From a candidate division WOR-3 bacterium (GTDB lineage: Bacteria > Hydrothermota > Hydrothermia > JBDRYB01): a stretch of DNA of 64,000 nucleotides. A program made the position numbers and the translations under genes. Below the pieces are notes generated by a model. That model did no database searches. It saw only the letters and a list, made by a program, of their open reading frames with translations, and was not told the DNA's origin. This document shows, piece by piece, positions 1-64,000 of this stretch. Numbering within the stretch: the stretch's first letter is position 1; every line of letters starts with the position of its first letter. The stretch is taken from positions 32,001 to 96,000 of the forward strand of contig JBDRYB010000004.1 in NCBI GenBank assembly GCA_039803205.1, read 5' to 3'.

Positions 1-1
1 G

Positions 2-415
2 AATTTGGCGTGGAGGAAGGTTATGGGCTATGATGTCCACGACATAACAATTGGGGATGTTGACGGCGACGCCTGCGCTGAGATAGTCTTCGGCACTCAA
101 TCCCCGACAACGCTCTGGGTCCTTGACGATCCAGCTGGAACCGAGGGTTGTGGAGCCGAGGCCCCTGAGAACCCAGGGGCCACGGATATTCCCTCCATAA
201 TGGGTTTTCCAGGAGGCTTTAGGGTTTTGGTCCCCTATGGTTCTTTTCTGGAGGTGAGGCTTTACGACCCGACCGGAAGGCTTAATTCCCTTGTTTTTTC
301 GGGGTATCTTGAGCAAGGCACCCACGAGTTCAGGCCAAAGGTGGCGAAGGGTGTATGGCTTCCAGTTATTAGGGGAGAGGGGTTCTGCATATCCGGAAGG
401 TTTATCGTGAGATGA
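2..415 (+). CDS. C-terminal part of a secreted FG-GAP/VCBS-repeat protein with T9SS-like C-terminal sorting domain (5' truncated by window edge)
   Basis: Frame open from window start; GDVDGDACAEIVFG repeat motif; C-terminus EVRLYDPTGR...KGVWL...RFIVR. Confidence 0.75.
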   Translation, partial: NLAWRKVMGYDVHDITIGDVDGDACAEIVFGTQSPTTLWVLDDPAGTEGCGAEAPENPGATDIPSIMGFPGGFRVLVPYGSFLEVRLYDPTGRLNSLVFSGYLEQGTHEFRPKVAKGVWLPVIRGEGFCISGRFIVR

Positions 416-2268
416 AGATATTGCTTCTTCTGATGGTCTCCGATGTATCGGTCGTTAGGTTCAACAAGGGCTTTGCGGCCTGTGAGGCATACTTTCCGTT
501 TGAATACGAGGGCGAACCCATAACCTGGAGGCTCGGGCTTGGTCTCGTTGCGACCGAAAACGGTTTGCGGATAAGGGGTCAGGACACTGACCTAGATGAT
601 AATGGCTGGCCCGATGTGACGGTTTCCTGCGGAGAATGGGTGGTTGACAGCGTGTTCAGGGTCTTCCTTAACAACGAGGGGAACTTTGATCTGCACGGGG
701 TTCAATACGCTTGGGGAGACAAGGTCTTTCTTGATGGCCACAGCATCTCTGACTTCAACGCAAACGGCCTGCCTGACCTCCTCATAGACATAATGGGAAA
801 CTTTGAATATCCAGATAACGCGCAGGTCTATTCTCTCTTGCTCTGGGATTGGCCGTGGAGCTTTGGCAGGATTGACAGCTTGGCATCATGGTGCACGGAG
901 GCCTCGGTTAGCGCTGACCTGAACGGGGATGGCTACGAGGACTTAATCATGGCTGTTTTCAGGGATTCCATAAGTGGCCTAAATACCACGAGGAGCGCCA
1001 TATACTGGGGAGGGCCACGGGGCTTTTCGGACAAGAACAAGACACTCCTCTCAACCCTCGGGTGTCACGGCACAACAATAGCCGATCTGAACAGGGATGG
1101 ATACCTTGATCTTGTTTTCGCCAATACCTACGCCTCCTGGGGGCCTGACAGCGTTGATTCCTACATATATTGGGGAGGGCCTGACGGATACTCTGAGGCA
1201 AAAAGAACCCCTCTTGACACATACGGCGCTTATGGGGTAACCGTTGGGGACATAAACAGGGATGGGTGGCTTGACCTGGTATTTCCGCAGAGGGAGACCG
1301 AGAAATCCGCTATATTCTATGGTTCTCCAGCGGGTTTCTCCTATTACCCGAGCATGAGGCTCTACTCAAAAGGAGCGACGGCCGCCTGGCTTGAGGACCT
1401 GAACACCGATGGCTGGCTCGATCTCATCCTCGCTAGAAAGATAACCAATCAACACCCTGAGACCATAATATATTGGAACAGGGATGGGTTTTTCAGTAAC
1501 GAGGACACGACATGCCTCCCTGCTCCGGGCGGATACGGGCTTTTCTGCGAGGACTACAACCGGGACGGCTGGCCCGATATACTGATAATAAGCAAGGAGA
1601 ACTCATCCTCGGATTACAACACCTACTCCCTCATTTATTACAACCAGGGCAGACCCCCCTATTTCTCCAGAAGCTCAAGGGTTGATACCCTACCCGTTTT
1701 CGCGGCCGGGCGCGGGAGAACCATGGATTTCCCCGGAAATGTATATGACAGGAAACCAAGGCACACGATTATAGTTGACGCGCCAAGCTCCAAGCTCGGA
1801 ACCACCATTGACAGCATCATGGTCTTCGGGGAAACGCTTGGAGCAACAATAAAAGCGCGCTATCAGTGCGTTGATCCAACCGGGACCAAGATCTGGTTGC
1901 CACCCGGTGCGGGTTATCCCAGCCTTGGGCTCCGCGTCGCCCTTGAGATATGGTTTGACCCGAGATACGCTTCCGTATTCCGCCTTGATTCTGTCTACCT
2001 CTTCTGGCACGAGTGCCTAGAGCCATCCGTGATTCCAAAGGGGTTGCTCTGGACATCCCTCAGGGGGGATACCTTGTATTTCTACAGCCCAACGGATAAT
2101 TCAAGGGTTGATGTCTATAACATCCTCGGCCAGAAAGTCGGGAGCATGGACGCGGAAGCACCTGGAGGGTTTGCCCTCTCTGTCCCTGGGACCTCTGGGA
2201 TATACATAGCAAGGCTGGTTTCCGGAGGAAAGGAACTCAGGAGGCTGGTCTGGCGAAAGGTCAGATAG
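412..2268 (+). CDS. Secreted FG-GAP/VCBS repeat beta-propeller protein with T9SS-like CTD
   Basis: Repeated D-x-N-x-D-G-x-x-D-L motifs (ADLNGDGYEDL, ADLNRDGYLDL, GDINRDGWLDL); C-terminal VYNILGQKV...SGIYIARL; ATGA overlap with upstream gene. Confidence 0.85.
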   Translation: MKILLLLMVSDVSVVRFNKGFAACEAYFPFEYEGEPITWRLGLGLVATENGLRIRGQDTDLDDNGWPDVTVSCGEWVVDSVFRVFLNNEGNFDLHGVQYAWGDKVFLDGHSISDFNANGLPDLLIDIMGNFEYPDNAQVYSLLLWDWPWSFGRIDSLASWCTEASVSADLNGDGYEDLIMAVFRDSISGLNTTRSAIYWGGPRGFSDKNKTLLSTLGCHGTTIADLNRDGYLDLVFANTYASWGPDSVDSYIYWGGPDGYSEAKRTPLDTYGAYGVTVGDINRDGWLDLVFPQRETEKSAIFYGSPAGFSYYPSMRLYSKGATAAWLEDLNTDGWLDLILARKITNQHPETIIYWNRDGFFSNEDTTCLPAPGGYGLFCEDYNRDGWPDILIISKENSSSDYNTYSLIYYNQGRPPYFSRSSRVDTLPVFAAGRGRTMDFPGNVYDRKPRHTIIVDAPSSKLGTTIDSIMVFGETLGATIKARYQCVDPTGTKIWLPPGAGYPSLGLRVALEIWFDPRYASVFRLDSVYLFWHECLEPSVIPKGLLWTSLRGDTLYFYSPTDNSRVDVYNILGQKVGSMDAEAPGGFALSVPGTSGIYIARLVSGGKELRRLVWRKVR

Positions 2269-2344
2269 CTTCTCTCGGATAAGGAACGGAATCCCCACGG
2301 GAGATAAAGGGCGTGAAGGGTGAACTTTGGTTTATAATTTGGGC

Positions 2345-3499
2345 TTGAGCGTTGACAGATCCGCTGTTGGAGAAAGAGGCCTGCGCGTTTTGCAGGTCGC
2401 GGATGTCTATTATCCTCATCCCGGCGGCATACCTGAGCACATAAAGCACTTAGCCGAGGGGCTTTCTGCCAGGGGCCACCATGTTGAGATTCTGAGCGCC
2501 CGTTTTCCGAAAAAGAATTTTCCGGATTGGGAGGACCCCCCCAATATCATCCGCGTCGGCAGGAGCGTGAGGATACCCGCCAACAAGTCCATGAGCTCCA
2601 TCACGGTCTCTGCCAGGCTCTCAAAGAAGGTCAAGGAGATAATCCTTCGGGGCCGATATGACATAGTTCACACCCACGGACCTATTGCCCCTGTTCTGCC
2701 CCTTTTGGCAGTAAAGCACGCGAACTGCAAGGTTGTCTCAACATTCCACGCGGCCCACGGCGATTCGCTTGGCTATGAGATATTCGGGGGATACCTGAGA
2801 AAGTGGCACGATAGGATAGACGGCAGGATAGCGGTTTCCCCTGTTGCAAGGGACAGCGTCGCGAGGTATTTCCCCGGGGAATTCAGGATAATCCCGAACG
2901 GGGTTGATGTGAAGAGGTTCAATCCGGACAACCCTCCCCTCCCACACCTTTCCGGCGCGAGGAACATCCTCTTCGTCGGCAGGCTTGAACCGAGAAAGGG
3001 CGCGAAGTTCCTCTTCCAGGCCTTGCCCTTTGTCCTAAGGAAGGTTCCGGACGCGAGGCTCGTTGTAGTCGGAACAGGGATGACCAGGTGGTATAAGAGG
3101 TTCATAGACCCCTCGGTCAAGCACAGGGTCCTCTTTGAGGGGTTCGTGAACCCGGACATCCTCCCCAGGTATTACACCTCCTCAGAGGTCTTCTGCTCAC
3201 CCGCGACCGGGGGCGAGAGCTTCGGCATAGTGCTTCTTGAGGCCATGGCATCCGGTGTTCCCATTGTGGCCTCGGACATACCCGGTTACAGGTGCGTTAT
3301 GGAGCACGGGGCCGAGGGATATTTCGCGGAACCGGAGGATCCACAAAGCATAGCGGAGGCGCTTATAAGGGTTCTCCTTGACCCGAACGCTCGGGAGATG
3401 GGGAAACGGGGCCGCGAAAAGGCAACAAGCCTTTATTCCTGGGAGAGGGTGGTGGGAATGGTTGAGGATTTCTACAGAGAGGTAATGGCCAGGCCTTGA
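2345..3499 (+). CDS. GT4 glycosyltransferase, PimA-like (phosphatidylinositol alpha-mannosyltransferase-like)
   Basis: PGG..EH, IPNGVD, FVGRLEPRKG, ESFGIVLLEAMASG motifs; start placed at in-frame TTG 2345, 6 nt after TATAAT (2333-2338). Confidence 0.85.
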   Translation: MSVDRSAVGERGLRVLQVADVYYPHPGGIPEHIKHLAEGLSARGHHVEILSARFPKKNFPDWEDPPNIIRVGRSVRIPANKSMSSITVSARLSKKVKEIILRGRYDIVHTHGPIAPVLPLLAVKHANCKVVSTFHAAHGDSLGYEIFGGYLRKWHDRIDGRIAVSPVARDSVARYFPGEFRIIPNGVDVKRFNPDNPPLPHLSGARNILFVGRLEPRKGAKFLFQALPFVLRKVPDARLVVVGTGMTRWYKRFIDPSVKHRVLFEGFVNPDILPRYYTSSEVFCSPATGGESFGIVLLEAMASGVPIVASDIPGYRCVMEHGAEGYFAEPEDPQSIAEALIRVLLDPNAREMGKRGREKATSLYSWERVVGMVEDFYREVMARP

Positions 3500-4803
3500 A
3501 AACCAAAACCCCTTCCTTCACGGGCGTCCTGAGATACAGGAACTTCACCATATTTTCCGTGGCGCAGATGATCTCCCAGTTCGGGGACAGGCTCAACAAC
3601 ATGGCGCTCCTTGGGCTCATTGGAGCCAAGGCCGCTGGCTCGCCCTTTGCCTTCTCCCAGATAGCGATATTCGCGAGCCTTCCTGTCCTCATATTCGGGC
3701 CCATGTCCGGCGTGCTCGCGGACAGGCTGAACAGGAAGTGGGTCCTGGTTGGGGTTGACGCGGCTCGGACCCTCATCGTCTTCCTGATACCGACCCTGGT
3801 ATATCTCACAGGAAACCTCATTCTGGTCAACCTCGCTGTCTTCTCAATATTCCTCCTCGGCCTCCTCTTTAACTCCGCGAAGATGAGCGTCCTGCCCCAC
3901 TTGGTAAGCGGAAAAGAGGAATATCTTATGGCGAACGCTGTGGCGAACTTCATAGGCCGCTTCGCAACATTTCTCGGGCTTCTTCTCGGTGGGTTCATCG
4001 TTGACCTCTACATCTGGCACGAGTTGGGTTGGGATGGTTGGCGCGCGGGTTTCTACATAGATGCTCTCACATACCTGGTCTCAGCCGCTTTCCTCTCCTC
4101 CATGAGCTTGCCCAGGATAGCCGTAAAACCGAGGGAAAAAACAAAAGGGGTTAAGAAGGGGAACAGCATATCGGTGATGTTCAGGGGAAGCTGGGATGAC
4201 ATAAGGTCAACCCTCTCGCTGATCAAGCGAAGAAGGCTGATCAGGCTCGTCTACGCTGGCGTCGCTCTCTCTGTTTTCTACATGGGCGCCGCATACTCCC
4301 TGGACATCATGATCGCCCAGCAGGTCTTCGGGTTCAGGACAAAGGGAACAGGGGTTCTCGGCGGGATACTCGGAATAGGGCTCATTATCGGTTCCCTTTT
4401 CGTTGGAAAATGGGGAAAGAGGTGGGGGGAGATGAGACTGATGTTCATAGGCCTTTTCGCGCTCGCTGTTCTCATGGGGCTCTCAGCTTTCACTTCGGAT
4501 TTCGTGCTCTTCTGCCTCCTGACCCTATTGGCAGGCTTTCTCATGTCCGTTGTCTTCGTTGTCCAGGATACCCTGTTTCACAGGATGGTTCCCCCGAGCC
4601 ACCGCGGAAGGATATTCGCGGTAAAGGAGCTCCTCTGGGCTGGCGGATTCATGGTCTCGGCAGTCTTCCTCGGAGCAGTGGGTGAGTTCATGAAGCTCTT
4701 CGTCAGCTACCACGCGGCTCTTCAATCCCTTTTGGTCTCCTGCGCGCTCGCGATAATCGCCTCGCTCGTCGCATCGCTTTTCTGGATCAGGAAAAGGGCA
4801 TAG
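3496..4803 (+). CDS. MFS transporter
   Basis: About 12 hydrophobic segments, GVLADRLNRK motif A, SQFGD N-terminal motif; start overlaps GT stop. Confidence 0.9.
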   Translation: MKTKTPSFTGVLRYRNFTIFSVAQMISQFGDRLNNMALLGLIGAKAAGSPFAFSQIAIFASLPVLIFGPMSGVLADRLNRKWVLVGVDAARTLIVFLIPTLVYLTGNLILVNLAVFSIFLLGLLFNSAKMSVLPHLVSGKEEYLMANAVANFIGRFATFLGLLLGGFIVDLYIWHELGWDGWRAGFYIDALTYLVSAAFLSSMSLPRIAVKPREKTKGVKKGNSISVMFRGSWDDIRSTLSLIKRRRLIRLVYAGVALSVFYMGAAYSLDIMIAQQVFGFRTKGTGVLGGILGIGLIIGSLFVGKWGKRWGEMRLMFIGLFALAVLMGLSAFTSDFVLFCLLTLLAGFLMSVVFVVQDTLFHRMVPPSHRGRIFAVKELLWAGGFMVSAVFLGAVGEFMKLFVSYHAALQSLLVSCALAIIASLVASLFWIRKRA

Positions 4804-4904
4804 CGGCTCGTGAGCGGGCAAAATGCCCTTGAGTTTCAGAACCGGGTCGGGATTCCCTGAACGCGATCGTCAAATAGCGCATTACAAAGCCAAAATTTCA
4901 CCAC

Positions 4905-4936
4905 TTGACACACACACACACACAACAGAGCATAAT
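4905..4936 (+). promoter_or_regulatory. Sigma70-type promoter TTGACA-N20-CATAAT whose spacer is mostly a CA dinucleotide tract
   Basis: TTGACA 4905-4910, CATAAT 4931-4936, SD AAGGAGG 4962-4968, ATG 4971. Confidence 0.7.
4908..4924 (+). repeat. (CA)8 simple sequence repeat
   Basis: acacacacacacacaca read directly; the only such tract I noticed in the window. Confidence 0.95.
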
Positions 4937-4970
4937 TTGGGGCCGCGGGCCCGTGGCCCGCAAGGAGGTT

Positions 4971-5489
4971 ATGATGAAGGGCTTCATAAAAACACTGGTG
5001 GCCGCGAGCATGACGCTCGCTATGGGATGCTCAAGGGACTGGATGGATTGGCCCTTGAGCCCGACTGAGGACGGAAAGGTGGTCATAGAAGGCGGAGGCG
5101 GAGAGGAGCCGGATTGGCAAGAGGCTTTCCCGGCAACAGTATATGGGACGATCCACTGGTGGCGGACGGATATAATGGGTAGCAATGGCTACATATATGT
5201 GTATGATGCGAACAGAAACTGCATATGCTCTCGTTACTGGGGATTTGTTATCCATGACCCCCAGCCCTTTGATGTATGCGGATGTGACCTCAGAACAGAT
5301 CGTCCGCTTCCCTGGTATGTGTGCGGAGAGGCATATGACGGCAACCTAGACATGTATTGGCACGACGAGGACACCATAACAGATCTCTCCGGTCGGTATA
5401 ACTGTCCAGGATTCAGGAAGAAGGCCCCTTCCACCGGAATAGATCTTTACCTTGGAGACCCTGGGCCGTGTCCGGAGTGTGAACAGTGA
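4971..5489 (+). CDS. Cys-rich orphan lipoprotein
   Basis: SD then MMKGFIKTLVAASMTLAMG-C lipobox; 8 further Cys (CIC, CGC, CPEC etc.). Confidence 0.75.
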   Translation: MMKGFIKTLVAASMTLAMGCSRDWMDWPLSPTEDGKVVIEGGGGEEPDWQEAFPATVYGTIHWWRTDIMGSNGYIYVYDANRNCICSRYWGFVIHDPQPFDVCGCDLRTDRPLPWYVCGEAYDGNLDMYWHDEDTITDLSGRYNCPGFRKKAPSTGIDLYLGDPGPCPECEQ

Positions 5490-5493
5490 ATCC

Positions 5494-5535
5494 AAACCCC
5501 CTGGCGCAGGTTGAATCCCACGAGCCAGGGGGTTT
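5494..5535 (+). terminator. 12-bp inverted repeat (putative terminator) overlapping the next gene's promoter
   Basis: AAACCCCCTGGC (5494-5505) / GCCAGGGGGTTT (5524-5535); the loop contains TTGAAT, 18 bp before TATTAT 5535-5540. Confidence 0.55.
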
Positions 5536-5547
5536 ATTATGTATGTC

Positions 5548-7107
5548 ATGATGCTGACAATGATCATCCTTTCACAGGTTGTCCAATGGGAGATTTTGTC
5601 TCCCTATCAGGGGTTTGGTCCTGGCAACAGAAATATCATGATACTACAGGATGGTATTCTCATCTTTGGGGGTAATAGACGAGACCCTTTGGGCGATACC
5701 TGTTGGGGTTTCTGCACAGGGGTGGACACGGCAAGTGGAATAACTCTCTGGGAGCATGAGTTCACCAACTACGAGAAGAGCATCATGTTCACCTTCGCTA
5801 AGGGAAAAGGAGAGTTTTTCAGCATAGGCCAGTGTTATACATCCTCCAATAATGACATCCTGGTTGCAAAGCTTGACGAATCAGGAAACTTGCTCTGGGA
5901 GAGACGAACCGGGAACCCTCTCTACGATGGCGCGGTGACATCAGCATTTGTGGATACGGGAGGCAATCTAGTTGTGGTTGGATGTGAATATGAGGAGAAT
6001 ACAGACATTTACATCCTTTCGTGGGATAGCGATGGCAATCTCAGATGGAGTTTTTCTTACGACTCGCCCTGGCACAAGGACGATTTTTCCTTTTCAGCAG
6101 GCATGGACGAGGAAGGAAGCACATATGCTGTTGGATATTATACGGGCCCGATAAAGGGAAAATGGACTGTGGCCCCCATGATCTTTGAGCTCAGCGAGAA
6201 CGGGAAACCAGGAATAACTTCTGGGCCTGCTGATACTTGCTATGGTCTCACTCCCCTCGTGATCAAGGTTGACAGCTCAGGGAACCTTATCTGGGTTGAT
6301 GATTGCGAATACTGGAATGTTGGTGGTGAGCTCATGTTTGCCGAATATAGCTTTGGAAGGTTATATGCCTCTGGTTTTGCCTGCAATGGCGACCTATATT
6401 CCCAGTGTGAGGATAAACAAGGTTTTCACTTTTGGCACGCTTGGGAAAACCAGAACTTCTTGACCATGGAGCCTCACGGCGGCTTTGTCGATATGCACGG
6501 GAATCTTTACCTCACTGGCCACAAGTGCAATCCGGGTCCGGATGCCTTCTTTGTCTCATATACCTTTTATGGAGAGAGAAGGGTTTTTAGAGAAGTGTTT
6601 CCTGGCTATGGAACGAGGATTGTGGGGGATTCGCTTGGAAATCTTTTTATCGGCGGAAGAGTGATAGATTCAATAGGCAAGGACTTCGCTGTTGCTAAGC
6701 TAGATACCTTGGGCAATCTCATATGGCTATACCGAAAGGACGACGGAACTCCCGACACCAATCAACCCGATCAATGTCTCGGACTCCTCCCGGACAATCG
6801 GGGAGGCGTATTCGCTACTGGTATGCTTTATGATTCTGTCATGACCCCTATTCACTATGTCGTTCATCTCGCTGATACGACAAGCGGGGTCAAGGAGAAT
6901 AAAAACCCTAAACCCGGCCTCACCATAATCCCCGCTCCCTCCGGCTTCTATATAACCGGCCCCTCAGGCGAGGCGAGGATTTACGATTCGGCTGGCCGGC
7001 TTGTTATGGCCAGGGAAATAAAGGGCAAGACCCTGATTAGCCCCCTGGTGCCCGGGGTCTATTTCGTGGTTGCTGGGAAGGAGAGGGTGAAGGTAGCGGT
7101 CCGCTAG
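5548..7107 (+). CDS. Secreted beta-propeller repeat protein with T9SS-like CTD
   Basis: Repeats of VAKLDxSGNLLW; C-terminal ARIYDSAGRLV...PGVYFVVAG...KVAVR; start could be 5539 or 5548. Confidence 0.8.
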   Translation: MMLTMIILSQVVQWEILSPYQGFGPGNRNIMILQDGILIFGGNRRDPLGDTCWGFCTGVDTASGITLWEHEFTNYEKSIMFTFAKGKGEFFSIGQCYTSSNNDILVAKLDESGNLLWERRTGNPLYDGAVTSAFVDTGGNLVVVGCEYEENTDIYILSWDSDGNLRWSFSYDSPWHKDDFSFSAGMDEEGSTYAVGYYTGPIKGKWTVAPMIFELSENGKPGITSGPADTCYGLTPLVIKVDSSGNLIWVDDCEYWNVGGELMFAEYSFGRLYASGFACNGDLYSQCEDKQGFHFWHAWENQNFLTMEPHGGFVDMHGNLYLTGHKCNPGPDAFFVSYTFYGERRVFREVFPGYGTRIVGDSLGNLFIGGRVIDSIGKDFAVAKLDTLGNLIWLYRKDDGTPDTNQPDQCLGLLPDNRGGVFATGMLYDSVMTPIHYVVHLADTTSGVKENKNPKPGLTIIPAPSGFYITGPSGEARIYDSAGRLVMAREIKGKTLISPLVPGVYFVVAGKERVKVAVR

Positions 7108-7114
7108 CGGGCGC

Positions 7115-7966
7115 CTACTGCCATCGGTATTCAATTCGTGGGGAAAGGAGGGTCTTCAGCTCCCCGAGGACATCCTCGTCCTCATCACCGTAAAGGAGAA
7201 AACGGATGAGGCTGGGCTTCTTTGGCTTCTTCATGAGCTTGGCCTCCTTTAGTTTCCCCATAGCTTTCGCGCACTCAACAGCGTCGTGATAGCTCCCTGT
7301 TCTGTCCACGAGACCCATCTGCGCGGCCTGCCTCCCCGTGAGTATCCTGCCATCAGCGACCCTTAGGACATCCTCCCTGGAAAGCCTCCTGCCCGATACA
7401 ACGACATCAACGAACTGATCGTAGATGTCCTGGACAGCCGTGTCCAAAAGAGCCATCTCGGCCTCCGTCCTCTTACGGAACGGAGATGTTATGTCCTTGT
7501 GCTCATCCGACTTCACTACCTCAACCTCGGCTCCCATCTTCTTCAGGGTTCCCTCTATGACAGGGAGGGTCATTATCACCCCTATTGAACCCGTTATGGT
7601 TCCGGGTGAGGCTATTATGCTGTCAGCCGCGCAGGATATGTAGTATCCGCCTGAGGCCGCGACCGCGCCCATGTAGACAACAACGGGCTTTTTGTGTTCT
7701 TGGCGCGCCCTGAGGAGCGCGCGGTATATCTCGTCAGCCGCGACTACCTCTCCCCCTGGGCTGTCTATCTTCACGAGGATCACCTTCACCCTGCTGTCCT
7801 CGGAGAGCTTCTCTATCCACTGAACTGTCTTGTCAGGATCAACAAGGGCGCCCTCTATCTCAACCAAACCAATATAACCCCCTCGGTCAAAAACGAAACC
7901 AACGGTTAGAGCAGTTGCCGCACCCACTACAAGAACAATTCCTACCCCACAAAGAAACCTCTTCAT
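7115..7966 (-). CDS. sppA: Signal peptide peptidase SppA (S49), short form
   Basis: IDSPGG, AASGGYYI, TGSIGV, K-D..SPFR, DGRILTG motifs; N-terminal TM. Confidence 0.93.
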   Translation of the reverse strand: MKRFLCGVGIVLVVGAATALTVGFVFDRGGYIGLVEIEGALVDPDKTVQWIEKLSEDSRVKVILVKIDSPGGEVVAADEIYRALLRARQEHKKPVVVYMGAVAASGGYYISCAADSIIASPGTITGSIGVIMTLPVIEGTLKKMGAEVEVVKSDEHKDITSPFRKRTEAEMALLDTAVQDIYDQFVDVVVSGRRLSREDVLRVADGRILTGRQAAQMGLVDRTGSYHDAVECAKAMGKLKEAKLMKKPKKPSLIRFLLYGDEDEDVLGELKTLLSPRIEYRWQ

Positions 7967-7972
7967 GTTATC

Positions 7973-8530
7973 TCAGTCCCCCTTAGCAAACAGGAGGCCA
8001 GCCCTCAGAAACGGGTAGACATAGCCGTAGTTCGCGTCAAAGATGTATCCGGCGCCTGTTTCCAGGAAAAGCCCATTCCCCCAGGAGTATCCTCCAGAAC
8101 CCTTTACGCCCATTGTCCACTGCATGCCCGGATCGTTTTCGCCGCCAGAGAGAAGGAGGATGTGCAGTCCGGAGGCCAGCTTTAGGAACCAGCGGGACCT
8201 ATGAGGTTGGGTTCCAATACCTATCATTATGGGTATCTCCTTTATTGAGACATCCCTTTTTGTTTTCTTCCAGGTATTGTGTTCAGAATCATAAGCGCTG
8301 TCAACGAGGGTCGCGGGGCTCAGGTGCATCTGGTATCCTGTGGAAAGGAACATTCTGGTTTCAAGCGGCGGAAGGAATACTCCGGCCTCGGAGCTTATCC
8401 CGTAATTCATGCCATCGTGGGTTCCACCAGCGAATATCGCTCCACCTCCGCAAAACCAGAGGCCGGTCGGCTTGTCATCCCCCAAAAGGAGACCGCTCAT
8501 TAACAAAACGACAAAAGCGAGCTTTTTCAT
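7973..8530 (-). CDS. Putative small outer-membrane beta-barrel protein
   Basis: MKKLAFVVLL signal peptide; alternating Gly/aromatic strands, C-terminal FLRAGLLF. Confidence 0.6.
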   Translation of the reverse strand: MKKLAFVVLLMSGLLLGDDKPTGLWFCGGGAIFAGGTHDGMNYGISSEAGVFLPPLETRMFLSTGYQMHLSPATLVDSAYDSEHNTWKKTKRDVSIKEIPIMIGIGTQPHRSRWFLKLASGLHILLLSGGENDPGMQWTMGVKGSGGYSWGNGLFLETGAGYIFDANYGYVYPFLRAGLLFAKGD

Positions 8531-8629
8531 CCGGCCCCAAGTATAATCCTGGCCCCTAGGCGGTTTCAACAAAAGCAAACCTGAGTTGCACCAGCACTTA
8601 ATTCTACATTAAAATATGTCTCTGCCTGA

Positions 8630-10549
8630 ATGGCCAAAGTTATAGTAAAGGATAAGGAAGGGAATATTGTCGGCGAGATCGGGAAGGGAGGAAACCTTCT
8701 GGGATTCAAGGCCCAGGGCCTTCTTTACAGGGCCGATCGTGCCGTATACGACCTTTCGGTTCCCGTTCCCGAAGGGATAACTGAGGTCTATCTCGTTGAT
8801 TTTGATGATCCTGCTGGCAGGGAGGCTTACTGGCACACATCATCCCATATCCTCGCGCAAGCGGTCAAGGAGCTGTTTCCGCAGGCGAAGCTGGCAATAG
8901 GCCCCCCAATAGAGACAGGGTTCTACTATGATTTTGACATAGGCGATGGAACATTCTCCCCCGATGACCTCTCCGCTATAGAAAAGAGGGCTGGCGAGAT
9001 AATAGCCAGGGACCTGGAAATAAAGCGATTTGAGATGGAGAAAAGCGAGGCTACAAGGCTTTTCTCCGACAGGGGCGAAACCTACAAGACCGAATTGCTC
9101 CAAGAGATTCCGGATGAAAAGGTCACGGTTTACGCGCAGGGGGACTTCATTGATCTGTGCCGGGGGCCCCATTTGGCCTCAACGGGCGTGGTAAGCCGCA
9201 TAAAGATCCTCTCGGCATCAGGGGCATACTGGCGCGGGGACGAGAGAGGGCCTCGTCTCCAGAGGATATACGGCGTATCGTTCCCCACAGAGGAAGAGCT
9301 CTCGGATTTTCTGAGGAGGCTTGAGGAGGCGAAGCGGAGGGATCACCGAAAGCTGGGCGTTGAGCTTGATCTCTTCTCTTTCCACGAGGAGGCAGGGCCA
9401 GGGGTCGTCATATGGCACCCAAAGGGCGCCCTGGTCAGGGACATAATTGAGGATTACTGGCGCTCTGTCCACAGGGAAGAGGGATACGAGTTCATAAGGA
9501 GCCCACACCTCTTCCGCTCCAAGCTCTGGGAGACATCCGGCCACCTGGGCTTCTACCGGGAGAACATGTATGTGTTCAACCAGGACGACGAGGACTATGT
9601 TATAAAACCAATGAACTGCCCAGCGCACATCCTGGTTTATAAAACGAGAAAAAGGAGCTACCGCGACCTGCCCATGAGGCTCGCGGAGCTGGGCACTGTT
9701 TACCGGTATGAGCGCTCAGGGGTCCTCCACGGGTTATTCAGGGTTCGCGGGTTCACTCAGGATGACGCGCACATATTTTGCTCTCAGGACCAGTTCATTG
9801 ATGAGGTTAGGGGTGTTATAAGGCTCACCAAGAGAATACTGAGGAAGTTCGGGTTCCAGGACTACAAGATTGACCTTTCCGTCAAGGATCCGAAGAGGCC
9901 CGAGAAATACATGGGGGATGAGGAAGGGTGGGTCTTGGCTGAAAATGGGCTTGCGGAGGCCCTTTCGGCAGAGGGCCTGTCATACGAGGTTCAGGAAGGC
10001 GAATCCGCCTTCTACGGCCCCAAGATAGACATTCAACTCCACGATGCTCTCGGAAGACGGCATCAGTGCACGACAATACAGGTTGACTTCAACATACCAA
10101 CCAGGTTTGATGTCACCTACATAGGCCAGGATGGCCTTGAACACAGGGTAGTGATGATCCACAGGGCGATTCTGGGATCAATAGAGCGATTCTTCGGCAT
10201 CCTCCTAGAACACTATGGCGGAGCATTCCCGCTCTGGCTCGCGCCGGTTCAGGTTGTGGTTCTGCCTGTTGTCTCAGGGGTTAATCCGTATGCGGCAAAG
10301 ATAACCGAGACCCTCAGAGCAAAGGGCCTGCGCGCGGAGTTTGATCTGAGGCCAGAGCGAATCTCCTACAAGATAAGAGAGGCAGAGACCCAGAAGGTTC
10401 CATATATGGCAGTCGTGGGAAAGAGGGAAGCGGAATCCGGGAAGGTTTCGGTAAGAAAACGGGGAAGGGGTGATATGGGACCGATGGCCCTGGAGGAGTT
10501 CATCGGGATGGTTCTGGGTGAGCTCAAAGGGGAGGAGAATGTTTCCTGA
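8630..10549 (+). CDS. thrS: Threonine--tRNA ligase
   Basis: HTSSH, DLCRGPH, RDHRKLG, KPMNCPAH, RVRGFTQDDAH, MIHRAILGSIERF. Confidence 0.98.
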   Translation: MAKVIVKDKEGNIVGEIGKGGNLLGFKAQGLLYRADRAVYDLSVPVPEGITEVYLVDFDDPAGREAYWHTSSHILAQAVKELFPQAKLAIGPPIETGFYYDFDIGDGTFSPDDLSAIEKRAGEIIARDLEIKRFEMEKSEATRLFSDRGETYKTELLQEIPDEKVTVYAQGDFIDLCRGPHLASTGVVSRIKILSASGAYWRGDERGPRLQRIYGVSFPTEEELSDFLRRLEEAKRRDHRKLGVELDLFSFHEEAGPGVVIWHPKGALVRDIIEDYWRSVHREEGYEFIRSPHLFRSKLWETSGHLGFYRENMYVFNQDDEDYVIKPMNCPAHILVYKTRKRSYRDLPMRLAELGTVYRYERSGVLHGLFRVRGFTQDDAHIFCSQDQFIDEVRGVIRLTKRILRKFGFQDYKIDLSVKDPKRPEKYMGDEEGWVLAENGLAEALSAEGLSYEVQEGESAFYGPKIDIQLHDALGRRHQCTTIQVDFNIPTRFDVTYIGQDGLEHRVVMIHRAILGSIERFFGILLEHYGGAFPLWLAPVQVVVLPVVSGVNPYAAKITETLRAKGLRAEFDLRPERISYKIREAETQKVPYMAVVGKREAESGKVSVRKRGRGDMGPMALEEFIGMVLGELKGEENVS

Positions 10550-10612
10550 GGGGAAGGGGCTCGTTCCGCGTGAAGATTTGACCTTGATAACCAATCATAA
10601 TACGATTTCGTC

Positions 10613-10942
10613 ATGATCGTCCTGGCACCCCTCGCGCTCTCCGGGCAAAGCCCATGGCCTAACATGCCCTTCTCGCCCCATGAAACCCTCAATGTCTACG
10701 CAAAAGGCTTGGCCATCCTTGACGCGAGAAACCCTCGTTATACCCTGATTGGGGTTCACCGTATAAACAGCGTGCCATTCAGAGGACGGGCGAGTATTTG
10801 CGCTCTAGACATTTACAATCCTAACTACTGTGAGATGAGTTCGGCCTCTGATCCGAGCGATCTCATGAAGGCTGGAGAGTGGAGAGGGGAACAATATCAT
10901 GTTTGGCCTCGCTCTGCTCACCATTCTACAGGAGGCAATTGA
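10613..10942 (+). pseudogene. Short, probably decayed secreted LVIVD-repeat-like gene between thrS and infC
   Basis: Own promoter TTGACC(10578)-N17-TACGAT(10601) 6 nt before ATG; short hydrophobic leader; fragments GLAILDARNP, ALDIYNP, SDPSDLMKAGEW resemble LVIVD repeats. Confidence 0.4.
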
Positions 10943-10986
10943 GTGCTCTCAAGAAACCAACAAACCTTAAAAGGAGTTAAGTATAG

Positions 10987-11526
10987 ATGAGAAGACCGCC
11001 AAGAACGCCAGCAAAGAACATAGGCGCCAAGTATAGGATAAACGAGGAGATAACCTCAAAAGAGGTCGCTGTCGTGGATGAGACGGGAAAGGCCATCGGC
11101 ACGATGAGCATCCGGGAGGCACTTGACCTTGCCTACTCAAAGGAGCTTGACCTCGTTGAGGTTGCCCCAACCGCGACCCCGCCTGTCTGCAGAATAATGG
11201 ACTACGGCAAGTTCATCTACCAGGAGAAGAAGAAGCAGAGGGAATCAAAGGGCCACACATCAGAGGTCAAGGAAATAAGCCTTAGGCCAAACATATCTGA
11301 GCACGACCTCGGGGTAAAGCTCAGGAAGGCAAGGGAGTTTCTCGATGAGGGGCACAAGGTCCGTTTCAGGTTGGTATTCAAGGGAAGAGAGATAGTTCAC
11401 TCCGAGGAATACAAGGAGATCCTTTTCAGGATAGCCGAGGCCTTGGATGATGTGGCAAAGGTGGAGTCACAACCCGTTTTGAACGGAAAGATAATGCTGA
11501 TGCTCGTGAGGCCTGGCAAAAAATGA
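10987..11526 (+). CDS. infC: Translation initiation factor IF-3
   Basis: INEEI, LDLVEVAP..PPVCRIMDYGKF, KEISLRPNI..HD, FKGRE; SD AAGGAG then ATG. Confidence 0.97.
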   Translation: MRRPPRTPAKNIGAKYRINEEITSKEVAVVDETGKAIGTMSIREALDLAYSKELDLVEVAPTATPPVCRIMDYGKFIYQEKKKQRESKGHTSEVKEISLRPNISEHDLGVKLRKAREFLDEGHKVRFRLVFKGREIVHSEEYKEILFRIAEALDDVAKVESQPVLNGKIMLMLVRPGKK

Positions 11527-12395
11527 TCTGGCTCTGGCAGCTATATATCGCGGCCTCCCTACTCCTTATATGGGGCTTTATCGCGGTTATCTGGGCCAGA
11601 GGAGGAGCTGGATCAGGGTCATATGAGTTCATGAGGCTCGCGGTCTACACAGTGCCCGGACTCCTTGCCATAGGCTTCAAGTGGATAGTTGAGCGCAGGG
11701 GCTTCAGAAGGGCATTTCCGGAGCTCGGGGTCTCATGGGGACGCATGAGGTTCTGGCCTTTGATTATTCTCGTTCCAGCGGTAGCCATTACTGTATCCCA
11801 CGGGATCCCGGCGTTATCCGGAATCGCCAGGCCTGACCCCTCGCTTTCCGGGCTTGCGGAGGAAATAGCGAGGGCCGGCCAACCCATCCCTCCTGACATC
11901 TGGGGTTTCTTTTGGGCAAAACTCGGGCTTTCTCTTTCCCTTGGGCTCCTCATCTTTCTGCCTATTGCGGCGCTCGCCGAAATGGGCTTCAGGGCTTATC
12001 CCCTTGAGCTTCTCTCCGAGAGGTTCGGGCCGAGGCTCACCCTTGCCCTTGTCGGAGCTTTCTGGGCAATTGCCCTCCTTCCCTTCCTCTTCCTGAGGAA
12101 CCCATACGGCTCATGGCTTGGGATCCCCGTTTATCTTGGTTTCTCCTGGGGATGGGGGAGCCTTATGGCATGGCTATATACCAAAGCGAGAACGGTTCTC
12201 GTGCCCGCTCTCTGTCTCATCATCCTTGATGTTTTGGACCAATCCCTCTCATACATCCTGCCCGGAAACCCGCTCCTCTCGGGAGCAGAGGGAGTTTTTG
12301 GGGCCGGATTTTTGGTCATAATCGGATGTCTGGTGGTGGCCTTCACGGACAGGATATACATCCCTCCGAAAAAACCCAAGCCTGATAAACCCTGA
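11523..12395 (+). CDS. CPBP/Abi (CAAX protease-like) membrane protein with degenerate catalytic motifs
   Basis: Multi-TM; AEMGFRAY where EExxxR is expected; WLYTKARTV motif; conserved His residues absent. Confidence 0.7.
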   Translation: MIWLWQLYIAASLLLIWGFIAVIWARGGAGSGSYEFMRLAVYTVPGLLAIGFKWIVERRGFRRAFPELGVSWGRMRFWPLIILVPAVAITVSHGIPALSGIARPDPSLSGLAEEIARAGQPIPPDIWGFFWAKLGLSLSLGLLIFLPIAALAEMGFRAYPLELLSERFGPRLTLALVGAFWAIALLPFLFLRNPYGSWLGIPVYLGFSWGWGSLMAWLYTKARTVLVPALCLIILDVLDQSLSYILPGNPLLSGAEGVFGAGFLVIIGCLVVAFTDRIYIPPKKPKPDKP

Positions 12396-12398
12396 GAT

Positions 12399-13823
12399 AT
12401 GCTGGCTCTCACTGCGCTTATCCTCTCATCGTATCCGAAAGCGCTGAGCCTCTTGGACAGGGGAGAGTTCTCTGCGGCCCTATCGGTTATAGACAGCGCT
12501 CTCAGGGATGATCCATCCGATACCCTTCTTCGCGAGCTCAGGGTGAGGGCTCTTCTCGGTCTCGGTAAGACTGACCAAGCGTTCAGGCTCGCGCTCTCGC
12601 TCGGCAAGGAGATCAACACCCAGGATGAATTCAGCAGGCTGTTCTACATTTTCAAATACGCTGGCCACGAGGAGGAAGGGATAAAACTCCTTGTGGAGGG
12701 GAGGAAATCCCTCAGAGATAACAAGGCATTTGCGAGGGAGATATACTCCTACTACATATCAAAGGGCGAGACAGAGAAGGCTTTGCCGGAGCTCTTCTCC
12801 TGCTCGGCTGACCCGAGGCTCCGCTATTGGCTTTCGGATGAGATCAGGAACCTTTCAACAAGAAACCCCAATGCGCTAGAAAGGCTCTCAGACTGGATGA
12901 TTGAAAATCCTCATCCAGAATGGCTTGAGGCGCTCTGTTACGAGCTGGCCCTGAAACAAGGGTTGTGGGAAACAGCGGGACGCTGGGCAGGCGGTGACGA
13001 AAACCTCATGGATGTGGCTGAGAGGGCAATATCCGAAGGAAACATAGCTGAAGCAGAGAGGCTTTTGGCTCAGGTCAAAACAAGGGGAGACAGGTATCAC
13101 GCGCTTAGGGGAGATTGCCTCTCGGCCCGGGGAAGGTATTCCGAGGCTGAGTCCGCTTATTCCGCTATAAACGATAGAACCACGAGGGAAACGAGGCTCT
13201 CCGGGCTTTACCTCGGCGCATACAATCAACCTGAGAGGGTTATTGGGCTTTCTGGAAACGCACCAGAGAAGGCAGAAGCCCTCATGAGAGCGGGGAAGTT
13301 TTCGGAAGCACTCGGTCTCGCATCCGAGATGGAGCCGCCGGACAGGCTCTATTATTCTGGAAAAGCAGGGCTGTTTCTCGGTCAAGACTGGGCCACCGAC
13401 AGCCTGAAGAAGTTCGTAGCGCTTTACTCCCGCGACGAGAGAGCGACATCTGCGCTCGCGTGGCTGGAGATATGCGCCAGCTCAGAGGGTTGGCCCTCTT
13501 ATTTCCAGGCCCTTCACCAGCTTGAGAAGGGGAGCTATGAAGCTGTGCTATCCTCGCAACCAGAGGATACAGCCCTGGCCGGTTATTTCGGGGTTCTCAG
13601 GGCAAGGGCTCTTGAGGGTTCTGGCAGAATAGAGGACGCGCTTGCCCTTTACGCCAAATTAGCTGATGCAGGAGGGCTTCCCGGAGCCGAGGCCGCTTTC
13701 AGGGCCTGGAGGCTTTGCCTCAACCTCAAGCGCGAGAGCGAAGCCAGGGGTTTCATGATGATCCTTGTCAGGAAATATCCCAGGACGCCTTACGGCATAA
13801 TAGCAAGGGAGTATGTGCCTTGA
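12399..13823 (+). CDS. Tetratricopeptide-repeat protein, probably exported
   Basis: Helical A/L/G repeats (GRYSEAESAY, GRIEDALALY), C-terminal KYPRTPYG; short hydrophobic leader. Confidence 0.75.
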   Translation: MLALTALILSSYPKALSLLDRGEFSAALSVIDSALRDDPSDTLLRELRVRALLGLGKTDQAFRLALSLGKEINTQDEFSRLFYIFKYAGHEEEGIKLLVEGRKSLRDNKAFAREIYSYYISKGETEKALPELFSCSADPRLRYWLSDEIRNLSTRNPNALERLSDWMIENPHPEWLEALCYELALKQGLWETAGRWAGGDENLMDVAERAISEGNIAEAERLLAQVKTRGDRYHALRGDCLSARGRYSEAESAYSAINDRTTRETRLSGLYLGAYNQPERVIGLSGNAPEKAEALMRAGKFSEALGLASEMEPPDRLYYSGKAGLFLGQDWATDSLKKFVALYSRDERATSALAWLEICASSEGWPSYFQALHQLEKGSYEAVLSSQPEDTALAGYFGVLRARALEGSGRIEDALALYAKLADAGGLPGAEAAFRAWRLCLNLKRESEARGFMMILVRKYPRTPYGIIAREYVP

Positions 13824-15220
13824 AGAGGGCCTTTCTCTTCAATCCGCCTACCGGCTTATACATCCGGGGCGAAGATAGGTGCCAGGTCCCCGTTGAGGAC
13901 CTAACCGCGACATCAGCCCGGATGCCCCTTGACCTAGCCTACATCGGAGCTGACCTTGAGAGGACAGGCCTGGATGTTCTCATCAGGGACTACCCTGTTG
14001 AGGGAGGGGATCCCGTAGCTGATGCCCTGGAGTTCCGTCCGGATATCGCTCTCGCCTCAACAACATCTTTTACCCTCAGAAAAGACCTCCAGTGGCTTGA
14101 GCGGCTGAAGGGTCATATCCCCGGCCTTTTGGTTGGGGTCAAGGGCGCGGAGGCAGAAGCAGAGGATAGAAGGCTCCTTGAGGAGTTCCCCTTCCTCGAT
14201 TTCGTGCTCGTGGGAGAATACGAGCTGACTATGGGGAAAATGGTGGCCGAACCCGATTGGCAAAGGGTTCCAGGGGTATCCTTCAGGAAAAACGGGGTGA
14301 TATTCGTCTCTGAGAAGGAACCCATCATAGAAGACCTGGATTTCCTACCGTTTCCAGCGAGGCATCTGATCCGAAATGAGCTCTATGTCCGACCGGACAC
14401 GGGTCAACCCCAGACAACCATACAGACAGGGAGGGGATGCCCTCACAAATGCATATATTGTCTTGCTCCATTGCTCTCTGGAACAAAGCTGAGACTGAGA
14501 AGCCCTGAGAGCCTGGGGGAGGAGATTGCGGAATGCGTGGAGGTTCACGGGATAAGAAACTTCTTCACCCGAGCGGACACATTCACCATGCACAAGAAGT
14601 GGACAATAGATGTTTGTAAGGAGATCCTGAAACGGGACCTAAGGATAAACTTCGCTTTCAATTCAAGGGTTGACACATTTGACAGAGAGCGTGCGGAGTG
14701 GATAAAAAAAGCAGGGGGCTGGCTCGTCGCTTTTGGGGTGGAATCCGGCTCGGAACGCTCCCTGAGGCTCATGGAAAAGGGCCACACCAAGGAGGATGCT
14801 CGCAGGGCTGTAGCTTTGGCAAAAGAGCTGGGTTTCGCCACATACATATTCTTCATAGTTGGGTTTCCGTGGGAAGATTGGAATGATCTGGAGGAGACTT
14901 TGGCTTTTGCTATGGAATTGGATGGAGATTACCTTGAAATGCACATAGCCGTGCCTTTCCCTGGGACGCCCCTATACGAGATGGTTAAGGATAAGGGGCT
15001 TCTGGTTCACCAGGATCTCACTGGTCTGGGCCACGGAACCCCTGCGGCTAGAACGGAACACCTTTCCTTGGATGAGATCAAAACCTGGCGAGAAAGGGCT
15101 TTGAGAAGATACTACACCAGGCCTGGCTACATATGGAGGATGATCCGCGGCGCGAAAAGCCCCCGCGTGGTCGCTAATTACATCAGATACGGGTTCAGGA
15201 GGGTCCTGAGAAGGGGATAG
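13820..15220 (+). CDS. Cobalamin-binding radical SAM protein (class B / HpnJ-like)
   Basis: NPP N-terminus, PLDLAY, GEYE, RGCPHKCIYC (CxxxCxxC), FGVESGS, PFPGTPLY; TTG start overlapping upstream stop. Confidence 0.9.
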   Translation: MKRAFLFNPPTGLYIRGEDRCQVPVEDLTATSARMPLDLAYIGADLERTGLDVLIRDYPVEGGDPVADALEFRPDIALASTTSFTLRKDLQWLERLKGHIPGLLVGVKGAEAEAEDRRLLEEFPFLDFVLVGEYELTMGKMVAEPDWQRVPGVSFRKNGVIFVSEKEPIIEDLDFLPFPARHLIRNELYVRPDTGQPQTTIQTGRGCPHKCIYCLAPLLSGTKLRLRSPESLGEEIAECVEVHGIRNFFTRADTFTMHKKWTIDVCKEILKRDLRINFAFNSRVDTFDRERAEWIKKAGGWLVAFGVESGSERSLRLMEKGHTKEDARRAVALAKELGFATYIFFIVGFPWEDWNDLEETLAFAMELDGDYLEMHIAVPFPGTPLYEMVKDKGLLVHQDLTGLGHGTPAARTEHLSLDEIKTWRERALRRYYTRPGYIWRMIRGAKSPRVVANYIRYGFRRVLRRG

Positions 15221-15271
15221 GTTTCGGTATCAGCCAACTGCCATTTAGCCCCCAGGTTCAAGTCTCCAATT

Positions 15272-17398
15272 CTATCCCTCCAGGGTAATTAGCGCATCAA
15301 CTATCTCAAGGTCGTCCTCGTATAGCATGGCCGGGTTCGCGTCTATCTCCCTTATCTCAGGGAAGTCCATTATGAGCTGGGAAAGCCTTGATATGGTCTC
15401 CGCGAGGTATTCCACATCCTTCGGCTTCTTGCCCCTGTAGCCCTTGATTATCTCGTATGATTTTATCTCCTTTATCATCTCAAGAGCCTCAGCGGGGCTT
15501 ATGGGCGCGGCGCGGAAGGTTATGTCCTTCAGAACCTCCACGAATATCCCTCCCAGACCAAACATGACCAGGGGACCAAACTGGGGATCTTTTGACGCGC
15601 CCATGATGACCTCGGTCGCGCCTGGTCTCGCCATCTTCTGGATGAGGACGCCGTGAATTCTGGCATCAGGCTTGTATGCTCTCGCGTTGTGCATTATCGC
15701 GTCAAAAGCGGCCCGGACGCCGTCCTCGGATGAGATGTTCAGGACGACGCCCTTTGCTTCTGTCTTGTGGAGTATGTCGGGGGAAAGTATTTTCAAAGCC
15801 AACGGGAAACCCATGGCCCTGGCCGCGCCCACGGCCTCGTGCTCGTTATTCACCATCACGCTCTTGACATAAGGGAGGCCGTAGCACTTGAAGACCATTC
15901 CGGCCTCGTATTCCGTCAAAGCGAGGCGGGATTCTGACCTCACTCGGTTGAGGATCTCCCTAACTCCATCGCGGTCAACTTCCCATGGTTCAAACTCGCC
16001 GTTTCTCTGTGCTCTTTCAAGGTATCTGCCCCATTCCCTGAGGGTCCCCATTGAGCTCATGGTGAACTCAGGGTCATCGTAGAACGGTATGCCGTGCTGG
16101 ATGAGCCATTCGCCAGCGGCCTCGCTCCTTTCACCGCCAACATATGCTACAACAACTGGCTTATCCGTTTTCGTCTCCTGTATGACCTCGTATATGCCCT
16201 GGGCTATGTCTAGGGGGTCTGTCTGCGCTGTCTCGCAGTATAGAACCACAACCCCATGGGTCCAAGGGTGAGTTAAGGCGTCCCGAAGAGCACCTGAGTA
16301 GTTCTCTCTGTCGCCCATCCCGGTTATATCAACTGGGTTCCTCGGAGAACCGAACTCCGGCATCCACTTTCGCATGGCATCCTGAAGGTCCTGCGGTGGT
16401 TCCTGCAAAGGAATCCCGTAATACTCGGCCGCATCTGTCCCGAGAACGCCTATCCCTCCTCCATTAGTGATAATAAGAAGGTTATCCCCTCTCATGGGGT
16501 TCAGGTTCGCCAGAGCCTCTGCCCTGTGAAATAGCCCTGGAACCGTGAACGCCTGAAGCACTCCAACTTGTCTGAAGAGGCTCTTGTAGACCTTTGGTGA
16601 ACCAGCGAGGGAGCCAGTGTGGCTCCTGGTTGCTACCTCTCCCCTCTTTGATACCCCTGCCTTAAGGGCAACTATGGGCTTGCTGCACCTCTTGGCCTTT
16701 TCCAAGAACTTCCTTCCATCCTTGAAACCCTCTATATACAAGCATATAACCTTCGTGTTCTCATCCTGATCCAGAGCCTCAACAAAGTCGGCAAAATCAA
16801 GCCCTGCCATGTTTCCGTGGGATATAACATGAGACATGCCTATCTTCTTCAGAACTGTCTGTCCTATTAGCCCAATGAGCAGGGCACCCGACTGAGATAC
16901 GAAGGCTATTTTCCCCGGATAAGGGAGGTGCGGCGAAAAAGAGGCGTTGCATTTTGCTGGGTTTGAGAGGGTTCCTATGATGTTCGGGCCAACGAGCCAC
17001 ATGTTGTATTTATCGCAGATCTCCCGAAGTTTCCTTTCCGCTTCTACATTTCCCACCTCAGCGAATCCCGAAGATATGACCGTGACGCCGCCCATCCCTT
17101 TCTTTCCGCACTGCTCAACCACATCTAGGACGAGCTTCTGTGGCACCGTTATCACGGCAAAGGACACCTCGCCCGGAACATCAAGGATTGAGGGATAGCA
17201 CTTAATGCCAAGTATCTCATCAGCATTGGGGTTTATCGGGTATATCTTTCCCTCAAAACCCCCTTCCTTTAGGCCCTTGACCACCATGTAGCCTATACTG
17301 CCTTCCTTTCTGGAGGCTCCTATTACCGCAACGGCTTTGGGGTTAAAAAGGGTGCTCAGATCGTATTTCTTGCTTTTGGTAAAGGTTTCCTTTTCCAT
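15272..17398 (-). CDS. ADP-forming acetate--CoA ligase, fused alpha/beta subunits
   Basis: VAVIGAS, GPNIIG, SQSG, SHTGSLAG (alpha His), NPVD, ATP-grasp HKTE (beta His), DPQFGPLVMFGLGG, EIDANP. Confidence 0.93.
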   Translation of the reverse strand: MEKETFTKSKKYDLSTLFNPKAVAVIGASRKEGSIGYMVVKGLKEGGFEGKIYPINPNADEILGIKCYPSILDVPGEVSFAVITVPQKLVLDVVEQCGKKGMGGVTVISSGFAEVGNVEAERKLREICDKYNMWLVGPNIIGTLSNPAKCNASFSPHLPYPGKIAFVSQSGALLIGLIGQTVLKKIGMSHVISHGNMAGLDFADFVEALDQDENTKVICLYIEGFKDGRKFLEKAKRCSKPIVALKAGVSKRGEVATRSHTGSLAGSPKVYKSLFRQVGVLQAFTVPGLFHRAEALANLNPMRGDNLLIITNGGGIGVLGTDAAEYYGIPLQEPPQDLQDAMRKWMPEFGSPRNPVDITGMGDRENYSGALRDALTHPWTHGVVVLYCETAQTDPLDIAQGIYEVIQETKTDKPVVVAYVGGERSEAAGEWLIQHGIPFYDDPEFTMSSMGTLREWGRYLERAQRNGEFEPWEVDRDGVREILNRVRSESRLALTEYEAGMVFKCYGLPYVKSVMVNNEHEAVGAARAMGFPLALKILSPDILHKTEAKGVVLNISSEDGVRAAFDAIMHNARAYKPDARIHGVLIQKMARPGATEVIMGASKDPQFGPLVMFGLGGIFVEVLKDITFRAAPISPAEALEMIKEIKSYEIIKGYRGKKPKDVEYLAETISRLSQLIMDFPEIREIDANPAMLYEDDLEIVDALITLEG

Positions 17399-17509
17399 AG
17401 GATATTATATTATAAACCCGGAAGTCGCTCTCGTGCAAGGAATTCCCATGCTGGTGATCCTTATGCGCTGCAATTGGCCTTGCGCAAGAGTTAGGCTAGG
17501 CCTTAAGAT

Positions 17510-18337
17510 ATGTGCATTATGATTCCTGTGATGCTAAATTGGGTTTTGGTTTCGGAGGATACCCTGGCCACGGCTTTTGTCTCAGAAAACCTCGCTTTCA
17601 AGGCAGAGGTTCATCCGGGAGACACAGCCTACACCATAGAGGTTTCTTCGGCACAAGGGAGCTGGAGCATAGGTATCCAGTGGGGGCCGGAAACTGACAT
17701 CCAGCTTGCGGATGACGGTTCTCTGGTGCTCACCCAGGGCAAAAGGATGAGCGTGTATAGGGATGCCAAGCTGTCCTGGAGCACCGATATCGGCAACGCC
17801 CTTCCCCTTGTATTGGGAGAATATGTTCTTTTGCTCTCAAATCAAGGGATCGTGCTCTACTTTACATCGGGCCTTAAGCCGGTAGGGGAATATGAGCTCG
17901 TTCCACCGCTTGACATATCCGAATCAGCAGTTGCCGGAATATGGAACGGGAAGCTCAGGTTATACCGTGATAAAAAGAAGGAATGGGCGCTCCCATACGA
18001 GTATCCGAGGTTCACCGAGATATGCAAAAAGGGGGTAGCGGTCGCGTTTCCGAGAAACCTCGTGTTCTACGATTTCTCAGGGAACAAGCTCTGGGACAAG
18101 GAACTTCCCGTCTCAACATCCGCCCTGCACTGCGGCGGCGGCCTCATATGGATTGCTGGAACCAACCCTGATTCCAGGAAGGCGGAACTCTGGGCATTTT
18201 CTGATGATGGCTCTGAGCGTGCTCACTTCACATACGATAATCCAAAAGAGCCAGCCTTCGTATCCAGGATATTCTGCGACGGCGAAACCCTGAGGGTCTT
18301 CGTCTCAAGGGTCCTCTACACATACAAGACACAGTGA
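17510..18337 (+). CDS. Hypothetical beta-rich (propeller-like) exported protein
   Basis: 275-aa ORF, repeated YxxxGxxxW units (FYDFSGNKLW); stop overlaps next gene's GTG. Confidence 0.6.
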   Translation: MCIMIPVMLNWVLVSEDTLATAFVSENLAFKAEVHPGDTAYTIEVSSAQGSWSIGIQWGPETDIQLADDGSLVLTQGKRMSVYRDAKLSWSTDIGNALPLVLGEYVLLLSNQGIVLYFTSGLKPVGEYELVPPLDISESAVAGIWNGKLRLYRDKKKEWALPYEYPRFTEICKKGVAVAFPRNLVFYDFSGNKLWDKELPVSTSALHCGGGLIWIAGTNPDSRKAELWAFSDDGSERAHFTYDNPKEPAFVSRIFCDGETLRVFVSRVLYTYKTQ

Positions 18338-19590
18338 GGCAAGGCATGATCCCGGCCCTCGTTATCTCAATACCCTGGCCCCTCGTTCCACAGGACCAGG
18401 CCCATCCAGTAGGAAACTCGTGGGGGGAGTATCAGGAATACTCAGGGGACCCATCCGGAGCCTACCTGCACCCTGGGGTTGATGTGATGGGAGTCACATC
18501 GGGAAAGGAGGTTCGTGCGGTTGCTTCGGGATGGGTGAAGGCTTGGATGAGCCTTGGCGGCGACATCTACTGGCGGGTTGCCACATCTGACAACAACACA
18601 TCCGATTGGTCGGACGGATGGCTTTACGCTCACATAGACCCAAACAGGTATCATGTGAATGTTGGGGATCAAGTTTCAACGGGAACAACAATAGGCTACC
18701 TGGTCGTGTGGCCCGTTCCAGGCTTTGACCACTGCCACTTCGCCCGGATACGCCACCACGGGACAAACTGGAACGACGCTGGCTGGCGCTTTATAAGAAA
18801 CCCACTGGTTGATCTTGCCCCTAACACGGATACCGTCAAACCAATCTTTGAATCAACGGGGATGAGCGGCTCTTGCAATTTCGCATTTAGGCGAAACAAC
18901 TCAAGCATCTATCTTTCCCCGGATTCCCTTTACGGCAAGGTTGATGTAATAGCCAAGATCCATGACAAATTCGGGATCTCCTGGGGCTATCCAACATACG
19001 AGAGAATAGGTGTCTACAGGATAAGCTACGAGGTGAAGGGAGCGGTTCCTTTGACCTTATCCTTCCTCTTTAGGGACACCCTTAACTACAACAGTTATGG
19101 AATCGTCTACACCATCTACGAGTATGACAACCAGCTTCAGACCCAGGGAAACTATGAAGCAAGGGAATACTACTACATCGTCACCAACACAGATGGGGAT
19201 TCAACCGTTGAGACATCGGATAGCCTGGAGGCTTGGGATACAAGCGCTCTGCCCGATGGGGAATACTGGTTCGTGGTCCAGGCAGAAGACGAGCACGGCA
19301 ATGTGAAAAGGGATTCCTGCCTCGTTAAGACCAGAAACGGGAATCCAGGCGCTGATGAAGGAGGAACCCCATCAGCCTTCCAGATGGGGCCGAGGGTCTT
19401 CTTGAACGAGAGCTGGGTTAAGGTGCCCCTGGACTGGCCAGAACCCTTGCTCTACGATGTGTCCGGTAAGAAGGTGGAGGGGATTTACGGGAATGAGGCC
19501 GGCTCATACCGAATAGCGCCTGAGGCATCTGGGGTCTATTTCCTCGTGCTAAAAGGAAAGAGGCTCAAGATGCTCAAGCTCTCACAATAA
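18334..19590 (+). CDS. M23-family metallopeptidase with T9SS-like CTD
   Basis: YLHPGVD (HxxxD), VRAVASG, YAHI, DHCHF (HxH); C-terminal LYDVSGKKV...SGVYFLVL; start 18334 or 18346. Confidence 0.85.
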   Translation: MRQGMIPALVISIPWPLVPQDQAHPVGNSWGEYQEYSGDPSGAYLHPGVDVMGVTSGKEVRAVASGWVKAWMSLGGDIYWRVATSDNNTSDWSDGWLYAHIDPNRYHVNVGDQVSTGTTIGYLVVWPVPGFDHCHFARIRHHGTNWNDAGWRFIRNPLVDLAPNTDTVKPIFESTGMSGSCNFAFRRNNSSIYLSPDSLYGKVDVIAKIHDKFGISWGYPTYERIGVYRISYEVKGAVPLTLSFLFRDTLNYNSYGIVYTIYEYDNQLQTQGNYEAREYYYIVTNTDGDSTVETSDSLEAWDTSALPDGEYWFVVQAEDEHGNVKRDSCLVKTRNGNPGADEGGTPSAFQMGPRVFLNESWVKVPLDWPEPLLYDVSGKKVEGIYGNEAGSYRIAPEASGVYFLVLKGKRLKMLKLSQ

Positions 19591-19661
19591 CCCTCATTTG
19601 TGCTGATTGCTTGGGGGCTTGACAAAAGGGTATAATATTCTCATATGTAGGGAGGTGAAAT

Positions 19662-21545
19662 ATGTTGCTTTATCTCCTCATCGTAGCTGGAGCAGGTTCT
19701 CTCACCGAGGCGGGCTCGGCAATAAGGGGCTTCTTCTATGACCCGAGCCTTTTCTTGGTGAACGAAAATGCTACCAAAACGAGAACCGTGAAGGTTCCTA
19801 GCATGGCAACGCCTATAAGGTGGAGCGGATGCGACGGATATGAGGCTCAACCGCTTCAAACCATCTACTGCTATAACACAGCCGCTCCTTCGGATTGGGC
19901 TTTCTGGTGCGCGGAGACCTTCAAGAGCTCAGACGGCATAACCGTGGAGCTATACTACAACGACGATGGCTCAAACGACGGGTGGTGCGATGACAGCTAC
20001 CGCGCCGCTTCAAACTATACGGGCACGAACGCTTTGAACTATGTCCTGGCTAATCACAACATAGGATACCTAGGAATATTCACAGGAGGATCATCTGGCC
20101 CCCCAGAGGGCGCTTATTACATCTACGGATCAGGTTCCTACACCGAGTCATACGAGGCTGTTTTCGTTGATTGCTACTCAACCAGCCCATACATGAACAG
20201 CAGCAACATGCTCGGGGACGAGATTCTCCTCCTGTGCGATGCTGGATACCCTGGGGTTCCCTTTGATGTTGGTTCCCTAACAGCGGGCTCAGCTTATGTC
20301 TTCTACGCTTACTCTTATCCCGTCGGTGGCAGCTGCGACCCCTACATGGCGATCCATCGCGGGCAGAACGACGCGACATACAACTGGCAAGCAAGGGGCG
20401 AATGGGAAGGCTGGTATAACAACACCGGTGCTGGCTCAGGGGAATCCGTGGTGTTCACGCCGGCGGCCTCCGGCCGATACGCTATACAGATAGGCCAGTG
20501 GAACCAAGGGGGCGCTCCGGAGGATACATTCGGCGTCGGATTCTACCCATACTTCAGCAACATGACCAACGAGACCCCGATTGACATACCGGACGGCGGC
20601 TTGGGCAGGTTTGTCCAACCGGACACAGTGAAGCGCTGGGCTGTTGTTGGGACAAAACCAGGAGGCACGGACGATTACGATGTCTTCATCAAGGCCACGC
20701 ACGACATAAACGCGATTTGGGATCCAGCCCTTTTGGGTTATTCAAACCTTGCCGGAAACGATCTGACGGATTTCGTTCTCATAAACTATCATAACCGCTT
20801 CGGCAGTGCCATAACAGGCGTTGACTGGTTCACTCGCTTCAACAAGATGACATGCAACCGCGTTGCAAGCGGGGAATGGTGCAGGAGCCACGGGATCATC
20901 TCGGATACCTCAAGCGCTTCATACGGGCCATACAGCTACACCGCGAGGGAAGTCGCTTGGAGCTGGGACATAATCCCGGTCCAATGCCCCCCATCGGATA
21001 CCCATGGCCTCATCATATATGTGGACATAACCTCAGGATCAATTGACCTCGGAATAGCGATCGCGGACCCGGATAACGGAGATTTTCAGGGGCGCAGCGG
21101 AGGGAGCCTCACGATAGCCAATTCTTCCGGCGCCGGAGGGGATGAAATGCTCATCTGGCAACCAGATTTTATGGCAGACACCTATGGCCTCGCTGTTTTC
21201 TCAGAGAACATGAACTCCGGGACATTCCAGATAACCTACAGGTGTCCGAGGCCGCTTGATACATACGAGGCGCCAGGAGACCATCCCCAAGAGCTCAGCT
21301 TGAGGCTTAAAACCAGCCCAATTCAGGATATTCTCTCTTTCACCCTCGGCCTCCCAGGAGACACCAGGGTTGAGCTCGCCATATATGACGCGACCGGAAG
21401 GGTTGTCGTGTCAAAGGACCTGGGTCATTTCCAGCCCGGCTGGCACGAGATAAACGAGGACATCTCAACCCTGACGAAAGGAGTGTTCTTTGTCAGGGTC
21501 AGGACACAGATGGGTTGGCTCCAGAGAAAGGTGATCCTCAAATAA
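19662..21545 (+). CDS. Secreted multi-domain beta-sandwich protein with T9SS-like CTD
   Basis: SD GGAGGTG; repeated N..GAGxxE units (PPC-like); LAIYDATGRVV...KGVFFVRV...KVILK. Confidence 0.8.
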   Translation: MLLYLLIVAGAGSLTEAGSAIRGFFYDPSLFLVNENATKTRTVKVPSMATPIRWSGCDGYEAQPLQTIYCYNTAAPSDWAFWCAETFKSSDGITVELYYNDDGSNDGWCDDSYRAASNYTGTNALNYVLANHNIGYLGIFTGGSSGPPEGAYYIYGSGSYTESYEAVFVDCYSTSPYMNSSNMLGDEILLLCDAGYPGVPFDVGSLTAGSAYVFYAYSYPVGGSCDPYMAIHRGQNDATYNWQARGEWEGWYNNTGAGSGESVVFTPAASGRYAIQIGQWNQGGAPEDTFGVGFYPYFSNMTNETPIDIPDGGLGRFVQPDTVKRWAVVGTKPGGTDDYDVFIKATHDINAIWDPALLGYSNLAGNDLTDFVLINYHNRFGSAITGVDWFTRFNKMTCNRVASGEWCRSHGIISDTSSASYGPYSYTAREVAWSWDIIPVQCPPSDTHGLIIYVDITSGSIDLGIAIADPDNGDFQGRSGGSLTIANSSGAGGDEMLIWQPDFMADTYGLAVFSENMNSGTFQITYRCPRPLDTYEAPGDHPQELSLRLKTSPIQDILSFTLGLPGDTRVELAIYDATGRVVVSKDLGHFQPGWHEINEDISTLTKGVFFVRVRTQMGWLQRKVILK

Positions 21546-21567
21546 CCCAAGTTTTTTCAATAATCGC

Positions 21568-21588
21568 GGCCCCTCTCGGGGCCTTTTT
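21568..21588 (+). terminator. Rho-independent terminator
   Basis: GGCCCC-TCTC-GGGGCC-TTTTT between convergent genes. Confidence 0.7.
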
Positions 21589-22705
21589 ATTTGCTTGCCT
21601 CCTCAACTATACGCCAGAACCTCTCTCTTACCTTATGAGCTGAAAAATCCTCAGCCCTTTGTCTCGCGGCCCGGCCCATCCTCTCAGAAAGAGGGTCATC
21701 CGCCAGCAGGGAGACGATCCTCTCGGCCAATCCGATGTGATCCCCAGGCTGAACGAAAAAACCCTCCCTGGCCTCGGAAATGATCTCGGGCCCTGCTCCA
21801 ACTGGGGTTATAATGCAGGCTAGACCAGCTGAGAGTGCTTCCGCTAGAGCGACCGAAAACCCCTCTGAATAGGAAGGGAGGACAAAGACCCTTGATGATG
21901 CAAAGATCCTGATCTTGTCCTCTCCTCGTAGGTCCCTGTAGAACTCAAGGTAGCCCTCAAGTCCATTCTGTTTTATCTCTTTCCAGAAGACCTCATTCGG
22001 ATCCTCTGGAACAAGCCTCTTGCCGCTTGTCGCGTCCCAAAATATGTTCGTCTCCCTTCTCTTTGGCCAACCAACAAATACGAACTTAGCGGAGGGAACC
22101 TCCCTGACTACAATTGGCACGGCCCTCAAAAGGGTGGTGTATCCCTTCGCATGGGAAAGGTGTCCGACAAACAGGACGCGCCTCGGCCTGGGATAAGGAG
22201 CCAGAGGAAAATCCGGAGCCGGGTTCGGTAAAACATATACCCTCCTGACTAAGCCGGCGAACATGGGCGCAAGGCGTTCGGCTTGAACTATTGCCCCTGA
22301 TGCGAGCCTCAGGCAAACTCTCACAACCAGGCGCGTGAAGGGGTCCGTATCTCTGAGGAAGAAACCGAAATGCCCTCCCCTGAAGTGAAGCAAGGGCCGC
22401 GATCCAAGGGCTCTGGAGAGGATTATTACGATGGAATCCCTAACCCAACCGAGCCGGGTAGCTGTTATGGAATAGTAGACTATTCTAGGGCGCCAGGATA
22501 AGAGCTGAAACAGGAGAACCAGGATGATCCTAATGAGGCTCACGATGCCAGCAACCCCAACTGTTCCTCTCGCCTCAGGGGAGCGCCTGTAGTTCGTGTT
22601 TATGACCCTGAGATCAAAAGGATGGTTGGCCTCAAGAAGGAGGGCGCTCGCGTTTTCGGGGCCGGTATATGGCGGCGGAAGGGGAACAACCGCGAGGAGC
22701 TTCAT
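21587..22705 (-). CDS. GT4 glycosyltransferase
   Basis: PLPPPYTG, FVGHLSHAKG, LPSYSEGFSVALAEA; ATG coupled to upstream TGA. Confidence 0.9.
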   Translation of the reverse strand: MKLLAVVPLPPPYTGPENASALLLEANHPFDLRVINTNYRRSPEARGTVGVAGIVSLIRIILVLLFQLLSWRPRIVYYSITATRLGWVRDSIVIILSRALGSRPLLHFRGGHFGFFLRDTDPFTRLVVRVCLRLASGAIVQAERLAPMFAGLVRRVYVLPNPAPDFPLAPYPRPRRVLFVGHLSHAKGYTTLLRAVPIVVREVPSAKFVFVGWPKRRETNIFWDATSGKRLVPEDPNEVFWKEIKQNGLEGYLEFYRDLRGEDKIRIFASSRVFVLPSYSEGFSVALAEALSAGLACIITPVGAGPEIISEAREGFFVQPGDHIGLAERIVSLLADDPLSERMGRAARQRAEDFSAHKVRERFWRIVEEASK

Positions 22706-23478
22706 CAGAAGGAGAAGGAGAGCTTGAAATAAGGGCAGAACCGCTCGTGCACGAACCAAGATGGACCATAGGTATACGCGATATCCAGAAGGGTATCCGG
22801 AGGGAAAGACAACTTCTCAGAACCCACCCCAACTCCTCTGCGGGTATCCCACACGAGAACCCCCCAGCCTTCCGGTGGTATCTCAGGGTGGAACCTGGAC
22901 CAAAGAGGAACATAGATGAATCCGATCTCAAAATAGGACCCCTCGCCCACACGGTAAATTCCGAATGTATACGGATTATAGTTGCCGGGGATTATGCACC
23001 AAAGGAGCAGGGGGAGATCCTCTTGGCCACGGTATATATCAGAAATGCCCGTATATTCGTTCAAAAAAGGGTTATCAAGAATCATCCACTGGTATCTGAA
23101 GCCCCATTCGTTCATATTTCCTCTGAAGTGGGCATCGGAGATATACGCGCCCAGGCTTGCCCACGCGATGTCCATCAGGGAAACAGGGCATGTTCGCAGT
23201 ATGTAATGTTCACCGAGCTCACAGCCCGCAAAGGCAAAAATAGTAATCGGCAATGCCGCGTCGCCCAGCCAAGGGTGCATAAAGGATTCAAGCATATATC
23301 CCCCGGCAAAGTGCCCCTGATAGAAAGAACTGAAATACTGGCCGAACTCGCATTTCTCGTCCTGGAAGTGAAGTTTGGTAAACCAGAGGTCCACGCTTAT
23401 CGTCGTGAACCTGTCGCCCTCATAGTCGTAATAAATGTCCCTCTGCCAGAAGAGCCCGGAAGCCAGAGCCAAGATCAA
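22705..23478 (-). CDS. Hypothetical, putative outer-membrane beta-barrel protein
   Basis: Aromatic-rich, C-terminal YFKLSFSF (beta-signal-like terminal Phe); translationally coupled on both sides. Confidence 0.55.
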   Translation of the reverse strand: MILALASGLFWQRDIYYDYEGDRFTTISVDLWFTKLHFQDEKCEFGQYFSSFYQGHFAGGYMLESFMHPWLGDAALPITIFAFAGCELGEHYILRTCPVSLMDIAWASLGAYISDAHFRGNMNEWGFRYQWMILDNPFLNEYTGISDIYRGQEDLPLLLWCIIPGNYNPYTFGIYRVGEGSYFEIGFIYVPLWSRFHPEIPPEGWGVLVWDTRRGVGVGSEKLSFPPDTLLDIAYTYGPSWFVHERFCPYFKLSFSF

Positions 23479-24188
23479 ATCTTCACCTCCTCTATCTTTT
23501 CTTTACCGAATCCCACGAGACTCAGAAACTCACCCTCCAAGACTATGTATGTGAAAGCGCTTAGCCAATCCCCAGCGCAAGCCAGGACTTTATCGTTGAC
23601 CTTCCGGAGGAAAGGGGTGTGGAAGTGTCCTGCCACGAGGCACCGGATGTCCTCCGTCATTTCCTTGAGCATCCAAGCAGTGACCTCCGGCGGCAGCTCA
23701 AGCCTTCCTGACTTGACTCGCGAGAGCTTTGAGACCCATGAAGCCAGAGGGACTCCAAGAGCAGGGTGAATAAGCGAATACATCCAGGTCAAAAAGGGAT
23801 TTCCCAGAATTAGTCGTCCGAGGCTATTGCGCCTTCCTATCATGTCTCCATGGACAGCAATGAGCCTATTCCCCCCGAGGTCAAACATGACGCCCCCCTT
23901 TCTTACCTTTGGCCCGAAAGATTCAAGCAACCTCCCAGCCCATATGTCATGGTTACCTGGTATGTAAAATATCTCTGCCCTTTCAGAGAGCTCCTTGAAG
24001 GCACACAGAATTGGGAAATGCCCAGCCTGTATCATGTCCGGATATTCAAACCAGAAATCAAATATGTCCCCAAGGAGAACCAGGGTATCCCCCTCATCTA
24101 TCTCATCCAAAAACATGAGAAACCGAGAGAGACGCTCCGGATCCGGCTTGGGCTCAAAATGGCAATCCCCAGCAAAGAATATCCTCAT
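23475..24188 (-). CDS. lpxH: UDP-2,3-diacylglucosamine diphosphatase (LpxH-like metallophosphoesterase)
   Basis: GDCH, LGDIFDFWFEY, GNHD, HGD, GHFH, GDW. Confidence 0.85.
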   Translation of the reverse strand: MRIFFAGDCHFEPKPDPERLSRFLMFLDEIDEGDTLVLLGDIFDFWFEYPDMIQAGHFPILCAFKELSERAEIFYIPGNHDIWAGRLLESFGPKVRKGGVMFDLGGNRLIAVHGDMIGRRNSLGRLILGNPFLTWMYSLIHPALGVPLASWVSKLSRVKSGRLELPPEVTAWMLKEMTEDIRCLVAGHFHTPFLRKVNDKVLACAGDWLSAFTYIVLEGEFLSLVGFGKEKIEEVKI

Positions 24189-24571
24189 CTGCTTCCCGCT
24201 TTCATTACGCTCCTGGCCGCTAAAGCAGAATCAACAAGGCCAATCAGTATGAGAAGCCAGGCAAAGAGCTTGTTTCCGCCCAGAAACGAGGTGAGGAGGG
24301 CCGATGAATTGAAAAACAGAACTATGAGCGCTACGGTCAAGAGGACGAGGTTGAAATTGAGAGAGTCTTCCGGTATTGTGCCGTGGAGGCGCTTCTTGAG
24401 CCATTTGGCGAGGTATTCAGAGCCAAATGAGCCTATGAGGGCTATCAGAAAAGCAATCCAAATGAGGCCTTGACGCTCATGGATTGGACCGAGTTTCCAA
24501 ATTACAGCGGCCGCGGCCAGTGAAGGCACTAGCGAGACCAAAAGATAAACCAGAATATACTTTCTCCGCAT
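24185..24571 (-). CDS. Small 4-TM membrane protein
   Basis: Four hydrophobic segments; ATGA overlap with lpxH; upstream TTGAAC-N18-TATCCT. Confidence 0.7.
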   Translation of the reverse strand: MRRKYILVYLLVSLVPSLAAAAVIWKLGPIHERQGLIWIAFLIALIGSFGSEYLAKWLKKRLHGTIPEDSLNFNLVLLTVALIVLFFNSSALLTSFLGGNKLFAWLLILIGLVDSALAARSVMKAGSR

Positions 24572-24667
24572 GGGCTAAAGGATATTGCCATAGGCGGTTT
24601 TGGTTCAACTCGTGGCGCTTGCGGTTCATGTGCTAGTTGGATTATAATTTGTAAGCGGAGGTTCATT

Positions 24668-26020
24668 ATGATTGGTTTTATGATGGGAATTTTGCTCGCA
24701 GGGGGTTGGTGGAGGCAGTGGGATGGCGGGGGAGATGACTGGGGATACTCGGTTTGTGTGGACGGCGCAAACAACATCATAGTCGGCGGAGACAGCTACA
24801 ACCCTGGAACCGGAACGATTGACGGACACATCTGGAAATACGACTCCTCGGGCAATCTCCTCTGGGATACCCCCATACCAAACCCAGGCAACCAGCTCTT
24901 CAGGGGCATTGACACCGACACCGACAACAATATCTATGTGTGCATGACAGATTATCTGGCCAATAAGATGCTCGTCGTGAAATACACATCAACAGGAAGC
25001 TTCAGGTGGAGCTTCTCCTTTGGCCCAAACAGCAATGCTCTTTATGAGGTGCACGACATATGGGTTGACAGGGACAGGGTCTTCGCGGTTGGCTTTGAGA
25101 ATGACACCGTTGAGGACACGATCACCATGGTCCTCCACTACATTGATACAGGAGGAACCCTCATCAGAACAGTATACTGGAACGGACGCGGCATCTTCGG
25201 CGCTGATGCTTTTGGCCACTCGGTCTGCGTCAACTCCGCGGGCAATCCGGTTGCGGGCGGATGCAGGGTTGATTATCCCCTACCCAATTACAAGGCAATG
25301 CTTGTTGAGTTCTCCAGAACAACCGGCCAGGAGGTGAGGCGAGTTGAGTTCAATCCCACGAACTACTGGGAGTTCGTTGAGGACATAGATGTCCACCCCA
25401 GCGGAGACCTGGTCTTCGTCGTGAGGGTTGATTCAGACCCGAAAAGCTCTTATGTCTGCCGATACACCAGCACTTTCTCTCCCGTGTGGCAGAGAAGCAT
25501 ATCCTCAGGAGCAATAAGATATAGCCTCTACGGCGTTGATGTCGGGCCCGGGGACACGGTTCTGGTCTCAGGCCTACTCCAGGAGAACGGCCAGGACGCG
25601 GAGTTCTGGATCAGAAAATACAATTGGAGTGGAGATTCGGTCTGGGGAACAACAATAGACCACAGCCTAGGATACGACGATTGGTCAGAGGATTGCGCTT
25701 GGGATAAAACAGGCTATGTGATAGCCGCTGGCGGAACCGTGGCCGGGGGAACAAACAAGGATATGCTCGTCTACAAATTGCCCCTTCCGCCGGTTGGATC
25801 AGAGGAGTCTGGGAAGCCGTGCCAGGGCATCCAGGCCGTTCCAAATCCTTTCAGAACAGAAATAACCATATCGGGAGCAGAAGGCCCATATCATGTATAT
25901 GACGCGAGCGGAAGGCTCCTCTTCGCAACAACAGATAAGAGATTTGGGGGGTGGCTTGAGCCGGGGGTCTATTTCATAGGGACCAAGAAGGGGATGATCA
26001 GGGTAATAAAGATCAGGTGA
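24668..26020 (+). CDS. Secreted beta-propeller protein with T9SS-like CTD
   Basis: KYDSSGNLLW-type repeats; PNPF...VYDASGRLL...PGVYFI...RVIKIR; SD GGAGG. Confidence 0.85.
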   Translation: MIGFMMGILLAGGWWRQWDGGGDDWGYSVCVDGANNIIVGGDSYNPGTGTIDGHIWKYDSSGNLLWDTPIPNPGNQLFRGIDTDTDNNIYVCMTDYLANKMLVVKYTSTGSFRWSFSFGPNSNALYEVHDIWVDRDRVFAVGFENDTVEDTITMVLHYIDTGGTLIRTVYWNGRGIFGADAFGHSVCVNSAGNPVAGGCRVDYPLPNYKAMLVEFSRTTGQEVRRVEFNPTNYWEFVEDIDVHPSGDLVFVVRVDSDPKSSYVCRYTSTFSPVWQRSISSGAIRYSLYGVDVGPGDTVLVSGLLQENGQDAEFWIRKYNWSGDSVWGTTIDHSLGYDDWSEDCAWDKTGYVIAAGGTVAGGTNKDMLVYKLPLPPVGSEESGKPCQGIQAVPNPFRTEITISGAEGPYHVYDASGRLLFATTDKRFGGWLEPGVYFIGTKKGMIRVIKIR

Positions 26021-26065
26021 AGAAAGCAAAATCGGCCTCGGGCCACGCATTCGTAGGGGTGAGAG

Positions 26066-28039
26066 CTACAGACCTCCGATCCCATCAGCCACGAGCTCAG
26101 CCACATCCCTGACCATCACATCCTCTCTATCAGCATCCTTGAGGCCATCCTCAAGCATGGTCGCGCAGAATGGGCAAGCGGTCGCTATGAGGCTCGCCCG
26201 GGTCCCAATGGCCTCGGATGTCCTACGCCTGTATATCTTCTCGCCAATCCTCTCCTCCATAAAGAAGCGCCCGCCTCCTCCACCGCAACAGAGGGAATAG
26301 GCTCGTGCGTTCTTCATCTCTGTTATCTCGCCCATATGAGAGAGAACAGCCCTCGGTTCGTCGTAGCGGCCCGAGTGCCTTCCGAGATAACAGGGATCGT
26401 GATATGTTATGAGCTTCCCTGTCCGAGGAGGGCTTATCTTGCCCTCTTGGATCAGCTTCAGGATAAATCTCGGGTGGTCTATCACGCTGATTCTCACCCC
26501 GAACTGGGGATACTCATTTCTGAGAACAAAATAGCAGTGAGGACATATGGTTATAACCCTTCTCACCCCCAGGGCCGAGAATGTCTCAGCGTTCTCGGCG
26601 GCCAGCATCTGAAAGAGATACTCGTTTCCCGTTCTGCGGGCGAGATCCCCGTTGCACTTGAACAGAGAACCAGCCACCCCGAATCTCACATCCGCGGCCA
26701 GGAGGATCCTGACCATAGCCCTTGCTATTTTTTGGCCCCGAGGGTCTAGCGCGCCAGCGCATCCCTCCCAGAGAAGATACTCGGGGTTTTCGGCCTGATC
26801 AAACCTCTTGGCCCCTGTGTCCGAGAACCACTCGTCCCTCTTAACAGCCTCTATGCCCCATGGATTACCGTATATCTCAAGGGCTTTGTAGGCAGGGTTT
26901 AGCTCAGGGGGGTTCTGACCCATGTCAAGCACGAGCCCCTGCCTGGCGTGAAGGAGGGCCATCATCGGCTCATTTGCCATCGGGCATATCTCCATGCAAG
27001 CCGAGCAGGTAGTGCAGGAGAATATCGCGTCTTGGGTGAGAACCCCCTCTGTTATTGGCCTATCATAGGCCCTTTCCCAGAGTAGGAACCTCGTGTTTTC
27101 AACGACCGATTTCGGGGAAAGGGGCTTTCTGGTCAGATAAGCGGGGCAATTGTCCTGGCACCTGCCGCATTCTATACAGGCGAAGGAATCAAGAAGGTTC
27201 TTCCAGGGAAGATGAGCCAGGTTTATGGCGCCGAAGTGCTCCAGGTTCTCGTTCTCAAGCTCCAGCCTCTCCATCTTTCCGTGGGGCTCCATCTTCCTGA
27301 AGAAGAGGTTCACTGGCCCGAAGAAAAGGTGCACATGCTTGCAGTGCGGCATGTAAAAGAGGAAAGCAATGAAAACCCCCATGCCCATCCACCAACCCGC
27401 TTTCTGAAGAGCGTGGGCTGAACCTCCCGAAAGCACTGAGGCCACCAGCGATGAAAACGGCAAAAAGAGGCCCGCAAAAGCATCCGGCTCCGCGGCCATT
27501 GCGGCGCCAGTTTCCAGGAAATACGATGCCATATGCAGGAATATGAGCGAGAAGACTATAATTGATTCAATGGTGGGCATGAACCTGGCCTTCGGATGAA
27601 CGAGAACACCTCCTCCCTCGGTATCCACATAGAGCCCACGGGGTCTAAGGGCAAACCTCCTTATGGCAAGGGTCACTACCCCTATGAGCGCGAGAAAAGC
27701 GGTTAAATCCAGGAGGGTCGCGAGGTGCCTGAGCGCGGGTATCCGATGCAGAGAGGGGCCTCCAAGGCCTCCTGATACGCTGAAAGCCACGGTCGCAACG
27801 AAGGCAAAGAAGGCCCACGCTATAAAAGCGTGCATTATCCCCGAGAATATCCTCCTGCCACCTATGGAGCAAGACTGTATAATGGGTCTCCACAGTGCTC
27901 CCCAGAGCCGCAGAAGGGGCCTATCGGTTCTTTTTATGGCCTTGCCCTTTCGGGCGGATGACCACCTGAGCCATATCCCATAGATGAAAGCCATCCAGCC
28001 AAAGATAAAGAGAAGCAGAAAAATTACCTTCTCAATCAT
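26066..28039 (-). CDS. Membrane-anchored Fe-S oxidoreductase (FadF/HdrD-like; TM + 4Fe-4S + CCG domains)
   Basis: CIECGRCQDNCP, CTTCSACMEICP, HDPCYLGR, CCGGGGG, ACPFC; N-terminal TMs with His. Confidence 0.92.
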   Translation of the reverse strand: MIEKVIFLLLFIFGWMAFIYGIWLRWSSARKGKAIKRTDRPLLRLWGALWRPIIQSCSIGGRRIFSGIMHAFIAWAFFAFVATVAFSVSGGLGGPSLHRIPALRHLATLLDLTAFLALIGVVTLAIRRFALRPRGLYVDTEGGGVLVHPKARFMPTIESIIVFSLIFLHMASYFLETGAAMAAEPDAFAGLFLPFSSLVASVLSGGSAHALQKAGWWMGMGVFIAFLFYMPHCKHVHLFFGPVNLFFRKMEPHGKMERLELENENLEHFGAINLAHLPWKNLLDSFACIECGRCQDNCPAYLTRKPLSPKSVVENTRFLLWERAYDRPITEGVLTQDAIFSCTTCSACMEICPMANEPMMALLHARQGLVLDMGQNPPELNPAYKALEIYGNPWGIEAVKRDEWFSDTGAKRFDQAENPEYLLWEGCAGALDPRGQKIARAMVRILLAADVRFGVAGSLFKCNGDLARRTGNEYLFQMLAAENAETFSALGVRRVITICPHCYFVLRNEYPQFGVRISVIDHPRFILKLIQEGKISPPRTGKLITYHDPCYLGRHSGRYDEPRAVLSHMGEITEMKNARAYSLCCGGGGGRFFMEERIGEKIYRRRTSEAIGTRASLIATACPFCATMLEDGLKDADREDVMVRDVAELVADGIGGL

Positions 28040-28098
28040 AAGGCCTAAAATTCTAACGGACGAAACAAACCCCCTGCACCCACGCTTGAGCTCTAACC

Positions 28099-28803
28099 TT
28101 ACTCTATGGGCTTGAACATGTCCTTCGTTACCCCGCAGACAGGACAAGTCCAGGTATCCGGCAGGCTCTCAAATGAGGTTCCGGGCGGTATCTTGCCATC
28201 CGGATCCCCCTTCTCGGGGTCATAGATGTAGCCGCAGACAGAGCAACGGTATTTTCTCAAAAGTGCCTTTGCTTCTGAGGGTTCTTTTGACATCGGCTCT
28301 TCTCCCTGGTATGTTGGGGCCTTCGGCGGAGAATAGCCCTTCTTTACCTGGTGATAATAGGCATAAGTCATGGGTTCAGCCTCGGCAAGGACCTCCGCAT
28401 CCAGAACCTCGCCCACGAATATCGTGTGGGTTCCCACATCCACCGACTCCGTTACCCTGCACTCAAACCAAGCGACCGCGTTCTCCGTGACTACGGGCGC
28501 GCCGGTCTTGCCGATGAAGTGTTTCGTGTCCGAGAGCTTATCGATCTCTCGGCCTGACTTGAACCCGAACTTGCCGATGAAGGGCATGGGTGTATCCTGG
28601 GCCAGGACAGAGACCGAAAATATCCCTGATTCCTTCACGAACTCGCAGGTCAGGTTCCCGTTGTTGAGCGCGACCGCGATCTTGGGCGGCTCCGCGGTGA
28701 CCTGAACAGCGACATTCGCTATCTGGCCGTTGAGCCTGTCTCCTTTCTTTGAAGCCACGACGAAGACGCCGTAGCTGATCTTGTGAAAAGCGGATCTGTT
28801 CAC
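28099..28803 (-). CDS. Flavin reductase-rubredoxin fusion (high-molecular-weight rubredoxin)
   Basis: [19 protein letters not shown]-terminal [10 protein letters not shown]...WTCPVC. Confidence 0.93.
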
Positions 28804-29312
28804 GCCCTTCCCTCCACATCAAATTCCATCATGCCGAACCAGAACCCAGTTTGTGTAACGAAGTCCAGCTGAGCCTGGATGAGCTCGCGGTGGCCTTCCT
28901 CAACCTCCGCCAGCTGTTTGAAGACCTCTTTAACCTTGGGGTCATCAGCCTTTTCTGACTGCTCACGGTAGAAATCCCTTGTCTCAATCTCCATCCTGAG
29001 CGCGGCTCGGAGAGCATCAGCATCGTGGGCATCTGACTTGCTTCCCTTGGTGCGCTCCATCTTTTTCAAGCGTGGCATGAATCGCTGGATCTCAGACTCC
29101 GGTATCTTGAGGCTTTCGGTCGGGGATCGGCTGGCCACAGCCTTCATGCTCTCAAAAAGCCTCATGTGCGCGAACTCCTCCCTCGCTAGCCAGATGAACA
29201 TGTCCTTGCCATCGGAGGATGATGTCCTCAGAGCGAAGTCCATGTATGCCCTCATGCCTTCTTTTTCTATCTCAATGGCATGTTCTAGAGCGCCGTGTAG
29301 ATCGTAAGCCAT
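28800..29312 (-). CDS. Ferritin/rubrerythrin-like diiron protein
   Basis: AIEIEKEG...EEFAH and E..TRDFY...EEGH di-iron motifs. Confidence 0.88.
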
Positions 29313-29375
29313 GATAACCTTCCTTTCTAGTAGTTAAATTATAAGGCCCAACGGGTTCAGGATGCCACCTTCACG

Positions 29376-30974
29376 CTATCTTGCCACGAAAACAACCATC
29401 CTCCTGAGGCCCTTTCCTTCCAGAACAGCTATATACGAGCCGAGTTTAAGAAAGCCGAGTCCAAACTCACAGGGCTCCTCCCAAAGCCCCTCCTTCAATA
29501 CGGCTATTAGCCTGCCCGTTGCATCGTAGATCGAGAGCCTCGCGTATAGCCCCGGGCCGGGAAAGGCCTTTAGCGTTCTGCCAGCGAAGACGAGGCCCGG
29601 CTGTTCGCGCTCGCGCTCAGAAACAGAGATCTTTGGCAGTATATAGATGGTGGTCGTGTCATCGGAGGGGATGCTATCAACCAGAACCTCGGCGAACCCA
29701 TCGGGCGCCATGCGCAGGATATGCCCGGGTCCAAGGACATCATATTCATAACCGGGGTTCATCTTGGGCCAAACCCTCCCTCTGTAGAATGTCCTTGGGC
29801 TGTTGTTGTCTATGGTTATCGTGCAGGTCGTGCTGTCATAGTTATAGACATAGCTGAGCCTGAGATTCCAGAGCAAAAGCGAACCGAGGCCATCCGGAAG
29901 CCCGTTCCTGTCCTGATCCTCAAGGAAAGATGTGATCGTGTCCCTCGTTATCTCAACCCTCCTGTAGCCCAAGGTGTCCTTGCTGGGCTTACAGGTGCTC
30001 AGCGCCTGAAGAAAATAAGGGGTTGTTGGATAAACCGAAACATCTCCCTGAATCCATGTGCTATCCGAGAGAAAGAAACGGTTATGGTGGGTGTGGCCGT
30101 GGAGGACAAGACTGAGCCCTTGGTTCTTTGAGAGGTTTATGAACTCATCCCTTCCGTGGGTGTTTGATCTGTCCGAGCCATCGTAGTCAATCACAGGGCC
30201 GTGCATCATGGCGAGCTTCTGGGTGAAGGAGCTGTGTTCGCTGAGCACAGAATCAGCCCAGGCTATCTGGCCTGGGTCCAGACCCCAGCAACGGGCGTTT
30301 GGGGAATCTGGGTCAAGAGGTCCCGTGTTCATGCAAAGCATAAGAAGCCAATCCGAATAGGTGAAGAGGTAATTCAACTCGGGGTTCACGAGCGCGGGGT
30401 AATTGGTCATTGTGGTCCTAGGAGCGTGATCGTGGTTGCCAGGGGCCGTAAAAATGGGCACCATGAGCTCGGACGCGGCATCAAGGAACTGAGCATACCA
30501 GGTCGGGGATTCAGCTTCCTCGCCGGCCTCAACTAGGTCTCCGGTTATCACGATGAAATCAGGATATATGGTGTTGGCCTCAATTACTGCTTGGCGAAAC
30601 CTAAGGAGCTCCTGCGCCGTGTTGCCTATGTGGATGTCAGTGAGCTGAAGGAAAACAACCGTATCCCTCCATGCCGGATAGATCATGAGAGCGTTGGCCT
30701 GGGTATCTGAGCCCTCGGGGGTTGAGAGGATCATGTCGTAAATCCCTGGCTCTGCAATGTATGGGATACTGAAGGACGAGCGCCAAAGGGTATCCGCAGG
30801 GGTGGGGGTTGATGAGCCTAGGTCATACTCCGAGAACCTGCTCTGGATCCTGAGGGAGGCCGGGTTCGGCTGGCCAGAGGCATAGAGGACAACCAGGGAA
30901 TCACCAGGGATAGCCAGGCAAGCGTTCGCCAGCCTGGGATGATAAATCCAAACCGCTAACAGAAAAACGAGCAT
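29376..30974 (-). CDS. Secreted metallophosphoesterase with T9SS-like CTD
   Basis: TDIH, TGDL, PGNHD, MHGP, GHTH; LSIYDATGRLI; start at ATG 30974, 6 nt after TTGAAG-N17-TATATT. Confidence 0.88.
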   Translation of the reverse strand: MLVFLLAVWIYHPRLANACLAIPGDSLVVLYASGQPNPASLRIQSRFSEYDLGSSTPTPADTLWRSSFSIPYIAEPGIYDMILSTPEGSDTQANALMIYPAWRDTVVFLQLTDIHIGNTAQELLRFRQAVIEANTIYPDFIVITGDLVEAGEEAESPTWYAQFLDAASELMVPIFTAPGNHDHAPRTTMTNYPALVNPELNYLFTYSDWLLMLCMNTGPLDPDSPNARCWGLDPGQIAWADSVLSEHSSFTQKLAMMHGPVIDYDGSDRSNTHGRDEFINLSKNQGLSLVLHGHTHHNRFFLSDSTWIQGDVSVYPTTPYFLQALSTCKPSKDTLGYRRVEITRDTITSFLEDQDRNGLPDGLGSLLLWNLRLSYVYNYDSTTCTITIDNNSPRTFYRGRVWPKMNPGYEYDVLGPGHILRMAPDGFAEVLVDSIPSDDTTTIYILPKISVSEREREQPGLVFAGRTLKAFPGPGLYARLSIYDATGRLIAVLKEGLWEEPCEFGLGFLKLGSYIAVLEGKGLRRMVVFVAR

Positions 30975-31028
30975 AGCTAAAATATAAGGGTTTTGGTTTG
31001 GAACTTCAAGGTGAAGATGAGCCGCCAA

Positions 31029-31376
31029 CTATATGACGGCCAAGATGAACCTGATAATGTCCTTTATTGAGTTCAGATTCATCAGCATCACGAGCCATAT
31101 GGCAAGTGAAGCGCCGAGTCCAGCCCCAAGCCATGTAAGGGCTTCCAATCCGAGAGAGGCATAGCTGAGCCTGTAGGCCCTCATTCTTTCAATTATCTGG
31201 CCAGGCAAATCAGGGGGCATTTGGGGGAACGAGAGCATGGCATCAAGCCTCCGATAAACCTCCATCTCCCCTCGGCATGCCTGGCAGGCCTCCAAGTGCT
31301 TCAGGAGCTCAGCGGGGTCATCCAGCAATCCCGCGAGATACTCCGGGATTTTATCCCTGGCCTCCGAGCAGTTCAT
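31029..31376 (-). CDS. Zinc-finger (zf-HC2) anti-sigma factor
   Basis: MNC...HLEACQAC, single TM; overlaps ECF sigma gene. Confidence 0.88.
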   Translation of the reverse strand: MNCSEARDKIPEYLAGLLDDPAELLKHLEACQACRGEMEVYRRLDAMLSFPQMPPDLPGQIIERMRAYRLSYASLGLEALTWLGAGLGASLAIWLVMLMNLNSIKDIIRFILAVI

Positions 31377-31887
31377 CCTCTTTACCCCTTAGGGCTTCGC
31401 GAAGCTTCTTCCTAGCCCTGAACATTATAACCCGGACATTCACCTCGGTTAAACCGAGAAGATCCCCTATCTCACCCGCAGAAAACCCTGCCTTGTAGTG
31501 GAGGTTTATGACCTCGCGCTCGCGCTCGTCCAAAGACCTCAAGGCCTCATCCAATATCATTCCCCTGCGATCGGGAAGGCCGTATGGCTCAGGCGCATCC
31601 TCTATGCTCTCAGGCGCCTTCATCATGCGCCTCGCCATATCAATGGCACAGCGTCTCGCTATTGAGTAGAGCCATGTTGAGAAACGGGAGTCTCCCCTGA
31701 AGCCCTTTAGACCCAGATATGCCTTTAGAAAAGCATTTTGGGAAGCGTCCCGCGCGGCCTCGGCGTCCCCGAGCACCGAATAAGCAACCGCAAACACCAT
31801 ACGAGAGTATCTCATGACGAGGACCTCAAAGGAGGCCATGTGGCCCTTTTTCGCTCTCTCAACGAGCCGCTCATCATCCACTTGCAT
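31351..31887 (-). CDS. ECF RNA polymerase sigma factor
   Basis: D..Q.AFLKAY, FRGDSRFSTWLYSIA, region 4 EIGDLLG..V..RARKKLR; start ATG 31887 or GTG 31881. Confidence 0.93.
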   Translation of the reverse strand: MQVDDERLVERAKKGHMASFEVLVMRYSRMVFAVAYSVLGDAEAARDASQNAFLKAYLGLKGFRGDSRFSTWLYSIARRCAIDMARRMMKAPESIEDAPEPYGLPDRRGMILDEALRSLDEREREVINLHYKAGFSAGEIGDLLGLTEVNVRVIMFRARKKLREALRGKEDELLGGQG

Positions 31888-31892
31888 ATTAT

Positions 31893-31919
31893 GACGCAGA
31901 GAAATATGGTTTCGTTACA
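31893..31919 (-). promoter_or_regulatory. Putative autoregulatory ECF promoter TGTAAC-N17-CGTC
   Basis: Minus strand TGTAAC (31919-31914) and CGTC (31896-31893) just upstream of the sigma gene; matches AAC...CGT ECF architecture. Confidence 0.6.
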
Positions 31920-31946
31920 AAGGGTGCTCTTATAATTATCGGAAAC

Positions 31947-32612
31947 ATGATCGCGGTGGCTATTATAGCGTTTGACTTGAGCATATCTGGAAGCTTGGGG
32001 ATGGCTTTCCCCTCAAAGATCAACTCTGAGCCATTCAACATCAAGACCTGGAGGGCACACCTGGGCCTTCCGGACGACTCGGTTGCCTCCGTGGTTTCAA
32101 CAGGAGATTTCATGCCCCGGATTGGCATCGGCATCCTTTTGAAATCCGGAGGTTTTTGGCTTCTGGGAAACGGGGAAATCGGAGGAGGCGGGCTCCTGTT
32201 CAGAGACACCGCGAAAGAGCAAGAGCCAGTGGGATCGGCCTCTTTCGGGTTTCTGCACGCAGGGGTATCAGGAGGTTATGAGTTTGGAAACCAGAGATAC
32301 GGGGTCAGCCCTCTGGTCTCGTTTAGGCAATTTGACATCAATGCAGAGTATTACTATCACGAAGAACTGAAGTTCTCACAGGAAATGCAGGCAGACTATG
32401 CCTCAGTGGGCCTCAGGGGAAGGGCTTATTTTATAAGGTTTCTGTATTCCCATCCCGTAGCGGGAAAAGGCCTATCGGAGGCCCTCGCGTCCGCCACATT
32501 TCCCCTGAAGGCTCTTGTTTGGGGGAACATACACTACTCCGCTTCCTGGAACGCCGAGAACCGCGTTGATGTTTTCGGATGCCTTATCGCTTGGCCTAAG
32601 TGGGGCCTCTGA
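31947..32612 (+). CDS. Putative outer-membrane beta-barrel protein
   Basis: Amphipathic Gly/aromatic strands (AGVSGGYEF, SVGLRG); divergent from ECF sigma. Confidence 0.55.
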   Translation: MIAVAIIAFDLSISGSLGMAFPSKINSEPFNIKTWRAHLGLPDDSVASVVSTGDFMPRIGIGILLKSGGFWLLGNGEIGGGGLLFRDTAKEQEPVGSASFGFLHAGVSGGYEFGNQRYGVSPLVSFRQFDINAEYYYHEELKFSQEMQADYASVGLRGRAYFIRFLYSHPVAGKGLSEALASATFPLKALVWGNIHYSASWNAENRVDVFGCLIAWPKWGL

Positions 32613-32778
32613 GAGACCAGCCCATAAGCTGGAGTGCGGGTTTTCCCTTATTTGGCGGTTCGGATGCGAGCAAACAGGAGAAAGACCTGAGACCAAAGCA
32701 AAATTTGAACGATCTTGACCTGAAGCTTTAGAATAACTTAATGAAACGAACAAAAGAGGTCTCAAGGAGTGAAGTGAT

Positions 32779-34293
32779 ATGTTGTATACATTTATAAACT
32801 TTGGCGTTCTGCTTTCCATTAGCCTCTTCGCCAACGCATACGGGACTTCATCCGAGGAATACGGCGGGTTTTCAATAGTTCAATCTCCTGACGGAGGCTT
32901 TGTCTCGGTTGGCGGAAGGCTCGATCCAAGCTTCGCGGACGAGGCCCTTGCATTCAAAGTCAACTCCACGGGCCAACTGGTCTGGCAAAGGACATACGGG
33001 CCACTGATGGACAGCGACGAGGATGTCTATTCGGTTGATCTAACCGGGGACGGCGGATATGTGATGGCAGGCATGTATGGGCCTCCTGCTTCTGCTGATG
33101 CCCTCGTTATGAAGATAAACTCCACGGGCGGCCTGGTCTGGGCAAAGACCTTCGGCGGAACGAGCGACGACGCGGCCCAGTGCATCATAAGAACCCCTGA
33201 CGGTGGCTACGCTGTTGTTGCCTTTGGAATGGGCGCGAGCTCAGCGGACATATTGTTTCTGAAGCTGAACTCCACCGGCGGATTGACCTGGGGAAAGAGG
33301 TTTGGCGGGCCGAACTGGGATTACCCCAACCAGGTCATAAGAACCAGCGATGGCGGATACGCGATTGCCGGCTACACCAATATTGGCGTTGGGAATGATG
33401 ACTTTCTCGTCTTGAAGACAAACTCCACCGGCGGCCTGGTCTGGGGAAGGACATTCATAGGGTCATCCATAGATGAGGCATCATCCATAGTTGAGACCCC
33501 GGATAATGGCTACATAGCTGTGGGTGGCTCATGGAGCTTTGGCGCGGGCTCCTATGACTTCCTCGTGATAAGGCTAAACTCATCCGGAGACCTCGTCTGG
33601 GCAAGGACAATAGGTGGCTCTGGTTCGGACTGGCCCAACTCCATAATCCCAGCTATAGACGGAGGATATGTTATAGCGGGCTCAACAACGAGCTATGGAC
33701 TCGCTGGCTATGACTGTTTCGTGGTCAAGATAGCCGAGGATGGCTCCTTAGTCTGGGCATACACATTCGGAACAAGCGGCTCGGATGTCGCGTATGACAT
33801 AATTCAAACCACCGACGGAGGATACGCCATTACCGGTTATACCTATGGCCTCGGAGCAGGCGGTTCCGATGTTCTCATCATAAAATTCAACGCGGATGGA
33901 ACCTATCCATCCTGCGCTATCCCATGCTCACCGGAGATCACGGCTGTCTCTCTCTCCAGCTCGTCAATTACTTGGGACGCCAGCTATAGCCCCTTCCTAG
34001 CCGATCAGCCCCTCAACGAGAACGACCCGACCTTTTCCAGAGCCTCCCTTTGCCCTCCGGTCTCAGCTGAAGAGGGTTTTCCGGAACACGGTATACATTA
34101 TGTTAGATGTGTTCCTTTTGCTGGTGGCCTGAAGTTTTTCTCCGGCGAAGAACTGGAGCTTACTCTCTACAGGCCTGACGGCAGGCTCGTTTATGCCGGA
34201 ACCATCTCAAAGGGTGAAGACCGGATAGGTCTTGAACAGGGGGTCTATTTCTGGAGAGCGGGAGATTTCTCCGGCGTATCAGTGGTGAGATAG
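32779..34293 (+). CDS. Secreted repeat (beta-propeller) protein with T9SS-like CTD
   Basis: About seven ~50-aa repeats KxNSTGGLVWxxTFGG...TxDGGYxxxG; C-terminal LYRPDGRLV...QGVYFW. Confidence 0.85.
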   Translation: MLYTFINFGVLLSISLFANAYGTSSEEYGGFSIVQSPDGGFVSVGGRLDPSFADEALAFKVNSTGQLVWQRTYGPLMDSDEDVYSVDLTGDGGYVMAGMYGPPASADALVMKINSTGGLVWAKTFGGTSDDAAQCIIRTPDGGYAVVAFGMGASSADILFLKLNSTGGLTWGKRFGGPNWDYPNQVIRTSDGGYAIAGYTNIGVGNDDFLVLKTNSTGGLVWGRTFIGSSIDEASSIVETPDNGYIAVGGSWSFGAGSYDFLVIRLNSSGDLVWARTIGGSGSDWPNSIIPAIDGGYVIAGSTTSYGLAGYDCFVVKIAEDGSLVWAYTFGTSGSDVAYDIIQTTDGGYAITGYTYGLGAGGSDVLIIKFNADGTYPSCAIPCSPEITAVSLSSSSITWDASYSPFLADQPLNENDPTFSRASLCPPVSAEEGFPEHGIHYVRCVPFAGGLKFFSGEELELTLYRPDGRLVYAGTISKGEDRIGLEQGVYFWRAGDFSGVSVVR

Positions 34294-34297
34294 CTCC

Positions 34298-34582
34298 TCA
34301 GTAAGCCTCTGGAACCCTCACGCTTTCGGAGAACGGCAGGAACCTCGCGGGCGGCTCGGAACGCGTTGACCCAAGAGGAGGTCCGAGAATTTCTCTATAT
34401 CCCTGATCACCTCCCACCTGCCATCGTGCACCAGAACCTCTGCTGGACTCGGAGTTTCCATGAGGAGGATCCCGTTGGGGGATGCCAGCCGAAACTGCCA
34501 TGCAGAGCTCCCCGTCGGAGAAGAGATCCGCGCCCTCCTGGGCGAGTATCCGCAAGAGCACGAGTAGGGTGCTAATTCTCAT
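34298..34582 (-). pseudogene. Possible decayed gene fragment
   Basis: Leader-like MRISTLLVLL; protein-like text continues in a shifted frame (GILLMETPSPAEVLVHDGRWEVIRDIEKF); family not recognised. Confidence 0.25.
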
Positions 34583-34643
34583 GGGACTCGGTGCCTCAAA
34601 AGGATATTTGCCCGGCTCCCCTCACATGGTTTAGAATTTGGCC

Positions 34644-37600
34644 ATGAACGAAAGGCTGAGGTCTTGGTTTGCCGGAGAGAACCTGAAGTGGACCCTGTTT
34701 GGCCTGATAACCCTATTTGTCTTCGCTGTCTATTTCCAGACAACCGCTCCAACGGTGGTATTTTGGGATGTGGGCGAGTTCCTTGCCGCTGCCCACATCC
34801 TCGGTGTTCCCCACCCACCAGGAACCCCCCTCTATGTTATCCTATGCAAGTTCTTTGACATCCTCCCCCTTCCCCTTGCCTTCATTTACAGGCTGATAAA
34901 CGGCGTCCCGGCGGTTGAGTCTGTTCTCAGAATGACCTTCGTTCCCATAGCCATGGGCGCGTTCACCGCGGGCCTGGTTTATCTGATAATCTACGACACC
35001 ATAACCCTGTGGAAGCCCGAGACCCCGAGGCACATCCTCCATGTTTCTGCGGCCTTTGCCGCTTTAATGGCCGCTTTCGGGGCAGTGAACTGGATGAACT
35101 CAATAGAGGCAGAAACATACACCCCCGCGAACTTCTTTGCCCTTCTGGCAGTCTACCTGACGCTCCTCTGGTATAGGAGAAGGGGATGGGACGAGTGGGC
35201 GACGAGGTTCCTCCTCGCTGGGACATACCTGATTGTTCTGGCGACAGGCATCCACCTCACCGCGATATTTGCCTTGCCAGCCATGTTCGTATTCGTTGCG
35301 ATAGTCCACCCGCGCCTCATTTTCGGCAAGGAATTCATAGGGCTTTTGGGCGCCCTGATTCTGCTGGCAGGCCTGATGGAGTTCACATATCAAGCATCCA
35401 ATATGAGCAAAGGCATGGTGGCTCTCGGCCTCGCTCTGATGGTTTTCTACTTCTGGCGAGCGGATTTTTTCAGGGACTTCACGGATGTCTGGACCATACT
35501 CTTCGCGGTATCCGGCATCGCGCTCATATACGGTATATTTGCCAACAAGACCTTTGCTATGGTCTCAGGAGGCCTCCTCTCAATAGTGATGATGTATATA
35601 AGGGGAAGGCTCTGGAAGGACTGGAGAGGTTTGGCGCTCATTCTCATAATTCTCGCGGTTTCCGTAGAGTTTTGGCTCATAGTTAGGGCTTACTATCTCC
35701 ATCACCATCCAACAGCCGCTTGGATAAACGAGGCAGATCCCTACAACTGGCAAGCCTTCATGGATGTGCTGACCCGCAAGCAATACGAACCGGCGAAGAT
35801 GTTCCCCAGGAGGATAGCGCCTGTCCTGCAGTTCAAGGTCTTCATAAAGTATTTCAACTGGCAATACAACACTCTCAGCGTAGTGGCCCTCATCTTTCTC
35901 GGTTTGGTCGGACTGGTCACCCAGCTCTCAAACGACTTCTCAAGGAAGTTCCTGAACAGGACAAAGGTTGTCTGGCTCCTCGGCCTCGTTTTCATCCTGG
36001 CAACGATTGGGTTCTGGTTCGCGTTCAACCTCAAGGACTCGCCTACCCAGCCGGTTGGCGGGGTTCATCCCACTACGGGAGAGCCTCTCTTGCCAACTGA
36101 GGTGAGGGACAGGGACTACTTCTACGCGACCGCTCACATAATGATATGCCTTTATGCTGGGATAGGACTCTGGGAGCTCCTCAGGATCGCTGGCAAGTAT
36201 CTCAGGAAGTGGTGGGTGGTCTCAGCGGTCTTCTATCCGCTCGCGGCATTCACGGTTGGGTGGCAGTTCTACAAGTTTTACCCGGAGTGCAACCGCTCCA
36301 GGTTTTATCTCGCTGAGGACTCGGCCTACAACCTCTTGATAAGCCCATCAACAGGAGGGGTAATGTTCACGAACGGGGACAACGACACATTTCCGCTGTG
36401 GTTCGCGCAGGAGGTCCTAAAGATCCGGAAGGACATAGTCATAGCAAACCTTTCCCTCCTTAACACCAATTGGTATATCAGGCAGGTCAAGGCGTGGGGC
36501 GCGCCAATATCCTTCTCTTACGAGGACATAGACAGGCTTCCGCCCGTCATACCTCTTCAGTGCAAGGTAGCAAGCGTTGGCCCTCAGGGTTTTGAGATAG
36601 ATGTCCCGGACACGAAAGGGGGCCTGCACAGGGTCTATGTATCATACGAGAGAACCCCCCTTCTGGGCCTCTATGGCGGCAGGAGGGACATCCTGAGGGC
36701 GGATCTGCTTCAGGCCCAGAAGACCGGTGAAATGCTCGGCCTTCCCATAATGACCCTCAGGGACTTCGCCATAAGGGATATGATAGCGACATCCTCGGGA
36801 TACAAGCCAAAGACCTTCACCAGGATACCCTCTGCCGACGGCGCTTTCATGGATGTGCCTCTCATCTACCTTGATGATCCGGCCGCTTTTGCGAAAGAGG
36901 TCTTCTACGGCAAAGCATTCAGCACAAACATATACTTCGCCATGACCACGACCCCTGAGGCTTGGGAGGGTTGGGAGAATTATCTCCTCATGGAAGGAAT
37001 GGCGTTCAGGCTCGTTTCGTATGAGACAGGGCCCCGCGGGGGTTATCCCCTTGAGAACCTCAGCCCGGACTATACCGCTTACACGCTTCACGATGCCATG
37101 GCACCCCTTGAATATCTGAGCGAATATTCGGGTTATCACAAGATCCCGGCCGAGCGCGCTTTCAGATACAGGGGGATCCTTGACAAGAGGGTGCCGAAAA
37201 CCGATAGATATGACACGAACGAGAAGATAGTCCGAAACTACGCGCAGGTCGCGTTCTCTCTCGGAAGCTATCTTGCCCAGCGCGGCGACCTCAGGAGGTC
37301 CGCTGATGAGCTGGAGCTGGGGAAGGCTTTCCTTGACCAAATACCCTCTGAGCGAGCGCCAGGCCTAGAGAGACAGAAGCTATACATAAGCCTTTCTCTC
37401 GCTGAGATATACACGAAGCTCGGGGATTACACCAAGGCAGAAGGATTCATAAAGGAGGCCGCTTCGATCCAGCCCGGTCCCATGATTGACATGAAGATGG
37501 GTGACCTTATGAGAGCGCAGGGAAGACTTGACGAGGCCGCCAGATACTACGAGAAGGTTCTATCATCGGGCATGCAGGACCCCTTGGGGTTCGTTTTGAT

Positions 37601-37820
37601 AGCGGATTTCTACAGGGAGAAGGGGGATTACGCTAAGGCTGAAGAACTCTACAAGAGGGTGCTCTCCATGGGGTTCACGGACACCATGGTCACGAACGGC
37701 CTAAGGGAAGTGATGGAGGCTCAGGGAAAAGGCCCTGAGGCTGAGAGCCTAATAAACTCTATAACGGAAAAGACGCCGCTCATCGCACCCGGAGCGGTCA
37801 ACCCACAGGGAGGAAGATAA
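34644..37820 (+). CDS. DUF2723 / TMEM260-like GT-C membrane protein with C-terminal TPRs
   Basis: WDVGEF...GVPHPPGTPLY, EAETY, RDRDYFY, FTNGDNDTFPLW, NLSLLNTNWY; C-terminal TPRs. Confidence 0.9.
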   Translation: MNERLRSWFAGENLKWTLFGLITLFVFAVYFQTTAPTVVFWDVGEFLAAAHILGVPHPPGTPLYVILCKFFDILPLPLAFIYRLINGVPAVESVLRMTFVPIAMGAFTAGLVYLIIYDTITLWKPETPRHILHVSAAFAALMAAFGAVNWMNSIEAETYTPANFFALLAVYLTLLWYRRRGWDEWATRFLLAGTYLIVLATGIHLTAIFALPAMFVFVAIVHPRLIFGKEFIGLLGALILLAGLMEFTYQASNMSKGMVALGLALMVFYFWRADFFRDFTDVWTILFAVSGIALIYGIFANKTFAMVSGGLLSIVMMYIRGRLWKDWRGLALILIILAVSVEFWLIVRAYYLHHHPTAAWINEADPYNWQAFMDVLTRKQYEPAKMFPRRIAPVLQFKVFIKYFNWQYNTLSVVALIFLGLVGLVTQLSNDFSRKFLNRTKVVWLLGLVFILATIGFWFAFNLKDSPTQPVGGVHPTTGEPLLPTEVRDRDYFYATAHIMICLYAGIGLWELLRIAGKYLRKWWVVSAVFYPLAAFTVGWQFYKFYPECNRSRFYLAEDSAYNLLISPSTGGVMFTNGDNDTFPLWFAQEVLKIRKDIVIANLSLLNTNWYIRQVKAWGAPISFSYEDIDRLPPVIPLQCKVASVGPQGFEIDVPDTKGGLHRVYVSYERTPLLGLYGGRRDILRADLLQAQKTGEMLGLPIMTLRDFAIRDMIATSSGYKPKTFTRIPSADGAFMDVPLIYLDDPAAFAKEVFYGKAFSTNIYFAMTTTPEAWEGWENYLLMEGMAFRLVSYETGPRGGYPLENLSPDYTAYTLHDAMAPLEYLSEYSGYHKIPAERAFRYRGILDKRVPKTDRYDTNEKIVRNYAQVAFSLGSYLAQRGDLRRSADELELGKAFLDQIPSERAPGLERQKLYISLSLAEIYTKLGDYTKAEGFIKEAASIQPGPMIDMKMGDLMRAQGRLDEAARYYEKVLSSGMQDPLGFVLIADFYREKGDYAKAEELYKRVLSMGFTDTMVTNGLREVMEAQGKGPEAESLINSITEKTPLIAPGAVNPQGGR

Positions 37821-38944
37821 TGGGACACGCTTACACACCAGGACTTAAGGTCACAAAAGCCACAGTAATAAGAAAAGAGAGGAGGCTTCCTGTCCCAGGA
37901 ACGGTTCTCGTGAAGCTTGGGGACAGGGTCAAAGCGGATCAGACGGTTGCGAAGGCAGACCTTCCGGGGAATGTGGTTCCCCTGAATGTAGCTGGCAAGC
38001 TCGGCATACAACCAAACGAGGTCCCTGAGGCCATGAGGGTTAAGGAAGGCGAGGCTGTCAAAAAGGGTGATCTGGTTGCCGTATCCAAGGGCATAATGGG
38101 GCTCATGAAGACATCGCTAAAGGCTCCTTGTGACGGAACGATAGAATCCATATCCGCCATAACGGGACAGGTGATCTTGAGGGAACCCCCGCTCCCCATA
38201 GAGGTAAAGGCATACATTGACGGCAAGGTCGTTGAGGTAATAGAAAGGGAAGGCGTCCTGATTGAGACCACAGCGTCTTTTGTTCAGGGGATATTCGGGA
38301 TAGGGGGCGAGGTAATAGGCGAGATAAAGGTGGTGGTTGATTCTCCGGATCAGGAGCTTCTGCCATCCCTGATAACGGAGGACGCGAAAGGGAAAGTGAT
38401 AGTCGGTGGAAGCTTTATCTCAGTAGAAGCCATGCGCAAAGCCAGAGAGCTTGGCGCGGTGGCAGTTGTAGCAGGGGGAACAGATGACAGGAACCTAAAG
38501 GATTTCCTGGGCTATGATATAGGCGTTGCCATAACGGGCCAGGAGGATGTAGGGCTAACCGTGATCCTCACAGAAGGATTCGGAAGGCTGAGAATGGCGC
38601 ACAAGACCTTTGAGCTCCTCAAGAGCCTTGAGGGCAAAATAGCATCAGCTAACGGCGCAACCCAGATAAGGGCTGGCGTAATAAGGCCGGAGATAATCGT
38701 TCCAACCCAGGAGGAATCCCTGATTTCTGAGGAGACAGTGGACGAAGGGGTGCTTGAAATAGGTTCCCTGGTGAGGGTTATCCGGGAGCCTTACTTCGGC
38801 CTCATAGGCGAGGTCACGAAGCTGCCCCCTGAGCCAACCGTCATAGAGACAGAGGCCAAGGTCAGGATACTTGAGTTGAGGCTTGAGGATGGCAGGTGCG
38901 TTACCGTTCCGAGGGCAAATGTGGAGCTCATAGAGACCCTATAA
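37820..38944 (+). CDS. Conserved hypothetical protein with barrel-sandwich-hybrid repeats and KOW-like C-terminus
   Basis: VKLGDRVKADQTVA and VKEGEAVKKGDLVA...APCDGTI (RnfC_N/lipoyl-like); GSLVRVIREPYFGLIGEV; TAATG coupling on both sides. Confidence 0.75.
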   Translation: MGHAYTPGLKVTKATVIRKERRLPVPGTVLVKLGDRVKADQTVAKADLPGNVVPLNVAGKLGIQPNEVPEAMRVKEGEAVKKGDLVAVSKGIMGLMKTSLKAPCDGTIESISAITGQVILREPPLPIEVKAYIDGKVVEVIEREGVLIETTASFVQGIFGIGGEVIGEIKVVVDSPDQELLPSLITEDAKGKVIVGGSFISVEAMRKARELGAVAVVAGGTDDRNLKDFLGYDIGVAITGQEDVGLTVILTEGFGRLRMAHKTFELLKSLEGKIASANGATQIRAGVIRPEIIVPTQEESLISEETVDEGVLEIGSLVRVIREPYFGLIGEVTKLPPEPTVIETEAKVRILELRLEDGRCVTVPRANVELIETL

Positions 38945-39408
38945 TGGATATCTTACGGGAAGATGGCCTTGAGGAATCAACAAAGAAGGCGGAGCTCCTC
39001 CTCAGGATAATCTGCTCCCTCATCAGGCTACACGGAAGGGAGATACTCTCCAGGCATCACCTCTCTCCACCTCAGTTTGACATAATGACCACCATTTACT
39101 TTGAAGGCGAACTGTCCCAAAACGAGATGCCGAAGAAACTGCATCTTGCCAAATCCACCATATCCGCCCTGCTGGATAGATTGGAGAAACAGGGTATGAT
39201 AACTAAGAAAAAAACCCCGGATGACAAGCGCATCTCCACGGTTAGGCTTACATTCAAAGGGACAAATGTGATAGAGCAGGTAATAGAAAGAAGGAGGGAA
39301 CTCCTCAGGGAGCTTTATTCTCATCTCTCCGAGCGCCAAAGAGAGGAGTTCAACGAGATAATATCTCGGTTCGCTTACCTTCTGGAGGCAGAGGAGGGAA
39401 AGATCTGA
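38944..39408 (+). CDS. MarR-family transcriptional regulator
   Basis: LSPPQFDI...KSTISALLDRLEKQG...DDKR...LTFKG. Confidence 0.92.
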   Translation: MDILREDGLEESTKKAELLLRIICSLIRLHGREILSRHHLSPPQFDIMTTIYFEGELSQNEMPKKLHLAKSTISALLDRLEKQGMITKKKTPDDKRISTVRLTFKGTNVIEQVIERRRELLRELYSHLSERQREEFNEIISRFAYLLEAEEGKI

Positions 39409-39451
39409 TTGAGTGGTGGCCGATGGCCGGAAACCCATATAATTTGTTGTT

Positions 39452-40054
39452 ATGAGAAAGGTCTGGATCTTAGCTTCAGCAACAGCAACCGGACTACTGC
39501 TTGCCTGCAATTTGTGCGGGCTTGGTGAGCTGATTCAAAGGTTCCGCGAGGGCCTGGAAGAGGGCGAGGGCATAACTATTCCTGAGGAAACGCAGGAAGC
39601 CGATTTTGAGGGTTTTGGCCTGAGCCTGATCCTACCCGATGGTTGGGAGACGATAGAATACCAACCATCAGAGGGCCCATCGGAGGTGGAAGTGACCAGA
39701 GGCGTATTCGCTCATACCGATGGGCTTGAAGCAACCGTGACATGCATCATGGATCCGGAGATGTTTTCGGGCAGGACAGCGGATGAGGTCGCGCGCTACA
39801 TGGTCTACGCGCCGGATGTCGAGCATCCACCAACTACGCATGAGGGAAGGATAACCATATCCGGCCTCCGCGGCTATGAGGCCACCTATGTGATGGAAGA
39901 GGAGGAAACTTTCACCTACCGCTATATCGCGCTGGCCACCAAAAAGGACAGCCGCATATTCACCATAGATTTTACCCGGCACGGGAGAAGGGGTTTTACA
40001 TCCGAGGACAAGAGGGAGATGAAGAGGTTTCTGGATGGTATCAAGATAGATTAA
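39452..40054 (+). CDS. Lipoprotein, PsbP-like fold suspected
   Basis: LLAC lipobox; LSLILPDGW and ITISGLRG motifs. Confidence 0.65.
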   Translation: MRKVWILASATATGLLLACNLCGLGELIQRFREGLEEGEGITIPEETQEADFEGFGLSLILPDGWETIEYQPSEGPSEVEVTRGVFAHTDGLEATVTCIMDPEMFSGRTADEVARYMVYAPDVEHPPTTHEGRITISGLRGYEATYVMEEEETFTYRYIALATKKDSRIFTIDFTRHGRRGFTSEDKREMKRFLDGIKID

Positions 40055-40120
40055 CGGACGCGCGCATCCCAAAACTCCTTACAAGTAGACTCATCCTTTC
40101 AGGATAACTGTAAAGGGTAA

Positions 40121-40153
40121 AAAAGAAGGCCCCCGCCGCGGGGGCCTTCTTTT
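40121..40153. terminator. Bidirectional Rho-independent terminator
   Basis: AAAAGAAGGCCCCC-GCCGC-GGGGGCCTTCTTTT between convergent genes. Confidence 0.9.
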
Positions 40154-40169
40154 CTTCGGTGCCAAGGTT

Positions 40170-40385
40170 CTACATACGCCTCACCCTCACAGCCTTTGGC
40201 CCTTTGTCGCTCTCTATGACCTCGAAGGAGACATGCTCTCCCTCCTCTAGGCTCTTATAGCCTTCTGCCTCTATGTCGCTGTAGTGGACGAAAACAGAAC
40301 CCTGTCCATCGTCCCTGTCTATGAACCCATATCCCTTGCGTGCATTGAACCAACGCACCGTTCCTTCTATCCTTTCATCTGACAT
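40170..40385 (-). CDS. csp: Cold-shock protein (CspA family)
   Basis: WFNARKGYGFI, VFVHYSDI, GPKA; SD GGAGG. Confidence 0.96.
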   Translation of the reverse strand: MSDERIEGTVRWFNARKGYGFIDRDDGQGSVFVHYSDIEAEGYKSLEEGEHVSFEVIESDKGPKAVRVRRM

Positions 40386-40457
40386 CTACAAAAACCTCCA
40401 AGAAGTCAACCACACCCAAATTATATACCCTCTGGCATGGGTATTGCAACCCCGCGC

Positions 40458-40886
40458 GTTCGCTCAAAATAGAATCCTAACCCTGAGCTAGGGGAGGGCA
40501 AATATCAGCTGAGCATGCGAATGGCCCCGAGATACAGAAGGGCCACCAAGAAGGAGAAGTCCAGGATAGGGACGAGTATATGGCCATCACCGTGCTGAAA
40601 ACCAGGAAATACGCCATAGCAAAGCTGAACAGATACGCTAGACCCCACCGCCAGAGGTTCAAGATCAAGAAGACCCAGAGAAGGTGTTGGGCATTCACGG
40701 AGGATGGGAGGAGCCGGATGAGCTAGTTGAGTATCTGATGAACCAGAAGAACGAGTAGAGGTTAACGCACGCGAGGGCATTCCCTCGTGTGCTCTTCAAT
40801 TTCACAATCTCTCCCTATGTAGAACCCCTCTGAGCTTGAGCATTATCCTCTGGTAGCTCAGGGTTAGGTCTTAGTTTTGAGCGAAC
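40458..40886 (+). mobile_element. MITE / internally deleted IS, copy 1 (429 bp)
   Basis: 33-bp imperfect TIRs GTTCGCTCAAAA-N6-CCTAACCCTGAGCTA; near-identical inverted copy at 61193-61603; transposase N-terminal relic. Confidence 0.9.
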
Positions 40887-40933
40887 TTGGCTATTTTGCG
40901 CCCTGTCAGCCCGATGGTATATAATAGCTTCAC

Positions 40934-42715
40934 CTGAACAAGGCTATTCTCCGCGAGCTCGTCCGTTCAGCGCCTTCCGCGCCTGGGGTCTATATCTTCA
41001 GGGACAGGAAGGGGGCCTACCTCTATGTGGGCAAAGCGAGGGATATTTCGGCTCGTCTCTCTTCGTATCTGAGCTCGGATGACCCAAAAACAAGAGCCAT
41101 GCTCGCGCGAGCGCACAGCCTTGAGTGGTTGGTAACGGGTTCTGAGGCCGAAGCCCTTTTCACGGAGTCTTCGCTCGTTAGGTTCCAGAAGCCTCCCTTC
41201 AACATAAGGCTGGCTGGCGGGGAGTATTATCCATACATAAAGATAACCGTTAAGGAGCCGTGGCCTCGGATATTTCCAACGAGGAAGCTCGTGGAGGATG
41301 GCTCGTTGTATTTTGGGCCTTATCCGGACGCGGCCGCGGCCCGCAGGACGATCCAGGCAATAAGGAGCCTTTTCCCAATAAGGCCATGCAATTATTCCCT
41401 CCCATCGGGGAAGGTGAAGCTTTGCATCTATTATCACATGGGAAGATGCCCGGGCCCGTGCGAGCTAGAGGTTGATCCGGCTCTCTATGCCAGCTACATA
41501 AAAGGAGCAGTTGATCTGCTTTCAGGGAGGGGCTCTGATGCTGAGCGAGAGATTGAATCCGCTATGACAAAAGCGGCCGAGGAGCTCAGGTTTGAGACGG
41601 CCGCGGCCCTGAGGGACAGGCTTCTCGCCCTCCGAAAGACGTTGGCTGCTCCAGCGGGTTTCGGGGAGGGGGGCGAGTCAAGGGACATCATCGTCCTCAG
41701 CTCAGCCGGGAACATCGCGGCAGTGGTGCTCTATGCTCTGAGAGAGGGCAGGCCAGGGGTTGAGGAGAGGTTTCTCATGGAGAGCCCCCGCGATACGGAA
41801 CCCCCTGAGATAATCTCCGCTTTTCTGAAGGACTACTACACATCGAGGCCCATAAACTCCGAAAGGCTCGTTTGCGTTCCCTTGCCGGATGAGCTTCCGC
41901 TCCTAGAGGAGGTCTTCTCTGAGAGGGCAGGCCGAAGGATAAGGATAACAAAGCCGGGGAGGAACGACAGGAGCTTCGTTGAGATAGCGGCCGCAGCGGC
42001 TGAGGAGCATCTGATGAGGGCTTTGGAGAAAGCGAGAAAGCCCGTGCACCAAGGGCTCAGGGAGCTCGCTGAGATCTTTGGGGCTGATAACCTGGAGCGG
42101 ATAGAGTGCTTTGACATATCGCACACATCGGGGAAAGAAACAGTGGCCTCATGCGTTGTCTTTTTGGGAGCAAGGCCAGCAAAGAGCCTTTACCGAAGGT
42201 TCAAGATAAGGACAGCCAGACCCTCTGACGATTACGGTGCCATGAAAGAGGTGATATACAGGAGGCTGAGGAGGCTCATTGATGAAAGGCAGGAGCTCCC
42301 CGATGCCATACTCATAGACGGGGGGCCGGGCCAGCTCAGCGCAGGGCTTGCGGCTATGGAAGAGCTTGGGCTGAGCATCCCAGCGGCCGCTCTCGCGAAG
42401 AGATACGAAGAGCTGTATCTACCAGATGGCGGCCAAATAATCCTTCCCGGGAGGTCAAAGGCCCTTATCCTTCTCAAGAGGATAAGGGATGAGGCGCACC
42501 GTTTCGCGGTCAGCTATCACAGGACCCTCCGTGGGAGGAGGGGAATGGGTTCGGTCCTGGATGGCCTTGAGGGCATAGGCCCGGAAAGAAAGAAAGCGCT
42601 CATGCGGTATTTTGGTTCGCTTGATAGGCTCCGGGGAGCGTCCCTTGAGGAGATCGAGAGGGTTCCGGGCATAGGGAAGAAGCTGGCGAGGGAGATATAC
42701 GAGTTCCTCAGGTGA
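40934..42715 (+). CDS. uvrC: Excinuclease ABC subunit C
   Basis: PGVYIFRD...YVGKA (GIY-YIG), CFDISH, IDGG, RDEAHRFA, HhH; conserved N-terminus lies upstream of first ATG/GTG/TTG, so start placed at CTG 40934. Confidence 0.95.
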   Translation: MNKAILRELVRSAPSAPGVYIFRDRKGAYLYVGKARDISARLSSYLSSDDPKTRAMLARAHSLEWLVTGSEAEALFTESSLVRFQKPPFNIRLAGGEYYPYIKITVKEPWPRIFPTRKLVEDGSLYFGPYPDAAAARRTIQAIRSLFPIRPCNYSLPSGKVKLCIYYHMGRCPGPCELEVDPALYASYIKGAVDLLSGRGSDAEREIESAMTKAAEELRFETAAALRDRLLALRKTLAAPAGFGEGGESRDIIVLSSAGNIAAVVLYALREGRPGVEERFLMESPRDTEPPEIISAFLKDYYTSRPINSERLVCVPLPDELPLLEEVFSERAGRRIRITKPGRNDRSFVEIAAAAAEEHLMRALEKARKPVHQGLRELAEIFGADNLERIECFDISHTSGKETVASCVVFLGARPAKSLYRRFKIRTARPSDDYGAMKEVIYRRLRRLIDERQELPDAILIDGGPGQLSAGLAAMEELGLSIPAAALAKRYEELYLPDGGQIILPGRSKALILLKRIRDEAHRFAVSYHRTLRGRRGMGSVLDGLEGIGPERKKALMRYFGSLDRLRGASLEEIERVPGIGKKLAREIYEFLR

Positions 42716-42718
42716 ACC

Positions 42719-43168
42719 CTATTCCTCCCAGGTGGTTATGGAGTGATAGAATATCTGGTCGTTGTCGTCCAGGCCTCGCTCTATTTCGGTGATGTGGGAT
42801 GTGGTTGCACCAAAGGCTGAGAGGACATACTTCACGGCCTCCATGGGTTTCGTGTGATTCCCGCATGTGTATATGTCAAGTGCCGCATAACGAACCTCAG
42901 GCCAGGTGTGAACGGAGAGGTGGGATTCGGATATGACCACAACGCCCGATACCCCATTCGGAGGGAACCTGTGGACGGATACCGCCCAAACCTGAGCGCC
43001 TGCCTTGTTAGCGGCCTCAAGAAGTATGCCCTGGACCTGATCAACCGAGCCAATAACCTCAGGGGAGCATCCGGAGCACTCCACCACATACTGTATACCA
43101 AGGGTGCCGTGTGGCCTTGACTCAGCAAATTGGCCCCTTTCAGGCTTATGACTGGGCTTCTTTGCCAA
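42719..43168 (-). CDS. speD: S-adenosylmethionine decarboxylase proenzyme
   Basis: F.PNGVSGVVVISESHLSVHTWPE..YAALDIYTCG; TTG start 43168 after SD (43186 alternative). Confidence 0.93.
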   Translation of the reverse strand: MAKKPSHKPERGQFAESRPHGTLGIQYVVECSGCSPEVIGSVDQVQGILLEAANKAGAQVWAVSVHRFPPNGVSGVVVISESHLSVHTWPEVRYAALDIYTCGNHTKPMEAVKYVLSAFGATTSHITEIERGLDDNDQIFYHSITTWEE

Positions 43169-43709
43169 TTTCTCCTCCCTCCTCAATTGCCTTCTTGTGA
43201 GAAACCACGCTTCCCTTCTTTGAGACCTTGAGCAGTTTCACCGGGATTGCCTTACCCAGTATCCCGCGCGCCTCGCTCTCGGTTATGCTCGTGTGAGATG
43301 AGGGCAAAAAGGCCTTTATGCCCATTATATCAACGAGAAAGCCACCCCTCACGATGCTTCTCAGGGTAGCTTTTACCACACTGCCCTTGGCATGGGCTTC
43401 CCTGAGCGCTGAGAGGACTCTTTCAACCTCTCCTTTATCCCTTATGGGTTTCAGCTTTATCTCCTTGCTCACATAATCAGCAACGGTTATCCTGGCCTCT
43501 GTCTCGTGCCCTTCGGGTAGCTCGCGATCGTAGCAGTGTAGGAATCCAACAAGACCCCAAGGCAGTTCAACCATGTATCCACCCCTGACAGGCTTCATCA
43601 CTTGAACCTTGATTACCTTGCCCTGGTCCTTAGCCGCGAAAACCTCTCCCCATAACTGGGCTCTTCTCATTATGGACTCAGGGGAACGATTATCCGGTTT
43701 TGTAGCCAT
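43146..43709 (-). CDS. Two-S1-domain RNA-binding protein (short bS1-like)
   Basis: VRGGYMVELPWGLVGFL and VRGGFLVDIMGIKAFLPSSH...VVSHK; ATG coupled to nuoF stop. Confidence 0.8.
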   Translation of the reverse strand: MATKPDNRSPESIMRRAQLWGEVFAAKDQGKVIKVQVMKPVRGGYMVELPWGLVGFLHCYDRELPEGHETEARITVADYVSKEIKLKPIRDKGEVERVLSALREAHAKGSVVKATLRSIVRGGFLVDIMGIKAFLPSSHTSITESEARGILGKAIPVKLLKVSKKGSVVSHKKAIEEGGEIGKEAQS

Positions 43710-44932
43710 CAGAGTTCCTCCTCGTATTTGTTTATGAAGGCTCCCGCAACCGCAACCGCTCCCTCCCCAAGTGGGCAAAAGCACTTGCCCCTCATTCCTT
43801 CAATAACATGCCTTATCCTGTCCGGATTTCCGTTCTTGTGTCCCAGCTCTATCTCCCTGAAAAGCCTGGCGAGCCAGGTTGAACCTTCCCTACAAGGGGT
43901 GCACTTCCCGCAGGACTCGTGGGCGAGAAACTCAAGAGACCTCCTGGCAACTGAGGCCAGAGGAACGGCGTCGTTAACCACTATTACGGCTCCTGAACCG
44001 AGCAGGGAGCCTGCTCGTTGGATATCCTCATAGGTGAGCCTCACATCCAGCTCCTCAGGCCTAAGGATGGGGGTTGAAAGCCCTCCCGGTATCACCCCTA
44101 CCAGCTTCCCCTTCACCCCTCCAGCGTATTCATCAATGAGCTCGCGCAGGGTCAGGTCCCCGAACCTGAACTCGTAGACCCCCGGCCTCCTCACGCCGCC
44201 AGAGACAGTGAATATCTTGGTTCCAGTGCTGTCCTTTGTGCCCATGGCCCTATACCATTCCGGACCATTCTTGATTATAAACGGCACATTTGAAAGGGTT
44301 TCAACATTGTTGACGACGGTTGGCATGCCGTAGACCCCATATGAGACCGGATAGGGTGGCCTGAGCCGTGGATGGCCCCTCTTGCCTTCAAGGGATTCTA
44401 TCAGAGCGGTCTCCTCGCCGCAGATGTAGGCTCCGCCACCTCCGTAGACCTTAACCCTGAACGAGAAACCGGTTCCCATGATGTTCTCACCGAGAAACCC
44501 CTCCTTCTCGGCCTCGGCTATTGCCGCTCTCAGAATCCCCTGCGCCTTCGGATACTCTGCCCTGACATATATGAAGCCTTGGTGAGCCTCTATGGCCCTG
44601 GCCGCTATGAGCATCCCCTCCAGGAGGAGGTGCGGATACTTCTCCACTATCTCCCTGTCCTTGAATGTGCCAGGCTCGCCCTCGTCGCAGTTCGCGATAA
44701 CAAAGCGCGGCCTCGGATCATCCTTCGGAACGAAGTCCCACTTGAGTCCGGTCGGAAAGGCCGCTCCTCCTCTTCCTCTGAGGCCGGAGGCCTTGACCGC
44801 GTCAATTATCTCCTGGGGTTTCATGGAGAGAGCCTTCCTCGCGGCCTCGTATCCGCCGTGTTTGAGGTAGAAAGAGAGGCTTTCCGAGCCATCTGCTCCA
44901 GCGTGCTCAAGTATTATTCTGGTCTCAGGCAT
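43709..44932 (-). CDS. nuoF: NADH-quinone oxidoreductase subunit F
   Basis: GLRGRGGAAFPTGLKW, DEGEPGTFKDR, GAYICGEETAL, ESCGKCTPCREG, FCPLG. Confidence 0.95.
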   Translation of the reverse strand: MPETRIILEHAGADGSESLSFYLKHGGYEAARKALSMKPQEIIDAVKASGLRGRGGAAFPTGLKWDFVPKDDPRPRFVIANCDEGEPGTFKDREIVEKYPHLLLEGMLIAARAIEAHQGFIYVRAEYPKAQGILRAAIAEAEKEGFLGENIMGTGFSFRVKVYGGGGAYICGEETALIESLEGKRGHPRLRPPYPVSYGVYGMPTVVNNVETLSNVPFIIKNGPEWYRAMGTKDSTGTKIFTVSGGVRRPGVYEFRFGDLTLRELIDEYAGGVKGKLVGVIPGGLSTPILRPEELDVRLTYEDIQRAGSLLGSGAVIVVNDAVPLASVARRSLEFLAHESCGKCTPCREGSTWLARLFREIELGHKNGNPDRIRHVIEGMRGKCFCPLGEGAVAVAGAFINKYEEEL

Positions 44933-45407
44933 TCCCGACCTCCCTTCTCAACCCATCAAGCAGGTTTTTCAGCTTATCCCTCGTATCAAGGGGCCCTATT
45001 CTCTCGCCGTTGAGGAGGACGGCTGGGGCAAGGTCGCACGAGCCGATGCACTCAGCCTCCTCGTAGGAGAAAAGCCCATCCGGCGTCGTCTGGCCGGGTT
45101 CAACCCCGAGGAGCTCCTTCATCCATCCGAAGAGGTCATAAGCGCCGCAGATCATGCAGGAAAGGTTCGTGCAAACGAGGAAGTGGAACCTCCCGACGCT
45201 CTCGCGCTTTATGAGGTGATAAAAGGATGCCACAGCCTCAACATGCTCGGGCTTCGTGCCGAGCTCATCCGCTATGACGACCGCCACATCCCTGCTGAGG
45301 GCTCCGAAACGGGACACCGCCTCATGTATTGAGGGGATTAGAGCACTGTCGCCCATGGGGAACTCGGCCTTTAGCTCCCGTATCCTTTCTCTGAACCCGT
45401 TCATCAT
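44925..45407 (-). CDS. nuoE: NADH-quinone oxidoreductase subunit E
   Basis: VASFY, CTNLSC, ECIGSCDLAP. Confidence 0.93.
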   Translation of the reverse strand: MMNGFRERIRELKAEFPMGDSALIPSIHEAVSRFGALSRDVAVVIADELGTKPEHVEAVASFYHLIKRESVGRFHFLVCTNLSCMICGAYDLFGWMKELLGVEPGQTTPDGLFSYEEAECIGSCDLAPAVLLNGERIGPLDTRDKLKNLLDGLRREVGNA

Positions 45408-46612
45408 CTGTCCACCTCCCCGAGGACCACATCAAGGGTCCCTATTAGCGTTATCACATCAGCAATAAGCCCCCCAACAGCCATCTTCTCAAGGGTTTGT
45501 AGGTTTATGAAAGTTGATGCCCTTATGTGCATTCTGTAAGGCCTCTGAGACCCATCTGATACGATATAGAACCCTAGCTCGCCCTTTGGCGCTTCTATTG
45601 AGACATACACCTCTCCCTCCGGGACCGAAAACCCCTCTGAGACTATCTTGAAGTGGTGGATGAGGTTCTCTATGGAGTCGTAGACCCTATCCTTCGGGGG
45701 CGGAATAACCTTTGCCTCGTCCGCGATAACAGGCCCCTTTGGCAGTTGGGCCAAACATTGCTCGGCCATCTTGGCCGATTCCTCCATTTCCTCCATGCGG
45801 ACTAAATACCGGGCATAGCTATCCCCTTCGGTATAAACAGGAACCCGGAAATTCAGCCTGTCGTAAACCAGATACGGCTCATCCCTGCGCATGTCGTGGT
45901 CAAGCCCAGAACCCCTTGCGACCGGGCCGGTTGCTGAGAGAGCCAGAACATCATCCCTCGTTAGGATGCCAACCCCTTGGGTCCTCTTCTTCCAAATGAT
46001 GTTGTCCGTGAGCATGGTGTGCAGCTCTTGGAGGGCCTTTGTCCGGAAGTTAGCGAGGAAATCCGTGAGGCCCACGATGAACTCGTGGTTCAGGTCAGCC
46101 GCGACGCCGCCTATCCTCATGAAAGTGTTGTTCATGCGTTGGCCAGTGAGTATTTCAAGAAGATCGTATATCTTCTCGCGCTCGCGGAAGGCATAGAACC
46201 AAGCAGTCCAGGCTCCTAGGTCCATGCCGTGTGAGGCATACCAGACGAGGTGGCTCTCTATCCTCGTTAGTTCTGCCAGAAGGGTTCGTATATATTTGGC
46301 CCTCTCGGGAACCTCAAGACCGAGGAGCTTCTCAACCGCCATCACATAAGCTAGGTTGTTGGTTAGCGGAGCGAGGTAGTCAAGGCGGTCCGTGTATGGG
46401 ATTACCTGGTGATATGTCTTTTGTTCGGCTATCTTCTCGGTCCCCCTGTGGAGGTAGCCTGGGGTTATCCTGGCCTTCACGACGGTTTCGCCATCAAGCC
46501 AGAGCTTTATGCGCAGGACCCCGTGGGTTGCTGGGTGCTGGGGCCCCATGTTGAGCTCTATGACATCCGTTTCAACCCCAGCTGAATCCCTAAAAAGGAT
46601 CTCTTTTTCCAT
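45404..46612 (-). CDS. nuoD: NADH-quinone oxidoreductase subunit D
   Basis: NMGPQHPATHGVLR, GYLHRGTEK, DRLDY, EAPKGE, GEVDR. Confidence 0.97.
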   Translation of the reverse strand: MEKEILFRDSAGVETDVIELNMGPQHPATHGVLRIKLWLDGETVVKARITPGYLHRGTEKIAEQKTYHQVIPYTDRLDYLAPLTNNLAYVMAVEKLLGLEVPERAKYIRTLLAELTRIESHLVWYASHGMDLGAWTAWFYAFREREKIYDLLEILTGQRMNNTFMRIGGVAADLNHEFIVGLTDFLANFRTKALQELHTMLTDNIIWKKRTQGVGILTRDDVLALSATGPVARGSGLDHDMRRDEPYLVYDRLNFRVPVYTEGDSYARYLVRMEEMEESAKMAEQCLAQLPKGPVIADEAKVIPPPKDRVYDSIENLIHHFKIVSEGFSVPEGEVYVSIEAPKGELGFYIVSDGSQRPYRMHIRASTFINLQTLEKMAVGGLIADVITLIGTLDVVLGEVDR

Positions 46613-46618
46613 ATCAAC

Positions 46619-47080
46619 CTACCTGTTATCCGGCAGGGGAACATCCTCCCGCCAGTTGAAGTCCTTTCTCAGCGGCCAACCCGGAAACCCATCCCAAAGC
46701 AGGATGTGCGTGAGCTCAGGGTTTCCCTTGAACTCTATTCCGAACATCTCCCAGGTCTCGCGCTCCATGAAGCCAGCGCCTAGCCATATATCAACCACGC
46801 TATTGACCGATCCTTCGCACGGACATTTGACCCTGAGACGCAGGTTTCTTGAGTATGAGTGAAGGTGATAGACCACCTCAAAGCGCGGCTCACGCCTTCC
46901 GAGCCAATCAACGGCGGTCAGATCTGTTAGCATCTCAAAGCCGCCGGAATCCCTGAGATAGAGCATGAGATCGTGAAGGGCCTCTGGTTTGACTATCAAT
47001 GTAGTCTCACCGAGCCTCGTGTAGGAATCCAAAACCGCATGACCAAACCTTTCCCTTATGGCGTTTATGAGCTCATCCAT
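46619..47080 (-). CDS. nuoC: NADH-quinone oxidoreductase subunit C
   Basis: DLTAVDW, RFEVVYHL, ERETWEMFGI, PLRKDF. Confidence 0.95.
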   Translation of the reverse strand: MDELINAIRERFGHAVLDSYTRLGETTLIVKPEALHDLMLYLRDSGGFEMLTDLTAVDWLGRREPRFEVVYHLHSYSRNLRLRVKCPCEGSVNSVVDIWLGAGFMERETWEMFGIEFKGNPELTHILLWDGFPGWPLRKDFNWREDVPLPDNR

Positions 47081-47131
47081 TTTGACCTCCGTTCCCAGGC
47101 CACAGGGATAGGGAGTTCTTTATGATGAGTG

Positions 47132-47725
47132 CTATTTTATCCACGGATAAAGCCTCCCTTTCTCCTTGCGTATCTTCGCGGCAAGCTTGAGAAACCCGTA
47201 GAGAAGGGATTCCGGCCTCGGGGGACAGCCTGGGACATATACATCTATGGGGATTATCCAATCGGCTCCCTGGACAACAGCGAAGGAGTTATACATTCCT
47301 CCAGTTGAAGCGCATGCGCCCATGGCTATTGCCCATTTTGGCTGTGCCATTTGTTCCCAGAGCTGTCGGACAACGGGTGCCATCTTCTTGGTCAGGGTTC
47401 CAGCTATGACGATGAGATCTGATTGGCGAGGGGATGGCCTGAATACCTCGTATCCGAAACGGGCCATGTCAAACCTCGGGCCCCCTGTTGCCATCTGTTC
47501 AATAGCGCAACAAGCGAGGCCGAATGTCAGGGGGAACAAGGAATTTCCCCTTGCCCAGTTGACTATCCACTGGCTCATGCTTTCCACGGTAGTGAAAAGG
47601 ACTCGCTGTGCCAGCGTTCGTCTTATCGCCTCTTCCTCCTGGGGGCTCAGCCTGAGCCTTATCTCATCTAGCTCCAGGAGAAACCTCTCTCTGGCTTCCG
47701 TCGTAGGTCTTTCGCCTATTTCCAT
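47132..47725 (-). CDS. nuoB: NADH-quinone oxidoreductase subunit B
   Basis: [29 protein letters not shown]. Confidence 0.96.
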
Positions 47726-48069
47726 TCGAGTCCTCTCCTCCCCCACGCGTATATATATCCGAATACCAATATGCCCATGAAAACGAACGCTTCAATCAGG
47801 CCAAAAATCCCAAGTTTCTCGGCCTGCACAGCCCAAGGGAACAGGAGAACCGTCTCAACATCAAAAGCCAGAAAGAGAAGCGCCACGACGAAGAACCGGA
47901 CAGAGAACCTTATCCTAGGCGTTCCTACTGGCTTTATCCCGCACTCATAGGGTTCGTTCTTCTTCTCCTCTCGGATGGAGGGCCCGAGGAACATTGAAGC
48001 GATAACGCCCCCGAACCCTATGACCATTCCGAGTATGAGCATTATCAAAAGGGGTATCTTTGGATCCAT
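47716..48069 (-). CDS. nuoA: NADH-quinone oxidoreductase subunit A
   Basis: PYECG, FDVE, FPWA, GLEW. Confidence 0.96.
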
Positions 48070-48615
48070 TTATGTTCCTCCAAAATCCTCCCACCTCAGG
48101 ATATACCAGAAACCCGTTTCCGGGTCCCTTTTCATGAAGAACCTGGCCCTTCCCTTTGCCACAGAAGCACCTCCCTCTGGTGGAGGCTCTATGACCAGGT
48201 AATACTCGCATATCCAGCACGAAGAGGAATCGTTCCCTTCTATCCTCCGGAGCTGGCTCAGGGTGAGATCAAGGCTCCCGCCCTCGCTCCCCTTTATGTA
48301 GTTAAACAGGGCCTCGGCGGAAAGCCGCTCCTCTGTCCTCCCCCAGACCAGGCTATCCAAGCCCCAATTCTCCTTTAACAATTCCCTTATGCCCTCCTCG
48401 CCGGGGTCAAAGTAGAACTTGAATGAGTCATCAAAACAAGCCATATAGCCCTCAAGATCCAGAGAAACATATGAGGTCTGGAGGTTCTGAAACACCACGG
48501 AGTCGCTGAGGGGAAGCGGATAGCCCGTTCCAGGCTCGGTATGTGGATTAAACGGATTCCAGCATCCTGCAGTGATGAGGGATGTGAATCCCAGGATTCG
48601 CCGGGGGCTAGGCAT
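48070..48615 (-). CDS. Hypothetical lipoprotein (NTF2/SnoaL-like fold suspected)
   Basis: LITAG-C lipobox; Y..CFDDSFKF, WYILRWED; coupled to rpmA and nuoA. Confidence 0.7.
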   Translation of the reverse strand: MPSPRRILGFTSLITAGCWNPFNPHTEPGTGYPLPLSDSVVFQNLQTSYVSLDLEGYMACFDDSFKFYFDPGEEGIRELLKENWGLDSLVWGRTEERLSAEALFNYIKGSEGGSLDLTLSQLRRIEGNDSSSCWICEYYLVIEPPPEGGASVAKGRARFFMKRDPETGFWYILRWEDFGGT

Positions 48616-48860
48616 TAGACCACAGAGACATAGACCCTGCCCTTTCTGCGCTCAAACCTTACTGTGCCTTCTTTGAGAGCAAAAAGGGTGTCATCTCCGC
48701 CCCTGCGAACATTTGTCCCGGGGTAGATCCTGGTTCCCCTTTGCCGGACGAGAATCTGGCCAGGCCTCGCTATCTGGCCATCGCCCATTTTAACGCCCAA
48801 ACGCTTTCCTGGACTATCCCTTCCATTTCTCGTTGATCCCTGGCCTTTCTTGTGAGCCAT
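48615..48860 (-). CDS. rpmA: 50S ribosomal protein L27
   Basis: [33 protein letters not shown]. Confidence 0.98.
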
Positions 48861-48927
48861 GGTAACCTCCTTGCCGGAGATACAAATGATAATCCAGGGC
48901 TACGCCCCGGATCAAGGCCTCGTATAG

Positions 48928-49487
48928 CTGAGATCTCACACTTTCCTCCCCTCTGAAACCCTTATCCTGCAAGACTCTCAAACCCTTGGGGCCGTAGTGG
49001 CCCAGGGAGGCCCTGAGGGATGAAAATATAATCCCGGCCCCAAGAAGGAAGGGCCGGGAAAGGAGAAAAAATATGACCCTTTCTCCACAAGTATCAAGCA
49101 AGCTGAAGCTATGGCTCAAGTCCATGGGGGCCAAAGAGGGTCTCGTCCTGGGCAAGGTGCGCATCTAGGCAATTGAGTATTCCCGCTCAAGCCTCGCATG
49201 GTGGGAGGCAAAATCCGAGGTCAAAAGGGCTTCCTCAGGGGATACATGGATGCGATAAACCTTGTGAGATACCTGCAAAGACATAGACAGCACGGATGAG
49301 GACTCTGAGAACAGGTTTCTGATGATAGCCAAGCCCCTACTCAAGAGGCTACTCATCATAGGGGACAGAAGATACGCTGACGGCAAGAGCTCACCAGGAA
49401 GATACGCTAAGTTCTTGTGCCCCAAGAACTACAGGCTATCCTAATTCAAACCTTGTTTTTGGAAGGTGGGGATATGTGAGATCTCAG
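48928..49487 (+). mobile_element. TIR-bounded, internally deleted IS relic (560 bp; DDE transposase fragments)
   Basis: Perfect 13-bp IR CTGAGATCTCACA (48928-48940) / TGTGAGATCTCAG (49475-49487) with partial further homology; broken frames incl. SENRFL...LLIIGDRRY. Confidence 0.65.
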
Positions 49488-49526
49488 GCAATTTCAAAAA
49501 CAGTCGCCTCCAGGTTGCTGTTGGTT

Positions 49527-51383
49527 TTACTTTACCAGCAACTTGGCTGTGGCCGTTCTCTCCCTGCTCTTGTAGACCGCCATGTAAATCCCAGCAGGGA
49601 CAGATGGCCTGAACTCAAAGACACCCGGCCCCATGTCTCCTTCGTGAATAACGCTGAGGAGTCGGCCAGTGGCATCGTAGAGACTGAGCCTAGCGGTTGT
49701 AGGCCCTGGAAGCTCAAGAACCAGAGCGTCCCCTCTTTGGTTCATCCTGAACACAGAGGGCATGGGCTTTGTCTCCTCAACCTTCTCATACAGGGGGCAA
49801 GAGGTGTATTTTATCCAGACCCCTCCCTGGGTCGCTATCTCCCTGTTGACCTGGTCGGCCCTGAGCACTATCCTGTATTGGAAATACTTCTTGCATGGTG
49901 TCCCCAGGAAAATAGAATCAGCCCCTGTTCCCTCTGGTAGGAATATGGGGCCCACCCAGGGCGCGGCCAGTATCTCTGCCACGGTGTTCCCAGCGCGCCA
50001 GAATAGCGCGACAGCGGTATCGTTTGGAATGCAAGTCCCATATCCCCACCCGAACCAGGATATTGCGCCTCCTGAATCCGCTACAGCGTGCAGTTGCAGA
50101 ATTGAGGATTCAAGCCATCCTGACGGGGCGAAGGCGGATACCATTCTGTTCTCGTATATGGCGTGCTCCCCCTCCCTGGTGGCGAATATGTCAATATCAG
50201 GGGTGCACGAGATCTGGTCAGCATCATCAGGATAAACCCAGTGGGAGTTGAAGAAGCCTGCGATGAAATATTCCGTGAATGTTGGGAAAGGAAGAGTCTG
50301 CCGGAAATAGCCGAGATTCGACCAACCCCCTGATATATCCGTGAGGCCGTCCAGATCCATGTCCCTGGCTATACTGCCGTCAGTGTAGCTGCCAGCGTCG
50401 CCGGTAAGGGGAGTCCAAACATAGTTGAAACCTGTTCCGTCATTCAGAAGTCCCTCAAACCTGTATTGACCCAGGGAGTTCGGATATGTGGCTACTGTGA
50501 TGTCAAGGTCCCCATCCCTGTCAAGGTCATTGAACCACATCCCGTCCACGCAGGAGAAGAAATAGCCTACGGTGTTCAGGCTAAAGCTTCCTGATCCATC
50601 ATTGATAAAAACATTGGCCATGCCGTTTCCACAGCAACCGGTCGCCACGAAATCCGGATCAAGGTCCCCGTCAAGGTCGCCAATTGCTAGCCGCCAGACA
50701 TCTATGCCCGGAAGCCAAACAACCTCCTCGGTGAAGTTGCCTGAGCCGTCGTTCCTGTAGAGCCATATTCCGGGGACATCCCACCAGCTTCGGTTTGAAG
50801 CCAGTATGTCCTTGTCCCCATCCCCATCAAAGTCAGCTGAGAAAGCACGGGACCGAGAGCTGCTTGTCAGGGTTGTCGCGGCCCAGGCACCGCCGTTGTT
50901 TCTGTAGAAGATGAGCCTCCCGTTGGGGTCTCCTGCACCTGCGTCAGCGACCACAACATCCCCATCCCCATCCCCATCAAAGTCATCTGCCCAAACCCCA
51001 GCGTAGCCTTCACTCGTGAGTGTTCCAAGGTTTGCTATGTCATGGGGTATGTATGTCCAGTTGGCAACGAACTCATACCAGCGGACTATCTCTCCGCTGA
51101 GAAGGATCAAATCCTTATCCCCATCCCCGTCTATATCAAACGGTGTGAATCCCTGGTAGTGATGCTTGCCGCCAGCGTCTATGCTGTGGGCTGTCCAACT
51201 GGTGAACATCCAAAGGATGGCAACTAGGGAGAGTATGCCCGGATTTGAATAGTTGACATTCTGAGACTGCCAGAAACGGTTTCCCCAGGCCGCTACAGGC
51301 CCCTGAACCCCTGGCCCCCCAGACCAGTCGTTCTGGAAGGCATATATCTGCGATAGGAGCAAAACCATCAACATAATATTCAC
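49527..51383 (-). CDS. Secreted FG-GAP/VCBS repeat protein with T9SS-like CTD
   Basis: DIDGDGDKD, DFDGDGDGD, DLDRDGDLD repeats; LSLYDATGRLL...AGIYM...KLLVK; SD GGAGGT, GTG start. Confidence 0.87.
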   Translation of the reverse strand: MNIMLMVLLLSQIYAFQNDWSGGPGVQGPVAAWGNRFWQSQNVNYSNPGILSLVAILWMFTSWTAHSIDAGGKHHYQGFTPFDIDGDGDKDLILLSGEIVRWYEFVANWTYIPHDIANLGTLTSEGYAGVWADDFDGDGDGDVVVADAGAGDPNGRLIFYRNNGGAWAATTLTSSSRSRAFSADFDGDGDKDILASNRSWWDVPGIWLYRNDGSGNFTEEVVWLPGIDVWRLAIGDLDGDLDPDFVATGCCGNGMANVFINDGSGSFSLNTVGYFFSCVDGMWFNDLDRDGDLDITVATYPNSLGQYRFEGLLNDGTGFNYVWTPLTGDAGSYTDGSIARDMDLDGLTDISGGWSNLGYFRQTLPFPTFTEYFIAGFFNSHWVYPDDADQISCTPDIDIFATREGEHAIYENRMVSAFAPSGWLESSILQLHAVADSGGAISWFGWGYGTCIPNDTAVALFWRAGNTVAEILAAPWVGPIFLPEGTGADSIFLGTPCKKYFQYRIVLRADQVNREIATQGGVWIKYTSCPLYEKVEETKPMPSVFRMNQRGDALVLELPGPTTARLSLYDATGRLLSVIHEGDMGPGVFEFRPSVPAGIYMAVYKSRERTATAKLLVK

Positions 51384-51480
51384 ACCTCCATCTTAGTTGC
51401 CTAAAGTATACACCTTCCCTCGTGGATTTTCAAGTTTGCGAGGGCGTCATTAACCCGGATTTGGTCTTTGAGTTGAACCT

Positions 51481-53121
51481 CTAATATTTCCTATCCGATT
51501 CCAGGAGGGATCTGAGGAGGTCAGCCCTTATTGGGTTTTGGAGCTTGCGAAGCGCCTTTGCCTCTATCTGGCGGATGCGCTCACGAGTTACCCCGAATAT
51601 GTATCCTACCTCCTCAAGGGTCTTCGGGGGCTCGTTGTTCAGACCGAATCTGAGCTCTATGACCTTCTTCTCCCTCTTAGTCAGCGTTGATAGGACATCA
51701 TCAAGTCGCTCCCTGAGAAGGATGTCCCTCGCGTCCTCGTAGGGGGTAGGCTGTATGGTGTCAACCAGGAGGTCGCCCATATATGTGTCATCGTTCTTGC
51801 CTATGGGCTTGTCTATTGATATGGGATCCCTCGCCGCTTCCATGGCCTGCTTGACCTTCTCAACCCTCACATCAATGTATTCCGCTACCTCCTTAGCCGT
51901 TGGTTCCCTTCCGTATTCCTGCATGAGAAGGCGAGAGGCCTTTGAGATCTTGGTTATGGTCTCTATCATGTGTATCGGTATCCGGATCGTCCTTGACTGG
52001 TCAGCAATTGCCCTTGTTATGGACTGCCTTATCCACCATGTAGCGTATGTTGAGAACTTGTAGCCCTTCCTGTAGTCAAACTTCTCTATTGCCTTCATGA
52101 GGCCGACATTACCTTCCTGGACGAGGTCCATGAAGTCAAGCCCGCGATTCAAAAAGCGCTTTGCTATACCTATAACGAGCCGGACATTTCCACATGTCAT
52201 CCTTTCCTTGGCTTCCATGAAGAGCTCGTATTCAGCGTTAAGCCTTGCCGCGTAGTCAATCCCGTCCTGAACATCCATTCCAAGGGTCTTCGTGACTTCT
52301 CTGAGCCTGTTCCGCAATCTCCTCAATTCCTGCTTTGCCGTGTCTATCCGCTCAGCGGCATCAGGGTCCTTTGAGCCTTCAAGCAGGAGTATTTCGTGCT
52401 CAAGCTTCCTTATCCTGGTGTCAAGCTCCTTCGCCTTGCTCACCAGGCTCATGAAATCGTCAAGCCAGCGGAAAACTACCTTGGTTTTAGGTTTCAGCGC
52501 GTCTATCTTGTTGACTATCTCAAACAGAGCCCTTTTGGCCTTTTGGGCTTCCTCCTGGCTCACCTCCTCAAACCAGGTCTTGCGCACCATCTCAAAACGC
52601 TCTGTCAGATAAGCAAAAGCCTCAGCGACTCGGGCCTTTTCCTCAGCGTTCTTCTGCCTGCTCGTCCAGTATTTGGAGTCAACCTGAACCAGGTCCTCTA
52701 TCTGCATTATGTCCTTCTCAGTGAGCTCTATTGCCTTGAAGAACTTCTTCAGGCCGAACTTGGTTGAAAAGAGTATCCTGATGATGTTGCGCCTAGCATC
52801 ATCCAGCTGCTTTGAGTATATTACCTCTTCCTCCTTCTTGAGGAGTCGCAGGTTTGATATCTGCTTCAGGTATGCTTTTGCCGGATCGCCGCCTGCACCA
52901 GGGAATTCCTCCTCTGGCACGAAGGATCTCTTCTTGGTCTTGGCACCCGCTACCTCAACCTCCACGCCGGCTTCCATCAGAGCGACCACTATCTCATCCA
53001 TGGAATCAGCCGAATAGCCAACCGAGGGCAGGAGCGCGGTTATCTCCTTGTAGGTTATCCTGCCCTTTCTTTTGGCCTTTTTGACCAGCTCCTCTATGCT
53101 TTCGTCTCTCTTCTCTTCCAT
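51481..53121 (-). CDS. rpoD: RNA polymerase primary sigma factor
   Basis: [46 protein letters not shown]. Confidence 0.97.
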
Positions 53122-53134
53122 TTCTCAATCCTTT

Positions 53135-54976
53135 TTATTTTTCATCGTTCCAGACAGGCTCGTTTATCCGCGACAGAAGAAGATCAAGCCTGTCCAGTTC
53201 AGCCTCAACCCCACTTCCATCCTCGCGGTTGCTAACCTTTTCCCATATCTCCCACAACCTTTCCAGTAAGATCTTTCGCCTTTCCGGATAACGAACCTTT
53301 CTTTCCCTTATCTTCTCAAGGGTGTTCTTTATGCGGCCCATCAGTCGCTGGGCGCTTAGGGCCGCGTTTGCGGCCTCCGGATCGCTCTCGGTCTTTGCGA
53401 TCCGGGCCTTTTGCCTTCTTATTGCATCAAAGACCATTATAGCAAAGGACATCTTGAGGTCCTCATCCGCTATCTCCTGTGCTGTAAGAACGGCTGAGAC
53501 CATCTCCCCAAGCCCCTCCTCCCGAACGATCTCGGCTACGGGTTTACCTTCCCGCCACAGCTCCAAAAGCCTCCTGGCCGCCGGGTTATTCAGGTCCTCT
53601 GGCTCCAAGAGGGAAAGAACAGAGGAAAAGAATTTCTCCTTTGACCGGGCGATCGCGTGCGCAATAAAGAACACCTCTCTACCCGAGCATTTCTCTTCAT
53701 CTGCGGATTTTTTCACTGGGCCTTGGTTTGAGAGCCTTTGATTCACCCCAGAGACCCAGTCCTGGCCGTATCCGAGAATTTCCCTGGCGGCTGAAAGATA
53801 CGCCTCGCGCTCCTCGGGCAAGAGGGGCCTGAGAATCTCCATGATCTCCCTTTCAAATCCCTTCTTGCCCTCAAGGGAGCTATCGTAAAAACTACTGAAG
53901 AGAAACTCAATCCAATCGGGCGCGCTCTCAAGGGAGACGCGAAGCGCATCAGCGTTTTCTCCTGCAACCAGGCTTGCTGGGTCCTCCCCCTCCGGAAGCC
54001 TCGCAACCTTCACGAGGAGCCCATTCTGGACCAGATATGGGATTGCTCTTCTTGCGGCTAGCCTGCCCGCATTATCGCCATCAAAGGCTATTATCACCTT
54101 ATCCGAATACTTCCTGAGCAACCTGGCCTGGGAAGGGGTCAGAGCGGTTCCCAAAGGCGCGACCGCGTTTTTGAGGCCAGCTTGATGCGAGAGAACCACA
54201 TCAAGGTTCCCCTCAACGAGGACGGCAGAACCAGTCTTGCGCATCTCTTGGCGAGACCTCCACAACCCGTATAAGAGCTCCCCCTTCTTGAAATACTGGG
54301 TCTCAGGGGTGTTCAGATACTTTGGCTCATCACCGCCGAGCGCCCTTCCAGAGAATCCAAGGATGTTTTTGCCTGACGGAGAGTAAACCGGAAAGACAAT
54401 CCTATTTCTGAAAAAGTCAAACCAAGCGCCGGAGGGCCCCCTGTGAACCAGGCCCCCAGCGGCAAGCTCATCCACCCCGAAGCCCTGATCGTGCGCGGCG
54501 CGCAGGAGAGCGTTTTCGCTTGGTGCATAACCGATGGCGAAATCATTGATGCTTTCCGCGGTTATTCCGCGGGACTTGAGGTATTCAAGAGCGATCCTGC
54601 CATCAGGCGAGAAGAGCCTCTCGTGGTAGAACCTGAGCGCGAAATCCAGGGCCTCGGCTGGTCTAGGCTTTTCCCGAGAGGTTGGGGTTTCTGGCTTTGG
54701 AACCCCGAACCGTTCCGCGAGGTAATCAAGAGCCTCCGGAAAAGAGAGCCCTTCGCTCTCCATAACGAATTTTATGGCGTCTCCGGATGCTCCACAGCCA
54801 AAGCAGTAATAAAGCCCAAGGTCAGGCTCCACATAGAAACTGGGGGTCTTTTCTCTGTGGAATGGGCAAAGGGCCTTGAGGCGCCTGCCAGACCTGGTTA
54901 ATCTTATCCCCCTCTCAGCCATGAGCTGGGTTATATCCGTGGCCTCGCGAACTTTCTCTACGAAATCCCTATCCAT
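53135..54976 (-). CDS. dnaG: DNA primase
   Basis: CPFHREKTPSF, CFGC, KYLNTPET, VEG..DV, FDGDNAG. Confidence 0.97.
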   Translation of the reverse strand: MDRDFVEKVREATDITQLMAERGIRLTRSGRRLKALCPFHREKTPSFYVEPDLGLYYCFGCGASGDAIKFVMESEGLSFPEALDYLAERFGVPKPETPTSREKPRPAEALDFALRFYHERLFSPDGRIALEYLKSRGITAESINDFAIGYAPSENALLRAAHDQGFGVDELAAGGLVHRGPSGAWFDFFRNRIVFPVYSPSGKNILGFSGRALGGDEPKYLNTPETQYFKKGELLYGLWRSRQEMRKTGSAVLVEGNLDVVLSHQAGLKNAVAPLGTALTPSQARLLRKYSDKVIIAFDGDNAGRLAARRAIPYLVQNGLLVKVARLPEGEDPASLVAGENADALRVSLESAPDWIEFLFSSFYDSSLEGKKGFEREIMEILRPLLPEEREAYLSAAREILGYGQDWVSGVNQRLSNQGPVKKSADEEKCSGREVFFIAHAIARSKEKFFSSVLSLLEPEDLNNPAARRLLELWREGKPVAEIVREEGLGEMVSAVLTAQEIADEDLKMSFAIMVFDAIRRQKARIAKTESDPEAANAALSAQRLMGRIKNTLEKIRERKVRYPERRKILLERLWEIWEKVSNREDGSGVEAELDRLDLLLSRINEPVWNDEK

Positions 54977-54978
54977 GG

Positions 54979-56934
54979 CTATACCTCATACAAAGCCGAG
55001 CTCTCAACCTCCACCCTTGCGTTACCAACCAGAAGGAGGGCCTTTGAGCCGCGGATCTCTATTAGCTCCCCAACAAAGCCCATTGGGGATACCCTGTATT
55101 CCTTTCCGGGCTCAGGGTTTTCTGCCCTGACCGAGAACGCTTTGTCCAAAGAGGCCTCAGCCTTCTTGAGCTCCGAGCGCGCCTCCCGGGCCAAAGCGAT
55201 CCTGCGCTCCGCCCTCGTTTCCTCCCTGAGCTTTCTGGCCAGCTCTTCAATCTCTCTCCTCGCTTCGGAGATTATCCTCTTCGCTTCCGCTCTCGCGGCG
55301 TTTATTATGCGCTCGCGCTCAGCCTCAGCCTCGGCTATGAGGGATCTCTGTTTGGCCAGAGAGGCCTTGAGCTCGGATTCCAACCGGGCTAAGCGCCTGG
55401 ATGTTCTCGCCATCTCCTCGTCGTATCCCTGCATAGCGGCCTCAGCTGAGAGAATCACATCCTCAGGGAAGCCTGCCCTTCTCGCTGAGGCTATAGCGTA
55501 GCTCTCGGCTATTGCTCCCAGCTTAAAAGAGTATGTGGGATTGCCATCTGGCCCCAACTGCGCGGCCGCTGTGAGAAATCCCTCCTGGCCCTTGGCCAGG
55601 TTCTTCAACACTGTGAGGTGGGTTGTGGAGAAGGTCGTGGCACCCGCATCAGAAAGCCTCTTCAGTATTGCGAAAGCAAGGGCTCCGCCCTCAGTCGGGT
55701 CTGTTGATGAGAGAACCTCATCAAAGAAGGCCACGGTCCCAGGCCCCGCGCTCTCAAGAACCTCTCTCACCTCCTCAAGTAGGCCAGTAAAGGATGAAAG
55801 CCCTCGTTCAACGCTTTGCTCCTCCTCAAAACCTATCGCGAACAACCTCTCCGGAAGCCATATCCTTATCTCTTCTCCCGGGAACGGCAAGCCGCACGCG
55901 CCCGCGAGAAAAGCCAGGGCTATTGTCTTCATCGCGATTGTCTTTCCGCCAGCATTTGGCCCCGTGAATATGAGAGCGCTTACATATGGGCCTATCCTGA
56001 GATCAAGCGGAACCGTGTGAGAACTTCCCTTGACCGAAAGGAGTATTGGGTGCTTGGCTCCCCTGAGGACGAGCCCCCTATCCTTGATTATCGTTGGAAT
56101 GCAAGCACCAAAAGCCTCGGCGTAGCGGGCCTTTGCCCAGATCAGGTCCGCTTTGCCAAGAGCATCATAAAGGTCTCTGAGAAAGCCTGAGTTAGCCCTG
56201 GCCCTCTCGGTCAGATCCGAGATTATCCGAGAGACCTCCTCTCTCTCCTCCTCCTCAAGGCGAATGAGCCGGTTCTGCTCATCCACGCATTCCAAAGGCT
56301 CAACATACTGGGTCTCGGTTGTCCGCGAGTATCCGTGAATTATGCCATCCGTCTTAGCCGAGGAGGAGAACGCGAGAACGAACCTCCCGCCGCGAACCGT
56401 CACCACCTCGTCACGGAGCGAGTCCCTATATCTCTCTGCGACGCGCTCCATGAGAGAGATAACCCTTTGACGCTGTCTGCGTTTTGCTTCTCTGAGCCTT
56501 TTCAGGGTCGGGGTGGCGCTATCAACCACCTGGCCATCGGGATCAAAGCTCCCCTGAATGTCCTTGGCCAGGGGGATCAGGTAATACGGATCCGGAACAA
56601 CACCCAGGCTCTCTAGAGCGTCGTATATCCTCGCTCCTGCTGTGATGAGCCAGGAGAGCTCAAGGAGCTCCTTGCCCGTGAGCACCGAACCTATCCTGAG
56701 TTTTTCAAGTGCCTTCTCCGCATCCGGAACATCGTGGAACGGAGGGGAAACCCCCTCTCTGAGGAGTTCAAGGGCTTTCTTCGTCAGATCGTGCTCCCTC
56801 GCGGCTTCATCGGGCTTCATGGGCTTGACGCGAGCTATAGCGGCCCTGCCTGGCGGGGATGACAGAAATCCCCCGATAATTTCGAGCCACAGCCCGAACT
56901 CCAATCGGTGGAGGGTTCTCTCCTCGGCGTTCAT
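54979..56934 (-). CDS. mutS2: MutS2-family ATPase lacking the C-terminal Smr domain
   Basis: YVEP, HPIL, TGPNAGGKT, LSSF, FDE...TDPTEG, STTH; ends at the KOW-like domain. Confidence 0.9.
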   Translation of the reverse strand: MNAEERTLHRLEFGLWLEIIGGFLSSPPGRAAIARVKPMKPDEAAREHDLTKKALELLREGVSPPFHDVPDAEKALEKLRIGSVLTGKELLELSWLITAGARIYDALESLGVVPDPYYLIPLAKDIQGSFDPDGQVVDSATPTLKRLREAKRRQRQRVISLMERVAERYRDSLRDEVVTVRGGRFVLAFSSSAKTDGIIHGYSRTTETQYVEPLECVDEQNRLIRLEEEEREEVSRIISDLTERARANSGFLRDLYDALGKADLIWAKARYAEAFGACIPTIIKDRGLVLRGAKHPILLSVKGSSHTVPLDLRIGPYVSALIFTGPNAGGKTIAMKTIALAFLAGACGLPFPGEEIRIWLPERLFAIGFEEEQSVERGLSSFTGLLEEVREVLESAGPGTVAFFDEVLSSTDPTEGGALAFAILKRLSDAGATTFSTTHLTVLKNLAKGQEGFLTAAAQLGPDGNPTYSFKLGAIAESYAIASARRAGFPEDVILSAEAAMQGYDEEMARTSRRLARLESELKASLAKQRSLIAEAEAERERIINAARAEAKRIISEARREIEELARKLREETRAERRIALAREARSELKKAEASLDKAFSVRAENPEPGKEYRVSPMGFVGELIEIRGSKALLLVGNARVEVESSALYEV

Positions 56935-56936
56935 CC

Positions 56937-57128
56937 CTAGAGCTCTCTGGCTCTTCTGGCCGTCCTTCTTCTAGAAGCGATTGCCTTCTTTTTTCTCCGC
57001 TCGGAAGGCTTCTCGTAATATTGGAACTTCTTGACATCCTGAAGCACTCCATCCCTTGAAACGATCTTGCGGAAGCGCTTCACGAGAGAATCAAAGGACT
57101 CGCCATCTTTGAGTATAACTCCTGACAT
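56937..57128 (-). CDS. rpsU: 30S ribosomal protein S21
   Basis: GESFDSLVKRF, YYEKPSERRKKK; SD AAGGAGG. Confidence 0.97.
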   Translation of the reverse strand: MSGVILKDGESFDSLVKRFRKIVSRDGVLQDVKKFQYYEKPSERRKKKAIASRRRTARRAREL

Positions 57129-57157
57129 GCCTCTATCACCTCCTTTCTCTCATGTCC

Positions 57158-57481
57158 TCATCCTGGCGGCCAAGCCATCTGCCTGCCGCCGAGTATGTGA
57201 AAATGCAGGTGGGGAACAGCTTGTCCCGCCTGCGGCCCTTTGTTCAGAACTATCCTGTAGTCGGTGAGGCCAAGTTTCTCTGCGGCCTCTGATATTGCTT
57301 CAAGTATGTCTCCGGCTAGGTCAACGATCTCCTCAATCCTCTCCGCGTGGCGTTTCGGGATCGCGAGGAGATGAACCGGAGCCTGCGGGTTTATGTCCCG
57401 AAAAACGAGGACATTCTCGGTCTCGTGTATGACATCCGAAGGTATTTCGCGGTTGATTATCCTGCAGAAAACGCAATTCAT
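57158..57481 (-). CDS. Histidine triad (HIT) nucleotide-binding protein
   Basis: [22 protein letters not shown]. Confidence 0.96.
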
Positions 57482-58623
57482 GCCGCTCTCCTCGCTTCCT
57501 CTTTTATCCTCTCAAAGAATCCGTTTCGTTTTTCCTCTTCAAGGAGCCTCTTGTAGAGCTCTTTTTCGGATTTGCCCAGCTTCTCCGGCGTCCTGGCTAT
57601 GACCCTCACGAAGAGGTCGCCCCTCCCGCCTTTGAGGCCGGGCATTCCCGCGCCCTTTATCCTGAAAGCGGTGTGGGTCTGGGTTCCCGGCGGAATCCTG
57701 ATCTCGTGCTCCTGGCCGCCGAGACCGCCAACCATCACCTTATCACCGAGGGCCAACTGCGCGGGTGAAACGGGAATGTCTCTATATAGGTCATCCCCTT
57801 CTCTCCTGAATACCGGATGCGGTTTCTCATCAACCAAGACATGGAGGTCTCCCCTTTGGCCGCCCCTGGCACCAGCAGAGCCTTGACCCCTGATGAGAAG
57901 CACTTCTCCCTTTCTTATGCCGGCTGGAAACCTGATCTCTATTTCAACCTCCTTCTTTATCCTTCCGCGCCCCCCGCATTCATGGCACAGGGACTCCAGG
58001 ACCTCGCCGGCGCCTCCGCACTCCTGGCAGGTTATGGTTTGGTAGATCGGGCCGAGAAATGTGCGGTGGGCCCTCTGGATGACGCCGCGGCCGCCACACG
58101 CGGGGCAGGCCTTGGTTTTTCCCGTTGTCGAACCCGTTCCCCTGCAGTATCCACAGGGTTCAAATCTTAGAAGCCTTATGCGCTTTGTCGTTTCTCTGGC
58201 CATCTCTTCCAAGCTCAGGGGAACGGTTATCCTTAGATCCTCGCCCGGCCTCGCCTTCAAGCCGCGCTTTGGTCTGGATTGGGTCTGAAACCCGAATAAG
58301 CTTCCCAGAAGGTCACCGAAGAAGTCCCCAAATATGTCCCTGAGGTCATCGTAATGCGAGAAATCCTGCCAGGTGAAGTTCGGTCCTCCCGAGGAGAAGG
58401 AGACATCGCCGTATGTATCGTAGGCTCTGCGCTTCTCGGGATCCATGAGGACCTCGTATGCCTCTGATATCTCCTTGAACCGTTCCTCAGCCTCGGACTT
58501 CTTCTCAGGCGGGACCCTATCCGGGTGATACTTCAGGGCCAGGCGCCTGTATGCTTTCTTTATCTCATCAGGGCTGGCAGACCTTTCAACCCCTAGGATC
58601 TTGTAATAATCCTTGGCGGCCAT
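57478..58623 (-). CDS. dnaJ: Chaperone DnaJ
   Basis: J domain HPD; four CxxCxGxG repeats. Confidence 0.97.
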
Positions 58624-58626
58624 TAC

Positions 58627-60525
58627 CTATTCCACCACCTTGTAATCCGTATCATGCGGACCACCATCGCCTCCTTCATCGCTGTCTTTCCCATCGTCAG
58701 AAGGGTTTCCTCCGCTGGTCGCCCCAGTGGTCTGGTATATCTTAGTTGCTATCCTGTTCCAGGCCTCTTGAAGCCTGTCAAAAGCCTTTCTGATGGCCTC
58801 AGGGTCATCTCCTCCTATCTTCTCCCGCAGCTCCTCTGAGAGCCTGTTTATCTCATCCCGCTCCTGGCTTGTCATCCTCTCCCCGAAGTCCTTCATTGAC
58901 CTCTCAACCGAGAAGAGATACCCATCTGCTTGGTTCTTCAGGTCCACTAGCTCCTTCTTGCGCTTATCCTCCTCAGCATGGCGCTCTGCTTCTTCAACGA
59001 GACGCTGAACCTCCTCGTCCGTGAGACCAGATTTTGCGTGTATCTTGATCTGGGATTCTTTGCCCGTTGCCTTCTCTCTCGCGTGGACATGCAGGATGCC
59101 GTTCGTGTCTATATCAAAGGTCACCTCTATTTGCGGGACGCCTCGCGGGGCCGGAGGGATGCCCGTAAGCTCAAACTGGCCGAGAAGTCGGTTTTCGCTA
59201 GCGATAGGCCTTTCGCCCTGATAAACCTTTATCAGGACAGATGGCTGGTTGTTCTCAGCAGTAGTATAGATCTTGGTCTTCTTCGTGGGTATGGTGGTAT
59301 TCCTCGGTATTACCACATCAAAACCACCATAAAGCACCTCAACCCCGAGGGAAAGCGGCGTCACATCAAGAAGGACGATGTCCCTGTCAGCATATTCGCC
59401 AGCTATTATGCCAGCCTGTATAGCGGCTCCAACAGCGACAACCTCATCGGGGTTTATGCCCTTGTGGGGCGTCTTGCCGAAGAAGTTCCTAACAGCCTCC
59501 TGAACCGCGGGCATCCTCGTCTGGCCGCCAACGAGGATCACCTCGTCGATCTCAGAGGGAGAAAGTCCTGCATCCTCAAGCGCCTGCCTGCATATGTTTA
59601 TTGTCCTGTCAATGAGATCCTGAACCATCGCCTCAAGCCTTGATCTGGTAAGGGAGACATCAAGGTGGTGTCTCTCGTAGAGGAAAGGTATCTTAATCGG
59701 TGTCTCCATCTTGAAGGAGAGCTCCTTCTTCGCCTTCTCCGCGGCCTCCCTTACCTGCTGGAAAGCCTGAGGGTTTCCTCGGATGTCCACCCCTGTCTGG
59801 GCCTTGAAGGTCTCCGTGAGCCAATCCGTGATCCTGAGATCGAAGTCATCGCCACCGAGATGCGTGTCTCCTGATGTGCTCTTGACCTCAAACACGCCCT
59901 CAGCTAGCTCAAGTATGGATATGTCAAATGTCCCGCCACCGAGGTCATAGACCGCAACCCGGAGGTTTTTCTCCGTCTTATCCAGGCCGTAGGCCAGAGC
60001 TGCTGCGGTTGGCTCCGGGAGGATTCGCATGACTTCAAGCCCTGCTATGGTTCCTGCATCCTTTGTTGCCTGGCGCTGGGCGTCGTTGAAGTATGCCGGA
60101 ACCGTGATAACGGCCTTGGTTATCTTCTGGCCGAGGTAGCTTTCCGCGGCCTCCTTGAGATACTTCAGGATCTTTGAGGAAATTTCCTCGGGCGTGTAGT
60201 TTCTTCCCTCAGCCGGGATGAAGATCTCAGCCCTGCCCTCCTTTCCCTCAACAACCCTATATGACAGCCTATCAACATCCTCTCTGGCCTCCGTGAACCT
60301 CTTTCCCATGAGGCGCTTTACCGAATACACCGTGTTCTGGATGTTCATGGCCGCGGAACGCTTCGCGAGGGAGCCGACCAGGGTCTCATTTCCGTCAAAG
60401 GAGACGACGGACGGGGTTATGCGTTCCCCCTCAGGGTTCGGTATGATGACGGGATCACCTCCCATCACTATCGCGACAGCAGAGTTCGTGGTTCCTAGGT
60501 CTATTCCGATTATCTTCTCCTTCAT
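58627..60525 (-). CDS. dnaK: Chaperone DnaK
   Basis: GIDLGTTNS, TVPAYFNDAQRQATKDAG, DLGGGTFD, GVPQIEVTFD. Confidence 0.98.
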   Translation of the reverse strand: MKEKIIGIDLGTTNSAVAIVMGGDPVIIPNPEGERITPSVVSFDGNETLVGSLAKRSAAMNIQNTVYSVKRLMGKRFTEAREDVDRLSYRVVEGKEGRAEIFIPAEGRNYTPEEISSKILKYLKEAAESYLGQKITKAVITVPAYFNDAQRQATKDAGTIAGLEVMRILPEPTAAALAYGLDKTEKNLRVAVYDLGGGTFDISILELAEGVFEVKSTSGDTHLGGDDFDLRITDWLTETFKAQTGVDIRGNPQAFQQVREAAEKAKKELSFKMETPIKIPFLYERHHLDVSLTRSRLEAMVQDLIDRTINICRQALEDAGLSPSEIDEVILVGGQTRMPAVQEAVRNFFGKTPHKGINPDEVVAVGAAIQAGIIAGEYADRDIVLLDVTPLSLGVEVLYGGFDVVIPRNTTIPTKKTKIYTTAENNQPSVLIKVYQGERPIASENRLLGQFELTGIPPAPRGVPQIEVTFDIDTNGILHVHAREKATGKESQIKIHAKSGLTDEEVQRLVEEAERHAEEDKRKKELVDLKNQADGYLFSVERSMKDFGERMTSQERDEINRLSEELREKIGGDDPEAIRKAFDRLQEAWNRIATKIYQTTGATSGGNPSDDGKDSDEGGDGGPHDTDYKVVE

Positions 60526-60531
60526 CTCTTC

Positions 60532-61017
60532 TCACTCCTCCATTTGCATCTCCACCACAACCCTTGCTGGCCTCAGGACACGGCCCCTTAGCTCGTAGCC
60601 GGGGGCCATTACCTCGGCAACGATGTTTGAACCATCCCCTCTCCTCGTCTCAACAACCTCCATAAAGCTTGGATCAAAAGCCTGGCCAGGACTCGGAACG
60701 ATCTTCCTGGCGCCGGCTGACTCAAGCGCTCGATCCATCTCCTCCTTTATCATTATAACGCCCTCCAGAAGGGCTTTTGGGTCTGGATTGCCTTGCGCGT
60801 ATTCCAGGGCCCTCTCCATGGAGTCAAGGGCGGGTAAGAGAGCGAGTATCACCCTCTCCGCGCCCCGTCGTTCCCGTTCCTCAGCTTGGCGCCTGGCCTC
60901 TGCTTTCAGGTTTTCCAGCTCAGCCAGGGCCCTCGCATAGGCTTCCTTATAGCGGTTTCTCTCTTCGGCCAGGCCCCGGAAAAATTCAGACAACCTTTCC
61001 CCTAATCCTTTCTTCAA
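60532..61017 (-). CDS. grpE: Nucleotide exchange factor GrpE
   Basis: AELEN, LLPALDSMERAL, FDP, GY...RVLRPARVVV; TTG start. Confidence 0.93.
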   Translation of the reverse strand: MKKGLGERLSEFFRGLAEERNRYKEAYARALAELENLKAEARRQAEERERRGAERVILALLPALDSMERALEYAQGNPDPKALLEGVIMIKEEMDRALESAGARKIVPSPGQAFDPSFMEVVETRRGDGSNIVAEVMAPGYELRGRVLRPARVVVEMQMEE

Positions 61018-61029
61018 AATCAGCTCTAA

Positions 61030-61058
61030 TTAATAACGGTTTTTGCTTGGACTGTCAA
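61030..61058 (-). promoter_or_regulatory. Sigma70-type promoter of the grpE-dnaK operon
   Basis: Minus strand TTGACA-N17-TATTAA. Confidence 0.7.
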
Positions 61059-61192
61059 GGGCCGAGTCCACTCATCTGACACATTCCATACCCCCGGATT
61101 AAAGGTCTGGCCAGGGTTTCCTTGCAATCTACGGGGGTCTCTGAGATGAAGGCTTATGTAGCCTCTCAGAAACTCTCTAACCAGGAGTCCAA

Positions 61193-61603
61193 GTTCGCTC
61201 AAAACTAAGACCTAACCCTGAGCTACCAGAGGATAATGCTCAAGCTCAGAGGGGTTCTACATGGGGAGAGATTGTGAAATTGAAGAGCACGCGAGGGAAT
61301 GCCCTCGCGTGCGTTAACCTCTACTCGTTCTTCTGGTTCATCCGGCTCCTCCCATCCTCCGTGAATGCCCAATACCTTCTCTGGGTCTTCTTGATCTTGA
61401 GCCTCTGGCGGTGGGGTCTAGCGTATCTGTTCAGCTTTGCTATGGCGTATTTCCTGGTTTTCAGCACGGTGATGGCCATATACTCGTCCACTATCCTGGA
61501 CTTCTCCTTCTTGGTGGCCCTTCTGTATCTCAGGGCCATTCGCATGCTCAGCTGATATTTGGCCCTCCCCTAGCTCAGGGTTAGGATTCTATTTTGAGCG
61601 AAC
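61193..61603 (-). mobile_element. MITE / internally deleted IS, copy 2 (411 bp)
   Basis: Reverse-complement near-identity to 40458-40886; same TIRs; 74-aa relic ORF RYRRATKKEKSRIVDEY...RKYAIAKLNR (61321-61545). Confidence 0.9.
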
Positions 61604-61701
61604 GCGCAGTTGGCAATGCCACGAAAGGATGCATTATAATCTCTCCACACTCGTAATTGAAGAGCCTGGTAAGCTGGTTCAGGCTCTTAAGGAGGTTGAT
61701 T

Positions 61702-62325
61702 ATGGAAAAGGGAAAAGCGGGAATGTTCGTTGATGTGCAGAATGTCCAGGTAACCTTTGAGAAGGCTGGGAACGAGGTCAGATATGACAAACTCCTCTCT
61801 GAGATAGCAAGGGCATGTGAAAAGGAAGGGCTTTCACTCTGGAAGGCCGTTGCTTTTGTGCCATTTGACCCCAGGGATCAGCGGAGGGAACGCCTCATCA
61901 ACGCGCTCTCCTTCATGGGTTACAGGGTAAAATCTAAGCAGGTCAAGCGCCTTCCGGATGGCTCGGTGAAAGCGAACATGGACATGGAAATAACCCTGGA
62001 GATACTATCCGCCGCGGATTATCTGGACATGATAGTAATAGTCTCCGGAGACAGCGATTTTGTTCCTCTCATTGATACCCTGAACAGGATGGGCAAAAAG
62101 ATATGGGTCATAGGCACGAAGAAGGGCGCTGTCGGAATAGAACTCATAAGGGCATCCGACAAATACGATAACATGGATGACATGGAGGGCGTGATAATTC
62201 CTTTCAGCGTTTCCTCAACCAAGTGGGAGGAGGATTTCTTCACGGTTTCCGGAGGCGTTGAGGAGTTCAAGGAGGGATGGCCAGAGGAAGAGCCGGATAT
62301 TGGTCAACCTGAGGAAGAGGAATAA
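61702..62325 (+). CDS. NYN domain (LabA/DUF88) protein
   Basis: FVDVQN, KANMD, VSGDSDFVPL; SD AAGGAGG before ATG 61702; acidic tail. Confidence 0.92.
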   Translation: MEKGKAGMFVDVQNVQVTFEKAGNEVRYDKLLSEIARACEKEGLSLWKAVAFVPFDPRDQRRERLINALSFMGYRVKSKQVKRLPDGSVKANMDMEITLEILSAADYLDMIVIVSGDSDFVPLIDTLNRMGKKIWVIGTKKGAVGIELIRASDKYDNMDDMEGVIIPFSVSSTKWEEDFFTVSGGVEEFKEGWPEEEPDIGQPEEEE

Positions 62326-62338
62326 TTAAGCCCAGAAT

Positions 62339-63388
62339 TTGGAAACATCTCTCTCGCTTTATGACTTTGCACTGCCGCCCGAGAGGATAGCTCAGTATCC
62401 CTCCCAGAGGGGGAGGTCAAGGCTATTTGTCATACAGAGAGATGGCTCGTTCCTGCACGGAAGCTTCTCGGACATCCCGGATTACTTTGAGCCAGGCGAT
62501 GTCCTCATCGTAAACGATACGAGGGTTCTAAGAGCGAGACTCCTCGGCAAAACCCCTTCAGGGGGCAGAGTTGAGATATTGTTCACGAAGGCTAATGAAG
62601 CTAAAAGGTTCAGGGCGATCGTCAGGCCGGGGAAGAGGTTCAAGCCGGGCACGAGGATAGCGGTTGAGGATGAGGTCCTTGTTGTTCTATCAAGGGATGG
62701 CCGGTTGGCTGAGCTGGAGATTGAGAGCGGCAATGATGTCATTATGCTCCTTGAGAAGCACGGCCGTGTTCCGCTTCCTCCATACATAAAGAGGCCTCCG
62801 GAGCCTGACGACGAGAAGCGCTACCAGACGGTCTTTGCCAGAGAACCCGGCTCCGTTGCCGCGCCCACAGCAGGACTGCACTTTACCGAGGAAATCCTTG
62901 AGGGAATAAGGGCAAAGGGAACCAAGATAGCCAACATAACCCTTCATGTTGGACCCGGAACCTTTAATCCGATAGAGGCTTTGGACCTTAAGGAGCACAA
63001 CATGGAGGCCGAATACTACACCATCCCAAAGGAGACCGCGGAGGCGATCCGAGAAGCCAAATCAAAAGGTAGGAGGGTTTTCGTGTGCGGCACGAGCTCG
63101 GCGAGGGCCACCGAAACCTGGGCTATGGGCCGGGGGCCTCTGGCTGGTTGGACAGACCTGTTCATTTATCCGGGCCACGAATTTAGCGTTCCATCCGCCC
63201 TCATAACCAACCTTCACCTGCCCAAAAGCACCCCCCTCGCGCTTGTCGCGGCCTTCTGCGGTAGGGAGCTCATCCTTGAGGCATACAAAGAGGCATTGAA
63301 AATGGGCTACATGTTCGGCTCGTATGGGGATGCAATGCTGGTTCTGTATCGTGTGGCCCCTGGGGAAAACAGGCTTCTGGAGTTTTAG
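62339..63388 (+). CDS. queA: S-adenosylmethionine:tRNA ribosyltransferase-isomerase
   Basis: IAQYP, NDTRV, PLPPYI, YQTVFA..PGSVAAPTAGLHF, TLHVGPGTF, SYGDAM. Confidence 0.97.
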   Translation: METSLSLYDFALPPERIAQYPSQRGRSRLFVIQRDGSFLHGSFSDIPDYFEPGDVLIVNDTRVLRARLLGKTPSGGRVEILFTKANEAKRFRAIVRPGKRFKPGTRIAVEDEVLVVLSRDGRLAELEIESGNDVIMLLEKHGRVPLPPYIKRPPEPDDEKRYQTVFAREPGSVAAPTAGLHFTEEILEGIRAKGTKIANITLHVGPGTFNPIEALDLKEHNMEAEYYTIPKETAEAIREAKSKGRRVFVCGTSSARATETWAMGRGPLAGWTDLFIYPGHEFSVPSALITNLHLPKSTPLALVAAFCGRELILEAYKEALKMGYMFGSYGDAMLVLYRVAPGENRLLEF

Positions 63389-63397
63389 CCCCCCGCA

Positions 63398-63760
63398 GTG
63401 TTTCAAAATTCCAGATCACCGAACCAAGGGTCCACAGGGTTAAGGCGTTGTCTGAGCTCCAGCTCCTTAGCTGTCTCCTCGGGGAGATATGGTAAGAGCC
63501 TCTTTGGGGGCCTCTGAGGCTGGCCATATACGCTCCTCGGCCTGCCGCTTTCTGTTCTCACCTTGAGTATGCTACGCCTCGTTGAGGTGAAGAGGTTTAG
63601 AAGCGGCTCGTGGTGGCCTGGTTCACCATCCCTCCCTGTGGCTATGGAATAGGGTATCCTGGCTCTCAGGGGCCTCTAGGCTGATGAGTTTCTCTTCACG
63701 AGGGACTATAACCCATGCCTATCTGAGGGTCGTATTCGGCGATCACATTTTTGGAGCTAA
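63398..63760 (-). mobile_element. Decayed IS relic carrying a transposase C-terminal fragment
   Basis: Minus frame LNLFTSTRRSILKVR...YGQPQRPPKRLL...LNPVD...FGDLEF; imperfect IRs with core TTCGGYGATC at both ends. Confidence 0.5.
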
Positions 63761-63804
63761 ACGCCGGTTTTTAACCAGCAACCATGAGCCAATATAATTT
63801 GAAG

Positions 63805-64000
63805 GTGATCCGTGGCGCTTTTCACCTGCACTCGTCCCTCTCCTCCGATGGGCAAGGGGATTTTAGGGATTGGGCACTTTGGGCACGAGAGCGCGGGCTT
63901 TCCTTCCTTATTTTCACCGAGCATGAGCCTGATGTAACCGAGGCACAGCTTGCCGGGATGCCTGATGAGGTAGCAGGCGTAAGGCTATTTTGGTTCTTTG
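63805..64000 (+). CDS. PHP-domain protein (3' truncated by window edge)
   Basis: GAFHLHSSLSSDG...FLIFTEH; GTG 6 nt after TATAAT (in-frame ATG 63784 alternative). Confidence 0.8.
   Translation, partial: MIRGAFHLHSSLSSDGQGDFRDWALWARERGLSFLIFTEHEPDVTEAQLAGMPDEVAGVRLFWFF

Follow-up and report, generated by a model that had tools for sequence, protein, structure and literature searches.

Promoters controlled by a simple repeat between the -35 and -10 boxes have been described mainly from host-associated bacteria, according to the available part of the literature that surveys them (PMC3899988). In Haemophilus influenzae, the hifA/hifB fimbrial promoter carries (TA)9-11 between its two boxes, as reported in the available sections of two papers (PMC3899988, PMC2651432). 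The accessible text of the former also includes porA of Neisseria meningitidis, which has a poly-G tract in the -35/-10 spacer, and the vlp lipoprotein family of Mycoplasma hyorhinis, which is controlled by promoter repeats (PMC3899988). Phase variation itself is defined by its high frequency and its reversibility within a clonal population, in the wording of the part available (PMC11868660). No literature pairing WOR-3 with phase variation was found in a search outside which most subscription papers fell.

The window, by which we mean the whole stretch of 64,000 nucleotides that was analysed, belongs to contig C4 of G000, a 2.3-Mb WOR-3 genome. A preliminary description of this DNA had reported a TTGACA box running into (CA)8, with a 20-bp spacer to CATAAT, followed by a GC hairpin, a strong Shine-Dalgarno site and a lipoprotein gene. 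The promoter elements and the AGGAGG site are confirmed at their coordinates (Table 1), and the spacer of the lipoprotein promoter is indeed 20 bp long with eight CA units. The hairpin stands only in part: the inverted repeat is present and is not exceptional (z -1.07), and what homologues keep is a stem in a shifted register. This shifted stem has the same 7 bp with a compensatory change in G001 C75, G-U pairs in L048/L049 and 5 bp in the copy on contig C6 of G000; it is not kept in L054, G002 C85, G002 C89, G001 C355 or the copy on contig C38 of G000.

Table 1 Position of the promoter, lipoprotein and propeller features in the window
Feature	Position	Strand	Remarks
Upstream part of the promoter module, common to the C6 copy	4848..4904	+	87% identity over 117 bp; contig pieces
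-35 hexamer TTGACA	4905..4910	+	Its final CA counts as the first unit of the run; TTG and C invariant in 8 aligned module copies
(CA)8 run setting the spacer	4909..4924	+	Spacer = 2n+4 with the 6-nt linker
Linker ACAGAG, 6 nt, from the run to the -10 box	4925..4930	+	6 nt in every copy with at least 5 units, in three sequences
-10 hexamer CATAAT	4931..4936	+	CATAATTTG invariant in 8/8 aligned copies
Inverted repeat of the preliminary description	4940..4959		Read from the sequence
Predicted 7-bp stem-loop, 5' end of the putative transcript	4945..4961	+	Shifted register kept in homologues
Shine-Dalgarno site AGGAGG	4963..4968	+	Read from the sequence
Predicted lipoprotein, 171 aa: Cys19 lipid anchor, flexible linker, beta-sandwich with 8 more Cys	4974..5489 (start 4971/4974)	+	Sequence and model
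Strong hairpin, then T-rich tail	5494..5535	+	-25.7 kcal/mol, z -4.32, 0/200 shuffles as good
Second, fixed-spacing promoter-like site TTGAAT-18-TATTAT for the propeller	5511..5540	+	Overlaps the hairpin; 7 nt before the ATG at 5548
Secreted SBBP-type beta-propeller with C-terminal sorting-like domain	5548..7107	+	Partner gene

The locus was compared with the genomes of its genus (the window's own G000, G001 and G002; 86-98% complete) and with four hot-spring metagenome runs from a single study (X1 to X4), examined as contigs. Runs X1 and X2 are possibly the source of the window DNA, and X4 represents a slightly different strain; contigs omit rare variants, so that the run length given for a population is its assembled allele only. 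The promoter module is present in 14 assembled records, from the three genus genomes and seven JGI metagenome records. These records are interrelated, with about 11 distinct combinations of locus and cassette, and do not represent independent events. The JGI records have 64-78% DNA identity to G000.

The (CA)8 run is the longest dinucleotide run of the 2.3-Mb genome and its sole CA run above five units. Both strands of G000 together hold 282 CA runs of three units, 12 of four, one of five and one of eight, and by extrapolation about 2.5e-4 (CA)8 runs would be expected in the genome, a rarity beyond chance. The only other dinucleotide run above five units, a (CT)7 on C38, begins within a -35 box, as does the sole (CA)5, which lies on C6. 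Of 185 promoter-like sites whose spacer measures 17-18 bp, only 2 contain a run of at least four units. Eight units are also present in the contigs of X1, X2 and X4, which rules out an assembly artefact. The promoter has between its -35 and -10 boxes the over-long simple repeat by which promoter-spacer phase variation is recognized.

Repeats of other kinds are found elsewhere in the genus. Eight homopolymer sites of G000 were viewed. At two promoter-like sites (C13:42572 and C13:47310), a run of eight C directly precedes TATAAT (TTGCAA, 17-bp spacer), and the genes behind them look secreted. A run of 17 G lies in a non-coding stretch (C41:3580), and runs of 13 and 16 C adjoin an assembly gap (C14:4896-4990). 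In G001, a secreted-looking gene at the end of a contig has a (CT)9 within the part that encodes its signal peptide (L035, C12:5370-5387), from its position a candidate frameshift switch. The other (CA)5-6 runs of G001 and G002 lie inside genes, outside promoters, and were set aside.

The lipoprotein promoter belongs to a family of modules. Its copy on C6, 87% identical over 117 bp, has (CA)5 and heads a shortened lipoprotein gene and a propeller gene. The module spacers measure 20, 14 and 18 bp in G000, 10 and 14 bp in G001 and 16 and 12 bp in G002; in the JGI records they measure 14 bp (five records, two cassettes) or 16 bp (two records). The spacer is even in 14/14 assembled module records (10-20 bp), the unit being CA or CT. 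At least three species retain the run, whose unit has changed and whose linker has stayed at 6 nt. Among the eight aligned copies the boxes are invariant, while the upstream sequence varies between species. The only 18-bp copy is the CT copy on C38, in front of a radical SAM gene; a 7-unit copy in front of a lipoprotein gene was seen in none of 13 assembled records and none of the four runs (contigs). The five 14-bp JGI records have an invariant five units, with ATA replacing the start codon.

The number of units also differs between populations. Relative to the 5-unit C6 copy, the contigs of X1, X2 and X4 have an additional TGTGTG (8 units) and that of X3 an additional TG (6 units). The alleles within the species, with 5, 6 and 8 units, lie on either side of 7, and the changes come in whole CA steps. 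In X3, both upstream flanks stop at the run and only the C6-type leader continues, the window-type leader being without cover; the 6-unit allele therefore comes from one of two loci and, whichever it is, the assembled genome has another number of units there. In X4, eight units are found at the MFS locus despite four differences in 444 bases, and the 8-unit contig adjoins both the window-type and the C6-type leader. A k-mer depth model with a plain state of 8 + 5 units fits X1 and X2, mixtures being indistinguishable from it. Close relatives with conserved boxes thus vary by whole repeat units, the 6-unit allele belonging to one of two loci. The preliminary description held that the repeat sets the spacer, which is borne out, and that its length should be counted in relatives, among which the tract is not invariant.

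The C38 copy (G000 C38:11666-13116; L018, L067) has (CT)7 and heads a radical SAM/SPASM maturase-like gene, whose best NCBIfam match, TIGR04334, is below cut-off. The gene is followed by a short Cys-containing ORF ending at the contig end. From its spacing, this locus would be a candidate switchable peptide-modification cluster, predicted to be ON.

Beyond the genus, the design is rare. In 272 genomes of the phylum, TTGA(CA or CT)4+ with a -10 box behind it occurs in 3/3 genus genomes and in 8/269 others, the latter with 4-5 units only; runs of at least six units in spacer position are found in this genus only. Among 185,579 species genomes, a scan from which near kin were possibly left out, there are five other matches with at least six CA units. 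The same design is seen in unrelated genomes: Campylobacter sp. UBA1713 (L078; (CA)8, 22-bp spacer), a Planctomycetaceae MAG (L077; (CA)7) and another bacterium (L075; (CA)7, 20-bp spacer). The module pattern has no record in the genome-contig collection, where near kin may be left out. Viral contigs gave 41 matches, of which the six opened are unrelated sites with five units and a spacer of 10 or 17 bp; the remaining 35 have the same 22-base match length.

The spacings usual in G000 bear on the state of each allele. Between TTGAnn and TATAAT boxes, the spacer is 16 bp at 5 sites, 17 bp at 40, 18 bp at 104, 19 bp at 11 and 20 bp at 2; with a ribosome site downstream, the corresponding figures are 2, 26, 55, 3 and 1. 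Strict TTGAC[AT] boxes have their mode at 17 bp (9 sites, versus one at 18 bp). Promoter-like sites of this genome favour an 18-bp spacer with TTGATC, TTGAAA or TTGAAT and a 17-bp one with TTGACA, and several TTGACA..TATAAT pairs at 8-9 bp spacing precede genes. Since the module varies in 2-bp steps and its spacers are even, 17 bp can never be reached. The genome norm of 17-18 bp makes it likely that the 20-bp spacer is inactive. Seven units would give 18 bp, a normal spacer class, so that an ON state at seven fits these statistics; six units would give 16 bp, which is at background level, and are perhaps ON. The states proposed in the preliminary description, OFF for (CA)8 and ON for (CA)7 or (CA)6, are consistent with this norm for eight and seven units and lose ground for six.

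The predicted lipoprotein begins with MKGFIK and has the nine Cys reported before. Its lipobox is less regular than had been assumed, as Cys19 is preceded by Gly and by a non-canonical A-M at -3/-2 (A-M-G-C). The G-C end is kept in most homologues, L054 being without the Cys. The gene had been called an orphan, a label contradicted by paralogues on C24 and C6 and by homologues in both other genus genomes; homologues were found in 0/38 other genomes of the class. Two large protein searches gave six matches each, with one homologue, 55-60% identical, named candidate division WOR-3. Searches for the family in Pfam and NCBIfam gave no match, Foldseek gave none at E <= 0.001, and all Atlas matches were under 0.8. 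The 15 aligned rows have in common three invariant Cys and a PxPW motif; a chance repeat match (P0010) and two fragments (P0001, P0009) were excluded, and P0005 is represented by L007. In the AlphaFold2 model, an all-beta domain (mean pLDDT 83.4) follows a disordered segment of residues 1-30. The best structural match among 48,161 chains is the pilotin ExsB (PDB 2yjl; Z 9.2, rmsd 3.0, 95 aligned, 15% identity) and the next pilotin is the Vibrio cholerae alternative pilotin (PDB 5wec; Z 8.2, rmsd 3.2, 97 aligned, 8% identity), with scores that barely exceed those of generic beta-sandwiches (Z 6-7.9). The structure prediction and homologue search suggested earlier have thus yielded relatives within the genus and, in place of a catalogued family, a predicted small beta-sandwich whose nearest matches, with middling scores, are pilotins, a likeness that shows no function.

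The lipoprotein gene heads a genus-restricted family of lipoprotein and beta-propeller cassettes, which differ behind the same promoter. In the window its neighbours are an MFS gene, the propeller gene and sppA. G002 has no cassette between MFS and sppA, and the one found there in G001 is decayed, its CT run interrupted; the putatively controlled gene is accessory and, by prediction, of the surface type. Cassette types cross species, and L049 and L054 have their upstream gene and promoter in common and different cassettes behind them. Another paralogue, present in contigs of X1 and X2, has the stretch 5001-5114 of the window in common; its flanks were not found in the assembled genome. On C24 (C24:27500-27984, L010), a paralogous cassette has a lipoprotein without signal peptide or promoter module; it is possibly a silent donor or a remnant.

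The propeller matches NF047494 (E 3.8e-14) and TIGR04183 (E 0.0037), both below cut-offs. The hairpin behind the lipoprotein gene is likely the terminator of its transcript, to judge from its sequence; hairpins are found at this place in other cassettes too, and the terminator scan did not list this one. A TTG...-17/18-TA...T site precedes the propeller gene in 8/9 cassettes, L054 having only TATAAT; at L048 the script reads 16 bp, with an 18-bp reading visible in the same line. The fixed spacers of the propeller promoters serve as an internal control, which implies that the repeat governs the lipoprotein alone. Lipoprotein and propeller identities are correlated across eight cassettes (Spearman 0.88, 28 pairs; the truncated C6 omitted), a correlation that can be explained by linkage alone.

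Mismatch repair is known to limit the slippage of repeats. MutS_I, MutL and NucS were found in 0/3 genus genomes (86-98% complete), versus MutS_I in 38/38 and MutL in 16/18 other class genomes. This loss is one event in one lineage.

Several scenarios may explain these observations. The CA run sets the distance between the boxes, and both copies and populations differ in it by whole units, so that slippage probably switches the promoter. As assembled, with (CA)8 and 20 bp, it would be OFF; with 7 units and 18 bp it would be ON, and perhaps also with 6 units and 16 bp. The slips would go unrepaired and be reversible. The switched transcript would end at the hairpin and cover the lipoprotein only, while a separate promoter of fixed spacing would serve the propeller. 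The lipoprotein would be a disulfide-bonded, membrane-anchored beta-sandwich acting with the propeller at the cell surface as an anchor, a chaperone or a cap. Collapse of a run to five units or fewer would lock that copy OFF, and its cassette would then decay or serve as a recombination donor. The genus is a free-living one from hot springs, so that host immunity cannot drive the switch; the likely selective force would be a cost of surface display that fluctuates, phage being an example.

Alternatively, silencing could be one-way: a promoter once active at 18 bp would have slipped from 7 units in each copy, and the cassettes would now be decaying. Without mismatch repair, and with loss of expression neutral or favoured, slippage would be real and no switch maintained. 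This would explain why no lipoprotein copy has 17-18 bp and why most short-run copies head damaged genes. At five units or fewer, C6 has an internal deletion, the five JGI records have lost their ATG, G001 C355 has a deletion and a lost start, and G002 C89 is without a cassette. Such a distribution fits locking-off by contraction and feeds the one-way account as well. Damage extends even to 16-bp copies (a frameshift in L049, a stop in the propeller of G002 C85). Nevertheless, the gene pair of the window is intact and a single slip from 18 bp, and G001 C75, with 4 units yet an intact lipoprotein, is an exception among the short-run copies. Moreover, cassette types are common to several species, and neutral decay would not have preserved, in at least three species, a run whose unit has changed and whose 6-nt linker is constant. 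One-way silencing seems rather unlikely.

The promoter could also be graded or otherwise regulated. Either 16 bp (6 units) would work, or an activator or read-through from the MFS gene would suffice, the repeat tuning the level or being irrelevant. The 16-bp spacer is the commonest among the copies that keep their ATG (G002 C85, L049, L054) and is found in run X3 too, yet 16-bp spacers are at the genome background. The MFS gene is co-directional, with only a weak hairpin in between (z -0.32; 5-bp stem), but the C6 and G001 C75 copies are divergent from their upstream gene, so that read-through is not general. The two G000 copies have about 57 bp in common ahead of the -35 box, whereas between species this upstream sequence varies and the two boxes are invariant. 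Such regulation seems quite improbable. Finally, a chance microsatellite or an assembly error with no bearing on expression is very hard to sustain and largely refuted: TTGACA itself gives the first CA unit, and short (CA)4-5 runs of fixed length stand behind TTGA in unrelated genomes and in the 41 viral contigs, but the expected count of 2.5e-4, the eight units in contigs of three runs and the presence of another unit at the same position in homologous promoters speak against it.

Slippage switching, which remains the favored explanation, may be part of a wider arrangement. It is conceivable, though doubtful, that the genus has a two-tier surface variation, in which a portable module (promoter plus leader, with CA or CT as slippage dial) occupies several sites and is combined with recombining cassettes in a thermophile without mismatch repair. 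As part of the same tentative picture, at least four old, species-crossing types of lipoprotein and propeller cassettes might have been exchanged behind the module. The propeller would be made constantly, and the dial might then decide whether its lipoprotein partner is present; the dial might also have been recruited for the radical SAM gene, suggestions to be taken with equal reserve. In this uncultured genus of hot springs, the candidate switch goes together with an absence of MutS/MutL that is particular to the lineage and with surface cassettes that can be exchanged. Whether contingency loci against phage are maintained in free-living thermophiles is the question that this case raises.

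The comparison with known systems depends on the level that is considered. In its predicted fold, the product resembles ExsB (2yjl) and the V. cholerae alternative pilotin (5wec), which are also small lipoprotein beta-sandwiches; unlike these pilotins, the WOR-3 lipoprotein has no adjoining secretin gene and has eight extra Cys. In the vlp family of M. hyorhinis, the spacer repeat is a poly-A tract and the genes share a leader. As in vlp, several lipoprotein genes have a common promoter and leader, a spacer repeat of their own and a differing mature part. Contrary to vlp, the repeat is a dinucleotide, the product is a folded Cys-rich beta-sandwich instead of a repeat protein and there is a propeller partner; no sequence relationship is claimed. 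In porA, too, the repeat lies between the -35 and -10 boxes, and the gene encodes an envelope protein, as far as the available part of the source describes it (PMC3899988). Its 1-bp steps allow graded levels, whereas the 2-bp steps of the WOR-3 promoter skip 17 bp. As in hif, a dinucleotide run alters the spacing of the boxes by 2 bp at a time, the gene behind it encoding a surface structure (a predicted one in WOR-3), and some strains have collapsed or interrupted runs, in the accounts of hif given by the accessible sections (PMC3899988, PMC2651432). The WOR-3 promoter, whose switching is predicted, differs in its unit (CA or CT), in a run that begins within the -35 box, in its single direction, in the multi-copy nature of its module and in its free-living hot-spring host. 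Taken together, the locus likely represents a mechanism of the known hif, porA and vlp type in an unexpected, free-living host.
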